From NCBI GenBank assembly GCA_040776945.1, contig JAXGZN010000002.1, positions 576,001-640,000 of the forward strand: 64,000 nt of DNA, read 5' to 3'. Each line of letters opens with the position of its first letter. Position 1 is the stretch's first letter. Source of the DNA: Methanomassiliicoccaceae archaeon. Its GTDB lineage: Archaea; Thermoplasmatota; Thermoplasmata; Methanomassiliicoccales; Methanomassiliicoccaceae. Positions 1-64,000 of this stretch are shown here, one piece after another. The translations under genes were made by a program, and so were the position numbers. The notes under the pieces are model-generated. The model searched no databases. It was given only the letters and a program-made list of their open reading frames with translations, and was not told the origin of the DNA.

Positions 1-51
1 ATCGGAAGTAATCCGTGAGCTGCTATTGTTCGGGAGGTAAGACGGTCGCAT

Positions 52-330
52 TAATAATCATTATCATATTGGCATTATGTTTTATTTGTCTAGTGATATG
101 CTCTTCATAACAATATATGATTTGTCATAATGTGTTATAGATGTTTGTTCATATCTATTTTCTTTATTTTGATAGACAATAAGCTTATTTTCGGAGTCGA
201 GACATTCTCTAGACATACCGATGTATAATAAACTAATAAATCGAGAAATGGTCAATATTCTTTGATTTTTTGAACGAATGACGATTGGACCCAAACCATC
301 GATCGGAAAGCCTAGCCAAAATATTTACGG
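52..330. promoter_or_regulatory. AT-rich intergenic region, probably a divergent promoter region upstream of the ABC transporter operon
   Basis: Markedly AT-rich relative to flanking genes; TATA-like AATATTTA near 320; palindrome AATAAGCTTATT at 178-189; a possible minus-strand ATG at 51 opens a frame running off the window edge. Confidence 0.4.
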
Positions 331-372
331 ACGGACGCCATTTTGCGATAAAGGTCCGACTGGGAGCGCAAG

Positions 373-1302
373 ATGAAAGAGATCGAGATACAGGACCTAT
401 GCAAATCCTTCGAGGGACGCGAAGTTCTCAGTCACGTCAGCTTCACAGTGGAAAAGGGCGAGGTGTTTGGATACCTGGGCCCTAACGGGGCAGGTAAGAC
501 GACCACCATGAGAGTATTGCTCGGCCTATTGCGGCCGACCTCGGGCAAGGCCCTCGTACGTGGTTCCGACCTTGCGGTGGACGATGCGGCGCGTGGTTCC
601 GTGGGCGTGCTCATGGAGAACGATGGGCTCTACGACAAGCTTACCGCCTGGCAGAACCTCGACTACTATGGAAGGCTATACGGGGTCCGGGAGCGGAGCG
701 AAAGGACCTCCCAACTGCTCTCTGCGTTCGGATTGGCCGATCGCCGGCATGAGAAGGTGTTCAACCTCTCTAAGGGAATGAGGAGAAAGTTGGGGATCGC
801 CAGGGCGATCATCCACGATCCAGAGATCCTGTTGCTGGATGAACCGACCTCGGGACTTGACCCCGAGGCCCAGAGGATGGTCAGGGACGTTCTGAAGGAC
901 CTCTCGCGCCGAGAGAGGATGACAGTGCTGCTGAGCTCTCATAATCTGGACGAGGTCGAGAGGGTCTGCTCAAAGGTCGCGGTAATTAAGCAAGGGAGGT
1001 TGAGGGCCTTTGATACGGTCGAGAACCTTCGGGTGGGCAGAGGGGGCCATGCTTTGACGCTGGTCCTAACCAAGGAGCAGGACGCGACCATGGTCGCCGA
1101 GCTACTGAGGCACGATCCCTCGGTGACCGGAACATCCGTGGATGGTGCTAGAGTGATCATCGACCACGACAATGAGAGCACCTCAGGCATTCTGGCCTCG
1201 GTCGTGCGGGCAGGGGTCGGGATCGAGGAGGCCCTTAAGGCATCGAGGTCCCTGGAAGATGTCTACATGGACCTGGTCAGAGAGCAGGGGACGGGCGCAT
1301 GA
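373..1302 (+). CDS. ABC transporter ATP-binding protein (ABC-2/multidrug type)
   Basis: Walker A GPNGAGKTT, signature LSKGMRR, Walker B LLLDEP, H-loop SSH. Confidence 0.95.
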   Translation: MKEIEIQDLCKSFEGREVLSHVSFTVEKGEVFGYLGPNGAGKTTTMRVLLGLLRPTSGKALVRGSDLAVDDAARGSVGVLMENDGLYDKLTAWQNLDYYGRLYGVRERSERTSQLLSAFGLADRRHEKVFNLSKGMRRKLGIARAIIHDPEILLLDEPTSGLDPEAQRMVRDVLKDLSRRERMTVLLSSHNLDEVERVCSKVAVIKQGRLRAFDTVENLRVGRGGHALTLVLTKEQDATMVAELLRHDPSVTGTSVDGARVIIDHDNESTSGILASVVRAGVGIEEALKASRSLEDVYMDLVREQGTGA

Positions 1303-2009
1303 AATTGGAACAAGTTATGATAGTGGCCAGGAAGGAGCTACGAGAGCTTGCCACGAACAAGGGCGCCCTGCTATCGGTCCTTGTGTTCGGAGGACTGTTC
1401 ACCATTACAAGCCTTGGTTCGATCACTGCGTCGGCCGGGAGCGGCGGTTCGTCGATAGAATGGTCCATGATCTATCTTTCCATGTTCATCGGCGTGTTCT
1501 CTGGATTCACCCTATGCGGAACGGTGTTCTTCCGCGAGAAGCAGAGCGGCGTCATCGAGACCTTATTATGTTCACCTTTGGACCTGAGGGCCATATGGCT
1601 CGGGAAGGTGGTGGGCGTCGCGATACCCTCCTACCTCCTCGGCCTGCTCTCCGCCGGCATAATGGCGATGCTGTCATATGCGGCCTTGGGCATTGCGGCC
1701 GCCCCCTCACTGTTGGTGCCGTTCCACCTTTTCATCGTTGCCCCCGCCTTCATAGCATCCGCCATCGGGCTGGTGGGATACGTTCAACTGGCGATGGGCA
1801 TGAGGGAGAACCGAATGGTCAGCATGGGCGTGTTCATCCTGCTCGTGTTCGGCCTCTCCTTGTCCTCGGGAGTGGTCCAGGAGGATTCGACCCTTATGGG
1901 GCAGGTCGTCGTCTCCCTGCTCGTAGGGGCCATGGTGCTGCTGGCATTGTCCTTCGCCCTATCGAAGAGGTTGGACAAGGAGAAGATAATCACATCCATT
2001 CCAGATTGA
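1299..2009 (+). CDS. ABC-2 type transporter permease
   Basis: About 6 TM segments, motifs ARKE and REKQSGVIETLLCSP; ATGA overlap with the ATPase gene. Confidence 0.9.
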   Translation: MKLEQVMIVARKELRELATNKGALLSVLVFGGLFTITSLGSITASAGSGGSSIEWSMIYLSMFIGVFSGFTLCGTVFFREKQSGVIETLLCSPLDLRAIWLGKVVGVAIPSYLLGLLSAGIMAMLSYAALGIAAAPSLLVPFHLFIVAPAFIASAIGLVGYVQLAMGMRENRMVSMGVFILLVFGLSLSSGVVQEDSTLMGQVVVSLLVGAMVLLALSFALSKRLDKEKIITSIPD

Positions 2010-2064
2010 TTATTTTTGACGACAATATTATTTATGAATAATCCTTCTGGGTAATGGGAATATT

Positions 2065-2346
2065 ATGGTAGACATCAAGGAGGAAGAAGGCAAGAGCACT
2101 ATGGTCCTCGTGATCGAGACCATAGCAGCGCTGATGACGGCAGCTTTCGGTTTCGTGGCCGCCCTGGCATGGAACCAGGCGATCCAGACCGCTTTGGCAC
2201 AGGTGTTCACGAACCCGGAGGACCCGACAGGGATGTTCATCTATGCCATAGTGATAACCATCGTTGCGGTCATCGCCATCATCCTGATCGGGCGTGTTCT
2301 TGCCAAGTACAAGGCATTGGGGAACAAGAAATCCGGATCGAAGTGA
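2065..2346 (+). CDS. Small two-TM membrane protein (DUF5654-like)
   Basis: Motif LMTAAFGFVAALAWNQAI; TATA-like element upstream, T-tract downstream. Confidence 0.75.
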   Translation: MVDIKEEEGKSTMVLVIETIAALMTAAFGFVAALAWNQAIQTALAQVFTNPEDPTGMFIYAIVITIVAVIAIILIGRVLAKYKALGNKKSGSK

Positions 2347-2452
2347 GTTCGGACCGCAATAAACCGTTTATCCATTTTTTTATTATGTCGCAATGGGCCT
2401 GGCAAAAAGATTATACTCGGCCTTCCGGATAGGGGGCCACTTCGGTGACCCC

Positions 2453-3415
2453 ATGGAGGACAGCTCAAGATTGACCAGCTGGCAGAAGGCCAAGGAGGTC
2501 CTAAGGATCGCTTACACCCTGCCGTTCGTGCTAGCATCCATCGTTGGCGTGGTGTTCGCCCTGACGACCAGGACGGAGCCTCTGATATCGATCCTCATAC
2601 CGATCACCGTCCTGTTCCTTGCCCTGTTCGTTAACTTTTCCAATGATTATTTCGACCACAAGAGCGGGGTGGACAAGCTCCGGTTCAGCTATTATGATGA
2701 TGACCCCGGGCTCAAAGAGGAGATCACAAAGCTGTTCAATCAGAAGGTGTTCTGGTCTGGAAATTCCCTAGATCGAGGCATAATCACCGAGGCTCAAGGG
2801 AAGGTGCTAATGGCCCTACTGGCGATAGGGGCGGTCCTCTTGTCCATACCCATCGTGCTTTACGCCGGATGGCTCGCGGTCGTGCTTGGCCTCATCGGCC
2901 TGGCCCTGGCGTTCTTCTATACCGCTCCCCCCGTCAACCTGGGGGCCAGAGGGCTCGGTGAGGTTGACGTGATGCTGTCGTTCACCATGATTGCCTTCTT
3001 CTCCTATTTCGTGATCGTACAGGAATTCAGCTGGCCCATGCTCTTCCTTTCCATGGCCATCGGCTTCGGGGCGATGCTGATGCGCCTCTCCGACGAAGCG
3101 CCGGGCCATCCATCCCACGTGGCCAAGGGCGAGAAGAACCTTCTGGTACGGTTCGGGATAGAGAATATCATGAGGATAGAGATCGCGATGGTCATCGCCA
3201 TCTACGCCTGCGTCCTGTGCGCCGTGGTGTTCGAGCCGTTCCTGATGGTCCTGTTCCTTGCTCTCCCGATCCCGGTCCGGACACTTAAGGTGATGAAGGG
3301 CGACACCTCTCGCATCCGTCTATGGAGGCCTATCCCCCAGTTCCTCAAGCAGACGATATCCATCGAACTGCTGGCGATCATCGCGTTGATAGCGCGAATC
3401 GCCTTGACATCCTAG
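2453..3415 (+). CDS. UbiA-superfamily prenyltransferase (MenA-like)
   Basis: NDYFDHKSGVD Asp-rich motif, YTAPP..L..RGLGE, multiple TMs; start moved to ATG 2453 after a GGTGA RBS. Confidence 0.85.
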   Translation: MEDSSRLTSWQKAKEVLRIAYTLPFVLASIVGVVFALTTRTEPLISILIPITVLFLALFVNFSNDYFDHKSGVDKLRFSYYDDDPGLKEEITKLFNQKVFWSGNSLDRGIITEAQGKVLMALLAIGAVLLSIPIVLYAGWLAVVLGLIGLALAFFYTAPPVNLGARGLGEVDVMLSFTMIAFFSYFVIVQEFSWPMLFLSMAIGFGAMLMRLSDEAPGHPSHVAKGEKNLLVRFGIENIMRIEIAMVIAIYACVLCAVVFEPFLMVLFLALPIPVRTLKVMKGDTSRIRLWRPIPQFLKQTISIELLAIIALIARIALTS

Positions 3416-4310
3416 TGATGGTCTGGACGTTCCCCGCGAGTATGAGACGGTACTCCCGCACCGCGTCGAACCCGCAATGCTTGCAGGACTCGGTCCCTTG
3501 CATGGGACATCCGTAGTGCTTGGAGCCATCGGGCAGGGTGAACGATGATACCCAGTAAGGGCACTTTTTCGAGTAGTCCTCTATGAGAAGCTCTTTCAAC
3601 GCCCGCTCCGTGTTCAGAATGGGCAGCTTCTCCTTTCTTAGCTGCAGCGCCTCATTGACGACCTGGGCCTTCTCCTCCAAGGTGAGGGAGATATCATAAG
3701 GCGGCGGCGTGAGGAAGTTGAGCATCAGCCCCCGAATGCGAGGGTTCGCCTTCACCACCTCCGCGGTCTCTCTCACCTTGTCGAGGTTAGGTCTCATGAC
3801 CACCATGTTTGCGAAAATGTTCGGATGGTCCGTCATTTCCAGGTTGGCCATGAGCTTGTCGTACACACCAGGCCCTCGGATGCGGTCATGCACCTCCCGG
3901 GGGCCGTCAAGGCTGATGGACAGCACATCGCTCTCTTCGAATATCCTCCCGGTCCCGTTGGTGGTATATCCTATCACATAGTAGCCGATTCGGCGCCCCT
4001 CGGCGATGAGGTCCCCGAGCCCCTTGTCCCCATCCCTCCATATCGTGGGCTCTCCACCTTCGAAGAAAAGTATCTTCGCCCCCTTTTCGTACTCCGCCCT
4101 CATCTCCCTCGAGGCAGCGTCGAAGCTCATGGTGCTCCCCTCCTTCGGAATATCCTCCGTGCTCGAGGAGATGGCGCAGTGCTGGCACCTCAGGTTGCAC
4201 GCATAATGGATGATCATGGTGTTGACCAGGGGATGCTTCATCCCGAGCTTGGACCTGAGGAACCAGGACGCATAATAGGTATACTGGCGAAAGGAGCTTG
4301 CTGGAGGCAT
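3378..4310 (-). CDS. Radical SAM protein with Cys-rich C-terminal extension
   Basis: CNLRCQHC (CxxxCxxC), GGEP, TTNG, SLDG..HDRIRG; C-terminal C..CP..CKHCG; start set at MPPASS. Confidence 0.9.
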   Translation of the reverse strand: MPPASSFRQYTYYASWFLRSKLGMKHPLVNTMIIHYACNLRCQHCAISSSTEDIPKEGSTMSFDAASREMRAEYEKGAKILFFEGGEPTIWRDGDKGLGDLIAEGRRIGYYVIGYTTNGTGRIFEESDVLSISLDGPREVHDRIRGPGVYDKLMANLEMTDHPNIFANMVVMRPNLDKVRETAEVVKANPRIRGLMLNFLTPPPYDISLTLEEKAQVVNEALQLRKEKLPILNTERALKELLIEDYSKKCPYWVSSFTLPDGSKHYGCPMQGTESCKHCGFDAVREYRLILAGNVQTITRMSRRFALSTR

Positions 4311-4640
4311 GCTCGAATGAACGGCCGGGGCGTATTTATGCTTAGCGCGCTCCAATGCGGTTGCCTGGCATGGTCCAGCTTTTAAAGCAAGGGCCGGGAC
4401 GGGAGATATGATCCCATGAGGTCGACCTTCGAGCCCAATGGAGCGCTCCGGGGGGCAAGGGGCTACTCTAGCCATCCTTCCTGGTCGGTCGCCCGATCAT
4501 TAATGAGGCTATGGCCGGCAAGGGAAGGGCCCTGCTCGAGATGGCTTGACAGCGTTCGCCATTCGCTCGATGCGCACAGCGGAAGAACGATCAATGTGAT
4601 GGTCCCTGGAAGCGGAGCTCAAAGTTAGAGGGCATGGAGG

Positions 4641-5786
4641 TCATACCCAGTCAGTGTCTCCCAGCACCAAGTGGCATTGCAGGCCACCTTTCAAAGAGGA
4701 CATGATCTCCTCGGAATCGTCCAATGGCCGGAAAAGGAGCTTCATGGTCCTCTCTTCCGACCCGGTCTGGCGGTGGAGGAACCCGGCCCGGCCGAGGTCC
4801 GGCAGGTAGGGATGATCGCTCGGAAGCCACATCTGCATGATGGTGGACCCTATCTCCCGGCAGACCCTGGCCGCGGACGAGACAAGGGCGCCGATCGCGC
4901 CTTCGTCGCCGACCTCGGCCACCAGGTCCACGATGTCCATGTAGGTCCGCCCCTCGACCGAGTACGGCCTCAGGACGATGAGGCCGGCCGTAGATGGTCC
5001 GCGGCGTGCGAACAAGATGCGGAACTTGCCTCCCCGAGGATCGGAATATCTCCATCGCAAATATTCAACGTCCCTTCGCAGAACGAAAGTGAACGCCTTC
5101 TCGAACCGGAGGACCATCCTCTCGATGTCATCAGGGAAGACCACGCTCTCATAGACCTCCACATCGGGGTCCCTCCTCGCTCGGTCCCCCTTGAGCGTCC
5201 TGAGGCCTCTGTAGGCCATCTTCTTAAGGCCCCCATACCTGACATCGCGGAAGAACCTGTCAGGGTCGGCGATGAGCTCGTAATGTCCCATATTAACCGG
5301 CAGGTCGACGAAACCGGCCTTGCGCAAGACCTTCTCTCCCGCCGCGGATGGGAAGGCGAACTCGACCTCTATCCCCCTGGATTTATTGAGCTGGCGGAGC
5401 ATGAGGACAGCACGGTCCATCAGTCCTTTGTTTCGCATGTCCTCTCGGGTGAGAAGGTCCGAGCATTGCGCCCCCCGGTGGACAGCGCCGCCGATGATAA
5501 GGTCAGTAGGAAGGCTCGCCGCATGCGCGCAGACCCGGCCGCCGCAATCTGCGATCACCTCATTGGTGAAGCCCCGCGGGTTGCGGCCATATCTCCATTG
5601 CCAGAAATCCATTTTGCTCCCCTCATGGGGGAAACCGGGCCATGGCATGGCCCCGGTCATGAGCTCGATGATCCCGGTCACATCTCCCCGGTCCGCGGAC
5701 CTGATCGCCGTATCGGTCAAAGGAACCCCTGCCAGCGCGGACAGGTACGGTCGAAGTTCGTAATAATATGGTCGCTCGACCGCCAT
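4641..5786 (-). CDS. GNAT-family N-acetyltransferase (tandem GNAT fold)
   Basis: R..MRNKGLM acetyl-CoA motif, FAFPS, RDVEYLRWRY, C-terminal GDTD. Confidence 0.75.
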   Translation of the reverse strand: MAVERPYYYELRPYLSALAGVPLTDTAIRSADRGDVTGIIELMTGAMPWPGFPHEGSKMDFWQWRYGRNPRGFTNEVIADCGGRVCAHAASLPTDLIIGGAVHRGAQCSDLLTREDMRNKGLMDRAVLMLRQLNKSRGIEVEFAFPSAAGEKVLRKAGFVDLPVNMGHYELIADPDRFFRDVRYGGLKKMAYRGLRTLKGDRARRDPDVEVYESVVFPDDIERMVLRFEKAFTFVLRRDVEYLRWRYSDPRGGKFRILFARRGPSTAGLIVLRPYSVEGRTYMDIVDLVAEVGDEGAIGALVSSAARVCREIGSTIMQMWLPSDHPYLPDLGRAGFLHRQTGSEERTMKLLFRPLDDSEEIMSSLKGGLQCHLVLGDTDWV

Positions 5787-5863
5787 GAACGATAGATTGA
5801 TGACCACTCCGATACTATTATACCTTCATCCAGTGTTTTTACAAAAAAACGGGGGTTCACACG

Positions 5864-6394
5864 ATGCCGGACATACGTCAGAGAGTGAGCGAGGACCAAG
5901 GGGTCCTGAAAAAGATCCAGATGTTCATCCCTGGCTTCCGGGGATACCGTCAGAAGGAGGACCTCAGGGACGCCGACCGCATGCTGCGGGACCAACTGGT
6001 AAAAAAGCTATCTCTGCAGCGCAAGCAGGTCGAAGGGGCCAGGAGGCTGGTGAAGAACGCCTACAATTCCAAGGAATTGGAGATGATGGGCGGGATAATC
6101 AGCGCTTACAAGAAGGTGGAAGGCCTGGCATCGCATTCCTCGATGGGGTACTCTGGGATATCCGCCGACATCCAGTTCAAGCAGGACGAGATATTCCGTC
6201 TGTACGATTATGACGCCTCTATGATAGACGGCCTTGCGTTCATGCAGCAGGCCATAGATCAGTTGAAGGCCGCCCTCACTGCAGAGGACGGCCCGAAGGC
6301 GGAGGCGGAGGCCGGACAGCTCCGCGCGCTCATCGACAACTTCGAGGAGCAGTTCAAGCGACGCATGAACGTCATCCAAGGAACGGAGGTCTAG
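5864..6394 (+). CDS. Conserved-looking all-helical hypothetical protein, first gene of the SPFH/zinc-ribbon operon
   Basis: 176 aa ORF with host codon usage, IPGFRGY motif, 2 nt gap to the next gene. Confidence 0.8.
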   Translation: MPDIRQRVSEDQGVLKKIQMFIPGFRGYRQKEDLRDADRMLRDQLVKKLSLQRKQVEGARRLVKNAYNSKELEMMGGIISAYKKVEGLASHSSMGYSGISADIQFKQDEIFRLYDYDASMIDGLAFMQQAIDQLKAALTAEDGPKAEAEAGQLRALIDNFEEQFKRRMNVIQGTEV

Positions 6395-6396
6395 AC

Positions 6397-7575
6397 ATGG
6401 TTAAGGTAACGCCGGATAAGGGCGGGGCGCTGAAGGACAGCCTAATCGGTTCGGCCACCTTCAGCTGGGGCGACAGTTCCAACGATATCGAGAAGCGCAA
6501 CAACATCATGTACCGCGTCCCGCGGCTCATCAGGTTCAACGATAACATCGTCGTCCGGGAGGACGAGATAGCGGTGTTCTACCGCGACGGCAAGGCCCTC
6601 GCCTACCTCGACAGGCCCGACCGGTATGCTCTCACCAGCATCAATGCCCCCATCGTGGGCACGATCGTAAAGGCCCTCTCCGGCGTTGTCCAGCAGGCCG
6701 AGGTCGTGTATCTCCAGAAACGCGCCTTCGACGGCAAGTTCGGCTCCAAGCAGCCCTACCAGTTCAGGGACAATGATTTCGGAGTCGTCAATCTCCGGGT
6801 CTTCGGAGAGTTCCGTTACAGGGTCGGTCAGCCCGAGAACTTCGTCAACCAGTTCGTCGGCACGCTCAACTATGCGACCTCCTCGCAGGTGGAGGAACGC
6901 ATCAAAGAGCAGATGGTCATCCTCATCTACAATGTTGTGGGCGAGCTAAAGAACCAGGGCATGGGCGTAGCGGACCTTGCATCCAGCCTCATGAACATCG
7001 AGCAGGGCGTGCTGGAGAAGGCCAAGGACCACTTCGATCTGTACGGCGTCCTGATCGACAAGGTCTCCGGACTGTACATCTCCCTGCCTGAAGAGGTGCA
7101 GAAGGCTGTGGACACCCGTGCCTCGATGCAGGTGCTGGGCACCAACTATATGGGTTATCAGACCGGGCAGGCCATGCGCGAAGCGGCCCAGAACCCTTCG
7201 GGAGGCGCCGCGGGCATCGGCGTTGGGCTGGGAGCGGGAGTTGGAATGGGCTACACCATGATCGATCAGATGAGGCAGCAGCCCGTGAGCGGACCGGCCC
7301 AGCAGCAGGGCGGAGGGACGGCACCCTTCGGCAACACTGTGAAGTGTCCCAAGTGCGGCGCCATGAACCCTCCCAGCAACAAGTTCTGCGCGGAGTGCGG
7401 TACCAAGTTCGAGGCGGACAAGAAGTGTCCCAAGTGCGGCTCCAACGTGCCGGGGGGCTCGAAGTTCTGCCCCGAGTGCGGCAACCCGATGGGGAACAAG
7501 AAGTGTTCCAGCTGCGGAGCGGAGGTGAGCGGAGCTACGAAGTTCTGCCCCGAGTGCGGTAAGCCGATCCAGTGA
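6397..7575 (+). CDS. SPFH (band 7, YdjI-like) protein with three C-terminal zinc-ribbon units
   Basis: SPFH-like core (IVVREDEIAVFYRDGK...LPEEVQKAVD), Gly-rich GIGVGLGAGVGMG, three CxxCG...KFCxxCG repeats; no N-terminal TM. Confidence 0.9.
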   Translation: MVKVTPDKGGALKDSLIGSATFSWGDSSNDIEKRNNIMYRVPRLIRFNDNIVVREDEIAVFYRDGKALAYLDRPDRYALTSINAPIVGTIVKALSGVVQQAEVVYLQKRAFDGKFGSKQPYQFRDNDFGVVNLRVFGEFRYRVGQPENFVNQFVGTLNYATSSQVEERIKEQMVILIYNVVGELKNQGMGVADLASSLMNIEQGVLEKAKDHFDLYGVLIDKVSGLYISLPEEVQKAVDTRASMQVLGTNYMGYQTGQAMREAAQNPSGGAAGIGVGLGAGVGMGYTMIDQMRQQPVSGPAQQQGGGTAPFGNTVKCPKCGAMNPPSNKFCAECGTKFEADKKCPKCGSNVPGGSKFCPECGNPMGNKKCSSCGAEVSGATKFCPECGKPIQ

Positions 7576-7584
7576 GGTCCCCGG

Positions 7585-8328
7585 ATGGCTCAGGTAAACT
7601 GTCCCAAGTGCGCGGCACCCATGGAGCTGGACGCCGGCGTGAAGTTCGCCAAGTGCAGCTACTGCAGCTCCATGGTCTTCTTCGACCGGACCGGGGCGGG
7701 GTTCTACTACGCCATCCCCTTCACGCTCGGGCAGAACGAGGCCGTCGGCACGTTCCGGCGCTGGGCTGGAGGCTCCACCAAGGCCAAGGATCTTGATCGT
7801 CTCGCCAATATCACCGAGATCAAGAAAAAATACTTCCCGGTCTACCTCTTCCGAAGAGAGGTCAACGGAAGGGAGGAGGTCATCGTGGAGCCGGCCGGCT
7901 CGACCATATTGCCAGGCCTCCATCAGCTCAAGGTCCCTGGAGGCGACCTGAAGGTATTTGATGATAAGTTCGATACTGGCGGAGCGGAGATGGTCAGGCC
8001 GGACATCGAGATGCTGCACTATTTGGACAAGCTGCCTGGCAAGGGAAAGGAGCAGGCCCTGGTCTACTTCCCGATCTGGACCATTGAATATACCTTCAAC
8101 GGGAGCAAGTACCAAGTGGTGGTGGACGCCTCCTCTTCCGAGGTCTTCGCCTCCACGTTCCCAGCGCGAGGTTCGGCGGCCTATCTCCTGGTGGCCTTGG
8201 TGGGCTTCATCATCTTCCTGGTGCTCGGCTTTGTGGCCACGGTCATGCTGGTGCCGGCCTTGGTCCTGATGGCCCTGACGGTGGTAGGGGTGTTCTTCCT
8301 TTCCCTCACCGTTGCGAGGAGGATGTAA
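7585..8328 (+). CDS. Zinc-ribbon membrane protein (YdjG-like)
   Basis: N-terminal CPKC/CSYC, YFPVY and YFPIW motifs, two C-terminal TMs. Confidence 0.8.
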   Translation: MAQVNCPKCAAPMELDAGVKFAKCSYCSSMVFFDRTGAGFYYAIPFTLGQNEAVGTFRRWAGGSTKAKDLDRLANITEIKKKYFPVYLFRREVNGREEVIVEPAGSTILPGLHQLKVPGGDLKVFDDKFDTGGAEMVRPDIEMLHYLDKLPGKGKEQALVYFPIWTIEYTFNGSKYQVVVDASSSEVFASTFPARGSAAYLLVALVGFIIFLVLGFVATVMLVPALVLMALTVVGVFFLSLTVARRM

Positions 8329-8329
8329 G

Positions 8330-9331
8330 ATGGGAGATATCACCGTCGGATTGAACTGTCCAGCTTGTGGAGGGGCCATATCCATCACCGAGGGGGAGAG
8401 CGTTGTCAATTGCCAATATTGCGGCTCGACGCTCTATGCGGAAGGGGACAAGGGCGTTTTCACGATAGCCTTCAAGAACAAGCTCAACGAGCAGACTGCC
8501 GTGACCGCCGCGCAAGGATGGTGGAAGAAAGGCTTCAAGGCCCGTGACCTGCGCAAGATCGGCGCGATCACCGAGGTATATCCGATATATATCCCGTTCT
8601 GGAACATAGGGAGCCGGGTGGCCGGATGGGTGTGCGGGTACGAGGAGAGGACCCGATCGGACAGCAAGGGCAACACCCACACCGAGAGGGTCTACAAGGA
8701 GGAAATGGTCCTCATGGACCTGGTGTTCTCGGAGATCGCCTGCGATCCCGGGGACCTTGGACTGCGGTCCATGCGCAACTTCTCCGGAGAGTCGTCCTTC
8801 GAGGACCTCGGTATGATCCCGACCTTCGAATCGACCACCAGCCGCGACGACGCTCATGTCCACGCACGGCAGGACGCTCTGTCCAGGGGCCGGAGCTCGG
8901 CGCGCGTCCCGCACATCACCTTCGAGAACCTCCACGCGGTGGTGAAGAGCACCTCGATGATTTACTATCCGATATGGGTAGTTCGCTACACGTATCAGGA
9001 GCGGATGTACCTGCTAACGGTGGACGGCGTTACCGGCGGAGTGCTCTCCGGAAGAGCGCCGGGAGACCCTCTGTTCCAAAGCCTGGCGGTCACCGCTGGG
9101 ACGTCCATAGGGGGCCTGGCAGCGGCCGGGGGCATACTGTTCGCGATAGGGAACAGCTCCGAAATGGGCATCGCCGGAGTGATATTCGGCCTGATCGTCC
9201 TAGGGCTGACCTATTCCTTCTTCCGACACGGCTCGGAGATAATCGAGGGTGATTTCATCGACCGCAGGAAGGGAATGGACCTCGCCCAGATCGGCCAGGT
9301 CGGCAAGATGCTGGGAGGTGCATACCGGTGA
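8330..9331 (+). CDS. Zinc-ribbon membrane protein (YdjG-like paralog)
   Basis: CPACGG/CQYCG, YIPFW and YYPIW motifs, VDGVTG, two C-terminal TMs; start after GGAGG. Confidence 0.8.
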   Translation: MGDITVGLNCPACGGAISITEGESVVNCQYCGSTLYAEGDKGVFTIAFKNKLNEQTAVTAAQGWWKKGFKARDLRKIGAITEVYPIYIPFWNIGSRVAGWVCGYEERTRSDSKGNTHTERVYKEEMVLMDLVFSEIACDPGDLGLRSMRNFSGESSFEDLGMIPTFESTTSRDDAHVHARQDALSRGRSSARVPHITFENLHAVVKSTSMIYYPIWVVRYTYQERMYLLTVDGVTGGVLSGRAPGDPLFQSLAVTAGTSIGGLAAAGGILFAIGNSSEMGIAGVIFGLIVLGLTYSFFRHGSEIIEGDFIDRRKGMDLAQIGQVGKMLGGAYR

Positions 9332-9918
9332 AGATCGTCCAGGTCAAGTGCCCGGGCTGCGGGCAGGCCATCTATCAAAAGACGAAGGACCAGATGTTCC
9401 TCTGCCAGAACTGCGGTAAGATCCACTACCGCGACGACCAGGGGCCGCACAATGTCCCCTTCGAGATCGCCGATCCGAACCCCAGAGCTGCCGGGCAGCG
9501 GTTCTATATGCCGTTCTGGCGGCTTCGCTGCAACTTCATGATACGCTCAAGGAACGTTCAAGGCGGCATGCTGCACAAGCTAGCAACTTCATTGAAAGGA
9601 GGGGACAACGGCGGGGTGCTTTACATCTTCGTTCCCGCGGCTAGCATCGACACCGCGACCTTCAGGAGATTGGCGGTCACCCTGACCACCTCTCCCCCTA
9701 TGTACGCCGTCCGCCAGGACTTCAACGGAATAGAGCGTGTCCCGACCACGGTTATGCAAGACGAGGCCATCGAGATGGCCGATTTCGTCGCCGTGACCCT
9801 CGAAGCGGAAAAGCCAGGCACCCTGCAGTATCTCGACTATGACCTAAAGGTGCTGGAGGCGAAGCTGCTCTACCTTCCCATGGTGTCCACACCCAACGGT
9901 CCTTGGCTCGCGCTTTAG
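9328..9918 (+). CDS. Soluble zinc-ribbon protein (third paralog)
   Basis: CPGCG/CQNCG, YMPFW and YLPMV motifs; GTGA overlap with the upstream gene. Confidence 0.75.
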   Translation: MKIVQVKCPGCGQAIYQKTKDQMFLCQNCGKIHYRDDQGPHNVPFEIADPNPRAAGQRFYMPFWRLRCNFMIRSRNVQGGMLHKLATSLKGGDNGGVLYIFVPAASIDTATFRRLAVTLTTSPPMYAVRQDFNGIERVPTTVMQDEAIEMADFVAVTLEAEKPGTLQYLDYDLKVLEAKLLYLPMVSTPNGPWLAL

Positions 9919-10029
9919 CCTCCCGACTGGACAAAGTTCATACTATCCGGTCAAGACCAGGGCGTATTTGCCCGGCAGGGACGCTGAAGAATGCATAGCT
10001 TTTAGTTGCAGCTCGGTATTTTAATCACC

Positions 10030-10500
10030 ATGACCGGAGCGGACCTAGGGCTGATGTTCATCATCATTGGAGTGATCATGTTGCTGGCCGAGGCCGTGAC
10101 CCCCGGCGTGTTCCTGGTGGTGCCGGCAACGGTCCTGATAGTTCTCGGAGCCATCGGATTGATCGCGCCAGGTCTGTTGCTGAGCATGTGGTCGCCGATA
10201 ATTGCCTTAGTGATAGGGGTACCGGTCTTCATGGTCACGGTTAGGGCATATCAGAAGCTCTCGCCCCCCATGCCTCCAACCACCACAGTGGCGACGTCGC
10301 TGATCGGAATGGAGGGTGTAGTGGTCACCGAGGTCTGCCCCAACAACATCAGGGGCAAGGTGAAGATCCAGAACGATATCTGGAGCGCAACGTCCACCCG
10401 CCCCATAGAGGTCGGCTACAGGGTCAGGGTGGTCCACAGCGAGGGGGTTCATGTCAAGGTCGAGCCCATCGGAGCCGTTCCCGAGGCCGAGTGCAAGTGA
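10030..10500 (+). CDS. Short NfeD-family protein
   Basis: Three TMs with LLAEAVTPG, C-terminal OB fold LIGMEGVV..GKVKI..WSA; adjacent to a stomatin gene. Confidence 0.9.
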   Translation: MTGADLGLMFIIIGVIMLLAEAVTPGVFLVVPATVLIVLGAIGLIAPGLLLSMWSPIIALVIGVPVFMVTVRAYQKLSPPMPPTTTVATSLIGMEGVVVTEVCPNNIRGKVKIQNDIWSATSTRPIEVGYRVRVVHSEGVHVKVEPIGAVPEAECK

Positions 10501-10512
10501 AGAGGAGATGTT

Positions 10513-11619
10513 ATGGTCGATGTCGTAACGATCGGACTGTTGGTGCTGGCCATCGTGGCCGCGGTATTGATCCTCGTGACCGGTATACGGATCGTTAAGC
10601 CGTACGAGCAGGCGATATACATACTGCTGGGCACGTACAAGCGTACTTTGAACCCGGGCTTCAACTATGTGTTCCCGCTGATCAGCGAGGTGGTGAAGAT
10701 CGACCTCCGTACCCAAGTGCTCGAGGTCCCCCGTCAGGAGGTCATCACCAAGGACAACTCGCCCACCAATGTGGACGCCATCATCTACATCAAGGTCATC
10801 GATCCCAAGAACGCGTATTTCCAGGTCACCAACTATCGGGCGGCGACGGTTTACCTGGCACAGACCACCCTCCGTGCCATCATCGGCGACATGGAGCTTG
10901 ACGAGATACTGTCCTCCAGGGAGAAGATCAACCTGAGGCTCAGGGACATTCTGGACGAGGCAACCGACAAGTGGGGCGTCCGTGCCGAGGCCGTCGAGAT
11001 CCGGGAGGTCGACCCCGCTCCCAAGGTCAAGCAGGCCATGGAGGAGCAGACATCCTCCGAGCGTCTCAGGCGGGCGGCGATCCTTCGCGCCGACGGCGAA
11101 AAGCGCGCCGCCATTCTCAGCGCGGAAGGTTCCAAGAGGTCCCGCATCCTGCAGGCCGAGGGCGTACGGCAGTCCAAGATCCTGGAGGCTGAAGGCGAAA
11201 GGCTTGCCATCATCCTGCAGAGCCAGGGCGAGGCCCAGAAGCTGCGCATCCTTTCAGTAGGGGCCAGTCCGCTGGACTCCAAAGCGCTGGCGGTCCTGTC
11301 GATGCAGACCATGCAGAGCCTGGGGGCCTCCCAGTCCACCAAGTGGATCCTTCCGTTCGAGGTGTCAAAGGTTCTCGAGGGCATGTCCGAGTTCTTGGGC
11401 GTCTCCAGGCAGACCCCTGCAAGAGAGGTGTCCGATCAGGCGGCAGTGGAGAAGGCTGTAGGGAAGCCCGATGACGTTCTCGGCCCCATTCCCTCCCAGG
11501 CCGAACTCCGCTCGGAGCTGAAGGCATTGGAGGACGCCATGGCCAAGGAGAAGGAGGAGGCCGAGGCCCTCGGAGCCCTGGGGCAAGGGAAACCGGACAA
11601 GGACATGCTGAGCCAGTGA
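10513..11619 (+). CDS. Stomatin/QmcA-type SPFH protein
   Basis: N-terminal TM, QEVITKDN, LAQTTLR, AILxAEG repeats. Confidence 0.95.
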   Translation: MVDVVTIGLLVLAIVAAVLILVTGIRIVKPYEQAIYILLGTYKRTLNPGFNYVFPLISEVVKIDLRTQVLEVPRQEVITKDNSPTNVDAIIYIKVIDPKNAYFQVTNYRAATVYLAQTTLRAIIGDMELDEILSSREKINLRLRDILDEATDKWGVRAEAVEIREVDPAPKVKQAMEEQTSSERLRRAAILRADGEKRAAILSAEGSKRSRILQAEGVRQSKILEAEGERLAIILQSQGEAQKLRILSVGASPLDSKALAVLSMQTMQSLGASQSTKWILPFEVSKVLEGMSEFLGVSRQTPAREVSDQAAVEKAVGKPDDVLGPIPSQAELRSELKALEDAMAKEKEEAEALGALGQGKPDKDMLSQ

Positions 11620-11638
11620 ACCGTACACCCGAAATGGA

Positions 11639-11672
11639 TGAGGCCTCTTGGCCTCACCTTTCCTCATTTTTT
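11639..11672 (+). terminator. Hairpin plus T-tract terminator
   Basis: TGAGGCC-TCTT-GGCCTCA stem followed by TTTTTT just after the stomatin stop codon. Confidence 0.6.
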
Positions 11673-11840
11673 ATCCATCGGCCACGGCGGCCAGACCTGA
11701 CCCAGGGCCATTGACCTTGCCGTTCTCAAGATGCACCTCCCGGTCGTCCGGCCCATCACTGTTCGCGGTTCCTGCTTTCTATCCATCATGCTTGATAAGG
11801 GGGTCGTGATTATCCGGCCATAGATCAGGGGAGACCTTAG

Positions 11841-12560
11841 GTGCCGATCATACGCTGTGAGAACGTCACAAAGACATATGTAACTGGCGATGTCCGGGTG
11901 GAAGCGCTCAGAGGCATAACCATGGATATCGAGAGAGGGGAGATGGTCGCCGTTATGGGGCCGTCCGGATGCGGTAAGACTACGCTGCTGAACTGTTTGT
12001 CCGGCATAGATGACGCGACCTCGGGGCGGATAATCATAGAGGGCAACGAAATCACGACCATGGACGACGATTCCAAGACCGACTTCCGTGCCAAGCGGAT
12101 GGGATTCGTCTTTCAGTTCTACAATCTGCTGCCAGTGCTCACGGCCACGGAGAACGTCGAGCTTCCATTGCTCATCGCCGGGGTCGATCCCCAGAGTTCA
12201 AGGAGGAGGGCGACGGAACTTCTGGACGCGGTAGGGCTCTCGAATAGGGCCACTTTGCGCCCCAACTCCCTGTCCGGCGGAGAAAGGCAGAGGGTGACCA
12301 TCGCCAGAGCTCTGAGCAACGATCCGGCCATCGTTTGGGCGGACGAGCCTACCGGAGACCTGGACGTCAAGACCTCGGAGGAGGTCGTCTCCCTCATGCG
12401 CCGCCTCAATCGAGAGAACGGGCAAACCTTCGTCATCGTGACCCACGACCCGGAGGTAGGGGGCAGGTGCGACCGCATCATTCACATGCGGGACGGCTCA
12501 ATAGTCTCGATGGACGGGAACATCGACCACATCTCCGATGAGATCAGGCAGATGGGGTGA
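11841..12560 (+). CDS. ABC transporter ATP-binding protein (LolD/MacB type)
   Basis: [30 protein letters not shown]. Confidence 0.95.
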
Positions 12561-12564
12561 CGAC

Positions 12565-15540
12565 ATGGGTCTTAAGGGCGTCCTGCTCACGGTCACGACG
12601 ATAGCGCTGATGGCCGTGGCGCTGATCACGCTCCCCCTCACTTTGGCCGTCCTCGGCGTCATCGCACTGATGGTGATCTACATCCTGGCGGACGCCCTGG
12701 GCTATCGAGTCCTGTTCAAGATGGCCTTGCGCAATTTCACGAGGCGGCCGGCCACCACCGCCATGGTGCTGGCCGGCCTTATGGTCGGGACAGCGATAAT
12801 ATCTGCCTCCCTGGTTGTGGGAGATACCTTTGACAACATGGTAGTGGGGGAGACCTCCAAGACCTTCGGCAGCATCGATTTCGTGGTCACCGGCGCCGGC
12901 GACGGCTCGGGCAGAGGCCTGTACTCAGCTTCCAACGTATCATCCGTGAGGACGGATGTGCTCGGCCTCGAGGAGGCGGCGAGGGCGGAATGGGTCCTGG
13001 AGACAACGATCAGCATCAGGTCCCTGGCATCGGGCCTCACCCAGCCCAGAGTGGGCATGCTGGGCATAACCGCGTCCACCGCCGAAGGGTTCGGCGGGTT
13101 CATGGACGCAGGAGGCAAGCACATAACCTCCATCCCGGCCGAAGGGCATGCATATATCACCAAAAGGACGGCCGACCGTTTGGACATCAAGGACGGCAGC
13201 GAGATAATGCTGGCAAAGGACCAGGCCCATGTCATCACCAAGGTCGCCGATGTGGTTCTCGACGAGGGCCTTGCCACCTTGGGGCCGGGCATTTTCGTCG
13301 ACATTGAGACCGCTCAATGGCTGAGCGGCAATGAGGGAGCCGTCAGCCATCTGATCATATCTATGGGGCCGGAGGGGCGGGACCGGGTGAACACCTCACG
13401 GGAAGAAGTGAGCTCGATCCTGTCCATGTACCCTGGCCTGGACCTAAAGACGACCGGCGACCGGGCCATAGCGATCGAGGAGGGCCGTTCCCGCATCTCT
13501 ACGCTCTCATCGATGTTCTTCGTTTTCGGATCGTTCTCCATAATAGCCGGCATCGCTCTCATAATCAACATCTTCACCATGCTAGGGGAGGAACGGAAGG
13601 GCGAGATGGGAGTGGCCCGGGCAGTAGGGATGAAAAGAGCGCACCTCCGCAGGCTGTTCACCTATGAAGGGCTGGCCTACGCCATGCTGGCCGCGGCCAT
13701 AGGGACCGTGGCCGGCCTCGCTCTCGCCTACGCCTTGATCATTGCCGTCGGTTCGATGATATCTGCCGGCGGAGTGAACATCGGAAGGTACTTCGCGTTC
13801 ACGCCGCTCTCGCTGGCCGCCGCGTACTTGGCAGGATTCTCCCTTACCTTGATCACGATCTACTTGGTCACCTTCAGGATATCCAAGATGAACATCGTCC
13901 GCGCGGTCAGGAACATCCCTGAACCGCTCAGGGCCAGGGACGACAAGGGGTCGTTCCGAATCGGACTTCTTATGCTGGCATCCGGCACAGCGGTAATGGT
14001 CCTGGGCATGACGCAGGAAAGCCTGGCCCTGGCGTCCGGCGGCCTGTCCCTAGCAACGCTCTCCGCCGGCCTGCTTCTCCGGCGCTTCAGCAGCGACCGC
14101 GTGGCCTGGAGCTTCGCCGGTCTGGCGACCCTGTTCGTGTGGGTACCCAAGGGCTTCGCGATATTTCCCTATTCTGGCAACATCGAGATGTTCGTGATCT
14201 CTGGCGTTTTCATGGTTTCTTCTCTGCTAATAGTGGTCATCTTCAATTCCGACAGCATCGTTCGCGCCTTCACCGCGGTAATGAGGGCCAAGGGGAGCTA
14301 TCGAGCGGTCATCAAGACCGCCATATCCTATCCTCTCAGGGCCAGGATGCGCACTGCTCTGAGCATATTCATCTTTGGACTGGTCATCTTCACCGTCACC
14401 ACGCTCTCGATGATCTCTGGCATGCTGTCGGTCGGCATCCCGCATATGGTGGAGGAGACCTCCGGAGGGTTCGACATTGTGGCCTTCTCTGCCGCTCCGG
14501 TGGACATGTGGGGGACGATCAACGGCGCCCCCGGGCTGGTAGATGCGAGGAACGTGACCAGCATCATACAGCTCAGCCAAGGCTCGGCACTTGTCACCAT
14601 GAACCGCACCGATCCCCGGACCGGCCTTACGGAACAGGTGAGCTTCAGGTACATGGCGGTCGGCATCGACGACATGGGGCGTTTCTACACCGAAGGAACA
14701 TATCCGCTCAAGGAGTGGGACTCCTCGAGGTTCAGCAGCGAGCGGGAAGTATGGGACGCGGCCAGGAACAACGCGTCGGTCGTCGTTCTCGACGGCTCGG
14801 CAGGGGAGCCCGCCGGAGGTTTCGGTCTGTCCATGGGGAGCAGCGGTTTCACCGGCATCAAGATCGGAGACGACGTTCAGATGACCGATGTCCATGGCTC
14901 GAACATCACAATGACCGTCATCGGGATCACCGAGCAGAGCGCGTTCTCGGGCATGTTCATGAGCGCCGAAAATGTGCGTTCTAGGCTGGGGATCGCCGGC
15001 ACGAACCTTTTCTTGGTCAAACTGGCCGATGGCGCCGACCCCGACAAGCAGGCCACTCTGATCCAGAACCAGTTCTGGGAGACGGGGATGAGCACAATAT
15101 CCCTTAGAACGATGGCCCAGAGCGCGGTCAGCCAGATCGACGGCATGTTCAACCTGATAAAGGCCTTCCTGGCCCTCGGGCTCATCATCGGGATCACCGG
15201 CCTGGGCATCATCACCATAAGGTCCATACGCGAGAGGACGATCGAGATAGGGATGATGCGGGCCATAGGGTACACGAAGCGCATGGTGGTGGTCAACTTT
15301 GCCCTGGAATCAGCGTTCATCTCCGTGCTTGGAATACTGATCGGTTCGGTCCTTGGCGTCGTGGTGGGCTACCAGCTGTGGGAGTCCGTGTTCCAGGACA
15401 TGGGCATAGGATTCCTCGTGCCCTGGTGGCCGGTCCTCACGGTCGGCGGCATGGCATTCGTCGCCACCTTGCTCTGCGTGTATCCCGCGGCAAGGGGGGC
15501 GAGCAAGGTCTCGCCGGCATCGGTCCTGAGGTTCGAGTGA
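12565..15540 (+). CDS. FtsX-like ABC permease with duplicated FtsX domains
   Basis: ERKGEMGVARAVG and ERTIEIGMMRAIG motifs, two large extracytoplasmic loops. Confidence 0.92.
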   Translation: MGLKGVLLTVTTIALMAVALITLPLTLAVLGVIALMVIYILADALGYRVLFKMALRNFTRRPATTAMVLAGLMVGTAIISASLVVGDTFDNMVVGETSKTFGSIDFVVTGAGDGSGRGLYSASNVSSVRTDVLGLEEAARAEWVLETTISIRSLASGLTQPRVGMLGITASTAEGFGGFMDAGGKHITSIPAEGHAYITKRTADRLDIKDGSEIMLAKDQAHVITKVADVVLDEGLATLGPGIFVDIETAQWLSGNEGAVSHLIISMGPEGRDRVNTSREEVSSILSMYPGLDLKTTGDRAIAIEEGRSRISTLSSMFFVFGSFSIIAGIALIINIFTMLGEERKGEMGVARAVGMKRAHLRRLFTYEGLAYAMLAAAIGTVAGLALAYALIIAVGSMISAGGVNIGRYFAFTPLSLAAAYLAGFSLTLITIYLVTFRISKMNIVRAVRNIPEPLRARDDKGSFRIGLLMLASGTAVMVLGMTQESLALASGGLSLATLSAGLLLRRFSSDRVAWSFAGLATLFVWVPKGFAIFPYSGNIEMFVISGVFMVSSLLIVVIFNSDSIVRAFTAVMRAKGSYRAVIKTAISYPLRARMRTALSIFIFGLVIFTVTTLSMISGMLSVGIPHMVEETSGGFDIVAFSAAPVDMWGTINGAPGLVDARNVTSIIQLSQGSALVTMNRTDPRTGLTEQVSFRYMAVGIDDMGRFYTEGTYPLKEWDSSRFSSEREVWDAARNNASVVVLDGSAGEPAGGFGLSMGSSGFTGIKIGDDVQMTDVHGSNITMTVIGITEQSAFSGMFMSAENVRSRLGIAGTNLFLVKLADGADPDKQATLIQNQFWETGMSTISLRTMAQSAVSQIDGMFNLIKAFLALGLIIGITGLGIITIRSIRERTIEIGMMRAIGYTKRMVVVNFALESAFISVLGILIGSVLGVVVGYQLWESVFQDMGIGFLVPWWPVLTVGGMAFVATLLCVYPAARGASKVSPASVLRFE

Positions 15541-15716
15541 GCCCCCTCAGGCCGCGGCCTCCGGCCAGGAGGCGGCTATGACCTATCCAGGCCAGCCGGG
15601 CCGGCTGTGAGATAGGCGCAGCTCCCTCTAAAGGCCGGGGGCGCAGGCCGGTTCTCGGGTCCGATCATGGCAATAGTATATGTCGATGGGCCTTTCTATT
15701 CTGTCGGGGTGACAGA

Positions 15717-16187
15717 TTGTCCGGGCTGGGGGCATCAGGGGATGTCAGGCCGTCGGAGGAAACGGTCAGGATGATGGATGGCCTGATGGAGGGCATCGCC
15801 GAGAACGCCGGGGAGCAGGCCGCGGTCAGAGCGCGCCTGCTGCTCGACCGCGCTGCGGCCAGAGGACCGGAGGAGGCCCTCAGGGACCCAGCGAAGTTCA
15901 GGTCGCTCCTGCTGGAGCAGGCCAAGGCCTTCATAGAAAGCTCAGGAGGAGAGCTTGAGAACCACTTCCGCCTCATCGCTGCCTGCCATTTGCTGGTCAA
16001 TATGCTCAGGCCGTTGGTGGAGGACACCGACGATGAGTACATAACCACCGAGTACGAGGAGCTAAGCGAAGGGCTGAACGACCTGGAAAGGCTGGAAACA
16101 TTCAATCTGTCTCTTTACAACCGCCTCAGGACGATATTCGAAGGGACCCTAGAGCTCTCTGTTGCCTTGGGCATCGCTGAACCCTAG
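15717..16187 (+). CDS. Hypothetical acidic helical protein
   Basis: ORF with host-like codon usage; start uncertain (TTG 15717 or ATG 15771). Confidence 0.55.
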   Translation: MSGLGASGDVRPSEETVRMMDGLMEGIAENAGEQAAVRARLLLDRAAARGPEEALRDPAKFRSLLLEQAKAFIESSGGELENHFRLIAACHLLVNMLRPLVEDTDDEYITTEYEELSEGLNDLERLETFNLSLYNRLRTIFEGTLELSVALGIAEP

Positions 16188-16241
16188 GAGCTAACGGGAC
16201 GACAGTAAAAGGTATGACCAACCGGCTCCCATTGTTCGGTC

Positions 16242-17456
16242 ATGGAAGGTCAATTCATTTTATCCGGTCCGACGATGAAAGAACGTGTGCTCGATCTAGT
16301 GAACAAGATAAGGGACGGGGAGGGAGAACTGACCGAAGAGGTCAGGAACGCCCTTCTTGATACCGATCCGTTCCTCATCGAGAGCGCGGAAGCGGAGCTG
16401 ATCGAGGAGGGGGTGTCCCGAGAGGACATCATGCTGCTGTGCGATGCCAGGAGCGAAGTGTTCATCGCGGCCGATGAGATCGATGAGACGATCCTAGAGC
16501 GGCCTGGGCACCCCATCCACACCTTGATGGAGGAGCACCGGCAGATCTTGCTGTTCATGACCGAGGTCCGCGCTGCCGCGAGAGAGATGCGCGCCGGCGG
16601 TACGGGGACAGACAGGACGAGGTCGTGCCTTGACGAGGTCGAACCCTTCATCAAAGAGGCCAGGAAGCATTTCGATCGGGAAGAGAACGTCCTGTTCCCC
16701 TATCTCGAGAAGCATGGCATAGAGGGCCCTCCTAAGGCGATGTGGTCAGAGCACGAGGTGCTGAGGGCCAACGAACAGGAGCTGATCTCCCTGATCGCCC
16801 GGCAACGGTACATGGACCCGGACGAGTTCATCAACGAGCTGGAATGTCACGCCTCCACCTTGCTGGCATTGCTCAACGCTCACTTCCACAAGGAGAACCA
16901 CGTGTTGTTCCCGATGGCCGTCCGCGCGCTGGACGTGCATGAGTGGAACGAGGCCCGCCGCCAGTTCCAGGATATCGGGCCATGCGGCTTCGCAGAGCCG
17001 CATGCACCGCTCGAGCTCAGCATGACCGAGGTGGGGAGCATATCGCCAACCCAAGAGATCATTCTGCAAACCGGTCGGCTCACCGCCGCAGAGCTGGAAA
17101 TGGTGCTCGGAAAGCTGCCGGTCGACTTCACGTTCGTGGACGAGAACGATCAGGTGCGTTTCTTCTCCAATTCGCCCGACAGGATATTCATCCGGACCCC
17201 GGCGGTTGTGGGCCGCAAGGTCCAGAACTGCCACCCAGAGAGCAGCGTCCAGGTGGTGCAGCGCATACTCGAGGAGTTCAAGGCCGGGACGAGGGACAAG
17301 GCAGAGTTCTGGCTGGAGACCGGCGGGAGGTTCATCCATATACGCTATTTCCCGCTGAGGAGCGTCACCGGCAAATACAAAGGCGTGCTGGAGATGGTCC
17401 AGGACGTCACTGACATAAGGGGACTGAAAGGCGAGAAGAGGCTCCTGGACGATTGA
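16242..17456 (+). CDS. DUF438 / hemerythrin / PAS domain protein
   Basis: HPIHTLMEEH, HFDREENVLFPYLE, MWSEH, HKENHVLFP; C-terminal PAS (LPVDFTFVD..GRKVQNCHP). Confidence 0.9.
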   Translation: MEGQFILSGPTMKERVLDLVNKIRDGEGELTEEVRNALLDTDPFLIESAEAELIEEGVSREDIMLLCDARSEVFIAADEIDETILERPGHPIHTLMEEHRQILLFMTEVRAAAREMRAGGTGTDRTRSCLDEVEPFIKEARKHFDREENVLFPYLEKHGIEGPPKAMWSEHEVLRANEQELISLIARQRYMDPDEFINELECHASTLLALLNAHFHKENHVLFPMAVRALDVHEWNEARRQFQDIGPCGFAEPHAPLELSMTEVGSISPTQEIILQTGRLTAAELEMVLGKLPVDFTFVDENDQVRFFSNSPDRIFIRTPAVVGRKVQNCHPESSVQVVQRILEEFKAGTRDKAEFWLETGGRFIHIRYFPLRSVTGKYKGVLEMVQDVTDIRGLKGEKRLLDD

Positions 17457-18051
17457 CGGCGTCCGTCATCACCAGGGACCGCTCTCCAGTTCTTCGGGAT
17501 TGGGGCGGGGTCTTGGCGCCGAGATAAATGGGAACGGCCGAGGCCGCGGTGTCCAGCCGGTCACCGGCGGGCTTTCACCGGAACCTCCTGCCTCCATGCT
17601 TCAGGCCGTTCTCCCAGGTCCAAGGAGACCTTTCTCCGCCTCGCGGGAACCGCTTGACGGAAAGGACGAAGGGGCGTTCTCGTCAACTACCAATGTCCGC
17701 CCTTTGTCAGGCCCCTGTGACCGGTCCCGCATTTTCGTTCCGTTCAGTTGCCGGCGCCAATGCCCCCTTGGAACGTCCTTAAGCTCCGGGAAGGCCTGCA
17801 ATGGCCTGTTACCTATGGCCGCTGAGGATGGCAGGGAAACGGTCCGTCATCCGTTGACAGCAGGCCTCAGCGTCCTTGCATACTTCTTATCCCCGACCTA
17901 TCGGTCAGGTCAGTGGGAAAGCCCCGGACGATCATGTGCTTGGAACGCGGACCAGATGACCCATAGAAGGCCAAAACGCTTGATACATGAAGGCCGTACA
18001 CGCCATGCATGACCTCTCGTTCTAATACTCGCGCATGCTGTCCCTGTACCG

Positions 18052-18405
18052 ATGGACGAGGTCGAGGCCATAGGGAAGAGGAGACTCGAGCTCCTCAGGG
18101 ACAGACACCGGGACATGACCTTTGACGACGACTACATGGACACCGAGGTCGGGACCCGGGGGCTCGTTCGGGCCATCGACGCGAGAGGCGAGGTGGCGGG
18201 GTTGGAGTTCATAGAACCTGAAGGGGTTTGGGCCGACCCTGATGCGGTGGAGGAATACGCAGAGACCATGGAGGACGGGATCGGGGTCACGGTGATCGTC
18301 CCCGACAAGGAGAGGCTGGAGGCCGAGGCCTTGCTCCGCGAGGAAGCTGGCAAGGAGATCAGAGTGCTCTCTTACAAGGAGAGCACCGATGCCGGGTGGC
18401 ACTGA
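18052..18405 (+). CDS. Small acidic hypothetical protein
   Basis: 117 aa ORF with typical codon bias, alpha/beta pattern. Confidence 0.6.
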   Translation: MDEVEAIGKRRLELLRDRHRDMTFDDDYMDTEVGTRGLVRAIDARGEVAGLEFIEPEGVWADPDAVEEYAETMEDGIGVTVIVPDKERLEAEALLREEAGKEIRVLSYKESTDAGWH

Positions 18406-18502
18406 GGCTTCCCTGCCGGGGAACAACGTCGGGAAGGCACCAACGGCATAATCGTCCTATCCAGGGGCATCTTTTTATCCCCCATTGGTGCTCTTTCGCG
18501 GC

Positions 18503-19933
18503 ATGAGCGGCGATTGGACCGAGATCTACCGGCCCCATGGGCTAGCCGAGGTCGTAGGCAACCCCAAGGCGGTAGAGGACCTGAAGGCCTGGGCCGACGC
18601 ATGGGTGAGCGGGAGGCCGGTCAAGCGGGCAGCGGTCCTGATAGGCACCCCGGGCACTGGCAAGACGAGCGCAGCGCTCGCTCTGGCCGCCGACTACGGT
18701 TGGGACGTGATAGAGATGAACGCCTCGGACCAGCGGAACGCGGACGCCATAAGGAGCATAGCCATGCGGGGAGCTCTCGGGCAGACCTTCACCCCTGACG
18801 GCGATTATCACTCCACCAAGGAGGGGAAGCTGAAGCTCATAATCCTCGACGAAGCGGACAACATCAGCGGGAGGGAGGACCGCGGGGGCGTCCCCGCGAT
18901 CGTGGAAGTGGTGCGCACGACCAAGCAGCCCATCATCCTCATCGTCAATGATTGGTACGCGCTGTCAAAGAAGAGCTCTGTGTTGAAATCACAGACCGAA
19001 CAGATCAAGTTCTCTCGCATAAAGACCGTAACTGTAAGAGGGGTGCTCAGGAAGATCGCCAGGGACCAAGGGGTAGCGGTATCCGACAGGGCGCTGGAGC
19101 TCTTGGCTGAGAACTCGGGAGGGGACCTGCGCTCGGCCGTCCGTGACCTGCAGGCGGTCGCCACCGGCAGGAAGGAGGTCACCGACCTGGACACCGCTGT
19201 GGTCTCGGCGCGCGAGGTGGAGAAGACCATGTATCAGGCCATGGATGCGGTCTTCAAGGCCCGTGATCCCAGGGAGGCCAGGGCCAGGATGGCGGAGGTC
19301 GAGGAAACGCCGGAGACCAAGCTGCTTTGGATCGAGGAGAACCTGCCGATCGCGTACCGCGATCATCTTGACCTCTACCGCGGCATGCGTGAGGTAGCGA
19401 AGGCCAGCTCCTACCTCGGGCGGGTCTACCGCCGGCAGCATTATGGGTTCTGGAGCTATGCCGGGGACCTCCTGTCGTTCGGCGTCTGCGCGGCGAAGAG
19501 GCGAGAGGTCCACGGCTACATCCGCTACCAGTTCCCAAGCTATCTGATGAAGATGTCCCGCAGCAAGAGCGTGCGGATGCTGCAAGCGCAGGTATGCTCC
19601 AAGATCGGGGAGATGGTCCACATGTCCTCGGCCGAGGTCCGCCAAGAGGTGCTGCCATACTTCCGGCTCCTCTTCAAGACGAACAAGACGTTCCAGCTGA
19701 GCATGGCCGCGGAACTGGAGCTTGAGGACGAGGAGGCGGCGTTCATCCTGGAGGAGAAGATCGACTCCAGTGCGGTCAAGAACTTGATGAACGCTCTGAA
19801 GAAGGGCCTTGACGCCAATGTCAAGCGGGCTGTTAGACCGAACGACCGGGGGAAGCCGCCGGAAGCGCTGGAGGGACCGTCAGCGACGGCATCCAAGCCT
19901 CAGCCGGCACCCTCACAGCGCACTCTGTTCTGA
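18503..19933 (+). CDS. rfcL: Replication factor C large subunit
   Basis: WTEIYRP, GTPGTGKTS, EMNASDQR, ILDEADN, GDLRSA; C-terminal PIP-box-like QRTLF. Confidence 0.95.
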   Translation: MSGDWTEIYRPHGLAEVVGNPKAVEDLKAWADAWVSGRPVKRAAVLIGTPGTGKTSAALALAADYGWDVIEMNASDQRNADAIRSIAMRGALGQTFTPDGDYHSTKEGKLKLIILDEADNISGREDRGGVPAIVEVVRTTKQPIILIVNDWYALSKKSSVLKSQTEQIKFSRIKTVTVRGVLRKIARDQGVAVSDRALELLAENSGGDLRSAVRDLQAVATGRKEVTDLDTAVVSAREVEKTMYQAMDAVFKARDPREARARMAEVEETPETKLLWIEENLPIAYRDHLDLYRGMREVAKASSYLGRVYRRQHYGFWSYAGDLLSFGVCAAKRREVHGYIRYQFPSYLMKMSRSKSVRMLQAQVCSKIGEMVHMSSAEVRQEVLPYFRLLFKTNKTFQLSMAAELELEDEEAAFILEEKIDSSAVKNLMNALKKGLDANVKRAVRPNDRGKPPEALEGPSATASKPQPAPSQRTLF

Positions 19934-19939
19934 GGCCCC

Positions 19940-20875
19940 ATGACCACTGATCTTAGCAGGACGAGAGAAAAGCAACAGTACAAGATGCACGGTGGGCACG
20001 CGGCGGTCAAGCTATGCCACTGGATGCAGCAATCGCTCCTCAAGGACAGGCCGTGCTACAAGCAGGAGTTCTACGGGATCCGATCCCACCGGTGCCTCCA
20101 GATGACCCCCGTGGTAGACCAGTGCACGCACAATTGCCTGTTCTGTTGGCGCGTTCAGGGCTTCGACCGCAAGGAGGAGAAATGGAGGGAGCCGGAGGAA
20201 GTTCTCGAAGCATGCATCGCCGAGCAGCGCAAGCTCGTTTCCGGCTTCAAGGGCGATCCCCGATGCAAGCAGGAGATGTGGAACGAGTCCCGCGAGCCCA
20301 AGCAGGTAGCGATATCCCTCTCCGGCGAACCGACGATGTACCCTTACCTCGGGGACCTCATAGCATTATGCCACCGAAGGGGCATGACCACCTTCCTGGT
20401 GACCAACGGCACGCTGCCGGAGGCTCTGGAAAAGCTCGATCCTCTTCCGACTCAGCTGTATGTCACGCTCGCCGCCCCGAATCCTGAGGTTTATAAAAGA
20501 TTGTGCGTCCCCCGCATACCCGATGGATGGGAGCGCCTTATGCGAACTCTCGAGCTCATGCCGTCCCTCAGCACCAGGACGGTGATCAGGCACACCCTGG
20601 TCAAGGAATGGAACATCGGATGGGAGGACGAATATGCACGCCTGGACGCCCTGGCCGACCCCACCTTCATCGAGCCCAAGGGCTACGTTTTCGTTGGCGA
20701 TTCTCGCCGCCGGATGAGAATGGCCAATATGCCATCCCATGCTGAGATCAGGGAGTTCTCCGCCAAGCTGGGTGAGCGGGTGGGAATGAACATCCTGAAG
20801 GAGAGGAAGGACAGCAGGGTCCTGGTGCTAGGCGAGAACGAGTCTAGACTAAAGATCCCCGGGATCGAGGATTGA
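19940..20875 (+). CDS. taw1: 4-demethylwyosine synthase (archaeal TYW1), radical SAM
   Basis: HAAVKLCHW, CYKQEFYGIRSHRCLQMTP, CTHNCLFCWR, AISLSGEP. Confidence 0.95.
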   Translation: MTTDLSRTREKQQYKMHGGHAAVKLCHWMQQSLLKDRPCYKQEFYGIRSHRCLQMTPVVDQCTHNCLFCWRVQGFDRKEEKWREPEEVLEACIAEQRKLVSGFKGDPRCKQEMWNESREPKQVAISLSGEPTMYPYLGDLIALCHRRGMTTFLVTNGTLPEALEKLDPLPTQLYVTLAAPNPEVYKRLCVPRIPDGWERLMRTLELMPSLSTRTVIRHTLVKEWNIGWEDEYARLDALADPTFIEPKGYVFVGDSRRRMRMANMPSHAEIREFSAKLGERVGMNILKERKDSRVLVLGENESRLKIPGIED

Positions 20876-20910
20876 ACCAGGGAACGCGCCTATCTGCGGC
20901 GGGGCAGCGG

Positions 20911-21396
20911 TCATAACCGCTTGCTCAGATGCATGGTCTCCATGGCATAGCCTTGAGAACGGTAAAGGCCGAGGGCGCAGACATTCCCACCACCGACATT
21001 GAGCCACATGGCCGCGGCTCCATTCTCCCGGGCCCATCGCTCGGCTCGGTCCAAGAGCTCGCGGGCAAGACCCTGCCGCCGATACCGAGGATCCACGAAT
21101 ACCTCCAGCAGCCACGCCTCCCCCGGGCCCTGGTGCAGCCTTTCCATGGTGGCCCACACGAGCCCGATCCTTTCGCCGTCGCGCAAGGCCACGATGAGCT
21201 TGTCTGCCCCTCCGCTCCGATAGTGATATCTTTCGAGATCGGAGCGGGCCTCCTCGATCATTTCCCGGTCATCGGCGGCGGCCAAGCGTTCGGAAGCCTT
21301 GGTCTCGCGCATGCCAGCGACCATTGCCTGCAGCGTCCAGTCCAGGTCGTTCTCTTCGAAGTCCCGGTAGTGGACGGCGTCCATCGTGACGGTCAT
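20911..21396 (-). CDS. GNAT-family N-acetyltransferase
   Basis: VDPRYRRQGLA motif A, N..ALGLY; 4-nt overlap with aCPSF1. Confidence 0.9.
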   Translation of the reverse strand: MTVTMDAVHYRDFEENDLDWTLQAMVAGMRETKASERLAAADDREMIEEARSDLERYHYRSGGADKLIVALRDGERIGLVWATMERLHQGPGEAWLLEVFVDPRYRRQGLARELLDRAERWARENGAAAMWLNVGGGNVCALGLYRSQGYAMETMHLSKRL

Positions 21397-23303
21397 TTCA
21401 TCCTTATGGTCTCAAGGTTCATCGGCGCCCTGGTCTCGATGTTGAACTTCTTGTATATCGACGAGGCTAGATCGGCGCACTTGTGCTCGTCCCCGTGGCC
21501 GATGATGATCCTTTCAGGCTTGGGGTCCAGGGAGGCGATGTAGGCCATAAGCTGCCTGCGGTCGCTATGTCCCGAGAAGCCCTCCGCGTTCTCCACGTTG
21601 AGCTTGATCTTGACGTTGATGGGCTTCCCCCGCTCACTGAGCTGCAGCTCGTTCCATCCTTTCTGGATCCTGTTCCCCATGGTCCCCTCGGCCTGATAGC
21701 CGACGAACACCAGCGAGTTCTTAGGATCGTCCGCCCAGGCCTTGAAGTACTCGAGGACCGGACCGCCGTTCATCATGCCGCTCGTCGCGAGCACGATGCA
21801 AGGTTCGATATCATGGCAGATGCGCTCCCTCATCTCCGAGGTCTCCACCCGCTTGAATATCTGCGACAGGAAGGGGTTCTGCCCCATCTGGAAGATCTGA
21901 GTTCGCAGCTGCGAATTAAGGTACTCAGGGTAAGCCGTATGGATAGCTGTCGCTTCCCATATCATCCCATCAAGGTACACCGGCACGTTCGGCAGCTTTC
22001 CTGTCCGCATAAGTTCTTCGAGAACGAGCATGACCTCCTGCGAACGGCCGACCGCGAAGACGGGTATGAGCACCTTTCCGTTCTTGGCCAATGTCCTTTC
22101 CACCACTGCTTTCAGCGTGTTGCCGGCCTCAGCCCTGGACGGCTGCATGTCCCGATATCCGCCGTAGGTGGCCTCGATGACCAGGGTCTCCAGCCTGGGG
22201 AACTTGTTGGCCGTCGGGTTGAACAGCCAGGTCCTTTCGAACTTCATGTCCCCAGTGAACGCGACGTTGTACAGGCCGTCGCCAACATGGAAGTGGCACA
22301 CCGCAGAGCCGAGGATATGGCCGGCGTTCTGGAATGTGAGCCGGATGTCGGGAGCGATGTCCGTGGTCTCCCCGTACTTAAGGGGAATGCAGTGGGCGAC
22401 CATCTCCCTCACATGGGATGATTCATAAGGTGCCCGCCTTGCCTCGCCGAAGGACACCTTGATGTAGTCCAGCTGCATGAGGGACATGAGGTCCCTGGTC
22501 GGCGGAGTGCAATAGACAGGCCCATCGTAACCGTACTTGTATAGGGCGGGAAGCAGGGCGCAATGGTCCAGGTGAGCGTGGGTGATCACAACCGCGTCGA
22601 GGTTCTCCAGGGGCTGTATCTCCGGAGCGTTGAAGTAGGGAGTGGCGCCCTCCTTGTCCGAAGGGTCCACGCCGCAATCGATCAGCACCTTGCTCTCCCT
22701 TGTGCTCAATAGAGTGGCGCTCCTTCCCACCTCTCGATATCCCCCCAAGGCGGTCATCCGAACCCAGGACTCGCCGTCGATCCTCGGTCTGGCGAGCTTA
22801 CGGCCGACCTTCTTCAAAAAGATCTTTCTCTCATCGGAGATCTGCCGGAGGTAGTTGCGGATATCTGAAACGGTCTTGGAAGAGAGGGGAGGCGCTCGCA
22901 CAACCTTGGGTGCCCAGCCTACCTCTTTCTTGATCTCGTTGAGGATGCTTCCATGCTTTCCGATGACCAGTCCGGGCGCCAGAGCCTCGATCGTTACCTC
23001 CCCGGTGTCGTCCTCGAAATAGATGTCAGTGATCTGGGCCTCCGGCGGGATGATCTCCCTTATCCTCTTTTCAACTACGGCGGGGTCCGCGAGAGTGGAC
23101 GGGTCGGGCCTGATGGCAACCCTCCGCCGCAGCCCCTGGGCCAACTGCCTCACGATGTCGTTGTTGGAGGCGAACTTCTCCATGTCCTTTGTATAGATCA
23201 CGACGACCGGCCCCTCGAACTCGATGGCCGTAATATTAACGTCGGAAGGAGCGATCTTCCTAATCTGTTCCCTCGCATCCTCTAGAACTCTCTCTGCGCT
23301 CAT
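21393..23303 (-). CDS. fttA: Beta-CASP ribonuclease aCPSF1 / transcription termination factor FttA
   Basis: N-terminal KH domains (GLVIGKHG), THAHLDH, AGHILGS, FSGHSD; 636 aa; adjacent to psmB. Confidence 0.96.
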   Translation of the reverse strand: MSAERVLEDAREQIRKIAPSDVNITAIEFEGPVVVIYTKDMEKFASNNDIVRQLAQGLRRRVAIRPDPSTLADPAVVEKRIREIIPPEAQITDIYFEDDTGEVTIEALAPGLVIGKHGSILNEIKKEVGWAPKVVRAPPLSSKTVSDIRNYLRQISDERKIFLKKVGRKLARPRIDGESWVRMTALGGYREVGRSATLLSTRESKVLIDCGVDPSDKEGATPYFNAPEIQPLENLDAVVITHAHLDHCALLPALYKYGYDGPVYCTPPTRDLMSLMQLDYIKVSFGEARRAPYESSHVREMVAHCIPLKYGETTDIAPDIRLTFQNAGHILGSAVCHFHVGDGLYNVAFTGDMKFERTWLFNPTANKFPRLETLVIEATYGGYRDMQPSRAEAGNTLKAVVERTLAKNGKVLIPVFAVGRSQEVMLVLEELMRTGKLPNVPVYLDGMIWEATAIHTAYPEYLNSQLRTQIFQMGQNPFLSQIFKRVETSEMRERICHDIEPCIVLATSGMMNGGPVLEYFKAWADDPKNSLVFVGYQAEGTMGNRIQKGWNELQLSERGKPINVKIKLNVENAEGFSGHSDRRQLMAYIASLDPKPERIIIGHGDEHKCADLASSIYKKFNIETRAPMNLETIRMK

Positions 23304-23357
23304 ACAATGCTCCAGCTTTACGTTTCAATACAATATAATAGGAAATTTGGAAGTGGT

Positions 23358-24020
23358 TTAAACGTGTTTGGCGTAGCCGACCATGAGCTTCATGGCCTTG
23401 GCACGCTCCAAGGCTTCCTCGGCGCTAAGCTCCCTGAAGCCTTCCTTATTGATGACCGCGACAGCGTAGCCGTCTCCGCTAGCGGAGTCCCGCCTCATGG
23501 CCGCGTTAAGTGCACGGATGGCCAGGTCGATGGCCTCGTCCTCGGTCATGTTAAGCTCATAATGGTCCTCCAATACGCCATAGGCGAAGGTGGAGCCGGA
23601 GCCGACGGAAACATATTCGTCCCTTATTGAGCCGCCTGCCGCATCCAATGAATAGACATGCCCGCCGGTGGAATCGAGTCCGCCCATTATCAGACCGACA
23701 TAGTAATAGCCATAGGCGCCCCCGCCCCCCCTCATGATGTTGGAGAGCAACGTGGACGCCGCCTTTACCGACATCGGGGTGCCCTTCTTGAGCTTGTACA
23801 GCTCCACCTCCGCCTTGATGTACCTGGCGAGGATCTGGGCGTCTCCGACCAATCCCGCAACGGTTAGCCCTAGGTTGTCATCGACCTTGAAGAGCTTGCG
23901 GACGTCCTTGTGGGCGATAATATTGCCCATGGTGGCCCGGTGTTCGGTTGCTATTATAACGCCATCCTTGAATACGATGCCGATGGTGGTAGTTCCCGTC
24001 TTCAATTGATTATCAGTCAT
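23358..24020 (-). CDS. psmB: Proteasome subunit beta
   Basis: Propeptide ending KTG then TTT, GSGS, RDSASGDG. Confidence 0.97.
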   Translation of the reverse strand: MTDNQLKTGTTTIGIVFKDGVIIATEHRATMGNIIAHKDVRKLFKVDDNLGLTVAGLVGDAQILARYIKAEVELYKLKKGTPMSVKAASTLLSNIMRGGGGAYGYYYVGLIMGGLDSTGGHVYSLDAAGGSIRDEYVSVGSGSTFAYGVLEDHYELNMTEDEAIDLAIRALNAAMRRDSASGDGYAVAVINKEGFRELSAEEALERAKAMKLMVGYAKHV

Positions 24021-24527
24021 TGACCATCAACCCATAAAATCGGTTAAAAGATGGATTTTAATGTTTCTGAACTCTCCAATGAAGACTGGGATATATAAAA
24101 CTTATCCAAATCAGCAATCTGGACGGTCAAAATATGGTCCGGTTCAAACGCCATAATGGGCTGGCTTCCGATGCTTCTCGCATCTCGGGAAGGACCGCGT
24201 TGCAGGCCTTGATCGGCACAGATAGATGGCAGGGAAGAAAGGGATCTGCGGTGAAGGGACAGAGGCGCCCCGACCGTCCCCAACGCAGGACCCGCTCCCC
24301 TGGATTCCGATGATGCTCTGACGGGGGATGTTCGAAGAGGTCGTTCGAACTTCGCAATTCCCTCTTAACACCCCTAGGCCAGTCAATCGCAATAGTGAAA
24401 TTCTAATCCATATGTTTATATCGTGTTAGATTGGTTCAATAAACGGGACAGGTAGCGTGTAAGACCACTCCTGTACACGCACTACATGACACGTGTGCTC
24501 CAAACCGGAAATTAGGATGGCTTCGCG

Positions 24528-25094
24528 TCAGGACTTCCCGTGCCTGCCTGTCTCACTCATTTTTCTCCCGAGCAGAAATGGAGCAGATCCACCGCTGCGT
24601 ACCCAATCCGCAAAGTGTCCGAGGAAGTAAGAGGCCCCGGCACCTCCCAGGACCCCGGTGATTACCCTAAGGGCGTTGTTCGATTCATACCATCCTGTCA
24701 ATTGTACGGTCCCGTCGATCATTATAGGCAGCACCATGACCAAGAGGGCGGTAAGGGCGAACCTTGGGGTAAGCGCTAGGACAGCGAGCATCCCGGCGGC
24801 AAGGCCTATGAAGATGCCCACATCACGGGCGCAGAAAGGCATCTGGTTGCCGTTGAGGTAGAGAGATCTCTCTGCCATCTGGTGGCAGTTCAGGTCCCCC
24901 AGAAGATATATGGCTCGAGGCATAGGGGCCATTCGGTCGGTGGTGGCCGAGTTATCGATCACGCTCGCCCGCCCGCTGAGATCGCTCACGCTTCCCGGCG
25001 GTAGGGACAGTGGAGCGGCGACGACCAGGGCAAGCCAAGCCGTGAAGGTCACAAGCAGCATGAGCTTCGCTCTGCGCACGGGGTCCTTGTTCAC
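24528..25094 (-). CDS. DUF2085-family membrane protein
   Basis: CHQMAERS..QMPFCARDVGI, DG.VQ, ESNNALRVITG; GTG start after GGAG. Confidence 0.85.
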   Translation of the reverse strand: MNKDPVRRAKLMLLVTFTAWLALVVAAPLSLPPGSVSDLSGRASVIDNSATTDRMAPMPRAIYLLGDLNCHQMAERSLYLNGNQMPFCARDVGIFIGLAAGMLAVLALTPRFALTALLVMVLPIMIDGTVQLTGWYESNNALRVITGVLGGAGASYFLGHFADWVRSGGSAPFLLGRKMSETGRHGKS

Positions 25095-25183
25095 ACAACT
25101 CCATCCCTCTTCCGCAGATAATCGTTTCTCAAGCCCCTTCAGCGTGGGAAGGGAAAAATACCATCTAATGCTCTGGTCCCGCG

Positions 25184-25606
25184 ATGACGTCCCTTCCTGA
25201 TGAAATGGTCGCATTGAAGAGGTTCCACGGGCACCTCGGCCCGTACGCCGTCCTCGGATATAGGATGGGCCTGGCAGCCCGCTCGAGGTTCCCGGAACGC
25301 ATCTACGCTAGGGTCCACAGCGGGACCAGGCGGCCATTGTCCTGCCTGGCCGACGGGGTCCAGATGTCCTCTTGTTGCACACTGGGCAAGAACAACATCA
25401 CTGTGCTCGAGGATGCCGAGGCCAGGGTCGAGTTCTCCGACGGCGCCGCACACCTGGAGATGACGGCGCTCATGGAGGTGGTGGACGACATCAACGCCAG
25501 GTGCGACCATCATAACGAGGAGGAGATGGCGATGCGCATCTACTCTATGAAGGACGAGGAGCTTTGGACGGTCAGATCAGAGAGCTCAGCCCCGTTCGGC
25601 AGATAA
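25184..25606 (+). CDS. FmdE-family protein (stand-alone)
   Basis: FHGHLGPYAVLGYR, CLADGVQ...CTLGK. Confidence 0.9.
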   Translation: MTSLPDEMVALKRFHGHLGPYAVLGYRMGLAARSRFPERIYARVHSGTRRPLSCLADGVQMSSCCTLGKNNITVLEDAEARVEFSDGAAHLEMTALMEVVDDINARCDHHNEEEMAMRIYSMKDEELWTVRSESSAPFGR

Positions 25607-27383
25607 GGGAGACGGAGACAAAGACCAGGAATGCCACCGGTGTACGGGTGGCATAGGAATGAAGGACCCCTCTCCAGCTCCTATCCCCCATCACTAGCAC
25701 AGTGAAGAATGAGACGAGCAGCGACAGTTCCCCAATATATATTCCGGTCATAAGCGCTATATCGTCGGCCGTAGAGCCCGCCGCCGAGGCCTGCGAGCCT
25801 ATGAGCGTGAAAAGGGCACCGGTCACCCCCAGGACTATGGGGGCGAACAGAACGCTGGTGGACCTCATCATCTCCACCACGCCTCGCAGCTTTTCCTCGA
25901 TCTTTACCTGGCAGGAGCCGACCTCCGAGAGCATGTGTGCTAGATTCAGCGCGATCTGGCCTGCGTACCGCGGGTCACGAGCAGCGCATTGCACCACTGT
26001 GATGTAGGCGTTCTCCATCATCCTCGATGCGGACCCCAGGCTCCCTTCTTCCAGGATGATCTCCTCAAGAGGCCGGCCATAGAGCCGGGCCCGGTAAAGC
26101 AGGGACCTTCCGAACGTCTGGAAGGGAGAGCCGCTCATCCCCTCGGCGGCCTCCTCCAACGCCTTTTCGAAGGTCGCCCCTGACACCATGCGGTTCCCGA
26201 TCTGGAACAGGGCGGTTATCGCTTCTTTCTCCAGCTTTCTTCTCAGCCGGCGTGACGGCACATGGCCCCTGAGCCTCCATCCCAGGAAGGCGCATGGCAC
26301 GAGGACGGCGGCGCCCGATATCAGGTACGGCCGCAGTTCTCCAAGTTCCAAGACGGCCGTGGCCACGATCATCGCGGCCCATACGATTGCCATGTCCATA
26401 GTGAGTAGGGACATGACCTCATCGTCACTGCCTCGGGCCAGGCCCAGAGGGTTCTTGATCAATATCGTCCATGCGTAGATCAATGAGGACAAGGGGATGA
26501 GGAAGAGGAGCAGAAAGGCCAAGTGAGGAAGTGGGACCGCCGGTCCAGTACCCTGCCCCATAGAGGTCCCGAGGGACAGGAGCGGCAAGATGGAGAAGAG
26601 CATGATCGGCAGCAGGGTACCTAGCGAGAACAGCATCATGGCCGGCATGGAGAGAGAGGCCGCGTAAGAGTCCACAGCGTCCTTCACCCCTCCCATCGCT
26701 ACCGAGTTGGCCTTGTCCAGGAGACGGTCCATGCCTTGCTTGGAGCGCTCGCAGGTCGCCGATATCACCAGGTGGATGGATTGCTTAAGCGAGAAATTAG
26801 CCTCCGACAACGACGATGTCAGTTCGTCCAGGGCCTCCGGCAACGAGCTCCTCCTCATCAGGTTCGACCATAACGCCTCTCTCAGGCGGACGGAGAGGAC
26901 ACCGTCCCCTCTCTCAGAGGCAAATATCACGGCCTGCTCCAGTGAAGGCCGTACCTGCATGCTCATGGTCATGCAGCCAATGATGGACGGGGCTTCACCC
27001 AGCATTCGCCGCTCCTCCGCCCGGCCTAATCCATCTGGAGCTGCTAGATAGAGGGAAGATGCGATAACAGGGACCAACAGGCCGGGGACGATGCCGTAAA
27101 CTAAGGCCATGAGGCCAAAGGCCGCGGTCAAGGCCGCGAGGGCTACGATCATGATCGCCGCGGACACGATCATCGTGTTCCACGAGCCCTTGAGCACAGC
27201 GGACCCTTCAATATCATTACGAAGCAGCCAACGCTCACCGGTCGGGCTGCGTTTGCAACGCATCGCTCTTTCGTATCCAGAGGGCACGGCCAGTTTAGGC
27301 AGGAAGGACGGCCATCTGACGAAAAGCTCGTCGACCCACTGCAATTGATCACCTGCCTTGGACCAAACGGCGGAAGTCATCAA
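25572..27383 (-). CDS. Type II secretion F / TadBC-like pilus assembly membrane platform
   Basis: Two T2SSF-like halves (SLEQAV.., GATFEKAL..) with TMs; directly downstream of the assembly ATPase; start uncertain. Confidence 0.75.
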   Translation of the reverse strand: MMTSAVWSKAGDQLQWVDELFVRWPSFLPKLAVPSGYERAMRCKRSPTGERWLLRNDIEGSAVLKGSWNTMIVSAAIMIVALAALTAAFGLMALVYGIVPGLLVPVIASSLYLAAPDGLGRAEERRMLGEAPSIIGCMTMSMQVRPSLEQAVIFASERGDGVLSVRLREALWSNLMRRSSLPEALDELTSSLSEANFSLKQSIHLVISATCERSKQGMDRLLDKANSVAMGGVKDAVDSYAASLSMPAMMLFSLGTLLPIMLFSILPLLSLGTSMGQGTGPAVPLPHLAFLLLFLIPLSSLIYAWTILIKNPLGLARGSDDEVMSLLTMDMAIVWAAMIVATAVLELGELRPYLISGAAVLVPCAFLGWRLRGHVPSRRLRRKLEKEAITALFQIGNRMVSGATFEKALEEAAEGMSGSPFQTFGRSLLYRARLYGRPLEEIILEEGSLGSASRMMENAYITVVQCAARDPRYAGQIALNLAHMLSEVGSCQVKIEEKLRGVVEMMRSTSVLFAPIVLGVTGALFTLIGSQASAAGSTADDIALMTGIYIGELSLLVSFFTVLVMGDRSWRGVLHSYATRTPVAFLVFVSVSLICRTGLSSLI

Positions 27384-29058
27384 CTATGCGGCGATAGTCG
27401 CGGTCCCCCGCGTCAAGCCTGCTCCAAAGGTGCTCATTGCAACGGCAAACCCACTCCGGCTCCAAGTATCGAGGGCCGTGGACGGCCGCCATGTCCAGCA
27501 GCACACCCCTCATCTCCGTCCGCGCACTGATGTTCGATAAGGCCTCCTTGACGGTCATTCCCCAAGACCCTGCGATCCGAGAGACCACCCTGGAACCGGA
27601 AAGGCCCTCATCTCCATGGCCCAGGAGCTGATGGAACCGCACCCTGCCGTCCTCCTCCCGGCACTCCGCCACCTCGATCAGGCGCCGGACCGGCCGCGAC
27701 CCTCCGCCCGGTCGAGACAGCCCCATCGTTAGCACGAGGTCGGTGGCCATGAACGCTTCCTTGGGGATCCCCATGTCATGCACCACCCGCTCATAGACAG
27801 AGCTTGCCGATTCACCATGGATGGTTCCCAGTACCGAGGAACCGGCCCTTCCAGCCCTCATGCTCTGATATAAGGTCTGAGCCTCCTTGCCCCGCACCTC
27901 GCCCAGGACAATGGCCGACTCGCCCAGACGGAGGGAGACCCTGAGGGCTTGGTCCGCAGCGTCCTCGTTGCTTTGGTCCATCCTTGTCTCTACGAACATC
28001 GATTGGACCTTGTATCCCAAAGATTGCATCCTCCTTGTAGGAAGCTCGAGCGTGTCCTCGATGGACAGGATGCGTTGGGACATAGGGAATTCGAACATCA
28101 TTGCCGACAACAAGGAGGATTTCCCGGAGCCCCTGGCGCCACAGATCAGAATGGTGCTGCGGCCGTCCATGAGGAAGGAGAGAAGCCCTGCGGTCGAGAC
28201 GTCCATTGAGCCGTTAGAGACGAGCTTGAGCAGCGTCCAAGAGCTCCTCGAATGCCTTCTGAGGGCGACAGCGGTACCGCTAGGGGAGAGAGGCGGCCCG
28301 ATGATCGTGGCCCTGGACCCCATTCCCTCCACATCGGTCTCCATGACTGGATAGGCCTCAGAGAAGGGTCGGCCGCTGGACTGCCGGAGGCGGGAGGCGA
28401 GCTTGGCGACCTCATCCTCGGAGACCGTGATGTTGGTAAGGCAACGACATACCGCATTAATGCCTGAGATCCCATTGACCGTTACGTGAACAGGGTTCTC
28501 CTCGGCCGGAGCGTCCACATAGACATCCTCGATCCGGTCATCGGACAGGAGCACCTCGAAAAAGCCCAGCCCGACGGTGTAACGGGCCACGACCTCCGAG
28601 AGCTTCTTTATCGCGCATTCCCGCTCCTCTATGCTACCTCCCAGATCGAGCCCGTTTCCAGAGCATAGGCCGCGGAACAGACGGGCGGAGGACGAGGTCA
28701 CGTGGGACCTGAGCTCTTCCCTTGATACGCTCAAGGACTGAGGCGGAAGGAAGGAGATCCTCCGAATAACCTTGGACAGTGCCGATATCCAGCTGTCTGG
28801 AAGGCCATATTCCCAAGGGACGGCGTGGTAGAGCATGCCTCCGCCGTCAGCGGCAGATGCGATGGTTACTCTGGCACCCGCTACATCGTAGTTGTCTATC
28901 GCCGCATATCCGCCAGGAAGAGATGTTGCGGCCCAGCATCCCGAGAAGCCCGGCCTGCGTGCCGCCCGCTCGCGGAGAAGCTTCGCCAATGCCCGTTCGG
29001 CCCCGCTCTCTTGGCTGACCGGAGCCCTTGGCCCCCTGACGATGACCCTAGTGGTCAT
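27349..29058 (-). CDS. Type II/IV secretion system ATPase (TadA/CpaF/VirB11 family)
   Basis: GARGSGKSS, SIEDTLEL, VLGEVRG, GTIHG. Confidence 0.93.
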   Translation of the reverse strand: MTTRVIVRGPRAPVSQESGAERALAKLLRERAARRPGFSGCWAATSLPGGYAAIDNYDVAGARVTIASAADGGGMLYHAVPWEYGLPDSWISALSKVIRRISFLPPQSLSVSREELRSHVTSSSARLFRGLCSGNGLDLGGSIEERECAIKKLSEVVARYTVGLGFFEVLLSDDRIEDVYVDAPAEENPVHVTVNGISGINAVCRCLTNITVSEDEVAKLASRLRQSSGRPFSEAYPVMETDVEGMGSRATIIGPPLSPSGTAVALRRHSRSSWTLLKLVSNGSMDVSTAGLLSFLMDGRSTILICGARGSGKSSLLSAMMFEFPMSQRILSIEDTLELPTRRMQSLGYKVQSMFVETRMDQSNEDAADQALRVSLRLGESAIVLGEVRGKEAQTLYQSMRAGRAGSSVLGTIHGESASSVYERVVHDMGIPKEAFMATDLVLTMGLSRPGGGSRPVRRLIEVAECREEDGRVRFHQLLGHGDEGLSGSRVVSRIAGSWGMTVKEALSNISARTEMRGVLLDMAAVHGPRYLEPEWVCRCNEHLWSRLDAGDRDYRRIVDDFRRLVQGR

Positions 29059-29611
29059 TGGAGCTCACCACCTTGAACGCGGCCTTATTGATGCGCGTCT
29101 CGGCAAGATCCAGCAAGTGCCTGGCATGGTCCATGTTGGACCGCAGGGTTCGTATGCATTGTTCGCAGGCTCGCCCATGACCGCCCGAGGGGCGGGCGAA
29201 ACTGGCATCCATCTCAGGAGCGGCGCGGGGGAGGCCGTCGACCATTCTGGCGATTACCGTCCTTGGGTTGGAGAGGCAGGTCGCACAATCCTCAAAGGGC
29301 TGATGGAACTGTATGCTGTTCGCGAACCTGACGATATCGCTTATGGCCGACAGAGCGTCAACGCAATCTTGATCGTAAATTATCTCCCAATCTCTGGAAA
29401 GAATTATCTCGCGGATGCCCGGCGCTTCCGAGGCCATTATCCTGATGATCCCCTTCAGGCATCTTGGGTCGGCCAGGTCCTGTTTCTGACGGCAGCCTCG
29501 GCAATCTATGATCAGAGCTCCCCGCTCTCTTTTACCGATGCAGCTCGGCCGGACGGCTCTCCGTTCTGCCGGCCCAGCCGCCTTTCTCAGTTGGATAGGT
29601 CCGATCTTCAT
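29048..29611 (-). CDS. Cys-rich hypothetical protein coupled to the ATPase
   Basis: Three CxxC pairs (CRGC, CATC, CEQC); overlaps the ATPase start. Confidence 0.7.
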   Translation of the reverse strand: MKIGPIQLRKAAGPAERRAVRPSCIGKRERGALIIDCRGCRQKQDLADPRCLKGIIRIMASEAPGIREIILSRDWEIIYDQDCVDALSAISDIVRFANSIQFHQPFEDCATCLSNPRTVIARMVDGLPRAAPEMDASFARPSGGHGRACEQCIRTLRSNMDHARHLLDLAETRINKAAFKVVSSNDH

Positions 29612-29753
29612 GGTCCCAGCCTCCTCATGGAAGGGAGGGTCATTCTGATTGACGCTACAGTGACGCTACGTACCTTTGCCCTGTTATCTCAAGGAGGCCT
29701 CATGCCAAAGTGCATCACAAGATGTTTTATCCGGGCCATCATAATGTCCGAGC

Positions 29754-31676
29754 ATGGAAGTGCTAGCTCCCGCCGGTTCCAAGGAAGCGTTCAAGGCGGC
29801 TCTGGCAGGTGGCGCCGACGCCATCTATCTGGGAGGCAAGCTTTTCGGAGCTAGACGATTCGCCCAGAACTTCTCCGATCAGGAGCTCAAGAGCGCCGTC
29901 GCACTGGCCCGCTCCCGTGATGTAAAGGTGTATGTGACGGTGAACACCCTGATCAAAGAGAAGGAGCTTCCCCTGGCGTTCGATTACCTGGACCTGCTGG
30001 ACCGAATAGATGTGGACGCGGTGATAGTGCAGGACCGAGGATTGGCCCGACTCATCATCGAAAACTTCGGCATTCCAGTCCATGCCTCCACCCAGATGGG
30101 GATCCACTCACCTGAGGACGCCCGATGGGCCAGAGAGCTGGGGATAGAGAGGGCCATTCTCGCCCGGGAGCTTAGCATCAAGGAGGTGGAGCGGATAGCC
30201 AAGGGCGCCGACATCGGCATAGAGGTGTTCGTCCATGGAGCGTTGTGCTACTGCTTCTCAGGGCAGTGCCTGTTCTCATCCATCCTTGGCGGACGGTCGG
30301 GCAATCGCGGCATGTGCGCCCAGCCCTGCCGTAAAAGGTATACCTTGGGCAAGGGAACGGCATACCTGCTGTCCACGGCCGACCTGTTCTCCATCGACGC
30401 CCTTCCCGATCTTATGCGCATCGGTGTGGACGCGATTAAGATCGAGGGACGTCTGCGTTCTCCAATATATGTATATCTGGCATCCAAGGTGTACAAGGCT
30501 GCGGTGGAACGCGCCGAGCGCGGGGACGAGGTCTTGATCACGGACAGGGAAAGGGAACTGTTGTCTGTGGCGTTCAACCGGGGCTTTAGTTCAGGGTACC
30601 TGCTTACGGACAAGGTCATGCAGCGCGCCTATCCCGAATCCCGAGGCCTTCCGTTAGGGAAGGCCATCTCAGAGGGACGAACGGTGAAGGTCCCTGGCAT
30701 GCTGGAGGAGGGGGACGGGATAACCTTCTACCGTGAAGGCGAGAAGGTCGGAGGGTTCGAGGTCCGATCCCCGGTCCATCAGGACGGCCTCACCGCTGTG
30801 AGCTCACCCTTCCGTCTGGAGATGGGCGATTATGATGTCTACAAGACAAAGGACCGCCAGTTCGCGGTGATTGAGAAGGAGATAAGCGCCATCCAATTCC
30901 CAATGAGCCAGGTCAAACGTCGTTTCGCCCGGTTCGAGCGTCCGGCCGTTGACCGAGGAACGCGTCGAGGGGATCTCTCGTTCTACATTTCCTCGATCCC
31001 TTCGCTGGTCGCGGTCATGCCTTATGCCGATCGAGTGTACTTTGATGCTGGCCCCCATCTCGAGGAAGCGATCGAGCGCTGCCGCGCGGATGGGATTGAG
31101 ATCGTCGCCAGGCTTCCGAGGATAACGACCTCGATGCCCCGGCTGCCCGACATACCGCTGATGATAAGCTCTCCCGGCCAGATGTTGGCATATTCCGAGC
31201 GACGCCTTTATGGATCGTACTTCTTGAACATGTTCAACTCCATAAACGTCCCTGAACTTTACCAGAGCACCCTGTCGGTAGAGCTCTCCAGAGATGATAT
31301 ACGAGACATAACCGCCCACTATCTCGGCAGGCTAGAGGTGATGGTCTTCGGCCGAGTGGAACTGATGGTGGCCCGCGATCCCACCCTAGAGGAAGGTACC
31401 TTGATAGATGAGAGAGGAGCAAGGTTCCCGGTTTTCCGTGACCGCTGCGGATATGTCCATATACTGAACTCATCGGACCTCTTCCTCTTGGACTTCCTCG
31501 GCGAGATGGACCGCATGGGGATCGACTCCTATGGCATCGACCTTCGGAACCGTCCTCCTGACGTCTGTTCGATCGTGGCCAAGGCATTCGATCGCCGGGA
31601 CCTCCGTTCAAAGGACAGGATAAAGCGCAGGGCCGGGCCGATCACGGCTGGCCACTACCTCCGAGGAGTGCAGTAA
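29754..31676 (+). CDS. U32 family protein (peptidase U32; RlhA/TrhP-like Fe-S hydroxylation family)
   Basis: EVLAPAG, GADAIYLG, HASTQ, EVFVHGALC..SGQC..NRGMCAQPCR, KIEGR. Confidence 0.92.
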   Translation: MEVLAPAGSKEAFKAALAGGADAIYLGGKLFGARRFAQNFSDQELKSAVALARSRDVKVYVTVNTLIKEKELPLAFDYLDLLDRIDVDAVIVQDRGLARLIIENFGIPVHASTQMGIHSPEDARWARELGIERAILARELSIKEVERIAKGADIGIEVFVHGALCYCFSGQCLFSSILGGRSGNRGMCAQPCRKRYTLGKGTAYLLSTADLFSIDALPDLMRIGVDAIKIEGRLRSPIYVYLASKVYKAAVERAERGDEVLITDRERELLSVAFNRGFSSGYLLTDKVMQRAYPESRGLPLGKAISEGRTVKVPGMLEEGDGITFYREGEKVGGFEVRSPVHQDGLTAVSSPFRLEMGDYDVYKTKDRQFAVIEKEISAIQFPMSQVKRRFARFERPAVDRGTRRGDLSFYISSIPSLVAVMPYADRVYFDAGPHLEEAIERCRADGIEIVARLPRITTSMPRLPDIPLMISSPGQMLAYSERRLYGSYFLNMFNSINVPELYQSTLSVELSRDDIRDITAHYLGRLEVMVFGRVELMVARDPTLEEGTLIDERGARFPVFRDRCGYVHILNSSDLFLLDFLGEMDRMGIDSYGIDLRNRPPDVCSIVAKAFDRRDLRSKDRIKRRAGPITAGHYLRGVQ

Positions 31677-31785
31677 TAGTAACTGTAGCCTCAAACAAGA
31701 TGGCTCGGGGTTCGTCTCCCGCATCATGGACCGGGAGAAGGGCAGTGCCGCCGAGCGATACCAAGCCTCGACCAGTCATTGGGAC

Positions 31786-32217
31786 ATGGTCAAGGACCGC
31801 AGGGGGTGGGGAGGCTTCTACGAATCGATCATGGCGATGATGATAGTAACCGCGGGAATCGTCCTCATTACAGCCTCCCTCACCTTCATGGCCGCTCATG
31901 AGGACAGAGGGAGAGGAGGCGGTCCGGAATGCCGGGAGGTGATAAGAGCGGTCCTGACCGATAGGACGCTGGCCCCATCGGATAGGATGCTCGACCTGCG
32001 CCAGGCGGACAAGGTAGATTGGACCTCCTTGAAAGGCGGAGCGGATATCGGTATGTCAGTTTTCCTGACGTTCGCTGACGGCACGACCCGGACGTTGTAC
32101 CGTGAGGATATGCAAGATCAGGGCGAGAGGTATTCCATCAGCGAGCCGGTGAACATATTGGAGAGAGGAGGAACGGTCTCCGCGAGCCTATTAACAGTAT
32201 GGGTGTGGTACCCCTGA
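31786..32217 (+). CDS. Putative pilin-like protein
   Basis: MVKDRRG followed by a hydrophobic helix (class III signal peptide-like). Confidence 0.55.
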   Translation: MVKDRRGWGGFYESIMAMMIVTAGIVLITASLTFMAAHEDRGRGGGPECREVIRAVLTDRTLAPSDRMLDLRQADKVDWTSLKGGADIGMSVFLTFADGTTRTLYREDMQDQGERYSISEPVNILERGGTVSASLLTVWVWYP

Positions 32218-32648
32218 AAGATCGGCTAGGGATTGCCGGACTGTTCGATGCGCTCATATTCCTAGCCGTTGCCTCCCTGGTGTCAGTCTCCCTCATTGCC
32301 ACCTTGAGCGCTCATGTAGCGCCGGTGGAGGCTGTGAACGAGAGGATCGAAGCAGCCCACACCGTACTTCTCCGTTCTACCGTGAACGATTCCCGAGGGA
32401 ACCCCTCGACCGTCGAAGAGCTGTTCAAACTGCGAGGTCCAGGTGATGGTTGCGAAGAGCATGTCACCAGTGTGCTCGACCTTCTGCTGCCGCGTTCCGG
32501 ATGGAGATGGTCCGTGGAACGAGGAGAGCATCGGTGGGCCTTCGGCTCGAAGCAGGTCCCGAACGGCGATGTCATATGCTCCATCTTCAGGGCCCCCATT
32601 GATGGACAAGAGGTGACCTATCGCCTTGAGGCATGGCCCCTTCGCTAG
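32199..32648 (+). CDS. Putative pilin-like protein
   Basis: KDRLG followed by IAGLFDALIFLAV hydrophobic helix; overlaps the upstream gene. Confidence 0.55.
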   Translation: MGVVPLKDRLGIAGLFDALIFLAVASLVSVSLIATLSAHVAPVEAVNERIEAAHTVLLRSTVNDSRGNPSTVEELFKLRGPGDGCEEHVTSVLDLLLPRSGWRWSVERGEHRWAFGSKQVPNGDVICSIFRAPIDGQEVTYRLEAWPLR

Positions 32649-33001
32649 CGGACCCGTCCCTTCCGCGCGTCCACGATGCGGCGGGCCTCTTGGTTCGTTC
32701 TGCCGAGATCAAGGTAGGAAAAGATGAAGGATAGGACGATGAGGCCGAACACCAGGGAGATGTACAGTGTTTCGTCAATGCCGGATATGAACGACGCAAG
32801 GCCCCACTCAAGGTCTCGGTGCGCGAGATAAAGTAGGGCCATGGCCGCCGCCAAGGCGCTGGTGATGTACATCGCGGCCCCATATGATGACCTACGCACC
32901 TTGATGGTCAGGGCATCACCGCGGCACTGTTCGCAACGGCCGTCCATAAGGAACGTCATTGGCCTAAGGGCATCGCACCCGGGGCAGTACTTGTACCTCA
33001 T
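32645..33001 (-). CDS. Small zinc-finger membrane protein
   Basis: CPGC/CEQC plus two TMs; directly after apgM. Confidence 0.65.
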   Translation of the reverse strand: MRYKYCPGCDALRPMTFLMDGRCEQCRGDALTIKVRRSSYGAAMYITSALAAAMALLYLAHRDLEWGLASFISGIDETLYISLVFGLIVLSFIFSYLDLGRTNQEARRIVDARKGRVR

Positions 33002-33003
33002 GC

Positions 33004-34245
33004 TCACGCTCCGAACTTCTTCGAACGGTCTGCCCGGTCGAGAAGGATCGGTAATAGGTCCTTGCCCCTTATCCTGCCCAGGGCTCCGGCAGCACACGAC
33101 ACCTCATCATAGGACCTGACACCGTCCCTGATCGACGTTTCCGAAAATATCGTGAGCGGGACAGGGTCTCCCGAATGGTCCATCCTGCTCACTGGGGTGC
33201 AGTGATCGGCGCAGAAAGCCACCACCGAACCTTCCGGCAGGCCCTTCCGGAGATCTCCTGCCATCTCGTCCAGTCGTCCGATCACCTCGATCTTGCGCCT
33301 ATGGTCGCCATCGTGGGAGGCTATGTCCGCCGCTTTGATGTTCATCAGCACGAGGTCCTTTCGGTCAAGCTCCTTCAGCGCGGTCTTGGCCTTGGACATC
33401 ATATCCGTATCAAGCCCTCCAGTCGCTCCTGGGGCATCGATTATCTCAAGGCCGCACACCCTGCAAATGCCTTTAATGAGAGATACGCCGGCCACGCAGG
33501 AGGCGGTCATGCCGTATCTTTTTTCGAACGGCTCGATGTTCGGGAACTCCCCTCCCCCCCGTGGAAGCAGGACATTGGCCGGGAGGAGCCCTTCCTTGCG
33601 CCTCCTAATGTTCACGGGATGCGCGTCCAAGACCTCATAGCTCTTCCTGACGAACTCGTTGACCGCGTCCGCAGTTCTCTGTGCTTGAGGGACCAGCGCC
33701 TTGGAGATCTGCACCTTCGCCGCGCCATGAGGGTCGGCATCGGTAACATTAGGATCAAGCCCATCTCCTTTGAGCAGAAGAACGGCCCTATGTTCGGTGG
33801 CCTCCTTGACGATAGCTTTGATGCCGTTGACCTCCAGCCCCTCAAGGGACTTGACCAGCTCCGTGGTGTCCGGCTCCTTTATGCGTCCGGCCCGGCGATC
33901 GAGAACATCCATCTTGTGGTCCACGGTGGCGAAGTTGCATCGGAAGGCGATGTCGCCCTTCCTCCCGAGAAGCCCAACGCCTGCGGCCTCGAACGGGCCT
34001 CGCCCAGTGTAGACCTCATATGGATCGTATCCAAGCAAGGCCAGGTGTGAAGTGTCCGAGCCCGGGCGGACGCCGGGAGAGATGACATCCATGCAACCCG
34101 AGGTTCCGTTACGAGCGAACCAGTCCAGATTGGTCTTCTCCGCAGATTGGAGGGGTGTACGATACCTCAATCCCTTCACCGCGCGATCGCCCAACCCGTC
34201 CATCACCACAATGAGTATCTTACCTCCGGTCTCCATCTGAACCAT
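33004..34245 (-). CDS. apgM: 2,3-bisphosphoglycerate-independent phosphoglycerate mutase (archaeal type)
   Basis: DGLGD, TPLQ, PGSDTSHL, YTGRGPFEAAG, DIASHDG, ADHCTP, HSGDPVP. Confidence 0.96.
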   Translation of the reverse strand: MVQMETGGKILIVVMDGLGDRAVKGLRYRTPLQSAEKTNLDWFARNGTSGCMDVISPGVRPGSDTSHLALLGYDPYEVYTGRGPFEAAGVGLLGRKGDIAFRCNFATVDHKMDVLDRRAGRIKEPDTTELVKSLEGLEVNGIKAIVKEATEHRAVLLLKGDGLDPNVTDADPHGAAKVQISKALVPQAQRTADAVNEFVRKSYEVLDAHPVNIRRRKEGLLPANVLLPRGGGEFPNIEPFEKRYGMTASCVAGVSLIKGICRVCGLEIIDAPGATGGLDTDMMSKAKTALKELDRKDLVLMNIKAADIASHDGDHRRKIEVIGRLDEMAGDLRKGLPEGSVVAFCADHCTPVSRMDHSGDPVPLTIFSETSIRDGVRSYDEVSCAAGALGRIRGKDLLPILLDRADRSKKFGA

Positions 34246-34290
34246 GATGTTATTGCCGGAGAGTATAAAAAAGGGTGTTAGGCCTTTCGC

Positions 34291-34668
34291 TCAGGCGGCT
34301 GACCTCGACCAGACCCCTTCGGGCAGAGATTCGTACAGCCCCATCTCCAGGTCCTCATTGACCAAGGACAAGGCCGCGAACTTTTCGATCTTCTCGATAT
34401 TTAGCCCCCAGTAGAACACCCTCCAGGTCCTCCCATTGGGAAGAACGACCTCCTCCCAACGAGTGGTCAGGAGCTGAACGTCCTGCAGGAAATAGAACAT
34501 CCTTCGGTCATCCTGATCGAGCACGTTGTCAATGATCTCGTAGTAGAACCCGAAGTAGTTTAGCATCCTCATCGAGATGTCCTCGGCGACATCATCGGTG
34601 ACCTCCATCTTGTTCTTAATCGCCCTGGTCAATGTTTCGTACGTTACTAGGTTCCTGATAGCGTTCAT
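34291..34668 (-). CDS. Conserved-looking hypothetical protein, possible winged helix
   Basis: 125 aa; GGAGAAGG RBS; motifs LNYFG..IIDNVL..DDR.MFY.L and GRTWRVFYW. Confidence 0.75.
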   Translation of the reverse strand: MNAIRNLVTYETLTRAIKNKMEVTDDVAEDISMRMLNYFGFYYEIIDNVLDQDDRRMFYFLQDVQLLTTRWEEVVLPNGRTWRVFYWGLNIEKIEKFAALSLVNEDLEMGLYESLPEGVWSRSAA

Positions 34669-34742
34669 CCCTTCTCCTCCCCTACCTATCTGTATGCACT
34701 ACTATATGAACTTAACGAATCATCCATCCAATGTGGGTACAC

Positions 34743-34758
34743 GTCGTATTTTGTCATA
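34743..34758 (-). promoter_or_regulatory. Candidate operator TATGACAAAATACGAC
   Basis: 14/16 identical to each of two copies upstream of the RHH gene (50300-50315, 50404-50419). Confidence 0.55.
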
Positions 34759-34793
34759 AATGGAAATAATATTAATGGGTTTAAAAAGGGACC

Positions 34794-35846
34794 TTAGATT
34801 ATTATTTCGCCGTCCTTGAGTATCTGGATATCGTCCACCCATATCGACGGGCTCTTTACCAAGCAATCCTGGTGGATCAATGCCGGGCCATCATTGTCGT
34901 AGTTGAACCCGATAGCGAAGTGGCATGTCTTACCGACCTTCTCGTCCTCCAACATATTGTTGACCATCTTGGCCTTGTAGTTCAGCCCTATCCCCAGCTC
35001 TCCGATGTTCCTCGCATTGCGCTCCTCGGCGACAAGCCCGTTCTCCCTTGCCCGCTTCTCCCCGCTCCTTATGACGTTGAGCAATGCTTCTGCATCAGCG
35101 CCCCCGGTGACCTTATCGATGTATCCGTTCTTGAAGTCCAGACGCACCGGCTCCTTCGGCTGCACGGCGTGAGGTATAAGGTCCAACGTGCCATCGTACA
35201 CGATGGTGCCCTTTGTCGAGCCAACGACGGGGGAGACATAGACCTCGCCGCAGGGCACGTTCCCTCCGCTTCCGGGGGTTCTGAAGTCCCCGTCGTCCGC
35301 ATAGCCTAGGCGCCCCTCTATGGAAATGGTGACATCGGTCCCTCCAGGAGCGGTCACGTGCATCGATCTTCCGGCATCGATCACCTTTTTCAGCTTTGCC
35401 GCGTCCTCTCTCATCTTTGCATAGTCGATGACCACGCATCTCTCGAAGGTATCCCTGGTCAGGGAGGGGGACCAGAACGAGCGGATCCGGCGTTCTCCGA
35501 GCATGTAGTATTGGATGTGGTCGTACTTCTTCCCGTCATGCCCGATGTAGCCGACCTTCTGCCCATAGGGGTCTTTTCCGGTCTTGAAATGAGGCACCGA
35601 AATGAAGATATCGGGTGCTTCCCTGATGGCCGCCAGTACGGCGTGCTCTGCGAACTGCAATATGGTCTTGGGCTCTTGGAGCATCATGACCGGCCTCCCA
35701 CCGAGCGCCTTGGTCTGGTCGAACAGCGCTCGGGAGATATCAAAGGAATCCCCTTCGAAGTTGGCGGCGATGACCACTTCCTCTCCTGGTCTGAGCCCGA
35801 TAACATCACGCATGGCCACTAAGGCGGCCTCTTCAAGCTTTGACAT
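34794..35846 (-). CDS. M29-family (thermophilic metalloprotease) aminopeptidase
   Basis: GNVPCGEV, NIGELGIG, LEDEK..TCHFAIG, HQD. Confidence 0.9.
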   Translation of the reverse strand: MSKLEEAALVAMRDVIGLRPGEEVVIAANFEGDSFDISRALFDQTKALGGRPVMMLQEPKTILQFAEHAVLAAIREAPDIFISVPHFKTGKDPYGQKVGYIGHDGKKYDHIQYYMLGERRIRSFWSPSLTRDTFERCVVIDYAKMREDAAKLKKVIDAGRSMHVTAPGGTDVTISIEGRLGYADDGDFRTPGSGGNVPCGEVYVSPVVGSTKGTIVYDGTLDLIPHAVQPKEPVRLDFKNGYIDKVTGGADAEALLNVIRSGEKRARENGLVAEERNARNIGELGIGLNYKAKMVNNMLEDEKVGKTCHFAIGFNYDNDGPALIHQDCLVKSPSIWVDDIQILKDGEIII

Positions 35847-36008
35847 CAGAACCCTCTAGTTCACTGATGTTCTCGGAACCGGTTCGTTAGTATAATAGAT
35901 TTGGGAGATCGTTCGTTATCCTGGGACCAGTATAGAAGAGCGCCCTGTTCTAACGATGATGAGCAGAATGGAAAAAGAGGGAAGTTGTTTACGAGCGTTG
36001 GTTCCTGC

Positions 36009-36185
36009 TTAGAACCTTCTCTCGCTGCGTGCCGGCTTGTGCTTCTGGTAGCATTCCCTGCAGTAGACCGGCCTTCCCTCAGTCGGCTTGAATGGGACCT
36101 GGGTCTCGGCTCCGCAATCGGAGCACTTCGCTGGATGCATCTCACGGGGTTCGTCGCGCCTATATCCGCCTCTTCTGTCGTTCAT
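36009..36185 (-). CDS. CxxC-x17-CxxC small zinc-binding protein
   Basis: REMHPAKCSDCG..VPFKP..GRPVYCRECY. Confidence 0.92.
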   Translation of the reverse strand: MNDRRGGYRRDEPREMHPAKCSDCGAETQVPFKPTEGRPVYCRECYQKHKPARSERRF

Positions 36186-36403
36186 ACGATTACCTGTTGC
36201 TGTTCTCCACACGCTGTTAGGACATGTGTATGCCTCTCCAATTCATAATCAGGTATAAAATAACAACTATTACGAACGCCATAATTACAAACCGAACGCT
36301 GGGTATGGCGGTCTTGGTGGTTTCCTGAAGGCATTTCTACATCCCCGCAGACCAAGCGGCATTTGATAAGATTTATATGGAAAACCGCTCATCCTTCTCT
36401 TCC

Positions 36404-36634
36404 ATGAACAAGAACGTTCTGTTGGTCCTTGTTATCATACTCACTCCGATCGTGGTCCTCGGATCCCTTGCCATGGCCGGGGCTGAGAACTTCAAGGTTC
36501 AGAAAGATAAGTTCGTGGAAGAGGAGAAGACCACTACCCATGGCGAAGGTGAATCGCTGCCATTGGCCATTGTCGAACAGTTCCGTTCGCCGTTCCTTCT
36601 CCAGGTCCCGACCTTTCTAGGGTCATCGGTCTGA
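36404..36634 (+). CDS. Small hypothetical protein with N-terminal TM/signal
   Basis: TTTATAT about 30 nt upstream; MNKN plus hydrophobic stretch. Confidence 0.45.
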   Translation: MNKNVLLVLVIILTPIVVLGSLAMAGAENFKVQKDKFVEEEKTTTHGEGESLPLAIVEQFRSPFLLQVPTFLGSSV

Positions 36635-36758
36635 ACACATCGTTCCTGACCGTCCCCGTTCCCGCGGGGCCATGTTCTTTTTTAAACGAGATCGAAATCG
36701 ATCTTCCATGTCGCTCGGCAATCGAAGGACATGAAAACAAATAGGGGCGTCGGCGAGG

Positions 36759-36983
36759 TCAGTCCTTGGTCCGGGCGGTTTTTGGCTCGGAGGTCATGAC
36801 GATCCTAACTCGCTTTCCAGGCGGGACATTGATGACGACCTCCTCCCTTATGCTCCTCTCGGACACCTCCTTCTCCTTCCTTACGCTCTTGTTCATCTTC
36901 AACATTTTCTCAGTGGGCTCATCTAGCAGCACAATGTTCAGCTGCCTTGCCTCGTCCGAAGCCGCCAATATTAGCTCTCCCAT
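36759..36983 (-). CDS. Small hypothetical protein
   Basis: AGGTGA RBS before ATG; 74 aa, charged. Confidence 0.55.
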   Translation of the reverse strand: MGELILAASDEARQLNIVLLDEPTEKMLKMNKSVRKEKEVSERSIREEVVINVPPGKRVRIVMTSEPKTARTKD

Positions 36984-37350
36984 ATTATCACCTGCCGATC
37001 GTGTACATGAATAGGGACGGACCATGCCGTTCCGGGACCACAGCATGGTCCATTATCCGCTCTATGTAAGTCTGCGACATAACTTTAAACAAACCCCTAT
37101 AGTGGACCCCTCGATAGCATTTTCTATGCATTCTATCCCGGTATAGTCATGGTCCTTGAAGTATCGAAAGGTTATAAACATTTCATGGACCTTGGACGTA
37201 TGCTTGTCTCTGGCCGGAACTGCGGTGCTATCCGAACGGTCTACGGGCTATGACGCATCCTATGCAACAGGACCATAGTCTCGTAGTTCCGGTTTGAATT
37301 CACTAGATATTATTATTAGGTTCGGGCTCAGTATTCTCATATTCGATAAT

Positions 37351-38019
37351 ATGACGGGATCGAGTCCGCCTGCTGAGCCTAAGAAAGGCTTGCCAAAAAC
37401 GCTGGTAGTCATCGCCATCGTCGCTGTGGTAGCCATAGCGGCGATAGCGGGGGCCTATATGCTGATGAACAATCCTGGACCCAACGACAAGAACGGTAAC
37501 GGGAATGGGAATAACGATAAAGGCGGTGATAATGGTAAGACACCAATATCGGCCATAGCCAATGGGGACTATATCGAGATCAAGACGACCACCGAGAACG
37601 ATACGCTCTCCATGAACTCAACAATTAGGTGGGAGGTATCTAATGTCACCGCCACGGGGTATGACATAACCATACGCATAAATTATGGCTTGTTTAACCA
37701 GACCATCACCCATCATGCCAACCTGACCGATGTCATTGGAACCGGTGCGGTAAATGATAATTATTCGATAGGTACGCTTATCGGAATTGAAACGCTTTCC
37801 ACACCAATCGGAAATAAGAAAGTGGAGCACTGGAGGATCACCGAGACAGACGATACAAATCTGACGGTGACCGACTATTACGTCGGTAAGGACACCAAAA
37901 TGGTCTATAAATTGACCATGGTGAACACTGACTCCAGCTACCCTGAGAACAATATGAACTATACGTCCGTCCTGGTCGCCACCAACATAGAGTCATTGAA
38001 AAATGGGGATAAGGCCTGA
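37351..38019 (+). CDS. Membrane-anchored surface protein, Thr/Asn-rich
   Basis: Single N-terminal TM, GN-rich linker, many N-x-S/T sequons, lower GC. Confidence 0.75.
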   Translation: MTGSSPPAEPKKGLPKTLVVIAIVAVVAIAAIAGAYMLMNNPGPNDKNGNGNGNNDKGGDNGKTPISAIANGDYIEIKTTTENDTLSMNSTIRWEVSNVTATGYDITIRINYGLFNQTITHHANLTDVIGTGAVNDNYSIGTLIGIETLSTPIGNKKVEHWRITETDDTNLTVTDYYVGKDTKMVYKLTMVNTDSSYPENNMNYTSVLVATNIESLKNGDKA

Positions 38020-38031
38020 AGTAACTACAAA

Positions 38032-38080
38032 GCGAGGCCAGACGGCCTCGCGATCATCTTATTTTTCCTTATCCTTTTCA
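38032..38080 (+). terminator. Hairpin plus T-rich terminator
   Basis: GCGAGGCC-AGAC-GGCCTCGC followed by T-tracts. Confidence 0.55.
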
Positions 38081-38647
38081 TCCATTCCACGTCGTCCGAA
38101 TCATATCCATTTCGACGAAAAGCGAGCACAAGCCTCTGTTCGTGATCTAACTGCGCTACTGCGCATCGAACAATATCATCGATGATGGTGGCTCCTCTTC
38201 ACTTGACAGTTTTCTACCATTGGTTCGTTGAAGTACCACATCAGAAACGAGGACAGCTCTGGGCGAGCAACGATCGTATCAAGATGCAGAAATGAAAGGG
38301 CTGTGTTCGAATTCCGGAGCCACACATGGTTCTCTGAAAGCTCAACCATTCATTCCATGCTGAAGCCCTCAAGTGATGACTGTTCTTCAAATATTGTGAA
38401 AAGCTTCTGATCGTCAGTCCATTCGCCCAATGATGGGGGTCGCCCTAGAGAGGCCCCTGTAAGAACCTGGCCGCTTACTGGCCGATTACAGATCGGAACC
38501 GGAGAACTATATGTCGATCCTTCTTTTTTATTTAATGGAATATTTATATATAATCAAAAAACAACATTCACAACTTACGTCTTTATTTCATTCATAAACT
38601 GGCCCGTTCAAATCCGTTTACTGAATTCGAATATTGACGGGATTAAT

Positions 38648-39142
38648 ATGGACTTGAAAGCTACGAAGATCGGAGGGTCTGGAATCATTACTGCCCTAGT
38701 AATAATTTGTTTGAGCACATTCTTGATAGCGGCCTTCACTTGGTCATCGCAGATGACCGCGTTTAAAAATCCTCAAGAAATATCACTAGGAACGCCCAGC
38801 GTTAATGAGTGGGACGCGGCTCAGTTCTTCAAAGAAAGCGTCGATTACGATATTACTATGAAAGCGAACTACAACTTCCATAGTGGAGCCAGCATAACAT
38901 ATTATATCAAAGTCATTGCCTCTGCGATACAAGGGACGATTGAACTTGGAGACTTTACTCTATCAATATCGGGAGTAACGGCGACCCTAAGTGAATCATC
39001 TGCAGGCGTATGGGTTTCGACACCTATTAGTGTTTTTAAAAATAACCCGGACGACGATATTACTATTACAATAACGCCCTCTGTTAACGCACTTGATCTT
39101 GGCATGGTTTCTTTCGAAATATCTGCACAGTCGTCTGCTTGA
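38648..39142 (+). CDS. Exported hypothetical protein, low GC
   Basis: N-terminal hydrophobic signal, Ser/Thr-rich beta-type body; TTTATATA upstream. Confidence 0.65.
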   Translation: MDLKATKIGGSGIITALVIICLSTFLIAAFTWSSQMTAFKNPQEISLGTPSVNEWDAAQFFKESVDYDITMKANYNFHSGASITYYIKVIASAIQGTIELGDFTLSISGVTATLSESSAGVWVSTPISVFKNNPDDDITITITPSVNALDLGMVSFEISAQSSA

Positions 39143-39409
39143 GCGATAAACCCCTTCCCATCATTTTTCACCCGATGTCAGAAAGTGGATCGACCGTATT
39201 GTCGGGGATAGCACTTGATGATGAGTTTCAAGAAGGTCGGCCAGCAATCGTACTCATCCGAATGATCAATAGAACGATGAAACATATCATAACGCAACTA
39301 TTGTTATTCCTTCACGACATCTTCCTCTCGACATGCAACCGGCTTCGAATTACTTCATACCTCATTTCGCCATGCCTTTCGTCCGACTTGCAACATGCCC
39401 TTAATGCGA

Positions 39410-39640
39410 AGCATAGTTTACCATGCTGACCTCGATAATAATCGATACGGCCACGATTGACTTGAGGGCAGTTATCGGTTCATTGAAAAGTAAGTACCTA
39501 GCGCAACAGCGATTATGGTGCCAAGGCCGCTCCAAATGCCATATACGACGCTGATGCGTATCCCCTCAATGATGAGGGTGAGAAATCCGAAGCAAACAAA
39601 GTAGAACACACCAACAAGATCGGTTTCCAGCATCCATTCC
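39410..39640 (-). pseudogene. SMR (EmrE/QacE-like) small multidrug transporter remnant
   Basis: Manual translation gives VVYGIWSGLGTII then, after a frameshift, LLFNEPITALK; no intact ORF; boundaries approximate. Confidence 0.7.
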
Positions 39641-39739
39641 CCGCCATCTTATGGCTTCATCATGGTTGTTCCGCCCCCTCCCCGAAGAGAAATGTCAATC
39701 CTAGATATGCCCATTCCATTACCATATCTTCTCCAGAGC

Positions 39740-40330
39740 CATAATTTGAACCCCCAAGAACCATATCAGCGATCGCATCGATTTCAATGGTGTCGCCTAT
39801 GTTTTGGGCACACACGGAACTTTGAACTGATATTCCATCAAGAACGGTGATCATGTTAGACGCTGATTCGATCTCCACATGATGGATGACCCAATGTCTT
39901 TTCTTCCATTATATGGTATTAACCTGATCTGGATAGCTTTCAAATGATGTGATGAAGCTATAACGGAGATCTTCGTTCATGTTCCATCCATCTCCGATCA
40001 ATCCGAGATGCAGTCTGGAATATCCTAGATAGCTCTTATCGAATCGATAACTGTTGATGATGAGCGCTCTGATATCCGATTCATCGTAGGTCTCGACGCG
40101 GCTATGTCATACTCCTCTCTTTGATAGGACTTCAGTGCCTGTTAACAAACAGTGTGAAAGAGCTCGTTCTTATCTCTGAAATAATGGCTAAGGGCACCCT
40201 TGGTGAGATTGGCCAAAGCAGTGAGGTCATCCCTCGATGCTCCATCCAAATCTTTCCTATATAAAGGATCAAACGCAGCGTCCACGATTTGCCCTCTGCT
40301 GCCTCCTCCCTCCTTGGTCGCGCTGAACTT
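39740..40330 (-). pseudogene. TetR-family regulator remnant
   Basis: RGQIVDAA..GAS.DDL..LANLTKGALSHYFRDKNELF HTH followed by in-frame stops; boundaries approximate. Confidence 0.65.
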
Positions 40331-40428
40331 AACTGGCCCGGAGAGAGCCGAGCCCCTACTCACCGTACATCGAGTTAGCCAGGTTGAAAACGATGGGCCG
40401 CATTCACGTCCTCTGGATTGAGAACTGC

Positions 40429-40515
40429 TGGTGCAGGGGGTGCGATTTGAACGCACGGACCACTAAGGATAGGATCCTAAGTCCTACGCCGTTGGCCAAG
40501 CTTGGCTACCCCTGC
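40429..40515 (-). tRNA. tRNA-Leu(TAG)
   Basis: GCAGGGG acceptor paired with CCCCTGC-ACCA; anticodon arm TAGGA-CTTAGGA-TCCTA; long variable arm; GTTCAAATC T-loop; encoded CCA. Confidence 0.96.
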
Positions 40516-41162
40516 GTGCTGGATGCGAATATCTGCGGGGTATTTATGCCTTGACTTGAGGAAGATACGAAATCACTTAGGCCCGATCATTTGACCACCT
40601 GACGAAGGAGATCGATGTTGGGCACATTGAGGCGTAAAGCAGAGTTGGAAAAGCGCACTGCCGAACGGCCTAGAGGAAAACGATGAGCAGAACCTCCAAG
40701 AAAGAGGCTCTCTCAGGTCCACGGGTTTTAGCGACCTACGGATGCGTGAGAACATTAGCGTTCGAGGAAAAAACTCTTTTAGAAAAGCCGGAGAGGGTTC
40801 GCGGTCCTATCGACCACCTGTCACTTACCTTGTATGGGTCGACACGGGGGCAGGAAAACAGGGTTCAGCAATATCTATATGATTTTAGCTCAATAGGCGG
40901 ACATCTCTACTATCGACCTCATCACCTATGCGCCGGCCTTGTCCGTGCACGAAAGACCTGGCCATGACATTCCAGTTTCTTATCGCTTGGGCGGGCTCAA
41001 GATTACCATCGATTGGAAAGCGCGGTCGTCAAATCCATTTCAACCGTTCCCATGCCCCGCAAGCCTTTGAGGGGCCCGGCGCTCATCATAATGGCCGTTC
41101 CCTTTTTTCACCATCTCCGACCGACCGGTCCTCCACGATGATAGCAGCCAGCGGTCCGATCG

Positions 41163-41612
41163 CTAACGATTCGTGCCCTTAGTTGCACGCTCGATCTCGG
41201 ATCCCAGCAAATGCTCCATAGAGGTCATGGCGTTCTCCCTGCTCTGAGGATATGACTTGACCTTGCCCTTGACGGCGATGACATCCTCGCCATTGGCCAG
41301 GACATAGCGTTCCTGGAACGCCTCCTGCTTGTCCAATCGGAAATAGAAGAAAGAATCATCGTCCATGCGCAGGTCGAGAGTATCGAGAAGGACCGTCAGG
41401 GACCGAGGGCCCAGGGAGCGCAGCAATGCCTTGATGTGCTTGGAGTCGCTGATCTTCGCCTCCATCACGATGATGGGATTACCGTAATATCCGGTGCTCG
41501 AGCTCCGGGTCACGGTCTCCGCGCCGGAAACGAACCGGAGCGCTCTCTCCACCTTCGCGGGGTCCTCGGTGCCGTGAGCGAACGTGCGAAAGGATAGGTT
41601 GGCAATGTCCAC
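41163..41612 (-). CDS. Archaeal RNA-binding protein (DUF54 type)
   Basis: HGTEDPAKV, GYYGNPI, FYFRLDKQEA. Confidence 0.88.
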   Translation of the reverse strand: MDIANLSFRTFAHGTEDPAKVERALRFVSGAETVTRSSSTGYYGNPIIVMEAKISDSKHIKALLRSLGPRSLTVLLDTLDLRMDDDSFFYFRLDKQEAFQERYVLANGEDVIAVKGKVKSYPQSRENAMTSMEHLLGSEIERATKGTNR

Positions 41613-41742
41613 GAATGTCCATGCAACTAGCGGATATTATTCATTTCCGTCCTGGGGCAGCGTATCCCAACGGAACAATTGCTCCGCAACCTTAAAATCG
41701 CCATTTCCATAATCGTTGAAGGAAGCAAGCGAGGTCAGAAGA

Positions 41743-42294
41743 ATGTTAGAGATACGATTCCACGGACGCGGCGGGCAAGGAGCTGTCGTCGCTTCCGAGA
41801 TCCTAGCCAGGGCGGCCATGAAGGAGGGCAAGCACGCATCGGCCTTCCCGTTCTTCGGCGTGGAAAGAAGAGGAGCTCCGGTCATGGCGTTCTGCCGCAT
41901 CGATGACCGCCCCATACGCATCCACGCCGGCATCTACGAGCCGGACCACGTTGTCGTCCTGGACCATGCGCTCATGAGGTTGGTCAACGTACTGGAGGGG
42001 CATAAGGAAGGCGGCTCGCTGGTCGTGAACACCTCTCTTCCGCTGAAGGAGCTGAGTCTCCCGGAAGGACTGAGGACAGTGCTCATAGACGCAACGACCA
42101 TAGCTCTCCGAAGAGGCCTGGGCAGCGCGACCGCGCCCATAGTCAACACCGCCATCCTAGGCGCTTTCGCCAAGGCCTGCGACATAGTGTCCATAGATTC
42201 CATACTTGAGAGCATCAAGGAGTCGGCGCCGGCCAAGAAGGAACAGAACGTGGCGGCGGCCCAGGATGCCTACCGTGCCGTGGGTGGGATGTGA
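41743..42294 (+). CDS. porG: Pyruvate/2-oxoacid:ferredoxin oxidoreductase gamma subunit
   Basis: EIRFHGRGGQG, FGVERRGAPV, NTAILGA; substrate specificity not determinable. Confidence 0.92.
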   Translation: MLEIRFHGRGGQGAVVASEILARAAMKEGKHASAFPFFGVERRGAPVMAFCRIDDRPIRIHAGIYEPDHVVVLDHALMRLVNVLEGHKEGGSLVVNTSLPLKELSLPEGLRTVLIDATTIALRRGLGSATAPIVNTAILGAFAKACDIVSIDSILESIKESAPAKKEQNVAAAQDAYRAVGGM

Positions 42295-42569
42295 TGTACA
42301 GGACCTACAAGGATCTCCCGTCCGAACCGGTTGCGTTCCAGAGCACCGAGGACATCATGACCGGTACCTGGAGGACCATACGCCCGGTCATCGACAAGGG
42401 CAAGTGCATTCGCTGCTACATGTGCTGGAAGTTCTGCCCCGATATGAGCATGATCGTGGAGAAGGAGGGCGACTATCCATACGTCGACCTTGACCATTGC
42501 AAGGGCTGCGGGATCTGCTCCAACGAATGTCCGCGCGGGGCCATAAAGATGGAGAGGGAAACACTATGA
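42294..42569 (+). CDS. porD: 2-oxoacid:ferredoxin oxidoreductase delta subunit
   Basis: TGTWR..RP, two CxxCxxCxxxCP motifs. Confidence 0.92.
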   Translation: MYRTYKDLPSEPVAFQSTEDIMTGTWRTIRPVIDKGKCIRCYMCWKFCPDMSMIVEKEGDYPYVDLDHCKGCGICSNECPRGAIKMERETL

Positions 42570-43747
42570 TCGACATGATGAACGCAAACCACGCCGCCGC
42601 GATCGCCGCCAAGCTCGCGCGGGTGGACGTCACCGCTGTTTATCCCATCACCCCGCAAACGTCCATCTCTGAAAAGCTAGCGGAGATGGTCCAGAAGGGC
42701 GAGATGGACGCCAAGTTCCTCACCGTGGAGAGCGAACACTCCGCCATGTCCGTGCTGATCGGCGCTTCGTATGCCGGGGCGCGTACTTTCACTGCGACCT
42801 CCTCTCACGGCCTTGCGCTCATGCACGAGATGCTGATGTGGGCCGTCGGTGCGCGGAGGCCCATCGTAATGCCGGTCGCCGCCCGCACCATCGGCGCCCC
42901 TTGGAACATCTGGGGAGAGCATCAGGACGTCATCACCGAGCGGGACACAGGCTGGCTGCAGATCTTCTGCGAGAACAACCAAGAGGTCCTTGACACCGTT
43001 CTGATGGCCTACCGCGTGGCCGAAGACCCCGAGGTCATGCTCCCGATCATGGTGGTCGAGGACGGCTTCATAATGTCGCACACCGTGGACATAGTGGACG
43101 TGCCCGAGCAGGATAGGGTGGACCGCTACCTACCGCCGTTCAGGCCCAAGTATCCCATTGACGTCAACAATCCCATGCGCCACGGCGGTCTCGTGATGCC
43201 GGACTGGTGGACCGAGTTCCGCTATCTGATCCACCTGAGCCAGGAGGCCGCGCGGACCAAGCTGGTCGAGGCGGAGAAGGCCTTCGAGGAGGAGTTCGGC
43301 CGCAGCTACGGCGGCCTTATGGAGTACTACCAGTGCGAGGACGCCGATGCCATATTGGTGATCGCCGGCTCCGCCGCCGGCACCGCCAAGGAGGTGGCCG
43401 ACCGCTTCCGCTCCGAGGGAAAGAAGGTCGGCGTGGCAAAGCTGCGCGTGTTCCGCCCATTCCCGGCCAAGGAGGTCCGGAGACTGAGCGAGATGACCTC
43501 CACCATAGGGGTCTTCGACCGGTCCTACACCTTCGGGGACGGCGGGGCCATGTTCAACGAGGTGCGGTCCGCCCTGCAGCCAGGAGACTCGATGGTCAAG
43601 AATTACGTCGGGGGGTTGGGCGGACGCGATGTGACGGTGAAGTACATCGAGTGGATCTTCGAGGATCTCCTGAAGATCTCCGCGGCAGGCAAGGTCGACC
43701 GCGTGGTCGAGTGGGTCGGCCTTAAGGACGGAACCGGGAGGTGGTAG
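42566..43747 (+). CDS. porA: 2-oxoacid:ferredoxin oxidoreductase alpha subunit
   Basis: YPITPQT, ESEHSA, ATSSHGL, GLGGRD. Confidence 0.93.
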   Translation: MIDMMNANHAAAIAAKLARVDVTAVYPITPQTSISEKLAEMVQKGEMDAKFLTVESEHSAMSVLIGASYAGARTFTATSSHGLALMHEMLMWAVGARRPIVMPVAARTIGAPWNIWGEHQDVITERDTGWLQIFCENNQEVLDTVLMAYRVAEDPEVMLPIMVVEDGFIMSHTVDIVDVPEQDRVDRYLPPFRPKYPIDVNNPMRHGGLVMPDWWTEFRYLIHLSQEAARTKLVEAEKAFEEEFGRSYGGLMEYYQCEDADAILVIAGSAAGTAKEVADRFRSEGKKVGVAKLRVFRPFPAKEVRRLSEMTSTIGVFDRSYTFGDGGAMFNEVRSALQPGDSMVKNYVGGLGGRDVTVKYIEWIFEDLLKISAAGKVDRVVEWVGLKDGTGRW

Positions 43748-43748
43748 C

Positions 43749-44666
43749 ATGGAGAGCCCGACATCTATCAAGAGATACAAGCTGACGATACCTCACGAGG
43801 AATACATCTACCCTGGCCACAGCACCTGTCCGGGCTGCGGCGAGCCGCTGGCGCTGCGCTACCTCCTGAAGGCGCTGGGGCCCAACACGGTCCTCAACGT
43901 CCCCGCGGGATGCGGCGCGGTCATGCCCGGAGTGTGGCCTCGCTACGCGATCAAGGTCCCTTTCGTGGACCATGCCTTCGAGTGCACCGCGGCAGTGTCC
44001 TCCGGCATCAAGGCCGCTCTGGAGAAAAAGGGAAGGGACGACATCACCGTGGTAGGCTGGGCCGGAGACGGCGGCACCGTGGACATCGGGCTCCAAGCAC
44101 TGTCCGGCGCGGTGGACCGTAACACCGACATCCTGTACGTGATGTACGACAACGAGGCGTACATGAACACCGGGATACAGTGCTCCGGCTCCACCCCCTG
44201 CGGGGCGTGGACCACCACAACCCCGGGAGGAAGGAACGTGAAGCAGCGTCAGGGGAAGAAGAGGATCCTCGAGATGATGATCGCCAACGGCATAGTGTTC
44301 GGAGCGACCGTTTCCGTGGCCTACCCCGATGACTTCATCAGAACAATCCGCAAGGCCAAGGACATCAAGGGCCCCAGGTTCATCCATGCATACACGCCAT
44401 GTCCCTCGGGATGGAGGATGGACCCCCGGAAGGCGATCGAGGTCTCGAGGCTGGCGGTCCGCACAGGGGCCTTCCCCCTATACGAATATCACAACGGGAA
44501 GTACAAGTTCACCAAAGAGATTAAGAAGAGGAAGCCGGTTGAAGAATATCTTCGCCTCCAGGGGAGGTTCAGGCACCTGACCCCCGCTGACGTGGCCGAG
44601 GTCCAGGCCCTTGTCGATCGCGAGTACAAGGAGCTGGTGGCCAAGGTGGGGGCGGGCGGACGGTGA
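43749..44666 (+). CDS. porB: 2-oxoacid:ferredoxin oxidoreductase beta subunit
   Basis: GHSTCPGCG, GDGG..DIG, DNEAYMNTG (TPP binding). Confidence 0.93.
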   Translation: MESPTSIKRYKLTIPHEEYIYPGHSTCPGCGEPLALRYLLKALGPNTVLNVPAGCGAVMPGVWPRYAIKVPFVDHAFECTAAVSSGIKAALEKKGRDDITVVGWAGDGGTVDIGLQALSGAVDRNTDILYVMYDNEAYMNTGIQCSGSTPCGAWTTTTPGGRNVKQRQGKKRILEMMIANGIVFGATVSVAYPDDFIRTIRKAKDIKGPRFIHAYTPCPSGWRMDPRKAIEVSRLAVRTGAFPLYEYHNGKYKFTKEIKKRKPVEEYLRLQGRFRHLTPADVAEVQALVDREYKELVAKVGAGGR

Positions 44667-44670
44667 CCGG

Positions 44671-46485
44671 TTGGACAAGCTGCTGGAGAATAGCGGGAGG
44701 CTCCTCCTGCTGGGTAACGAGGCTATAGCTAGAGGTCTGATTGAGGCAGGGGTCGGGGTCGCTACCACCTACCCGGGCACGCCCTCCTCGGAGGTGGGGG
44801 GCATACTCGAGAACATCGCCGCGGATGCTGGGATGTACTTCGAGTACTCAATTAACGAGAAGGTAGCTCTCGAGGTCGCCGGGGCCGCCGCAGCTTCCGG
44901 GGTGCGTTCCTTCGCGTTCATGAAGCACGTTGGACTCAACGTCGCCAGCGACGCGTTCATGACCCTCTCCTATACCGGCGTCAGGGCCGGCATGGTCATA
45001 ATGTCCGCCGACGACCCCTCCTGCCACTCCTCACAGAACGAGCAGGACAACCGCTTCTACGCCAAGCTCGGACTTTACCCCATGATGGAGCCGTCCACGC
45101 CGGCGGAGGCGAGGGATATGCTGGTGGAGGCTTTCCGCATCTCCGAGACCCTGGGCGCGCCGGTGCTGTTCCGCACCACCACCCGAGTGAACCACGCGCG
45201 AGGCGCGGTGGAGCTCCGCCCCGCGCCGAACCCTGTCCGCAGGTCCAATTTCGAGAAGGACCCCCAGAGGTTCGTTACCGTTCCCGCCAACGCCCGCCTC
45301 GGCCGGCTGGAGCAGCTTAAAAGGATGGACAAGGCGCTGAAGCTCTCTGAGGCCTCGAAGCTGAACTTCGTGGTCGGCAACTCCCGCGTGGGGGTCATCA
45401 CCAGCGGGGTCACCTATACATATGCCAGAGAGTGGCTGGATGACGTGGAGATCCTAAAGCTCGGGTTCACCAACCCGGTGCCGGAGGATATGGTCCGCCG
45501 CTTCCTCAAGGGCAAGCAGCGCGTGGTGGTATTGGAGGAGCTGGAGCCGTACCTCGAGGACGAGGTGCGGCGGATCGCCCAGCAGGCCGGGATCGATATC
45601 GAGATACTGGGCAAACGCACCGGGCACCTTCCCCGGGCGTTCGAGTACTCGCCTGACCTCATCCTTTCGCTCGGCTCCGTACTAAAGGTCAGGCCGGAGA
45701 GGACGCCCCTGCCTTCGGTGCCCTTGAAGCTGCCTCCCCGTCCGCCGGTGCTGTGCGCAGGCTGCCCCCACCGCTCTACCTATTACGCGGTGAAGAAGGC
45801 GGTGGGCAAGGATGGCGCGATCTACTCGACCGACATTGGGTGCTACACCTTGGGCGTCCAGCCGCCGATGCAGTGTGCCGACTTCGTGCTGTGCATGGGC
45901 TCCTCCGTCGGCGCCGCGGGAGGCTTCGTAGAAGCGACCGACCAGAAGGTCGTGGCGTTCATCGGCGATTCGACGTTCTTCCATGCCGGCATTCCGGGGC
46001 TGATCAACGCGGTTTACAACCGGCACAACTACACGCTTGTCATCCTCGACAACCGCACCACGGCCATGACCGGCCACCAGCCCAATCCGGGCGTGGGGCG
46101 CGATTATTGCGGCATCGAGACCATAGGTCTGCCGATCGAGCCTCTGGTCCGAGCGTGCGGCGTCGAGCACGTGCGGACGGTCGACCCGTACGACCTGAAG
46201 GCGACAATCGAGGTGATGAAGGAAGCCGTCGAATACAGCGGGCTCTCGGTGGTCATCTCCGAGCATCCCTGCCCTCTCGCGGTCAGGAAGGAAGGCAAGC
46301 TCGCCCCGGTGAAGTACGCTATAGACCAGGAGAAGTGCATCAGGTGCTACACCTGCGTCTCCAAGTACTCCTGCCCGGCCCTCAGCAAGGAGGGCGGCAT
46401 GGTGAGCATAGACCTCTCGCTGTGCATCGGATGCGGGTGCTGCGCGCAGGTATGCCCCAAGCAGGCCATCGAGGTGGTCCAGTGA
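44671..46485 (+). CDS. iorA: Indolepyruvate:ferredoxin oxidoreductase alpha subunit
   Basis: LLGNEAIARG, YPGTPSSE, MKHVGLNVA, LCAGCPHR, C-terminal ferredoxin; TTG start after GGTGA. Confidence 0.95.
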   Translation: MDKLLENSGRLLLLGNEAIARGLIEAGVGVATTYPGTPSSEVGGILENIAADAGMYFEYSINEKVALEVAGAAAASGVRSFAFMKHVGLNVASDAFMTLSYTGVRAGMVIMSADDPSCHSSQNEQDNRFYAKLGLYPMMEPSTPAEARDMLVEAFRISETLGAPVLFRTTTRVNHARGAVELRPAPNPVRRSNFEKDPQRFVTVPANARLGRLEQLKRMDKALKLSEASKLNFVVGNSRVGVITSGVTYTYAREWLDDVEILKLGFTNPVPEDMVRRFLKGKQRVVVLEELEPYLEDEVRRIAQQAGIDIEILGKRTGHLPRAFEYSPDLILSLGSVLKVRPERTPLPSVPLKLPPRPPVLCAGCPHRSTYYAVKKAVGKDGAIYSTDIGCYTLGVQPPMQCADFVLCMGSSVGAAGGFVEATDQKVVAFIGDSTFFHAGIPGLINAVYNRHNYTLVILDNRTTAMTGHQPNPGVGRDYCGIETIGLPIEPLVRACGVEHVRTVDPYDLKATIEVMKEAVEYSGLSVVISEHPCPLAVRKEGKLAPVKYAIDQEKCIRCYTCVSKYSCPALSKEGGMVSIDLSLCIGCGCCAQVCPKQAIEVVQ

Positions 46486-47072
46486 AGTACAACATCCAGC
46501 TTGTGGGAGTGGGCGGGCAGGGAGTGCTCCTGGCATCCACCGTCCTTGGCAACGCGGCGGTGGCCGAGGGGCTCCAGGTCGCCATGTCCGAGGTCCATGG
46601 CATGGCCCAGAGAGGCGGCAGCGTGCTGTGCTCGGTGCGCATGGGCGATGAGATATTCAGTCCCCTCATACCCATGGGGTCCGCGGACATCCTGCTGGGC
46701 TTCGAACCGGTGGAGACCTGCCGCGCGCTCAACACCGCGAACAAGGACAGTCACATCATCACCAACATCACGCCGGTGGTCCCCATCAGCGTCTCGGCCG
46801 GCAAGGAGACCTATCCTCCGATCAACGAGCTTCTGGACGCCATCCGCTCGGTCAATGGGAACCTCATAGCGCTGGACGCCACCGCGCTGGCGGTGCAGGC
46901 CGGGAGGGCGATAGCCGCCAACTCTGTGCTCATCGGAGCCATCTCCGCGGTCAAGGGCTTCCCGCTGTCCCGCGAGCGCATGCTCGATTCGCTGCTGGCT
47001 ATCGTCCCGCCCAAGGCCAGGGACATCAACGTCCGGGCGTTCGAGCTGGGGTATGAGAAGGCCAGGTCCTAG
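46482..47072 (+). CDS. iorB: Indolepyruvate:ferredoxin oxidoreductase beta subunit
   Basis: GVGGQG, SEVHGMAQRGGSV; GTGA overlap. Confidence 0.95.
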   Translation: MKYNIQLVGVGGQGVLLASTVLGNAAVAEGLQVAMSEVHGMAQRGGSVLCSVRMGDEIFSPLIPMGSADILLGFEPVETCRALNTANKDSHIITNITPVVPISVSAGKETYPPINELLDAIRSVNGNLIALDATALAVQAGRAIAANSVLIGAISAVKGFPLSRERMLDSLLAIVPPKARDINVRAFELGYEKARS

Positions 47073-47109
47073 CGCGGGATCCGAATAATATTTAAGTTCC
47101 AACATCGCG

Positions 47110-47670
47110 ATGACCGCCATCATGAGATGGTGCGCTCCCCTGGCGGCGACGATGCTGGCACTATCGATCGTTGCCTGCGTCCCGCCCGCGGCGGCCTTCG
47201 ACGAGATGAGCGGGATAACCATGACCATGTCGCCGCAGGAGGCCACCAGCGGGGCCCGCCTGGACCTCGTGGTGACGCTGAGCAATCAGAACGACCGGGA
47301 CCTCACCATCACCTCGCTGACGGCGCAGATCTACAACGGCGGGATGTTCTCTCCGGAGGCTAAGTACGAGATGTACCACATAAATCCCTCCGAGGGCCTC
47401 GTGCCGGCTAACGGTACAAGGTCGTTCGAGCTCGGCGGGAACGCTCCTAAGTACGTGGGCATGTGCTCGGTGGCGGTGACCATCGCCGGCGTGTTCGAGG
47501 GCGATGAGAACGCCTCCATCGACATCCTACTCTCGTCCATCACGCTTAATCCCGATATCTGGGGCTTCATGCTGACGGGTGCGCTGCTGTTCATCATCCC
47601 GCTGGTGATCGCGGTCGCCGCCATAGCCGTCGTGATATGGCACAACGGCAAGAGCAGGGGCGGCCGGTAA
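47110..47670 (+). CDS. Exported protein with C-terminal TM anchor
   Basis: Signal peptide ending PAAA, Ig-like beta pattern, C-terminal TM plus basic tail. Confidence 0.7.
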   Translation: MTAIMRWCAPLAATMLALSIVACVPPAAAFDEMSGITMTMSPQEATSGARLDLVVTLSNQNDRDLTITSLTAQIYNGGMFSPEAKYEMYHINPSEGLVPANGTRSFELGGNAPKYVGMCSVAVTIAGVFEGDENASIDILLSSITLNPDIWGFMLTGALLFIIPLVIAVAAIAVVIWHNGKSRGGR

Positions 47671-47744
47671 GGCGGGCGTCCGAGAGCCCGATCGCTCCGC
47701 CGATGTCATGCCCGGAAAGGATCTCACGCCCTCTCCATCTAGCG

Positions 47745-48845
47745 CTAGGCTACCGGCGCCACCTGTTGCAGCGCGTAGCCGATGATAACTCGGATGTAGC
47801 CTCGAAGCCGCTCGTCCAGCTCAGGGTCCCCGGTATCCACCCGGAGGACCCTGGTCTCCCTCAGCTTATTGGGGGTGGCCATTACCACGATGCTCCGGAT
47901 GCCGGCCATCTCGATGACCCGGTGCGATATCTGCTGGTTCCCACGGCCGAAGATGAAGCCCTGGGCCCCGATGGGCGAGACCACGATCTTGGCCTTGGAG
48001 TATTGTGGCAACGCTCTTAAGATGGCGTCCTCGTCAACGTCCTTGGCCAGGAGCCTGCGGTCCGCCACCAGGTCCACCCCCAGCAGCGTCTTGCTGATGC
48101 CCAGCCTATCGGCGAGGGCCTTGATGGTGGTGCCCGGTCCAAGAATGTAAAGGACGCCGTTCTCCATGTTGTCGATGAAGTGCTTTGCCATCGCCTCCTT
48201 GTGCTGGTCCTCGGTGGCACCTCCGAGAGCGAGCTTGTACGGCTGCATCAGGGCCGGCTCGCTCGGCGTCAGCATATAGCCATATAGTGAACCGCTCAGC
48301 CTTCCTCGCCGCATCTCCTCTTCGTCCACGTCCATGACCTCAGAGGGGTGGGCCGGGAGGTTCTCAACTCGCGTTCTCCTGAGGAGGGCCCCCGCGTCCT
48401 GGGGCGTGTTGGCGAAGACGCCGGACTGCATCTTCACGCCCGACGGTATGCCGATGACCGGGGCCGCCTCACCGATCACGTCCATTATGTCGCGCGCCGT
48501 GCCATCGCCCCCGGTGAACATCAGAACATCCACGCCGGCCTTCAGGATGGCCGTGCATGCCTCCCTGGTATCCTTCTCCCCGGTTGGATCTCCCGGTGTG
48601 TACACGACCGTCACCCTTGGAGTATGACGCCGGAGGACATCCTCGCCCATCGTGCCTCCGGCGGTGAAGAATTCGTAGCCTTCGAGGTCCCCGGCGGCGC
48701 GAAGCGCCTCCTCGGTCCTGCGCTGGGCGATGGGGCGGGCTCCCCTCCTCATAGCCTCTTCCAGTATCTCCGCCGTATCTGTTCCCTTGAGCCCGGCCGC
48801 CCCTCCCATCCCGGCTATAGGGTTGATGATAAGTCCAACGCGCAC
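47745..48845 (-). CDS. ATP-NAD kinase family protein (COG3199-like)
   Basis: NPIAGMGG..GLKGTD, GGDGTARD, GIPSGVKM, TLLGVD, GRGNQQ. Confidence 0.9.
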   Translation of the reverse strand: MRVGLIINPIAGMGGAAGLKGTDTAEILEEAMRRGARPIAQRRTEEALRAAGDLEGYEFFTAGGTMGEDVLRRHTPRVTVVYTPGDPTGEKDTREACTAILKAGVDVLMFTGGDGTARDIMDVIGEAAPVIGIPSGVKMQSGVFANTPQDAGALLRRTRVENLPAHPSEVMDVDEEEMRRGRLSGSLYGYMLTPSEPALMQPYKLALGGATEDQHKEAMAKHFIDNMENGVLYILGPGTTIKALADRLGISKTLLGVDLVADRRLLAKDVDEDAILRALPQYSKAKIVVSPIGAQGFIFGRGNQQISHRVIEMAGIRSIVVMATPNKLRETRVLRVDTGDPELDERLRGYIRVIIGYALQQVAPVA

Positions 48846-48864
48846 GCAACAACATTATTGGAAG

Positions 48865-48934
48865 GACGATAAAAAAGATAGGAAAAACGAGAGGGACGGG
48901 GAGGCCGGGGGGACGTACCTCCTCGCGTCCCTGC
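48865..48934 (-). terminator. Hairpin plus T-tract terminator after the FtsZ-like gene
   Basis: AGGGACG...CGTCCCT inverted repeat, then TTTTTCCTATCTTTTT on the minus strand. Confidence 0.5.
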
Positions 48935-49738
48935 TCATCTTGATAGAAGTTCAGGACCCACTGTGGTGGTGAAGGTCATGTCCACGGCCTTCGGGTCGAC
49001 GCTGGCGGTCACCATCCCCGCTACCGGCGCGGCCGCGGGCCGGGCGACTATGGCGATGTCGGGCATCTCCCTGTAGTACGCCTCGACCTCCTCACGTATA
49101 GGCGAGATGAGCTCTTGAGTGATCCTCTGGGTCATGGAATCGATCATGCTTCCGATCGACCTCTCCATGATGGCGAAGCTCTCGTTGACCGGGATGTCCC
49201 CGGCCAGGTCCAGCAGCCGATCGTTCTCCAGAACGATCGTGTTCTCGGCGACCCCGCGGAGCTTCTTGATCCCCTCCTTGGCGGCGGCCTGCCTTCCCCT
49301 CTCGTACGAGAACGGGTTGATGGCGATGGCGAAGGTGACCGCGTTGAGCCCCTTGGCGACGTCGGCCACAATGGGCGCCGCACCGGTCCCGGTGCCGCCC
49401 CCCATCCCTGCGATGACGATGACTATGTCACTGCCCTTAAGAACGCTCTCGAGGGCCGATCTGGCCTGATGCGCGCAATGTTCCCCGACCTCCGGGAATC
49501 CCCTGGCTCCCTGGCCATGGGTCACGTCCTTACCGATAAGTATCTTCTTACTGGCGTTGATCCGCTCTAACTTGGTCTCATCGGTGTTGACGGCAACAGT
49601 TTCCACCTTCTTGTTGCTCCAGTAGATGCTGTTGACCACGTTGTTCCCGGCTCCGCCGCATCCCACGACGGATATCTTCGGTTCTAGGAGGCCCTTGCTT
49701 AGAGTGGCCACTAATTGATCGCTCTTGCTGTGCATCAT
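48935..49738 (-). CDS. Truncated FtsZ-family protein (GTP-binding domain only, 267 aa)
   Basis: GCGGAGNN, AVNTD, AGMGGGTGTG signature, PFSYE, NDRL; lacks the NxDxxD T7 loop and the C-terminal domain. Confidence 0.9.
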   Translation of the reverse strand: MMHSKSDQLVATLSKGLLEPKISVVGCGGAGNNVVNSIYWSNKKVETVAVNTDETKLERINASKKILIGKDVTHGQGARGFPEVGEHCAHQARSALESVLKGSDIVIVIAGMGGGTGTGAAPIVADVAKGLNAVTFAIAINPFSYERGRQAAAKEGIKKLRGVAENTIVLENDRLLDLAGDIPVNESFAIMERSIGSMIDSMTQRITQELISPIREEVEAYYREMPDIAIVARPAAAPVAGMVTASVDPKAVDMTFTTTVGPELLSR

Positions 49739-49848
49739 CCCCGCTCCCTCTCCGTCCCCAACCAAAGGTGGGCTGGAGGGCCCCATTGCTGGGGCCCCGT
49801 GCATCCCATCCCTCTGCAGACCACATCCCTTGGATCTGATAAGCTCTT

Positions 49849-50232
49849 TCAGTCAGGTATCACCTGTACCGTGCTCTTGAGGGCCTCCATTTTCTGCTTC
49901 TTCGTTGCCTCAAGGAATTCCTCGGTGTCGATGAACTTCTTCCTGATGCACTCCACCACCGCTTCCTCGGGGGAATTGTATATCCCTGCCCGGACCGAGG
50001 TCATGATGGTCTCATGCGCGAACCGGGGGACCTCGATAGTCATCACGTTGCTCTTCTTGCCGAGCTTCGTGGCTTCGGTTGCCCTGTCCCCCTCGAACTG
50101 CTCGATGAACGAACGAATGGCCACCCTGGCGAAGTTGGAGCGGTTCGAGTACTCAGGATGCTTCTTGATGAAACCATCAAGAAGGATCAGGTCCTCGGGT
50201 TCCAACCGCAGTGAGATCCTTTCTCCGTCCAC
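49849..50232 (-). CDS. Tandem ribbon-helix-helix transcription regulator (CdrS/CopG-like)
   Basis: ERISLRL...YSNRSNFARVAIRSF and a second unit VMTIEVP...YNSPEEAVVECIR; GAGGTGA RBS. Confidence 0.85.
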   Translation of the reverse strand: MDGERISLRLEPEDLILLDGFIKKHPEYSNRSNFARVAIRSFIEQFEGDRATEATKLGKKSNVMTIEVPRFAHETIMTSVRAGIYNSPEEAVVECIRKKFIDTEEFLEATKKQKMEALKSTVQVIPD

Positions 50233-50279
50233 GTTAGCTCACCTCTGTATTAGAGACGATTGGGAAATGTCCTATTTAG

Positions 50280-50419
50280 TATATAAAAATATGTCACTCG
50301 TCATATATTGTCATACTCAATTTTGATATTTTGATCCTGATCTACCCAGTCATCGATTTGAGAATTTATAATAATTTTTGGTAAAAGCCACAGTTCTATT
50401 CAATATGACAATGTACGAC
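50280..50419. promoter_or_regulatory. Promoter of the RHH/ftsZ-like operon with two inverted copies of a 16-bp operator-like motif
   Basis: Minus-strand TTTATATA at 50280-50287; TATGACAATATATGAC (minus, 50300-50315) and TATGACAATGTACGAC (plus, 50404-50419). Confidence 0.6.
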
Positions 50420-50720
50420 GGGGTCGATAATGGCCTTGCAATGCGAGCCGGCGGAAGATCGGCGCGATCGTGAGCGCCGCGGGCGGACCCAGCGCATCTC
50501 TCCATGCCCGGACCTTCCCGGCCATAAAATTGGGGCCTTACCGGACACGGCCTCAGAGATCATGAACGACCTCGGCGTTCATAGAGTCGCTCGCCGCACG
50601 AAGGGCGTCGCACTCGGAACCCAGGCAACCGCTCCCCATCCAGCCATGCCAACCAAGATGCGGTCGGATATGCATCCTATTTATAACAATAGCGTATTCC
50701 TGGCCACAATAGGTGTAGCG

Positions 50721-53600
50721 ATGTCAAGCTGGACCGCGGGGATCGAAGCCAAATGGCAGGCGCGCTGGTTAGATGCCAGGCTTTTCGAGGCGAATAGGGA
50801 CTCGAGGCCCAAGTTCATGGTGATCTTCGCCTATCCCGGCTTGACCGGATATCTTCACGTAGGGCACATGCGCGGGTACACCTACGTCGATGCTATCGCC
50901 CGCTACAAGCGGATGGCGGGGTTCAACGTCCTATTCCCAGTGGGGACGCACGCCACCGGCAACGGGGCCATATCCCTCGCGAAGAGGATAAGGGAGAAGG
51001 ACGGAAGGACCATCGATTATCTCCTGGCCAACGGCTGCCCGGAAGAGATGCTGCCGAGGTTGGTGGAGCCCCAGCAGGTGGTCGATTTCTTCAACCAGGT
51101 CTATGTGAACCAATACTGGAAGCGCTTCGGCTTCCTTGCGGACTGGCGCCGCTTCACCTCAACGACGAATCCGGACTACAGCAGGTTCATCCAGTGGCAG
51201 TTCCGAAAGCTGAACGATGCCGGCCTGCTTATCCAGAAGCCTTATTTCGCCCCGGCCTGCGTGGAATGCGGGCCGGTGGCGGTGGACGCCTCGGAGACGG
51301 ACCTCTCAAAGGGAGGCAACGCCGAGACCACCGAGTACACGCTCCTCAAGTTCCGCTGCGGGGACCTATTTCTTGTTGCTGCGACCCTGAGGCCGGAGAC
51401 GGTGTACGGGCAGACCAACTTTTGGGTGAACCCCGATGTGGAATATGTAAAGGTCAGGAGGAACGGCGAGATATGGGTCATAAGCCGTCCTTCGTATGAC
51501 AAGATGCGCTATCAGAAGGACGGTCTCGAGATCATGGGGACCGTGCCCGGGACTGAGCTTATAGGCCTGACGGCCATGGCGCCGGTCATACACCGCCCCG
51601 TGCCGGTGCTGCCGGCCATCTTCGCCAAACCCGAGGTAGGGACCGGCCTGGTGACCAGCGTGCCGTCGGACGCCCCTGACGACTGGGTGGCCCTCAAGCT
51701 GCTCCAAGAGGACGACGAGGTCCTGAAGAGGTACGGTCTGGACGCTGACCTCGTGCGATCGATAAGGCCGATCCCCATCATTGACACAAAGGGCTATGGT
51801 CCCCTGCCGGCGGTGGAGATGGTCGAGAGGATGGGCATCACCAGGTCCGGAGACCCGCGTCTGGACGAGGCCAAGAAGGCCATCTACAAGGACGGGTTCC
51901 ATACCGGGAGGATGAACGCCGCATGCGGCGAGTTCGCGGGCATGAAGGTCGAGGAGGCCAAGGAACTCATCAAACAGATGATGATAAGGAGCGGCGAGGC
52001 CGAGGTGTTCTATGACCTGTCGGAGGAGGTGGTGTGCCGTTGCGGCAGGCCCGTGGTGATCAAGAAGGTGGACGACCAATGGTTCATCGACTATGCCAAC
52101 CCCGGACTGACGGAGAACAGCAAGCGGCACGCTAAAAGCATGAGGATCCTGCCTCAAGAGTACTACGTGAACGTGCAGGGCGTTCTCGACTGGTTCCGTG
52201 AGCGTGCTTGCGTGAGGCAGGGCAACTGGCTCGGGACGCGGTTCCCCCTCGATCCCAAGTGGATCATAGAGGCGATCTCCGATTCCACGCTGTACCCGCT
52301 ATACTACATCATCGCACCGTACTTCAATTCCGGCCAGTTGGAACTCGGATCTCTGAACGAGACGTTCTTCGACCACGTATGCCTGGGCATGGGAAATGTC
52401 GAAGAGGTCTCCGCGGCCACCGGCGTGGCCGTCGATCTCCTTGAGCGGATAAAGGAGGATGTGTTCTACTGGTATCCTCTGGACATCAATCTCGGGGGCA
52501 AGGAGCACATGACCGTCCACTTCCCGGCGTTCCTTATGAACCATGTGGCCATCCTCCCCGAGGAGCTTTGGCCGAGAGGAATCTTCGTCAACTGGTACAT
52601 CACCGGCAAGCTGGGCAAGATATCCAAGTCCAAAGGAGGGGCGGAGCCCATACCTGACGCCGCTGAGCGGTTCGGGGTCGACGCTCTGCGCCTTTACTAC
52701 GCGCACATAGCCGCACCGTTCGCTGACGTGGAATGGGACGAAGGGGCCATAGACAACTACTCCTCGAGGATCGATCGCATAATCAGGACCCTCGATGAGC
52801 TGAAGTCCCTGAACGGCACCGAGGTCCAGAACGCGGACCGGTGGGTCCTCTCGCGCCTTTCCAATAGGGCCCGCACCATCCGATCGGCGATGGACGAGTT
52901 CGACCTACGCCGGATGGCCAACGAGGTCTTTTTCGAGACCCTCGCGGACATGAGATGGTACATGCGGAGAGGAGGCGACAACAGCGAGACCGTAGCGAAG
53001 GCGGTCAGGAGCTGGGTGCGCATGATGGCGCCGGTTACGCCCCATATCGCCGAAGAGCTCTGGGAGGGCCTCGGGGAGAAGGGCTTCGTGTCGATAGCTC
53101 CGTTCCCCGAAGAGGAGGAGCTTCCGTCCGACCCGTTGACGGAAGCTTCCGAGTACTACCTCCAGGAGGTGATGGCCGATATCAACGAGATCCTCAAGGT
53201 CACCGGCATCGTTCCCAAGAGGATCATAATCTACACCGCCCCTCAGTGGAAGTCGGACATCTTAAGGCTCGGACTGGACCTCGCCGGGTCCAAGCAGCTG
53301 AGCGTTCCCGGGCTGACGAAGGCCGTAATGTCCCGAGACGACCTCAAGCGGAGGGGAAAGGACTCCGCCGACTTCGCCCGGAAGACCGCCGAGGACCTCA
53401 TGAAGCGTTCCGAGCCGGAGCTGAGGCAGCTTGGAACGGAGATCGACGAGCTCACGTACCTCAAGGACGCTTCCAAGTTCCTGTCCAAGGAGCTGGACTG
53501 CGAGATGGCCATCTATCGCGCCGATGACGGGCAGGCCCCCGACCCTCAGAAGAAGGCCCGGGCCGCGCAGCCTCACCGGCCGGCCATCTATGTAGAGTAA
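50721..53600 (+). CDS. leuS: Leucyl-tRNA synthetase (archaeal type)
   Basis: HVGH (HIGH), ATLRPET, GTGLVTSVPSDAP editing motif, KISKS (KMSKS); ATG after AGGTG. Confidence 0.96.
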   Translation: MSSWTAGIEAKWQARWLDARLFEANRDSRPKFMVIFAYPGLTGYLHVGHMRGYTYVDAIARYKRMAGFNVLFPVGTHATGNGAISLAKRIREKDGRTIDYLLANGCPEEMLPRLVEPQQVVDFFNQVYVNQYWKRFGFLADWRRFTSTTNPDYSRFIQWQFRKLNDAGLLIQKPYFAPACVECGPVAVDASETDLSKGGNAETTEYTLLKFRCGDLFLVAATLRPETVYGQTNFWVNPDVEYVKVRRNGEIWVISRPSYDKMRYQKDGLEIMGTVPGTELIGLTAMAPVIHRPVPVLPAIFAKPEVGTGLVTSVPSDAPDDWVALKLLQEDDEVLKRYGLDADLVRSIRPIPIIDTKGYGPLPAVEMVERMGITRSGDPRLDEAKKAIYKDGFHTGRMNAACGEFAGMKVEEAKELIKQMMIRSGEAEVFYDLSEEVVCRCGRPVVIKKVDDQWFIDYANPGLTENSKRHAKSMRILPQEYYVNVQGVLDWFRERACVRQGNWLGTRFPLDPKWIIEAISDSTLYPLYYIIAPYFNSGQLELGSLNETFFDHVCLGMGNVEEVSAATGVAVDLLERIKEDVFYWYPLDINLGGKEHMTVHFPAFLMNHVAILPEELWPRGIFVNWYITGKLGKISKSKGGAEPIPDAAERFGVDALRLYYAHIAAPFADVEWDEGAIDNYSSRIDRIIRTLDELKSLNGTEVQNADRWVLSRLSNRARTIRSAMDEFDLRRMANEVFFETLADMRWYMRRGGDNSETVAKAVRSWVRMMAPVTPHIAEELWEGLGEKGFVSIAPFPEEEELPSDPLTEASEYYLQEVMADINEILKVTGIVPKRIIIYTAPQWKSDILRLGLDLAGSKQLSVPGLTKAVMSRDDLKRRGKDSADFARKTAEDLMKRSEPELRQLGTEIDELTYLKDASKFLSKELDCEMAIYRADDGQAPDPQKKARAAQPHRPAIYVE

Positions 53601-53752
53601 GACGCGCTCTTAGGTACCGCTCCCATCGCTCAGCGCGAGCGGTCCTCGTTATGTTTTTCTCGACCCAGACGGAGTTCCTTTTATAGCCGCTAACCGGTTC
53701 CGGTCGGTCGGAGGCCCTCAAGCTGGGGGCGATCCCCGGGTCAGAGGTCAAG

Positions 53753-56700
53753 ATGTTCGCGGGTCTCGCCGACCTCATCGTCAGGCGGCACAAGCTGATA
53801 ATCGCCGCATGGGTTCTGGCATTGCTAATAGCTCTGCCCATGGTGCCGTTGGCCAGCGACGTGGTTCAGTACGAAGAGACGGAGATGGCACCAGGTTCAC
53901 TGCCGTCATCGATCGCCAATGAGCATATTTCGAAAAGCTTCGGCAGCATAGCCGATCAGCCTACGACCCTGATCGTGATAACCTCCGACGATGTCATGGA
54001 CGAGCGCACCAGGATCATCACGCTGGCGATCGAGCGTGAGATAGCCGAGGCCTCCCTTTATGGTGACATCAACAAGGTCGAGGTGACATCGCCATATACG
54101 ATAGCGGAGAACTATGCCCTCAATGTAATCAAAGTGCTGAACTACGCCTGCTCCAGTGCCAACCTCTCCGCCTATCTCACCTTCGGACTGCCGCAGGAGT
54201 ACCGAATGGTGTGGACCGCCATCAACACCTCGGCCTTCGCCCTTTACACGGTGCCGGAAAGCTACGCGACCGCCTGGGCCGAGGCGATGGCCTCAAACCC
54301 CTCGCTCACCGTTGAGGAGGCGGACATAATCGCCTACGCCTCCGCCCGGTCTCGGACCGATGCCGAGGCCATGAACTTGGGCCCCGAGGAGCGCGCTCTT
54401 CTTCTCACCTGGCTCCGATCCTTCGCCGGTTCGTGGAACCTGACCGCGCCGATCGGGCTGCAGCCCGGCGAGCGGGCCGTTGCCGCTCGCTCCGATGCCT
54501 TCCTTCAGCTCCAGAGCTCCCTTGACCTGCCGGAAAGGGACAAATGGCTTATCCAGCAGGTGAGCGCGTCATTCGCTACCTTGGAGGTCGACTTCCGCAA
54601 CGTGAGCGCTGTAGCCCGCGAGGTGGTCGACGGCAGGATCGAGGCATCCGTTGCGAAGATGACCTCAGGGCAAGCATCCTACGGGAACGTGACCTCGGGC
54701 CAGGTGGTCCTTGTCAGGGAATACATGAACTCGTTTTATTCCTGGTGGTCCGGCCTTGGCAGAGTGCCCTCGGACGCCGAGATGGAGCACGGGATACTCG
54801 TTCTGTCCCTGGAGTTCGGCGAGGGGATATCGGACCGGGAGACCAGGGAGGTCTTCCTGGCCGTCCGTTCCTCCATCGGCGGCCTGGCCGTATACAAGGA
54901 CGCTGAGGCCAGAACGGAGGCCATAGTGGCAGTGGTGGCATCGATGCCATCGATCGTGGAGCGCGTCGCTCCCGAACGATGGTTGGTGAACGCTTCAGCG
55001 GAGATGGGGGGCTTCGACATGGTCAAGGCAAAGGCCTTGAGCCGCAAGATATCCTCCAACTCATCGCTGGACCACCTGCCGTTCAAGATGCCCGCGGGGA
55101 TCTTCGGGCAGCTGGTGTCCGCCGACAGGACCACGATGATCATGGGTCTGACCTACGAGGACATCAAGGGCGATCTTCATCCAGGACGGGAATGCGTCGC
55201 CGACGTCAGGGACATCGTCGCCGGCGTGGCCAATGGAGAAGCGGTCAGGTGCTACGTCACGGGGACGGACGCTCTCAACGTGGACATGGAGGCGACCACC
55301 TTCGAGGACCTAGGGATCATTGAGCCCATCACCATCGTCCTGGTCCTCGTTCTCATCGGATCGTTCTTCCGCTCGTTCGTCGCCTCATCCATACCGCCCC
55401 TCTCCGTCGGGGTAGCGCTCGGCATCAGTTATGCGGCGGTGTACATCATAGGGTCGTACGTTCTCGCGGTACACTATGCCGTTCTCACCCTCCTGCTGAC
55501 AGCTACGATAGGGGCGGGGTGCGATTACTGCATCTTCATCCTCTCCAGGTATCGCGAGGAGAGGTCGTCAGGAAAAGGAAAGGAGGAGAGCGTAAGGCAG
55601 GCGGTGACCTGGGCAGGAGAGAGCATCCTGATCTCGGGACTCACGGTCATCATCGGCTTCGGCGTTCTCGCCATCGGCGAGCTATCGCTGTTCAAGTCCC
55701 TGGGCGTCATCCTGGCCCTTAGCATCTCCATGGCTTTGCTGGTGGCACTCACCCTCCTTCCCTCCGTCCTTTTCCTTTTGGGCGACAGGAGCTTCTGGCC
55801 TGCGCGCATGGACCATCCGCCCAGAAAGCTCGCTCATCCAAGCTACTTCTCTCGAAGCGCCAGGTTCGCCATAAGGAACGCCAAGGTATTGCTCATAGTT
55901 GCAGCGCTGATGTCCATGCCTGCGATATACCTCACGTTATCGGCCGATACAAGCTACGATTACATCGGCTCAATGGCCGACGTGGAGAGCAAGCAGGGCC
56001 TGACAGTCATCCAGGAAGGCTTCGGTGGCGGCAAGATAACGCCGACCCAGATCTCGGTGGTCATGACCTCTGACATTGTGTCCAACGGCTCCTTCGACCT
56101 CGAGATGCTGGCATCGATCGAGTCCCTGTCCCTGAGGATCGCGAACCTTGACAACATCAAGAAGGTGAACGGACCGACGCGGCCTTTTGGCGACCCCATC
56201 GACATAACCAACGCCAGTCTCATGGACGAATATGATGCGGTGATCGGCCGCATGGTCAGCACGGACCGCCGGGCAGCGATCCTGACCGTTACCTTCGAGG
56301 CCGAGCCGTTCGACATGAGGTCGATCGCCAGCGTCCATGACCTAAGGGCTGTGGCCGAGGAGGCGGCAGGAACAGGAGGGATGGAGAAGGTATTGGTGGG
56401 CGGCTCGACCGCCTCCATGTCCGATATCGCGTCCATGAACCAGGGCGATTTTCGGAACATGGCCGTCCTGGCCGTCGCCAGCATCTACGCGGTGCTCATG
56501 CTGGTCTTGGGTTCGGTCATCAGCCCGCTGCGCTCCATCCTCACCATACTGCTGAGCATCTCATGGACCTTGGCGGTGGCCCTTCTGCTCTTCCAGGGGC
56601 TCCTGGGACAGCCGATATTGTATCTGGCGCCAATGATCCTGCTGCTGGTCTGCCTCGGTCTGGGGATGGACTATGATATCCTGCTCGTGACCAGGGTCCG

Positions 56701-57031
56701 CGAGGAGGTGGCCAAGGGGATGGATACCGACGAGGCCATCGTCCATGCGGTGGACCGTACTGGAGGGATAATCACCGCCTGCGGGGTCATCATGGCATCG
56801 GCGTTCGGATCCATGATGCTCTCGAACGGCTACCTGCTGAAGGAGTTCGGCTTCGTCCTTATGTTCGCCATCCTGCTGGACGCGACCGTGGTCCGCATTT
56901 ACCTGGTCCCGGCCGCCATGTCCTTGCTGGGCAGGTGGAACTGGTGGGCCCCCGGACCGATCAGGAGAATGAGCGAGGGCCGCGACCGGAAGCGTCTCGA
57001 CGCGCTGAAGGAAGGCAGGACGGGAAAGTGA
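53753..57031 (+). CDS. MMPL/RND-family transporter
   Basis: GAGCDY..RYREE and GLGMDY..RVREE, LDATVVR..VPA.M.LLG.WNWW; very large first extracytoplasmic loop. Confidence 0.92.
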   Translation: MFAGLADLIVRRHKLIIAAWVLALLIALPMVPLASDVVQYEETEMAPGSLPSSIANEHISKSFGSIADQPTTLIVITSDDVMDERTRIITLAIEREIAEASLYGDINKVEVTSPYTIAENYALNVIKVLNYACSSANLSAYLTFGLPQEYRMVWTAINTSAFALYTVPESYATAWAEAMASNPSLTVEEADIIAYASARSRTDAEAMNLGPEERALLLTWLRSFAGSWNLTAPIGLQPGERAVAARSDAFLQLQSSLDLPERDKWLIQQVSASFATLEVDFRNVSAVAREVVDGRIEASVAKMTSGQASYGNVTSGQVVLVREYMNSFYSWWSGLGRVPSDAEMEHGILVLSLEFGEGISDRETREVFLAVRSSIGGLAVYKDAEARTEAIVAVVASMPSIVERVAPERWLVNASAEMGGFDMVKAKALSRKISSNSSLDHLPFKMPAGIFGQLVSADRTTMIMGLTYEDIKGDLHPGRECVADVRDIVAGVANGEAVRCYVTGTDALNVDMEATTFEDLGIIEPITIVLVLVLIGSFFRSFVASSIPPLSVGVALGISYAAVYIIGSYVLAVHYAVLTLLLTATIGAGCDYCIFILSRYREERSSGKGKEESVRQAVTWAGESILISGLTVIIGFGVLAIGELSLFKSLGVILALSISMALLVALTLLPSVLFLLGDRSFWPARMDHPPRKLAHPSYFSRSARFAIRNAKVLLIVAALMSMPAIYLTLSADTSYDYIGSMADVESKQGLTVIQEGFGGGKITPTQISVVMTSDIVSNGSFDLEMLASIESLSLRIANLDNIKKVNGPTRPFGDPIDITNASLMDEYDAVIGRMVSTDRRAAILTVTFEAEPFDMRSIASVHDLRAVAEEAAGTGGMEKVLVGGSTASMSDIASMNQGDFRNMAVLAVASIYAVLMLVLGSVISPLRSILTILLSISWTLAVALLLFQGLLGQPILYLAPMILLLVCLGLGMDYDILLVTRVREEVAKGMDTDEAIVHAVDRTGGIITACGVIMASAFGSMMLSNGYLLKEFGFVLMFAILLDATVVRIYLVPAAMSLLGRWNWWAPGPIRRMSEGRDRKRLDALKEGRTGK

Positions 57032-57067
57032 GAACGGACCAACATGCAACACGGCGCTGAAGGGCGC

Positions 57068-57610
57068 TCATTCCCACCGCTTGAAAAGGTCATGGTCCTG
57101 TCCCAGCTGGTCCAGGACCTTGCCCACGACGAAGTCTATCATCATGTCCACGCTCCTCGGCCCATGGTAGAACGCTGGAGAGGCCGGGAGGATGGTCGCT
57201 CCGGCGCGGGCCAGGGCCAGCTCGTTCTCCAGCATAATGACGTTGAGAGGGGTCTCCCGAGGCACAAGGACCAGCCTGCGGCGTTCCTTGAGGGTGACCG
57301 AGGCCGCCCTGGTCAGCAGACTGTCGGAAATGCCAGCGGCCAGCTTGGCAATGGTCGACTGCGAGCATGGACATACTACCATGGCGTCGACCACGTGGGT
57401 GCCGGAGGCGGGCGGGGCGAAGAGATCATGGTCATCATAGACCTCGTCCGCGAGCGAGCACAGGTCATCATAGCCGATGTCCGCCTCATGCTCGAGCACC
57501 TTCCTGCCCATGTCGGACACGATGAGAACCTTATCTCCCTCCAGTTCCTCAAGGAGCCTGATCCCGTACCGAATGCCCGAGCATCCCGTTATGGCCACCA
57601 CGCAGCGCAT
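57068..57610 (-). CDS. ubiX: Flavin prenyltransferase
   Basis: AITGCSG, PASG, PCS, LKERR.LVLVPRETP, PAFY. Confidence 0.95.
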   Translation of the reverse strand: MRCVVAITGCSGIRYGIRLLEELEGDKVLIVSDMGRKVLEHEADIGYDDLCSLADEVYDDHDLFAPPASGTHVVDAMVVCPCSQSTIAKLAAGISDSLLTRAASVTLKERRRLVLVPRETPLNVIMLENELALARAGATILPASPAFYHGPRSVDMMIDFVVGKVLDQLGQDHDLFKRWE

Positions 57611-57878
57611 GTTGGGAGGAACGGTCGCGGCCTATTAATTAGCTCCTGGGGACCGATGCGTTCCCTTTATAGGGCACGACCGCATAGGGCCGTGACGTTC
57701 CTGGGACAGAGGCGAGAGTGGCGCACCGGACCGGCGATCCAGCATGGTCATCAAGGCGGCCGCCATCCGCTCTCCAGCGATATCCAACCCTGGAAACGCT
57801 TTTATACGACCTCTATATTAATGCCGTAGGCATTATCCACATTTGGATAGTATTAGATATCATTTCGAGGTAGATCAG

Positions 57879-58304
57879 ATGGTCACAGTCTATGATGTCC
57901 CCCCGGAGAAGCTGATCGCAAAGGCCGCGGCCCAGCTGAAGCAGATGGATACGATCAAGGCCCCGGACTGGGCAGAGTTCGCGAAGACCGGAAGGCACAC
58001 CGAGAAGGCCCCTGTCCAAGATGACTGGTGGTATACCCGCTCCGCTTCCGTTCTACGAAAGGTATATTTGAAGGGCCCTATCGGAACCTCCAGGCTTGCC
58101 GCGGAGTACGGCGGTTTCGCCGACCGGGGGTCCAAGCCCAACAAGGCGGTCAAGGGCAGCCGGGCGATCGCTCGACGCTGCCTTATCCAGCTTGAACAGT
58201 CGGGCCTGATAGCAAAGCACAAGAGAGACGGCAGGGTCATCACTCCTAAGGGTCAAGCGATGCTCGACAACGCCGCCAAGGCGGTCTTCGACGAGACCCA
58301 CTGA
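57879..58304 (+). CDS. rps19e: 30S ribosomal protein S19e
   Basis: TVYDVP, KTG..EKAP, WWYTRSAS.LRK. Confidence 0.97.
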   Translation: MVTVYDVPPEKLIAKAAAQLKQMDTIKAPDWAEFAKTGRHTEKAPVQDDWWYTRSASVLRKVYLKGPIGTSRLAAEYGGFADRGSKPNKAVKGSRAIARRCLIQLEQSGLIAKHKRDGRVITPKGQAMLDNAAKAVFDETH

Positions 58305-58325
58305 TGCGAGCTGCGTGTGATCTAA

Positions 58326-58667
58326 ATGCAGGACGCTGAACTCGAGGAACTTCGGCGCCGCAAGATGGCGCAGTTGCAGCAATCCCAGGAAGCCCAGCTC
58401 CAGCAGCAGGCCATGATGGCCGAGCGTCAGAGGCAGGTGGAGCAGGCCAAGCTAGAGATGATGAGAAGGATCCTCACCCCTGAAGCAAGGGAGAGGCTCG
58501 CCAAGGTAAGGATGGCCTATCCGGACGTGGCGGCCGCGGTCGAGGACCAGCTCATACAGCTGCTCCAAATGGGCAGGATCCAGGATCAGATAGACGATAA
58601 TACTCTGAAGGCCATCCTTAGGAAGATATCGCCTCAGAGAAGAGACATTAAGATAGAAAGGGTGTAA
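58326..58667 (+). CDS. PDCD5/TFAR19-family DNA-binding protein
   Basis: [23 protein letters not shown]; conserved position after rps19e. Confidence 0.93.
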
Positions 58668-58671
58668 TCCA

Positions 58672-58827
58672 ATGACCAGGAACAAACCGTTAGCAATGAA
58701 GGCCCGCCTAATGAGGGCGGAAAAGTCCAACCGCAGAGTGCCTGCCTGGGTAATGATCAGGACCAACAGGAACGTTCTCCGGCATCCAAAGAGGAGGAGC
58801 TGGAGGATGAGCAAGCTCAAGGAGTGA
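58672..58827 (+). CDS. rpl39e: 50S ribosomal protein L39e (below the ORF-track cutoff)
   Basis: Manual translation [51 protein letters not shown]. Confidence 0.96.
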
Positions 58828-58832
58828 TCTCC

Positions 58833-59105
58833 ATGGACGAGAAGGTAATGAACATCAACCTCAAGAAGACCAAGGCGGCCCCCAGGTCCAAGAAGGCGAA
58901 GAGGGCTATCAACGAGATCCGACAGCATGTCGTCAGGCACATGAAGGCGGACGAGGACAAGGTCTGGATCGATCACCGCCTCAACGAGGCCATCTGGGCG
59001 AACGGCATCCACCGGCCTCCTACCCGCATCACTGTGAAGGCGGTCAAGTTCGAGGACGGCCTGGTCGAGGTCTCCCTGCCGCAGGATTCCGTTGTAGAAG
59101 AGTAA
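58833..59105 (+). CDS. rpl31e: 50S ribosomal protein L31e
   Basis: KAKRAI, RHMK, LNEAIW..GI..PP. Confidence 0.96.
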   Translation: MDEKVMNINLKKTKAAPRSKKAKRAINEIRQHVVRHMKADEDKVWIDHRLNEAIWANGIHRPPTRITVKAVKFEDGLVEVSLPQDSVVEE

Positions 59106-59118
59106 TCGCGGTGCTGGC

Positions 59119-59775
59119 ATGATGAAGCTCTCGAGCTACAACGGTAACCCTTTCATTGGGGTCTACTGCGTAGCCAATGAGAGCCTGTCCCTGGTACCAT
59201 TGGACGCACCCCCCGGTCTTATTTCAGATATCGAGGAGGGCATGGGGGCCAAGGTCGTGACCGCCTCCTTGGCCTCTTCGACCATCCTCGGCACCTTGAC
59301 GGCGATGAACTCCTACGGGGCCATAACCACGGGGATGGCGACCCTGGCGGAGGTCCGTCCTCTGAGGAAGCTCCTGCAGGTGAAGCGGATAAAGGACCGC
59401 CTCAACGCTTGCGGGAACAACATCTTGGTCAACGACAACGCCGCTCTGGTGAACCCCGACCTGGACCGGTCGGCGATCAAGCTCATTGAGGAGGCGCTGC
59501 AGGTCGAGGTCGTGCAAGGCATGGTGGCTGGCCACAAAACGGTAGGCTCGGTATGCGCGGCCACCAACAAGGGCGTGCTGTGCCATCCCTCCACGAGCCG
59601 GGCCGAGCTTGAGATGCTGCGCTCCTTGTTCAAGGTCCCCACCGCCATCGGCACACTGAACTACGGCGCCCCCATGGTCGGGGCCTGCATGATAGCAAAC
59701 TCCAAAGGAGCGGCGATAGGGTTCCGCTCCACACCCATTGAGATGGGCCGGGTCGAGGACGTGCTCTTCCCTTGA
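59119..59775 (+). CDS. eif6: Translation initiation factor 6
   Basis: NPFIGVY, GN.IL.ND, VGS..ATNKG.L.HP, GTLNYG. Confidence 0.96.
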   Translation: MMKLSSYNGNPFIGVYCVANESLSLVPLDAPPGLISDIEEGMGAKVVTASLASSTILGTLTAMNSYGAITTGMATLAEVRPLRKLLQVKRIKDRLNACGNNILVNDNAALVNPDLDRSAIKLIEEALQVEVVQGMVAGHKTVGSVCAATNKGVLCHPSTSRAELEMLRSLFKVPTAIGTLNYGAPMVGACMIANSKGAAIGFRSTPIEMGRVEDVLFP

Positions 59776-60433
59776 GGATGCCGCTTATCCCAATTTTCTG
59801 ACCTTCGTCCTATAGCTCGGCTCTATATCAGGGGGAAAAGACCCAAAACTCGGTCGCTGGAGGCAGGTCTTCCCGGCTGAACTCGACCTCGTTCCCGACC
59901 CTGACCACAACGTCCTCGGGTATGCCCTGAAGGAAGGGATCGATGGTATGGACGGAGATCGATAGTCCCCCCCAGCGGAAGTGCATGGGTATGGCCACCC
60001 GAGGCCGCAGCTTGGACACCAACGCCCGTGCCTGGGCACCATCGATGGTGAACACGCCTCCCACTGGAACGAACAGGACGTCCACCGGCCCTATGGCGCA
60101 GACCTGCTCCTCGGTAAGGTCATGCCCGAGATCGCCGCAATGGCAGAACCTGATGCCGTCCAGCTCGAAGTGGTAAACTATATTGCGCCCTCTTCGAGCT
60201 CCCGATTCGAGATCGTGAAACGTAGATACGCCATTGATCTGAACGCCTCTGAGAGAGCGTTCCCCGGGATCTCTGATCACCGAGGGGTCCCCCCTCACGA
60301 TCCGGACGCAGTTATGGTCGAAATGATCGTGAGTGACCAGCACTATGTCCGCCTTCACAAGAGGGGTCTTGATCCCTATGGACTTGCCATCGTGAGGGTC
60401 GGTGACCACAGTGACGGTATCCTTTATTTCAAA

Positions 60434-61575
60434 GGCCTTGTTGCAAAATCCAACCTGACACTTTGCCAATGTCAGTAAATCAAATTGTAATTAATTTATA
60501 TTGTTACCAATATTGATTACAAAATATTTAAGTGTGGGCCAATCCATGTTGCCAGTTGCTTAGAAAGGTGACTGGATTGGACACCACGATCATTGAAATA
60601 ACGTCGGAAGTATTCAAGTTTGACGGTCAATCGCGCCTCGACACCTTCAGCATCGACCTCGGTCGATGCTCCGAGGTCGAGGCGCACCGATTGCAGCTGG
60701 CCATGGAAGGCATACGTAAGAACGTCGATTCTTTCCCATTCTGGCAGCGGAGGAAGAGGGTCGGCCGACCCTCTTCCAATGAAAGGACGATCATGATAGG
60801 TTTCCTTATCCAGCAACTATTCCGTACGACCTTCCGCGATGCGGAAGGTCTGCTGCACATGCTGAGCTGGTACTTCAGGATCGACCGCGTGCCGGATCAT
60901 TCCGTGCTTTGCAGGGCGATGTCCAGCCAACGCTGGACATCGCTGCTGGAGAGGTTCTTCTCATTCTTACTGGATCGTCTGCCGAAGAGGAACGCCATTG
61001 TCGCTACGGATGCGACCGGCTACTCCGGTCGCAAGCGCGGATGGCGCGAGACGCCATACGCGCACCGACCGAACGAGGACTGGGTGAAGGCGCATGCCGC
61101 CATCGAGGTCGACCGTTTCCTCATCCTGAGCTACGAGCTCACCGCCTCGAACGTGCATGACAGCCAGGTGTTCTCGGATGTCTGGGAACGATTACCGGAC
61201 AACATAGTCCCTGTACGCAGCCTGGCCGATTCGGCCTATCACGGCGAGGCCTGCCTCGCCGCGGCCAGGCTGCACGGGGCGACACCGTTGCACAAGATCA
61301 AGAAGAACGCCAAAGGTCTGATGGAGCATCGGGTCAACTACAACAAGCTGGTGTTCTTCGCCCACCAGTTCCCGCGGCGCTTCGCCGCCTTGACGGCGAA
61401 GCGCAATCATGCTGAAACGGTGTTCAGCATGATCGGCAATCTGTTCGGTCATCGGATAAGATGCCGGAATAATGACGCAAGGAAAAATGAGGTTCGATGC
61501 AAGATCATCATGTTCAACCTGCATCAGCTGGCAGTTACCGGGCTAGCCCGGTAACTGTAATTTTGCAACAAGGCC
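60434..61575 (+). mobile_element. IS5-family insertion sequence, 1142 bp
   Basis: Perfect 16-bp TIRs GGCCTTGTTGCAAAAT (60434-60449, 61560-61575); flanking direct repeat TTCAAA (60428-60433, 61576-61581). Confidence 0.93.
60532..61554 (+). CDS. IS5-family DDE transposase
   Basis: VPDHSVL, DATG, WVKAH, ADSAY, KRNHAETVFS; true start may be downstream of 60532. Confidence 0.92.
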   Translation: MWANPCCQLLRKVTGLDTTIIEITSEVFKFDGQSRLDTFSIDLGRCSEVEAHRLQLAMEGIRKNVDSFPFWQRRKRVGRPSSNERTIMIGFLIQQLFRTTFRDAEGLLHMLSWYFRIDRVPDHSVLCRAMSSQRWTSLLERFFSFLLDRLPKRNAIVATDATGYSGRKRGWRETPYAHRPNEDWVKAHAAIEVDRFLILSYELTASNVHDSQVFSDVWERLPDNIVPVRSLADSAYHGEACLAAARLHGATPLHKIKKNAKGLMEHRVNYNKLVFFAHQFPRRFAALTAKRNHAETVFSMIGNLFGHRIRCRNNDARKNEVRCKIIMFNLHQLAVTGLAR

Positions 61576-61615
61576 TTCAAAACAAGAATGGCCGTGCCAA
61601 ATGATCCTCATGTGC

Positions 61616-62440
61616 TCACTCCTTGGAGGGGGCCTTTCGGAAACGCACCCCGCAGGAAGGGCACTTGTTATCGCTGTCGGTCACTACTTCATGACACACC
61701 GGACAAAGGACCGCCTCGTCCTCGTCCTTCCTCTTGCCCCTAGTGACCATTGGCAGGTAACGGATCACAGCATAGACCATCAGCGCGGATGCCACGATGG
61801 AAACGCCCCAGGCCAGAGCGCCCGTCAGTATGCCTGCGGATACGACATAGATGTCCAGCACGTAGACCCCGATGCCCATGGCAAGCAGACCGCCTGGAAC
61901 AAACTGGGGCGTTCGAACGGTCCTCAGGGGAAGGCGCCTTACTGCCTCCCCGGGCTTAACGGGCTCTGCCGAGGCCTCCATAGGCGGCCTGATCGGATCG
62001 TCCTGTACAAGGGCGGGCTGTGGGGCCGCTGCCGGAGCTTCCGCTTCCGTCATCTCAGGGACCGTTTCGGGCGGTGTGTCCGGCGAGCTGTCGACGGCGG
62101 CATGGACGATATCGTCCCCGCGGTCCTCCAAGCTCAGGTCAGGAGGCAGCTCCAGGCGGGTCTCGATGCTCTTCTCTGCTACAGGCATCTCCGCTGGTCT
62201 TTTCATGGTCAGCTCGATCCTGGAGCGAACGGACGTATCCATGTCCGAGAGCTCGACGTCACGCCCGATGCGCTCCAGGTCGTTCACTTGCCCCATCCAG
62301 TCATCGGTAGCGGCCTTGAAGTCCCAGCCGCAGAAATCGCATTGGTAAGCACCTTGGCGATTTCTAAGCCCGCAGCGAGGGCATTCCTTCAGACCAGATG
62401 ACCTTTCCATGGACCTGCCGAGCGTCGGATTATCCTCCAT
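61616..62440 (-). CDS. Membrane protein with N- and C-terminal zinc ribbons and a Pro/Glu-rich linker
   Basis: CPRCG..CDFCG, two TMs, CPVC..CPSCG; start uncertain. Confidence 0.75.
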   Translation of the reverse strand: MEDNPTLGRSMERSSGLKECPRCGLRNRQGAYQCDFCGWDFKAATDDWMGQVNDLERIGRDVELSDMDTSVRSRIELTMKRPAEMPVAEKSIETRLELPPDLSLEDRGDDIVHAAVDSSPDTPPETVPEMTEAEAPAAAPQPALVQDDPIRPPMEASAEPVKPGEAVRRLPLRTVRTPQFVPGGLLAMGIGVYVLDIYVVSAGILTGALAWGVSIVASALMVYAVIRYLPMVTRGKRKDEDEAVLCPVCHEVVTDSDNKCPSCGVRFRKAPSKE

Positions 62441-63589
62441 TATTATAATCATTTTGTCAGAAAACTCACCTTTTGAGATATAGTCGCGGCACCATGGACG
62501 ATGGTCCTTGATGCGTTCCATGTCATTAATGCAGACCTCTCTTTGCCGGCGGCAGATCCCGATCGTCCGTTTTGGATCGACCCGAAGATCAAGCCCCGCT
62601 CCTCTCTGTCCACCGGCAGTTACCAGCTTGAGTCGGACGGCGCTTTTTGCACGGTCCTTTAGATCGCGATTTAGTGAACATCATCGCCCGGCCTCTGCTA
62701 CGGCCGGGAGATGACCGCGCTGTCCACGGGCCACGGGTCGGAAAAGATAGAGGAACTGCTGCTCCAGCTCCTGGACGCTGGAACGGTCCGGTGATGGCCT
62801 CAGGGGCCCCCAAAAATGGACATCAGCACTAAGATGCGGTGAAGGGATCGAAAATCTTTCAGATCGGCTCCCTTTCCTGCGACCCTCCCTATGTGAAAGG
62901 ATGCTCATATGGCTCAGGTTGCCGCAGTGACGGTGCATAATTTTGCGCCCCTTCGACGTTCTTGACCACAAGTCTCGACGGCAATATGGGGGGCAGCGTT
63001 CCCTCGGGCAAGCCAACACCTCTGCCTGGAAAGGACCATTGCTGCGATATCCTGGCATGGAAGGGTCTTCCTCGAAGAACAGCCCATTTGATCAGAGATC
63101 ATCGATCGGTGATCTGGTTCAGGTCGTCCATTGCTGCGGTGGAAGGCCTCGGCAACCGAGCTCGAAGTTATATGCCGGCTCATCGGGACACATAAGGATG
63201 GCCGCAAGGCCGTTGGCACCGATGGGCTCTTAGACGCCTTCGTTCGGACCCTCACTTGATATGGTAATTCGCCACCATCATTGAGCACGGGCGGCCAAGG
63301 CTTTGGCCGCGCGGCGGATGTCATCGGCCTTGGCACTATGGTCCATCCTTCATGCCAGATCCTTCCAGAGGGCGACCTGGTCAGCGGCATTTATGAATGT
63401 GGCCGATCAATGAGAACCAAACTCGAGCAGCATCTTGGAAGACGGGTCCCCGAAGGTTCTACACACTTTGACCGGCACAGAATGCCCGTGAGAAGCTAGC
63501 TCTGCATTAAGCAACTATCTGCTGTCCGGTCACCCAGGTGAGGATGGAAGGGGAAATTTAATTAGAATGTAACCAAATAGAGAATCAAA

Positions 63590-64000
63590 ATGAGGATTCT
63601 AGTTCTCTGCGTGGACCGGGACGATGACTTCGGTGTCAAGGCCGGTCTCAACAGTCCTTTCGTCGGCCGGGAGGAAAATCTCAAAGCAGCTATAGGGCTG
63701 GGCCTCAAGGACGCTGAAGACTCAGATACCAACACCCTTCTGGCGGCCATAAGCATCTACGATGAGATGATCAAGAAGGGAATGGACGTGGAGATCGCCA
63801 CCATTTGCGGGGACGTGCACGTTGGATACGAGAGCGATCTGGTGCTCTCTACACAGCTGGAGACCGTATTGGGCCTTGTAAGGCCTGACCGGGTCGTGCT
63901 GGTCTCCGACGGAGCTGAGGATGAGTACATCTATCCCGTGGTCTCTTCGAGGGTGAAGGTCGACTCCGTGCGCAAGGTCTTTGTCAAGCAGGTGCCCACG
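63590..64000 (+). CDS. DUF373-family protein (partial, runs off the window)
   Basis: MRILVLCVDRDDDFG.KAG..P..GRE, EDSD.N, VSDGAEDE. Confidence 0.88.
   Translation, partial: MRILVLCVDRDDDFGVKAGLNSPFVGREENLKAAIGLGLKDAEDSDTNTLLAAISIYDEMIKKGMDVEIATICGDVHVGYESDLVLSTQLETVLGLVRPDRVVLVSDGAEDEYIYPVVSSRVKVDSVRKVFVKQVPT

Follow-up and report, generated by a model that had tools for sequence, protein, structure and literature searches.

A half-length FtsZ and its ribbon-helix-helix partner gene form a conserved two-gene unit in the Methanomassiliicoccales

The 64,000-nucleotide stretch of Methanomassiliicoccaceae DNA analysed here, referred to as the window, encodes a half-FtsZ (Zt) that has kept the GTPase domain of FtsZ, whereas the T7 loop and the entire C-terminal subdomain are missing. 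The truncation is supported as real, ancient and under selection. Together with the ribbon-helix-helix (RHH) gene upstream of it, Zt forms a two-gene unit that is conserved, evolves under purifying selection and is present in RNA libraries. Our preferred reading, put forward tentatively and with a probability of roughly 0.4, is that Zt may be a non-polymerising, one-faced GTP-binding subunit which binds full-length FtsZ at its T7 face.

Gene call and domain anatomy of Zt

Counted from its first ATG, the open reading frame at 48935-49804 (-) has 289 aa. Among the 120 best homologues, however, 118 are shorter than 300 aa, most of them having 260-279 aa, and they share an MM.. start that corresponds to M23 of this frame. 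The coding sequence was therefore set to 48935-49738, yielding the length of 267 aa that the first-pass annotation had claimed. The features assigned to Zt are as follows.

48935-49738 (-): coding sequence of Zt, 267 aa and stop codon, its start placed at the second cluster of in-frame ATGs, which is M23 of the 289-aa frame
49202-49678 (-): Tubulin/FtsZ GTPase domain, residues 21-179, loops T1-T6 (PF00091, E 1.5e-37)
49067-49189 (-): continuation of helix H7, residues 184-224, predicted as a single long helix that includes ELISPIREEV (49085-49114), from DSSP of the model (pLDDT 70-87) and alignment to canonical FtsZ
48938-49066 (-): C-terminal tail, residues 225-267, predicted to be disordered (low pLDDT), with two short conserved motifs in the family alignment

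The comparison of Tubulin and FtsZ_C models proposed by the first-pass annotation was carried out as a Pfam search of the Zt protein, in which Tubulin (PF00091, E 1.5e-37) was the sole domain and FtsZ_C (PF12327) was not found. The TIGR00065 ftsZ model reached 205.2 bits (cut-off 295.2) and was matched only at positions 15-210 of 353. Residues 19-209 aligned with chain residues 37-229 of Methanocaldococcus jannaschii FtsZ (1FSZ), the alignment ending at the end of H7, and all 49 PDB sequences that matched Zt at E<=1e-20 are named FtsZ. The signature GMGGGTGTG is complete at residues 111-119, with GGGTGTG at 49382-49402 (-). The earlier statement that the protein follows FtsZ from the T1 loop through H7 was thus confirmed by PF00091, TIGR00065 and the 1FSZ alignment. 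Tubulin_2 (PF13809) was not matched in Zt at E<=0.01, and T6 and H7 are both present. The GTPase domain was predicted with a pLDDT above 95 and an rmsd of 1.2-1.8 A to FtsZ N-domains. Residues of loops T1, T2, T4, T5 and T6 are invariant across 71 Zt sequences with identities down to 35%; the invariant residues of the family are G26, G28, G29, A30, G31, N33, N51, G111, G113, G117, P142, E146 and N172.

At residues 209-218, where canonical paralogues carry P-G-L-V-N-L-D-x-x-D, Zt has ELISPIREEV, and the replacement of T7 by this segment, noted earlier, was borne out by the alignment. A search for the T7 motif N.D..[DE] after residue 190 hit one of the 71 family members, with a chance NIDEAE. 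With this anatomy, the nucleotide (top) face is all that remains of the FtsZ polymer interface, in agreement with the single polymerisation face claimed before. In the model, H7 forms a helix of 41 residues, uncovered on the side that would face a C-domain; confidence is low past residue 224, and a short strand is predicted at residues 241-244.

In the 63 aligned sequences from outside the Methanomethylophilaceae, an internal tail motif, (E/Q)-h-h-x-A-S around residues 240-246, was present in 40 and a C-terminal motif, P-x-L-L-S/T-R, in 29. The dN/dS of the tail against genus orthologues was 0.17-0.52. The description of an Ala/Pro-rich stretch replacing the C-domain holds insofar as the domain is gone, but the 58-residue tail is more than filler and carries family-conserved motifs. 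Full-length FtsZ paralogues end in ..DFIK and ..DFVR, to which the C-terminal h-h-x-R/K of Zt is similar. The C-terminus was also considered as a SepF-binding peptide, which was rejected because SepF presence in Methanomethylophilaceae genera, judged by eye, tracks no tail motif.

The RHH partner gene and the two-gene unit

The following features were read from the sequence around the partner gene.

49849-50232 (-): predicted single-chain double RHH protein, 127 aa, GTG start, putative distant CdrS relative (weak RHH_8 and CdrS matches; two strand-helix-helix repeats)
49739-49848 (-): GC-rich spacer of 110 bp with no AT-rich box; purine-rich GGAGAGGGAG directly before the Zt ATG
50280-50289 (-): AT-rich TTTTTATATA, candidate archaeal TATA box 47 nt 5' of the RHH start codon
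48871-48931 (-): hairpin GGGACG..CGTCCC followed by runs of T5 and T6, likely terminator of the RHH-Zt unit

The match of the 127-aa protein to RHH_8 had an E of 8.4e-4, under the cut-off, and the CdrS model NF058555 scored 17.8 bits (cut-off 100). The AF2 model comprised two (extended)-helix-helix repeats and a C-terminal helix, with a pTM of only 0.32. Foldseek of this model returned nothing at E<=0.001, and the weak local rows were RHH domains of NikR, ParD and MazE (rmsd 1.3-1.8 A over 42-46 columns). The predicted RHH fold is weakly supported by these data. The RHH profile matched CdrS at the ftsZ2 loci of Haloferax sp. Q22 (E 4.8e-9) and Methanoculleus (E 5.7e-7), reference loci obtained from a contig scan of at least 600 stretches, which was no census. 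In 39 of 40 loci, those of the Methanomethylophilaceae included, this gene precedes Zt. With conserved loci and profile matches to CdrS, the earlier view that a CdrS-related RHH gene precedes Zt was upheld. The C-terminal end is conserved in the RHH protein, as it is in Zt.

Downstream, the hairpin 3' of the Zt stop codon has 6 bp (GGGACG/CGTCCC) and precedes the T runs; the next gene (47745-48845) is NAD-kinase-like. The terminator-like hairpin and the unrelated gene reported at this position were thus both found. Contigs identical to the window and spanning the RHH gene, the spacer and Zt were present in all four RNA libraries, which derive from four studies. The flanking genes (below about 48919 and above about 50237) had no contig cover in the four RNA runs, a result that is uninformative on transcript ends or neighbours.

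Conservation in the order

The short form of Zt was present in 120 of 121 Methanomassiliicoccales genomes, and FtsZ_C was missing from 119 of the 120 homologues that ranked highest in the database; outside the order, the short form was not found among the matches listed. Against genus orthologues, dN/dS was 0.08-0.20 overall and 0.05-0.14 in the core. The ortholog comparison that had been proposed therefore showed a truncation shared by relatives, with dN/dS below 1. When the C-domains of the five full-length FtsZs of the host were compared with the window by tblastn, no remnant was found (best E 0.46), in line with the claim that no frameshifted remainder is present. Nothing but its short length would make Zt a recent pseudogene, or a frameshift or misassembly of a full-length ftsZ. 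The same architecture throughout the order, a dN/dS well under 1, the absence of an FtsZ_C remnant from the whole window and the identical sequence in contigs of four independent RNA libraries all speak against this. The conservation data refute such an origin, which is scarcely credible.

No description of an archaeal FtsZ without the C-domain was found in the literature, including the available text of PMC8178401, PMC9871819 and PMC11188069; the supplements of these papers and Table S1 of PMC7439475 may list such genes simply as FtsZ. A Protein Atlas look-up gave short Tubulin-only Thermoplasmatota clusters at 0.84-0.85, under the 0.9 mark, and is taken as a lead only.

Full-length paralogues and origin of Zt

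The host genome encodes five full-length, T7-bearing FtsZs with FtsZ_C, and the Zt locus is not among its PF12327 loci. The same genome contains a full-length, T7-intact, RHH-linked FtsZ2-type gene (G000:C1:660900-661943), the tandem RHH of which lies at C1:661984-662415. Zt had been thought to occupy the cdrS-ftsZ2 slot; this did not hold, as a separate full-length RHH-FtsZ2-type pair is kept, so that RHH-Zt represents an additional module, paralogous to it.

When the RHH profile was run against the whole genome, its top hit apart from the gene itself was the RHH that precedes the FtsZ2-type gene (E 2.8e-10), and direct comparison of the two RHH proteins gave an E of 9e-6. The FtsZ2-type gene was also the only own-genome paralogue among the 150 matches listed for Zt (E 2.1e-46). 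The best full-length matches of Zt were RHH-linked FtsZ2-type genes of other classes (E 1e-55 to 1e-57), compared with about 1e-41 to 1e-46 for the FtsZ without RHH in some of the same genomes. The trees comprised FtsZ-type references without CetZ. In them the Zt clade was monophyletic, with SH-aLRT 95 in one tree and 100 in two others, and stood outside the FtsZ1 clade (support 92-100). Its attachment was at a poorly supported node, and a grouping of Zt with FtsZ1 was not rejected (p-AU 0.293). The tree with FtsZ1, FtsZ2 and CetZ that the first-pass annotation had proposed was thus realised in part, delimiting the clade but not settling its attachment. Zt probably derives from the FtsZ2/CdrS lineage by duplication of an RHH-ftsZ module, an origin that rests on synteny and pairwise scores because the tree does not place Zt.

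A divergent FtsZ-like gene of the host (G000:C2:137404-138351), considered as a heterodimer partner that would supply the bottom half, was left as speculation. Its orthologues are common outside the Methanomethylophilaceae. The second FtsZ-like gene of Methanomethylophilaceae has different neighbours: it follows genes for stalk ribosomal proteins and an RHH ORF, and was not detected in two of five complete genomes.

Zt in Methanomethylophilaceae

FtsZ_C scored over the cut-off in only one of 61 Methanomethylophilaceae genomes, and Zt and its RHH partner are retained in this clade. In 37 of 40 genomes no FtsZ match other than Zt was strong, and in two of five complete genomes Zt was the only PF00091 match at E<=0.01. 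The gene content indicates that, at least in Methanomethylophilaceae, Zt works without a T7-bearing partner. That the pair is retained here calls into question a role confined to regulating canonical FtsZ.

The GTP-pocket residues are still invariant in Methanomethylophilaceae. Of 49 core positions that are conserved and identical between Zt of the other genomes and canonical FtsZ, 11 are lost, P82 and E86 of the segment GA.GFPEVGE among them; this segment, which we take to be the T3 loop, aligns with canonical GLGAGg.P.vgE. The proteins are 232-244 aa long, compared with mostly 260-274 aa elsewhere, and the tail motifs are largely lost or altered. As the Methanomethylophilaceae are one clade, this relaxation is a single evolutionary event. 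SepF was present in 16 of 40 genomes, in which canonical FtsZ is lacking. Snf7 (PF03357) was found in none of the 81 genomes searched for it, but the control was positive only in Sulfolobus and under the cut-off, so this search was too insensitive to show absence of ESCRT-III.

Proposed function and alternatives

Because every nucleotide-binding loop is kept, Zt would be expected to bind GTP; because the T7 loop and the C-terminal subdomain are lost, it would provide no catalytic residues for a neighbour and form no head-to-tail filament of its own. The nucleotide face would be the only one that it offers, and with it Zt would attach to the full-length FtsZ paralogues of the host at their exposed T7 (bottom) face, the RHH-linked FtsZ2-type protein being the likeliest partner. 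Docked Zt would end or pair off filaments at the growing end, and the T7 loop of the partner might hydrolyse the GTP of Zt, so that the cap would be short-lived. The conserved motifs of the tail might tether Zt to another division component, and the RHH protein may act as a CdrS-like transcription factor of the RHH-Zt unit. During FtsZ growth an incoming monomer is described as joining by its GTP-bound top face at the T7-exposing end, and bottom-interface mutants as being toxic and blocking division (PMC8936486). The relaxation where partners are lost, with 11 of 49 core positions and shorter tails in Methanomethylophilaceae, was counted in favour of capping. Retention of Zt in the same clade with an invariant GTP pocket, where FtsZ_C occurs in one of 61 genomes, stands against it. 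Complex prediction of Zt with the FtsZ2-type paralogue and GTP (alignments A1 and A2) was run without controls and gave 0.00, which counts neither for nor against binding.

It is possible, if doubtful, that Zt is an FtsZ-independent GTP switch or adaptor, monomeric or dimeric, whose H7 and tail bind a non-FtsZ partner, e.g. a SepF-like membrane anchor or another division or envelope factor. This reading stays alive because Zt is retained, with its RHH partner, where canonical FtsZ is missing, up to being the sole PF00091 match (E<=0.01) in two of five complete genomes. It is also favoured by the family-wide invariance of the nucleotide pocket, the conserved tail motifs under purifying selection and the persistence of SepF in 16 of 40 Methanomethylophilaceae genomes without canonical FtsZ. 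The candidate partner is, however, only hypothetical, the tail motifs are mostly lost or changed in that very clade, SepF does not follow an obvious tail motif there (by eye), and the top-face segment is canonical exactly where T7-bearing FtsZs occur.

Self-assembly through a non-canonical interface, either the exposed H7 face or strand addition by the tail, would make Zt a cytoskeletal protein forming dimers or filaments. The bare C-domain side of the predicted 41-residue H7, the strand at residues 241-244 and the position of Zt as sole strong FtsZ relative in most Methanomethylophilaceae would suit this, as would the statement, by reviewers and authors of PMC2875224, that characterised FtsZ/tubulin proteins all form filaments. 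Self-assembly nevertheless appears improbable, since nothing replaces T7 or the bottom face and model confidence is low beyond residue 224. RHH proteins act as centromere binders in plasmid partition. By analogy with TubR-TubZ, the RHH protein might be a DNA-bound adaptor that engages the tail of a tubulin-fold GTPase, and the tight coupling of the genes in 39 of 40 loci, Methanomethylophilaceae included, and the conserved C-terminal ends of both proteins would fit such a segregation-like pair. It is nonetheless quite improbable: the RHH-ftsZ pairing probably goes back to the cdrS-ftsZ2 arrangement, CdrS has been described as a transcription factor (PMC7439475), and Zt is without the domain needed for TubZ-like filaments. 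More generally, Zt could be a new kind of tubulin-fold protein that acts without a T7-bearing partner, by a nucleotide-state switch or by H7/tail assembly, and that constitutes with the double-RHH protein a retained division core in Methanomethylophilaceae; this is rather unlikely.

Significance

In descriptions of FtsZ and tubulin, two domains are fused and the GTPase site is built by head-to-tail contact. A natural, order-wide, stand-alone nucleotide-binding half is a ready-made experiment on the abilities of that half. Should Zt cap full-length FtsZ or pair with it, it would be the first FtsZ-derived protein of archaea to act as a negative or length regulator, and a natural parallel to the toxic bottom-face mutants with which FtsZ filament polarity was defined. 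If it works alone, how Methanomethylophilaceae divide becomes a testable question, as the searches found neither canonical FtsZ nor Snf7 there. This clade includes cultivable gut methanogens. An entry 'FtsZ present' in comparative tables can conceal a half-protein.

Comparison with known systems

The RHH-Zt unit resembles cdrS-ftsZ2 of Euryarchaeota in that a small RHH gene immediately precedes an FtsZ-family gene in the same orientation; the RHH regulator CdrS is co-transcribed with FtsZ2 (PMC7439475). It differs in that FtsZ2 has its full length, including the T7 loop and FtsZ_C that Zt lacks, and in that CdrS consists of one RHH (about 60 aa) and the partner of Zt of a predicted two (127 aa). 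The isolated N-terminal domain of FtsZ was reportedly studied in vitro by Oliva and colleagues in 2004. Like this domain and the bottom-interface FtsZ mutants, Zt has a working top face, as far as its anatomy tells, and no working bottom face. Those are laboratory constructs, whereas Zt is natural and order-wide, with its own regulator, an extended H7 and tail motifs.

The proposed outcome, capping of filament ends or limited subunit addition, would be shared with MciZ (PMC8936486), MipZ (PMC9897490) and SulA. These are, however, unrelated folds that bind FtsZ, MciZ taking its bottom face, whereas Zt would bind in an FtsZ-like manner via the normal longitudinal interface. Another resemblance is to the FtsZ paralogues of Hyphomicrobiales, i.e. 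Agrobacterium FtsZ1 and FtsZ3, which are extra, shortened and long kept, and for which tuning of division has been proposed; continuous expression of FtsZ1 inhibits division (PMC13732431; bioRxiv 10.1101/412759). That set is bacterial, and two of the three homologues are reported to have GTPase activity and to co-polymerise (PMC13732431; bioRxiv 10.1101/412759), so that these two would keep the T7/C-domain machinery that is absent in Zt. FtsZl1 (Makarova and Koonin 2010, PMC2875224) likewise belongs to the FtsZ superfamily, has no recognisable C-terminal domain and leaves filament formation in doubt. It is described as highly diverged (Tubulin_2), without T6-H7 and with long coiled-coil and helical C-terminal parts (PMC2875224), whereas Zt has no Tubulin_2 match, keeps T6-H7 intact and is close to FtsZ itself (205 bits, TIGR00065).

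The truncated FtsZ gene and its product

The gene for the truncated FtsZ (Zt) and its RHH (ribbon-helix-helix) partner gene were read as follows:

48935-49804 (-), longer open reading frame of Zt, 289 aa counted from the first ATG
48935-49738 (-), coding sequence of Zt, 267 aa, starting at M23 of the 289-aa frame
49849-50232 (-), RHH-like partner ORF, 127 aa, co-oriented with Zt
47 nt upstream of the RHH start, AT-rich TTTTTATATA, from reading of the sequence

The shorter frame was taken as the Zt coding sequence because 118 of its 120 best database homologues were shorter than 300 aa, mostly 260-279 aa, and most of the 120 started at an MM.. equivalent to M23. The first-pass annotation had described the product correctly, as a 267-aa FtsZ reduced to its GTP-binding domain, with an intact GGGTGTG. 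GMGGGTGTG is unbroken, and ELISPIREEV stands at the T7 site, where the full-length paralogues of the same genome (G000) have ..PGLVNLDFxD... In the domain comparison that it had proposed, the Tubulin/FtsZ GTPase domain was the sole Pfam domain (E 1.5e-37) and FtsZ_C was absent from the protein. The ftsZ equivalog model TIGR00065 matched over positions 15-210 of 353 with 205 bits (cut-off 295), and residues 19-209 aligned to chain residues 37-229 of M. jannaschii FtsZ, ending where H7 ends. Searching the 64-kb window with the C-domains of the five full-length FtsZs of G000 gave no match (best E 0.46), which rules out a frameshifted remainder, as had been claimed. The hairpin and unrelated gene noted earlier were likewise found: 3' of the stop codon lie a hairpin of 6 bp, T-runs of five and six, and then a NAD-kinase-like gene.

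In an alignment of 71 members, with identity down to 35%, the invariant columns were G26, G28, G29, A30, G31 and N33 (loop T1), N51 (T2), G111, G113 and G117 (T4), P142 and E146 (T5) and N172 (T6). The AlphaFold2 model had a mean pLDDT of 81 (N-domain >95), with H7 as one unbroken helix (residues 184-224) and a low-confidence tail containing a single short strand (241-244). By Foldseek, about 190-200 residues aligned to FtsZ N-domains with an rmsd of 1.2-1.8 Å. The tail is non-random in sequence: of the 63 rows from outside family f7, 40 had an internal motif, (E/Q/T/D)-h-h-x-(A/S/T)-x, and 29 carried h-h-x-(R/Q) at the C-terminus. This family was equated with Methanomethylophilaceae because a named locus, Candidatus Methanomethylophilaceae archaeon, falls within its Zt clade.

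The RHH-like partner gene

In 39 of 40 loci Zt was directly preceded, on the same strand, by an ORF of 111-170 aa that is RHH-like; in the remaining one the ftsZ ORF was over-extended. The 127-aa partner is predicted to have two extended segment-helix-helix units and a C-terminal helix. Its RHH_8 and CdrS matches were weak and under the cut-offs, and Foldseek with its model gave no significant match, the weak local rows being RHH domains. The spacer to Zt is GC-rich and 110 bp long, with a purine-rich stretch ahead of the Zt ATG, and the two genes probably form one unit, judging from their sequence.

Distribution, selection and possible expression

Zt is a gene family and no degraded remnant. 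The first-pass annotation had asked whether orthologues share the truncation and show dN/dS below 1: the short form was present in 120 of the 121 genomes searched within Methanomassiliicoccales, and dN/dS against genus orthologues was 0.08-0.20 over the whole protein (residues 1-209, 0.05-0.14; tail, 0.17-0.52), these values being rough, since dS (0.8-1.4) was near saturation. Open frames measured 224-407 aa among the matches listed and extracted called genes 232-310 aa; one of the 120 best database homologues carried FtsZ_C. NCBI names of several homologues were Methanomassiliicoccus sp., Methanomassiliicoccales or Thermoplasmata. The chance that Zt is a pseudogene or an artefact is negligible. 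In a phylum sample that included 134 genomes from outside the order, the short form was not seen beyond the order among the 150 matches listed (a further 173 exist); every extra-order match among the 150 was a full-length frame of at least 338 aa, bar three much shorter ones, two of them at contig starts.

Four metatranscriptome runs, each from a different study, contained zero-difference contigs spanning the Zt/RHH gene junction, which hints at expression; such contigs may derive from DNA and do not prove a single transcript. The RNA libraries with identical contigs for window 48919-50237 (four studies) carried the labels activated sludge, bioreactor and anaerobic digester, and the source strain seems to be common in such systems. 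Elsewhere, window positions 36001-40000 had a GC content of 0.44-0.50 against about 0.59-0.63 in the rest of the window, and could be of foreign origin or special in some other way.

Origin of Zt

Seven PF00091 matches were found in G000: five full-length FtsZs, Zt and one divergent FtsZ-like gene. Four of the full-length proteins clustered (support 92-100) with FtsZs lacking an RHH neighbour from named haloarchaea, Methanoregula and Methanobrevibacter, a clade taken as FtsZ1. The other (contig C1:660900-661943) is FtsZ2-type, with 347 aa and an intact T7 loop (NLDFAD); it has its own tandem RHH just upstream (module C1:660900-662415) and clustered with other RHH-linked Thermoplasmata genes. 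In the adjoining clade were Haloferax sp. Q22 and Methanoculleus with their cdrS-ftsZ2 loci, plus RHH-linked genes from other classes of Thermoplasmatota. The full-length FtsZ2-type module was also examined at 20 more loci within the order, of which 18 had an RHH upstream and 18 the NLDF/YAD pattern.

The origin of Zt was examined by four trees or tests. The tree with FtsZ1 and FtsZ2 proposed earlier recovered Zt as a single long-stemmed clade (SH-aLRT 95 in one tree, 100 in two) and settled its placement with neither: the stem attached at a node without resolution between the FtsZ1, RHH-linked Thermoplasmata and cdrS-ftsZ2 groups, and the log-likelihood of a constrained Zt+FtsZ1 topology was lower by just 0.47 units (p-AU 0.293), so that the tree does not decide the origin. 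That a module of the RHH-ftsZ2 type was duplicated is suggested by the shared RHH synteny, by the best non-self match of the RHH profile across G000, to the RHH of the FtsZ2-type module (E 2.8e-10), and by the better scores of Zt against RHH-linked FtsZ2-type genes (E 1e-55 to 1e-57) than against the FtsZ without RHH that some of those genomes also carry (E about 1e-41 to 1e-46). This evidence, together with the separate RHH-linked full-length FtsZ2-type gene that G000 keeps, places Zt outside the ftsZ2 slot that it had been claimed to occupy; it is an extra module.

RHH ORFs of tandem-RHH length before FtsZ2-type genes were also seen outside the order, with 127 aa at locus L106 (genome G205, from another order of the same class) and 106 aa at L114 (G245); in other Thermoplasmatota classes they were mostly 76-104 aa, the shorter ones with a coiled-coil-like tail by eye. 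The duplication inside the RHH may thus have preceded that of the module.

The multiplicity of four FtsZ1-type paralogues in the 2.17-Mb G000 is unusual (C1:664514-666941, C1:101185-102285, C2:933263-934531); two lie in tandem directly before nusG-, L11- and L1-like genes, as judged by eye. The divergent gene (C2:137404-138351) has GGETGS for GGGTGT and a diverged T7 region. Within the order, 71 of the 80 genomes outside f7 gave a match to it below 1e-40, far stronger than what cross-matching to canonical FtsZ yields, and several orthologue rows had one in-frame TAG, TAA or TGA.

Zt in Methanomethylophilaceae

Zt was the sole match at E of at most 1e-20 in 37 of 40 f7 genomes, with two matches in two and none in one. 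FtsZ_C exceeded its cut-off in 1 of 61 f7 genomes, and the nucleotide-pocket residues of Zt stayed invariant. Among five single-contig f7 genomes searched with PF00091, all had Zt and three a second, weak match. This second FtsZ-like gene, of about 280 aa, is preceded by an RHH-like ORF and by genes that look by eye like those of stalk ribosomal proteins; N-x-D-x-x-D was not found in it:

L066:1096-1944 (-), second FtsZ-like gene, no T7 motif
L132:1267-2202 (+), second FtsZ-like gene, no T7 motif
L133:1324-2181 (+), second FtsZ-like gene, no T7 motif
L134:1363-2202 (+), second FtsZ-like gene, no T7 motif

This gene possibly descends, in degenerate form, from the FtsZ2-type module. SepF was present in 16 of 40 f7 genomes versus 78 of 81 elsewhere, and an insensitive search for Snf7 gave no matches in f7. 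The family (examples: genomes G034, G030, G061, G079 and G101; loci L043-L052 and L127-L134) is thus almost without canonical FtsZ.

Possible function

Our leading, tentative reading, with a probability of about 40%, is that Zt docks on or caps full-length FtsZ. According to PMC8936486, FtsZ monomers join via the nucleotide face at the T7-exposing growing end, and bottom-interface mutants are toxic and block division. The nucleotide face would be the sole face of the longitudinal interface that Zt can offer, and such a natural bottom-less subunit would be expected to terminate the filament or to give a dead-end heterodimer. The T7 loop of the partner could hydrolyse the GTP of Zt, in which case the block would be transient. 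Forty-nine core positions were conserved and identical in non-f7 Zt and canonical FtsZ; 11 of these are lost in f7, among them P82 and E86 in the stretch GA.GFPEVGE (presumably the T3 loop), and the f7 tails are shorter. These sequence changes would agree with docking or capping and, f7 being a single lineage, count as a single event.

Evidence against capping as the whole story also comes from f7, because this family keeps Zt and its nucleotide pocket without a T7-bearing FtsZ. The same retention favours an FtsZ-independent GTP switch or adaptor, a role that we regard as the main alternative, somewhat less likely than docking or capping. Non-canonical self-assembly of Zt is improbable, and a segregation-like pair formed by Zt and RHH is more doubtful still.

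Comparison with known systems

Among the closest known counterparts of Zt are laboratory bottom-face FtsZ mutants and the isolated FtsZ N-domain, which has reportedly been studied in the laboratory; MciZ and similar protein cappers would be near in action and are unrelated to Zt. In full-text searches and passages of comparative papers (PMC8178401, PMC9871819 and PMC11188069), no archaeal FtsZ without T7 and C-domain was found described; supplementary tables may list such genes simply as FtsZ, and one of these papers dropped sequences with alignment coverage below 60%. For the RHH-Zt unit, cdrS-ftsZ2 is among the closest counterparts (PMC7439475). Truncated FtsZ paralogues of Hyphomicrobiales are also near and are reported to retain GTPase activity and co-polymerise (PMC13732431). 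FtsZl1 (PMC2875224) is a further counterpart and has diverged far more than Zt.
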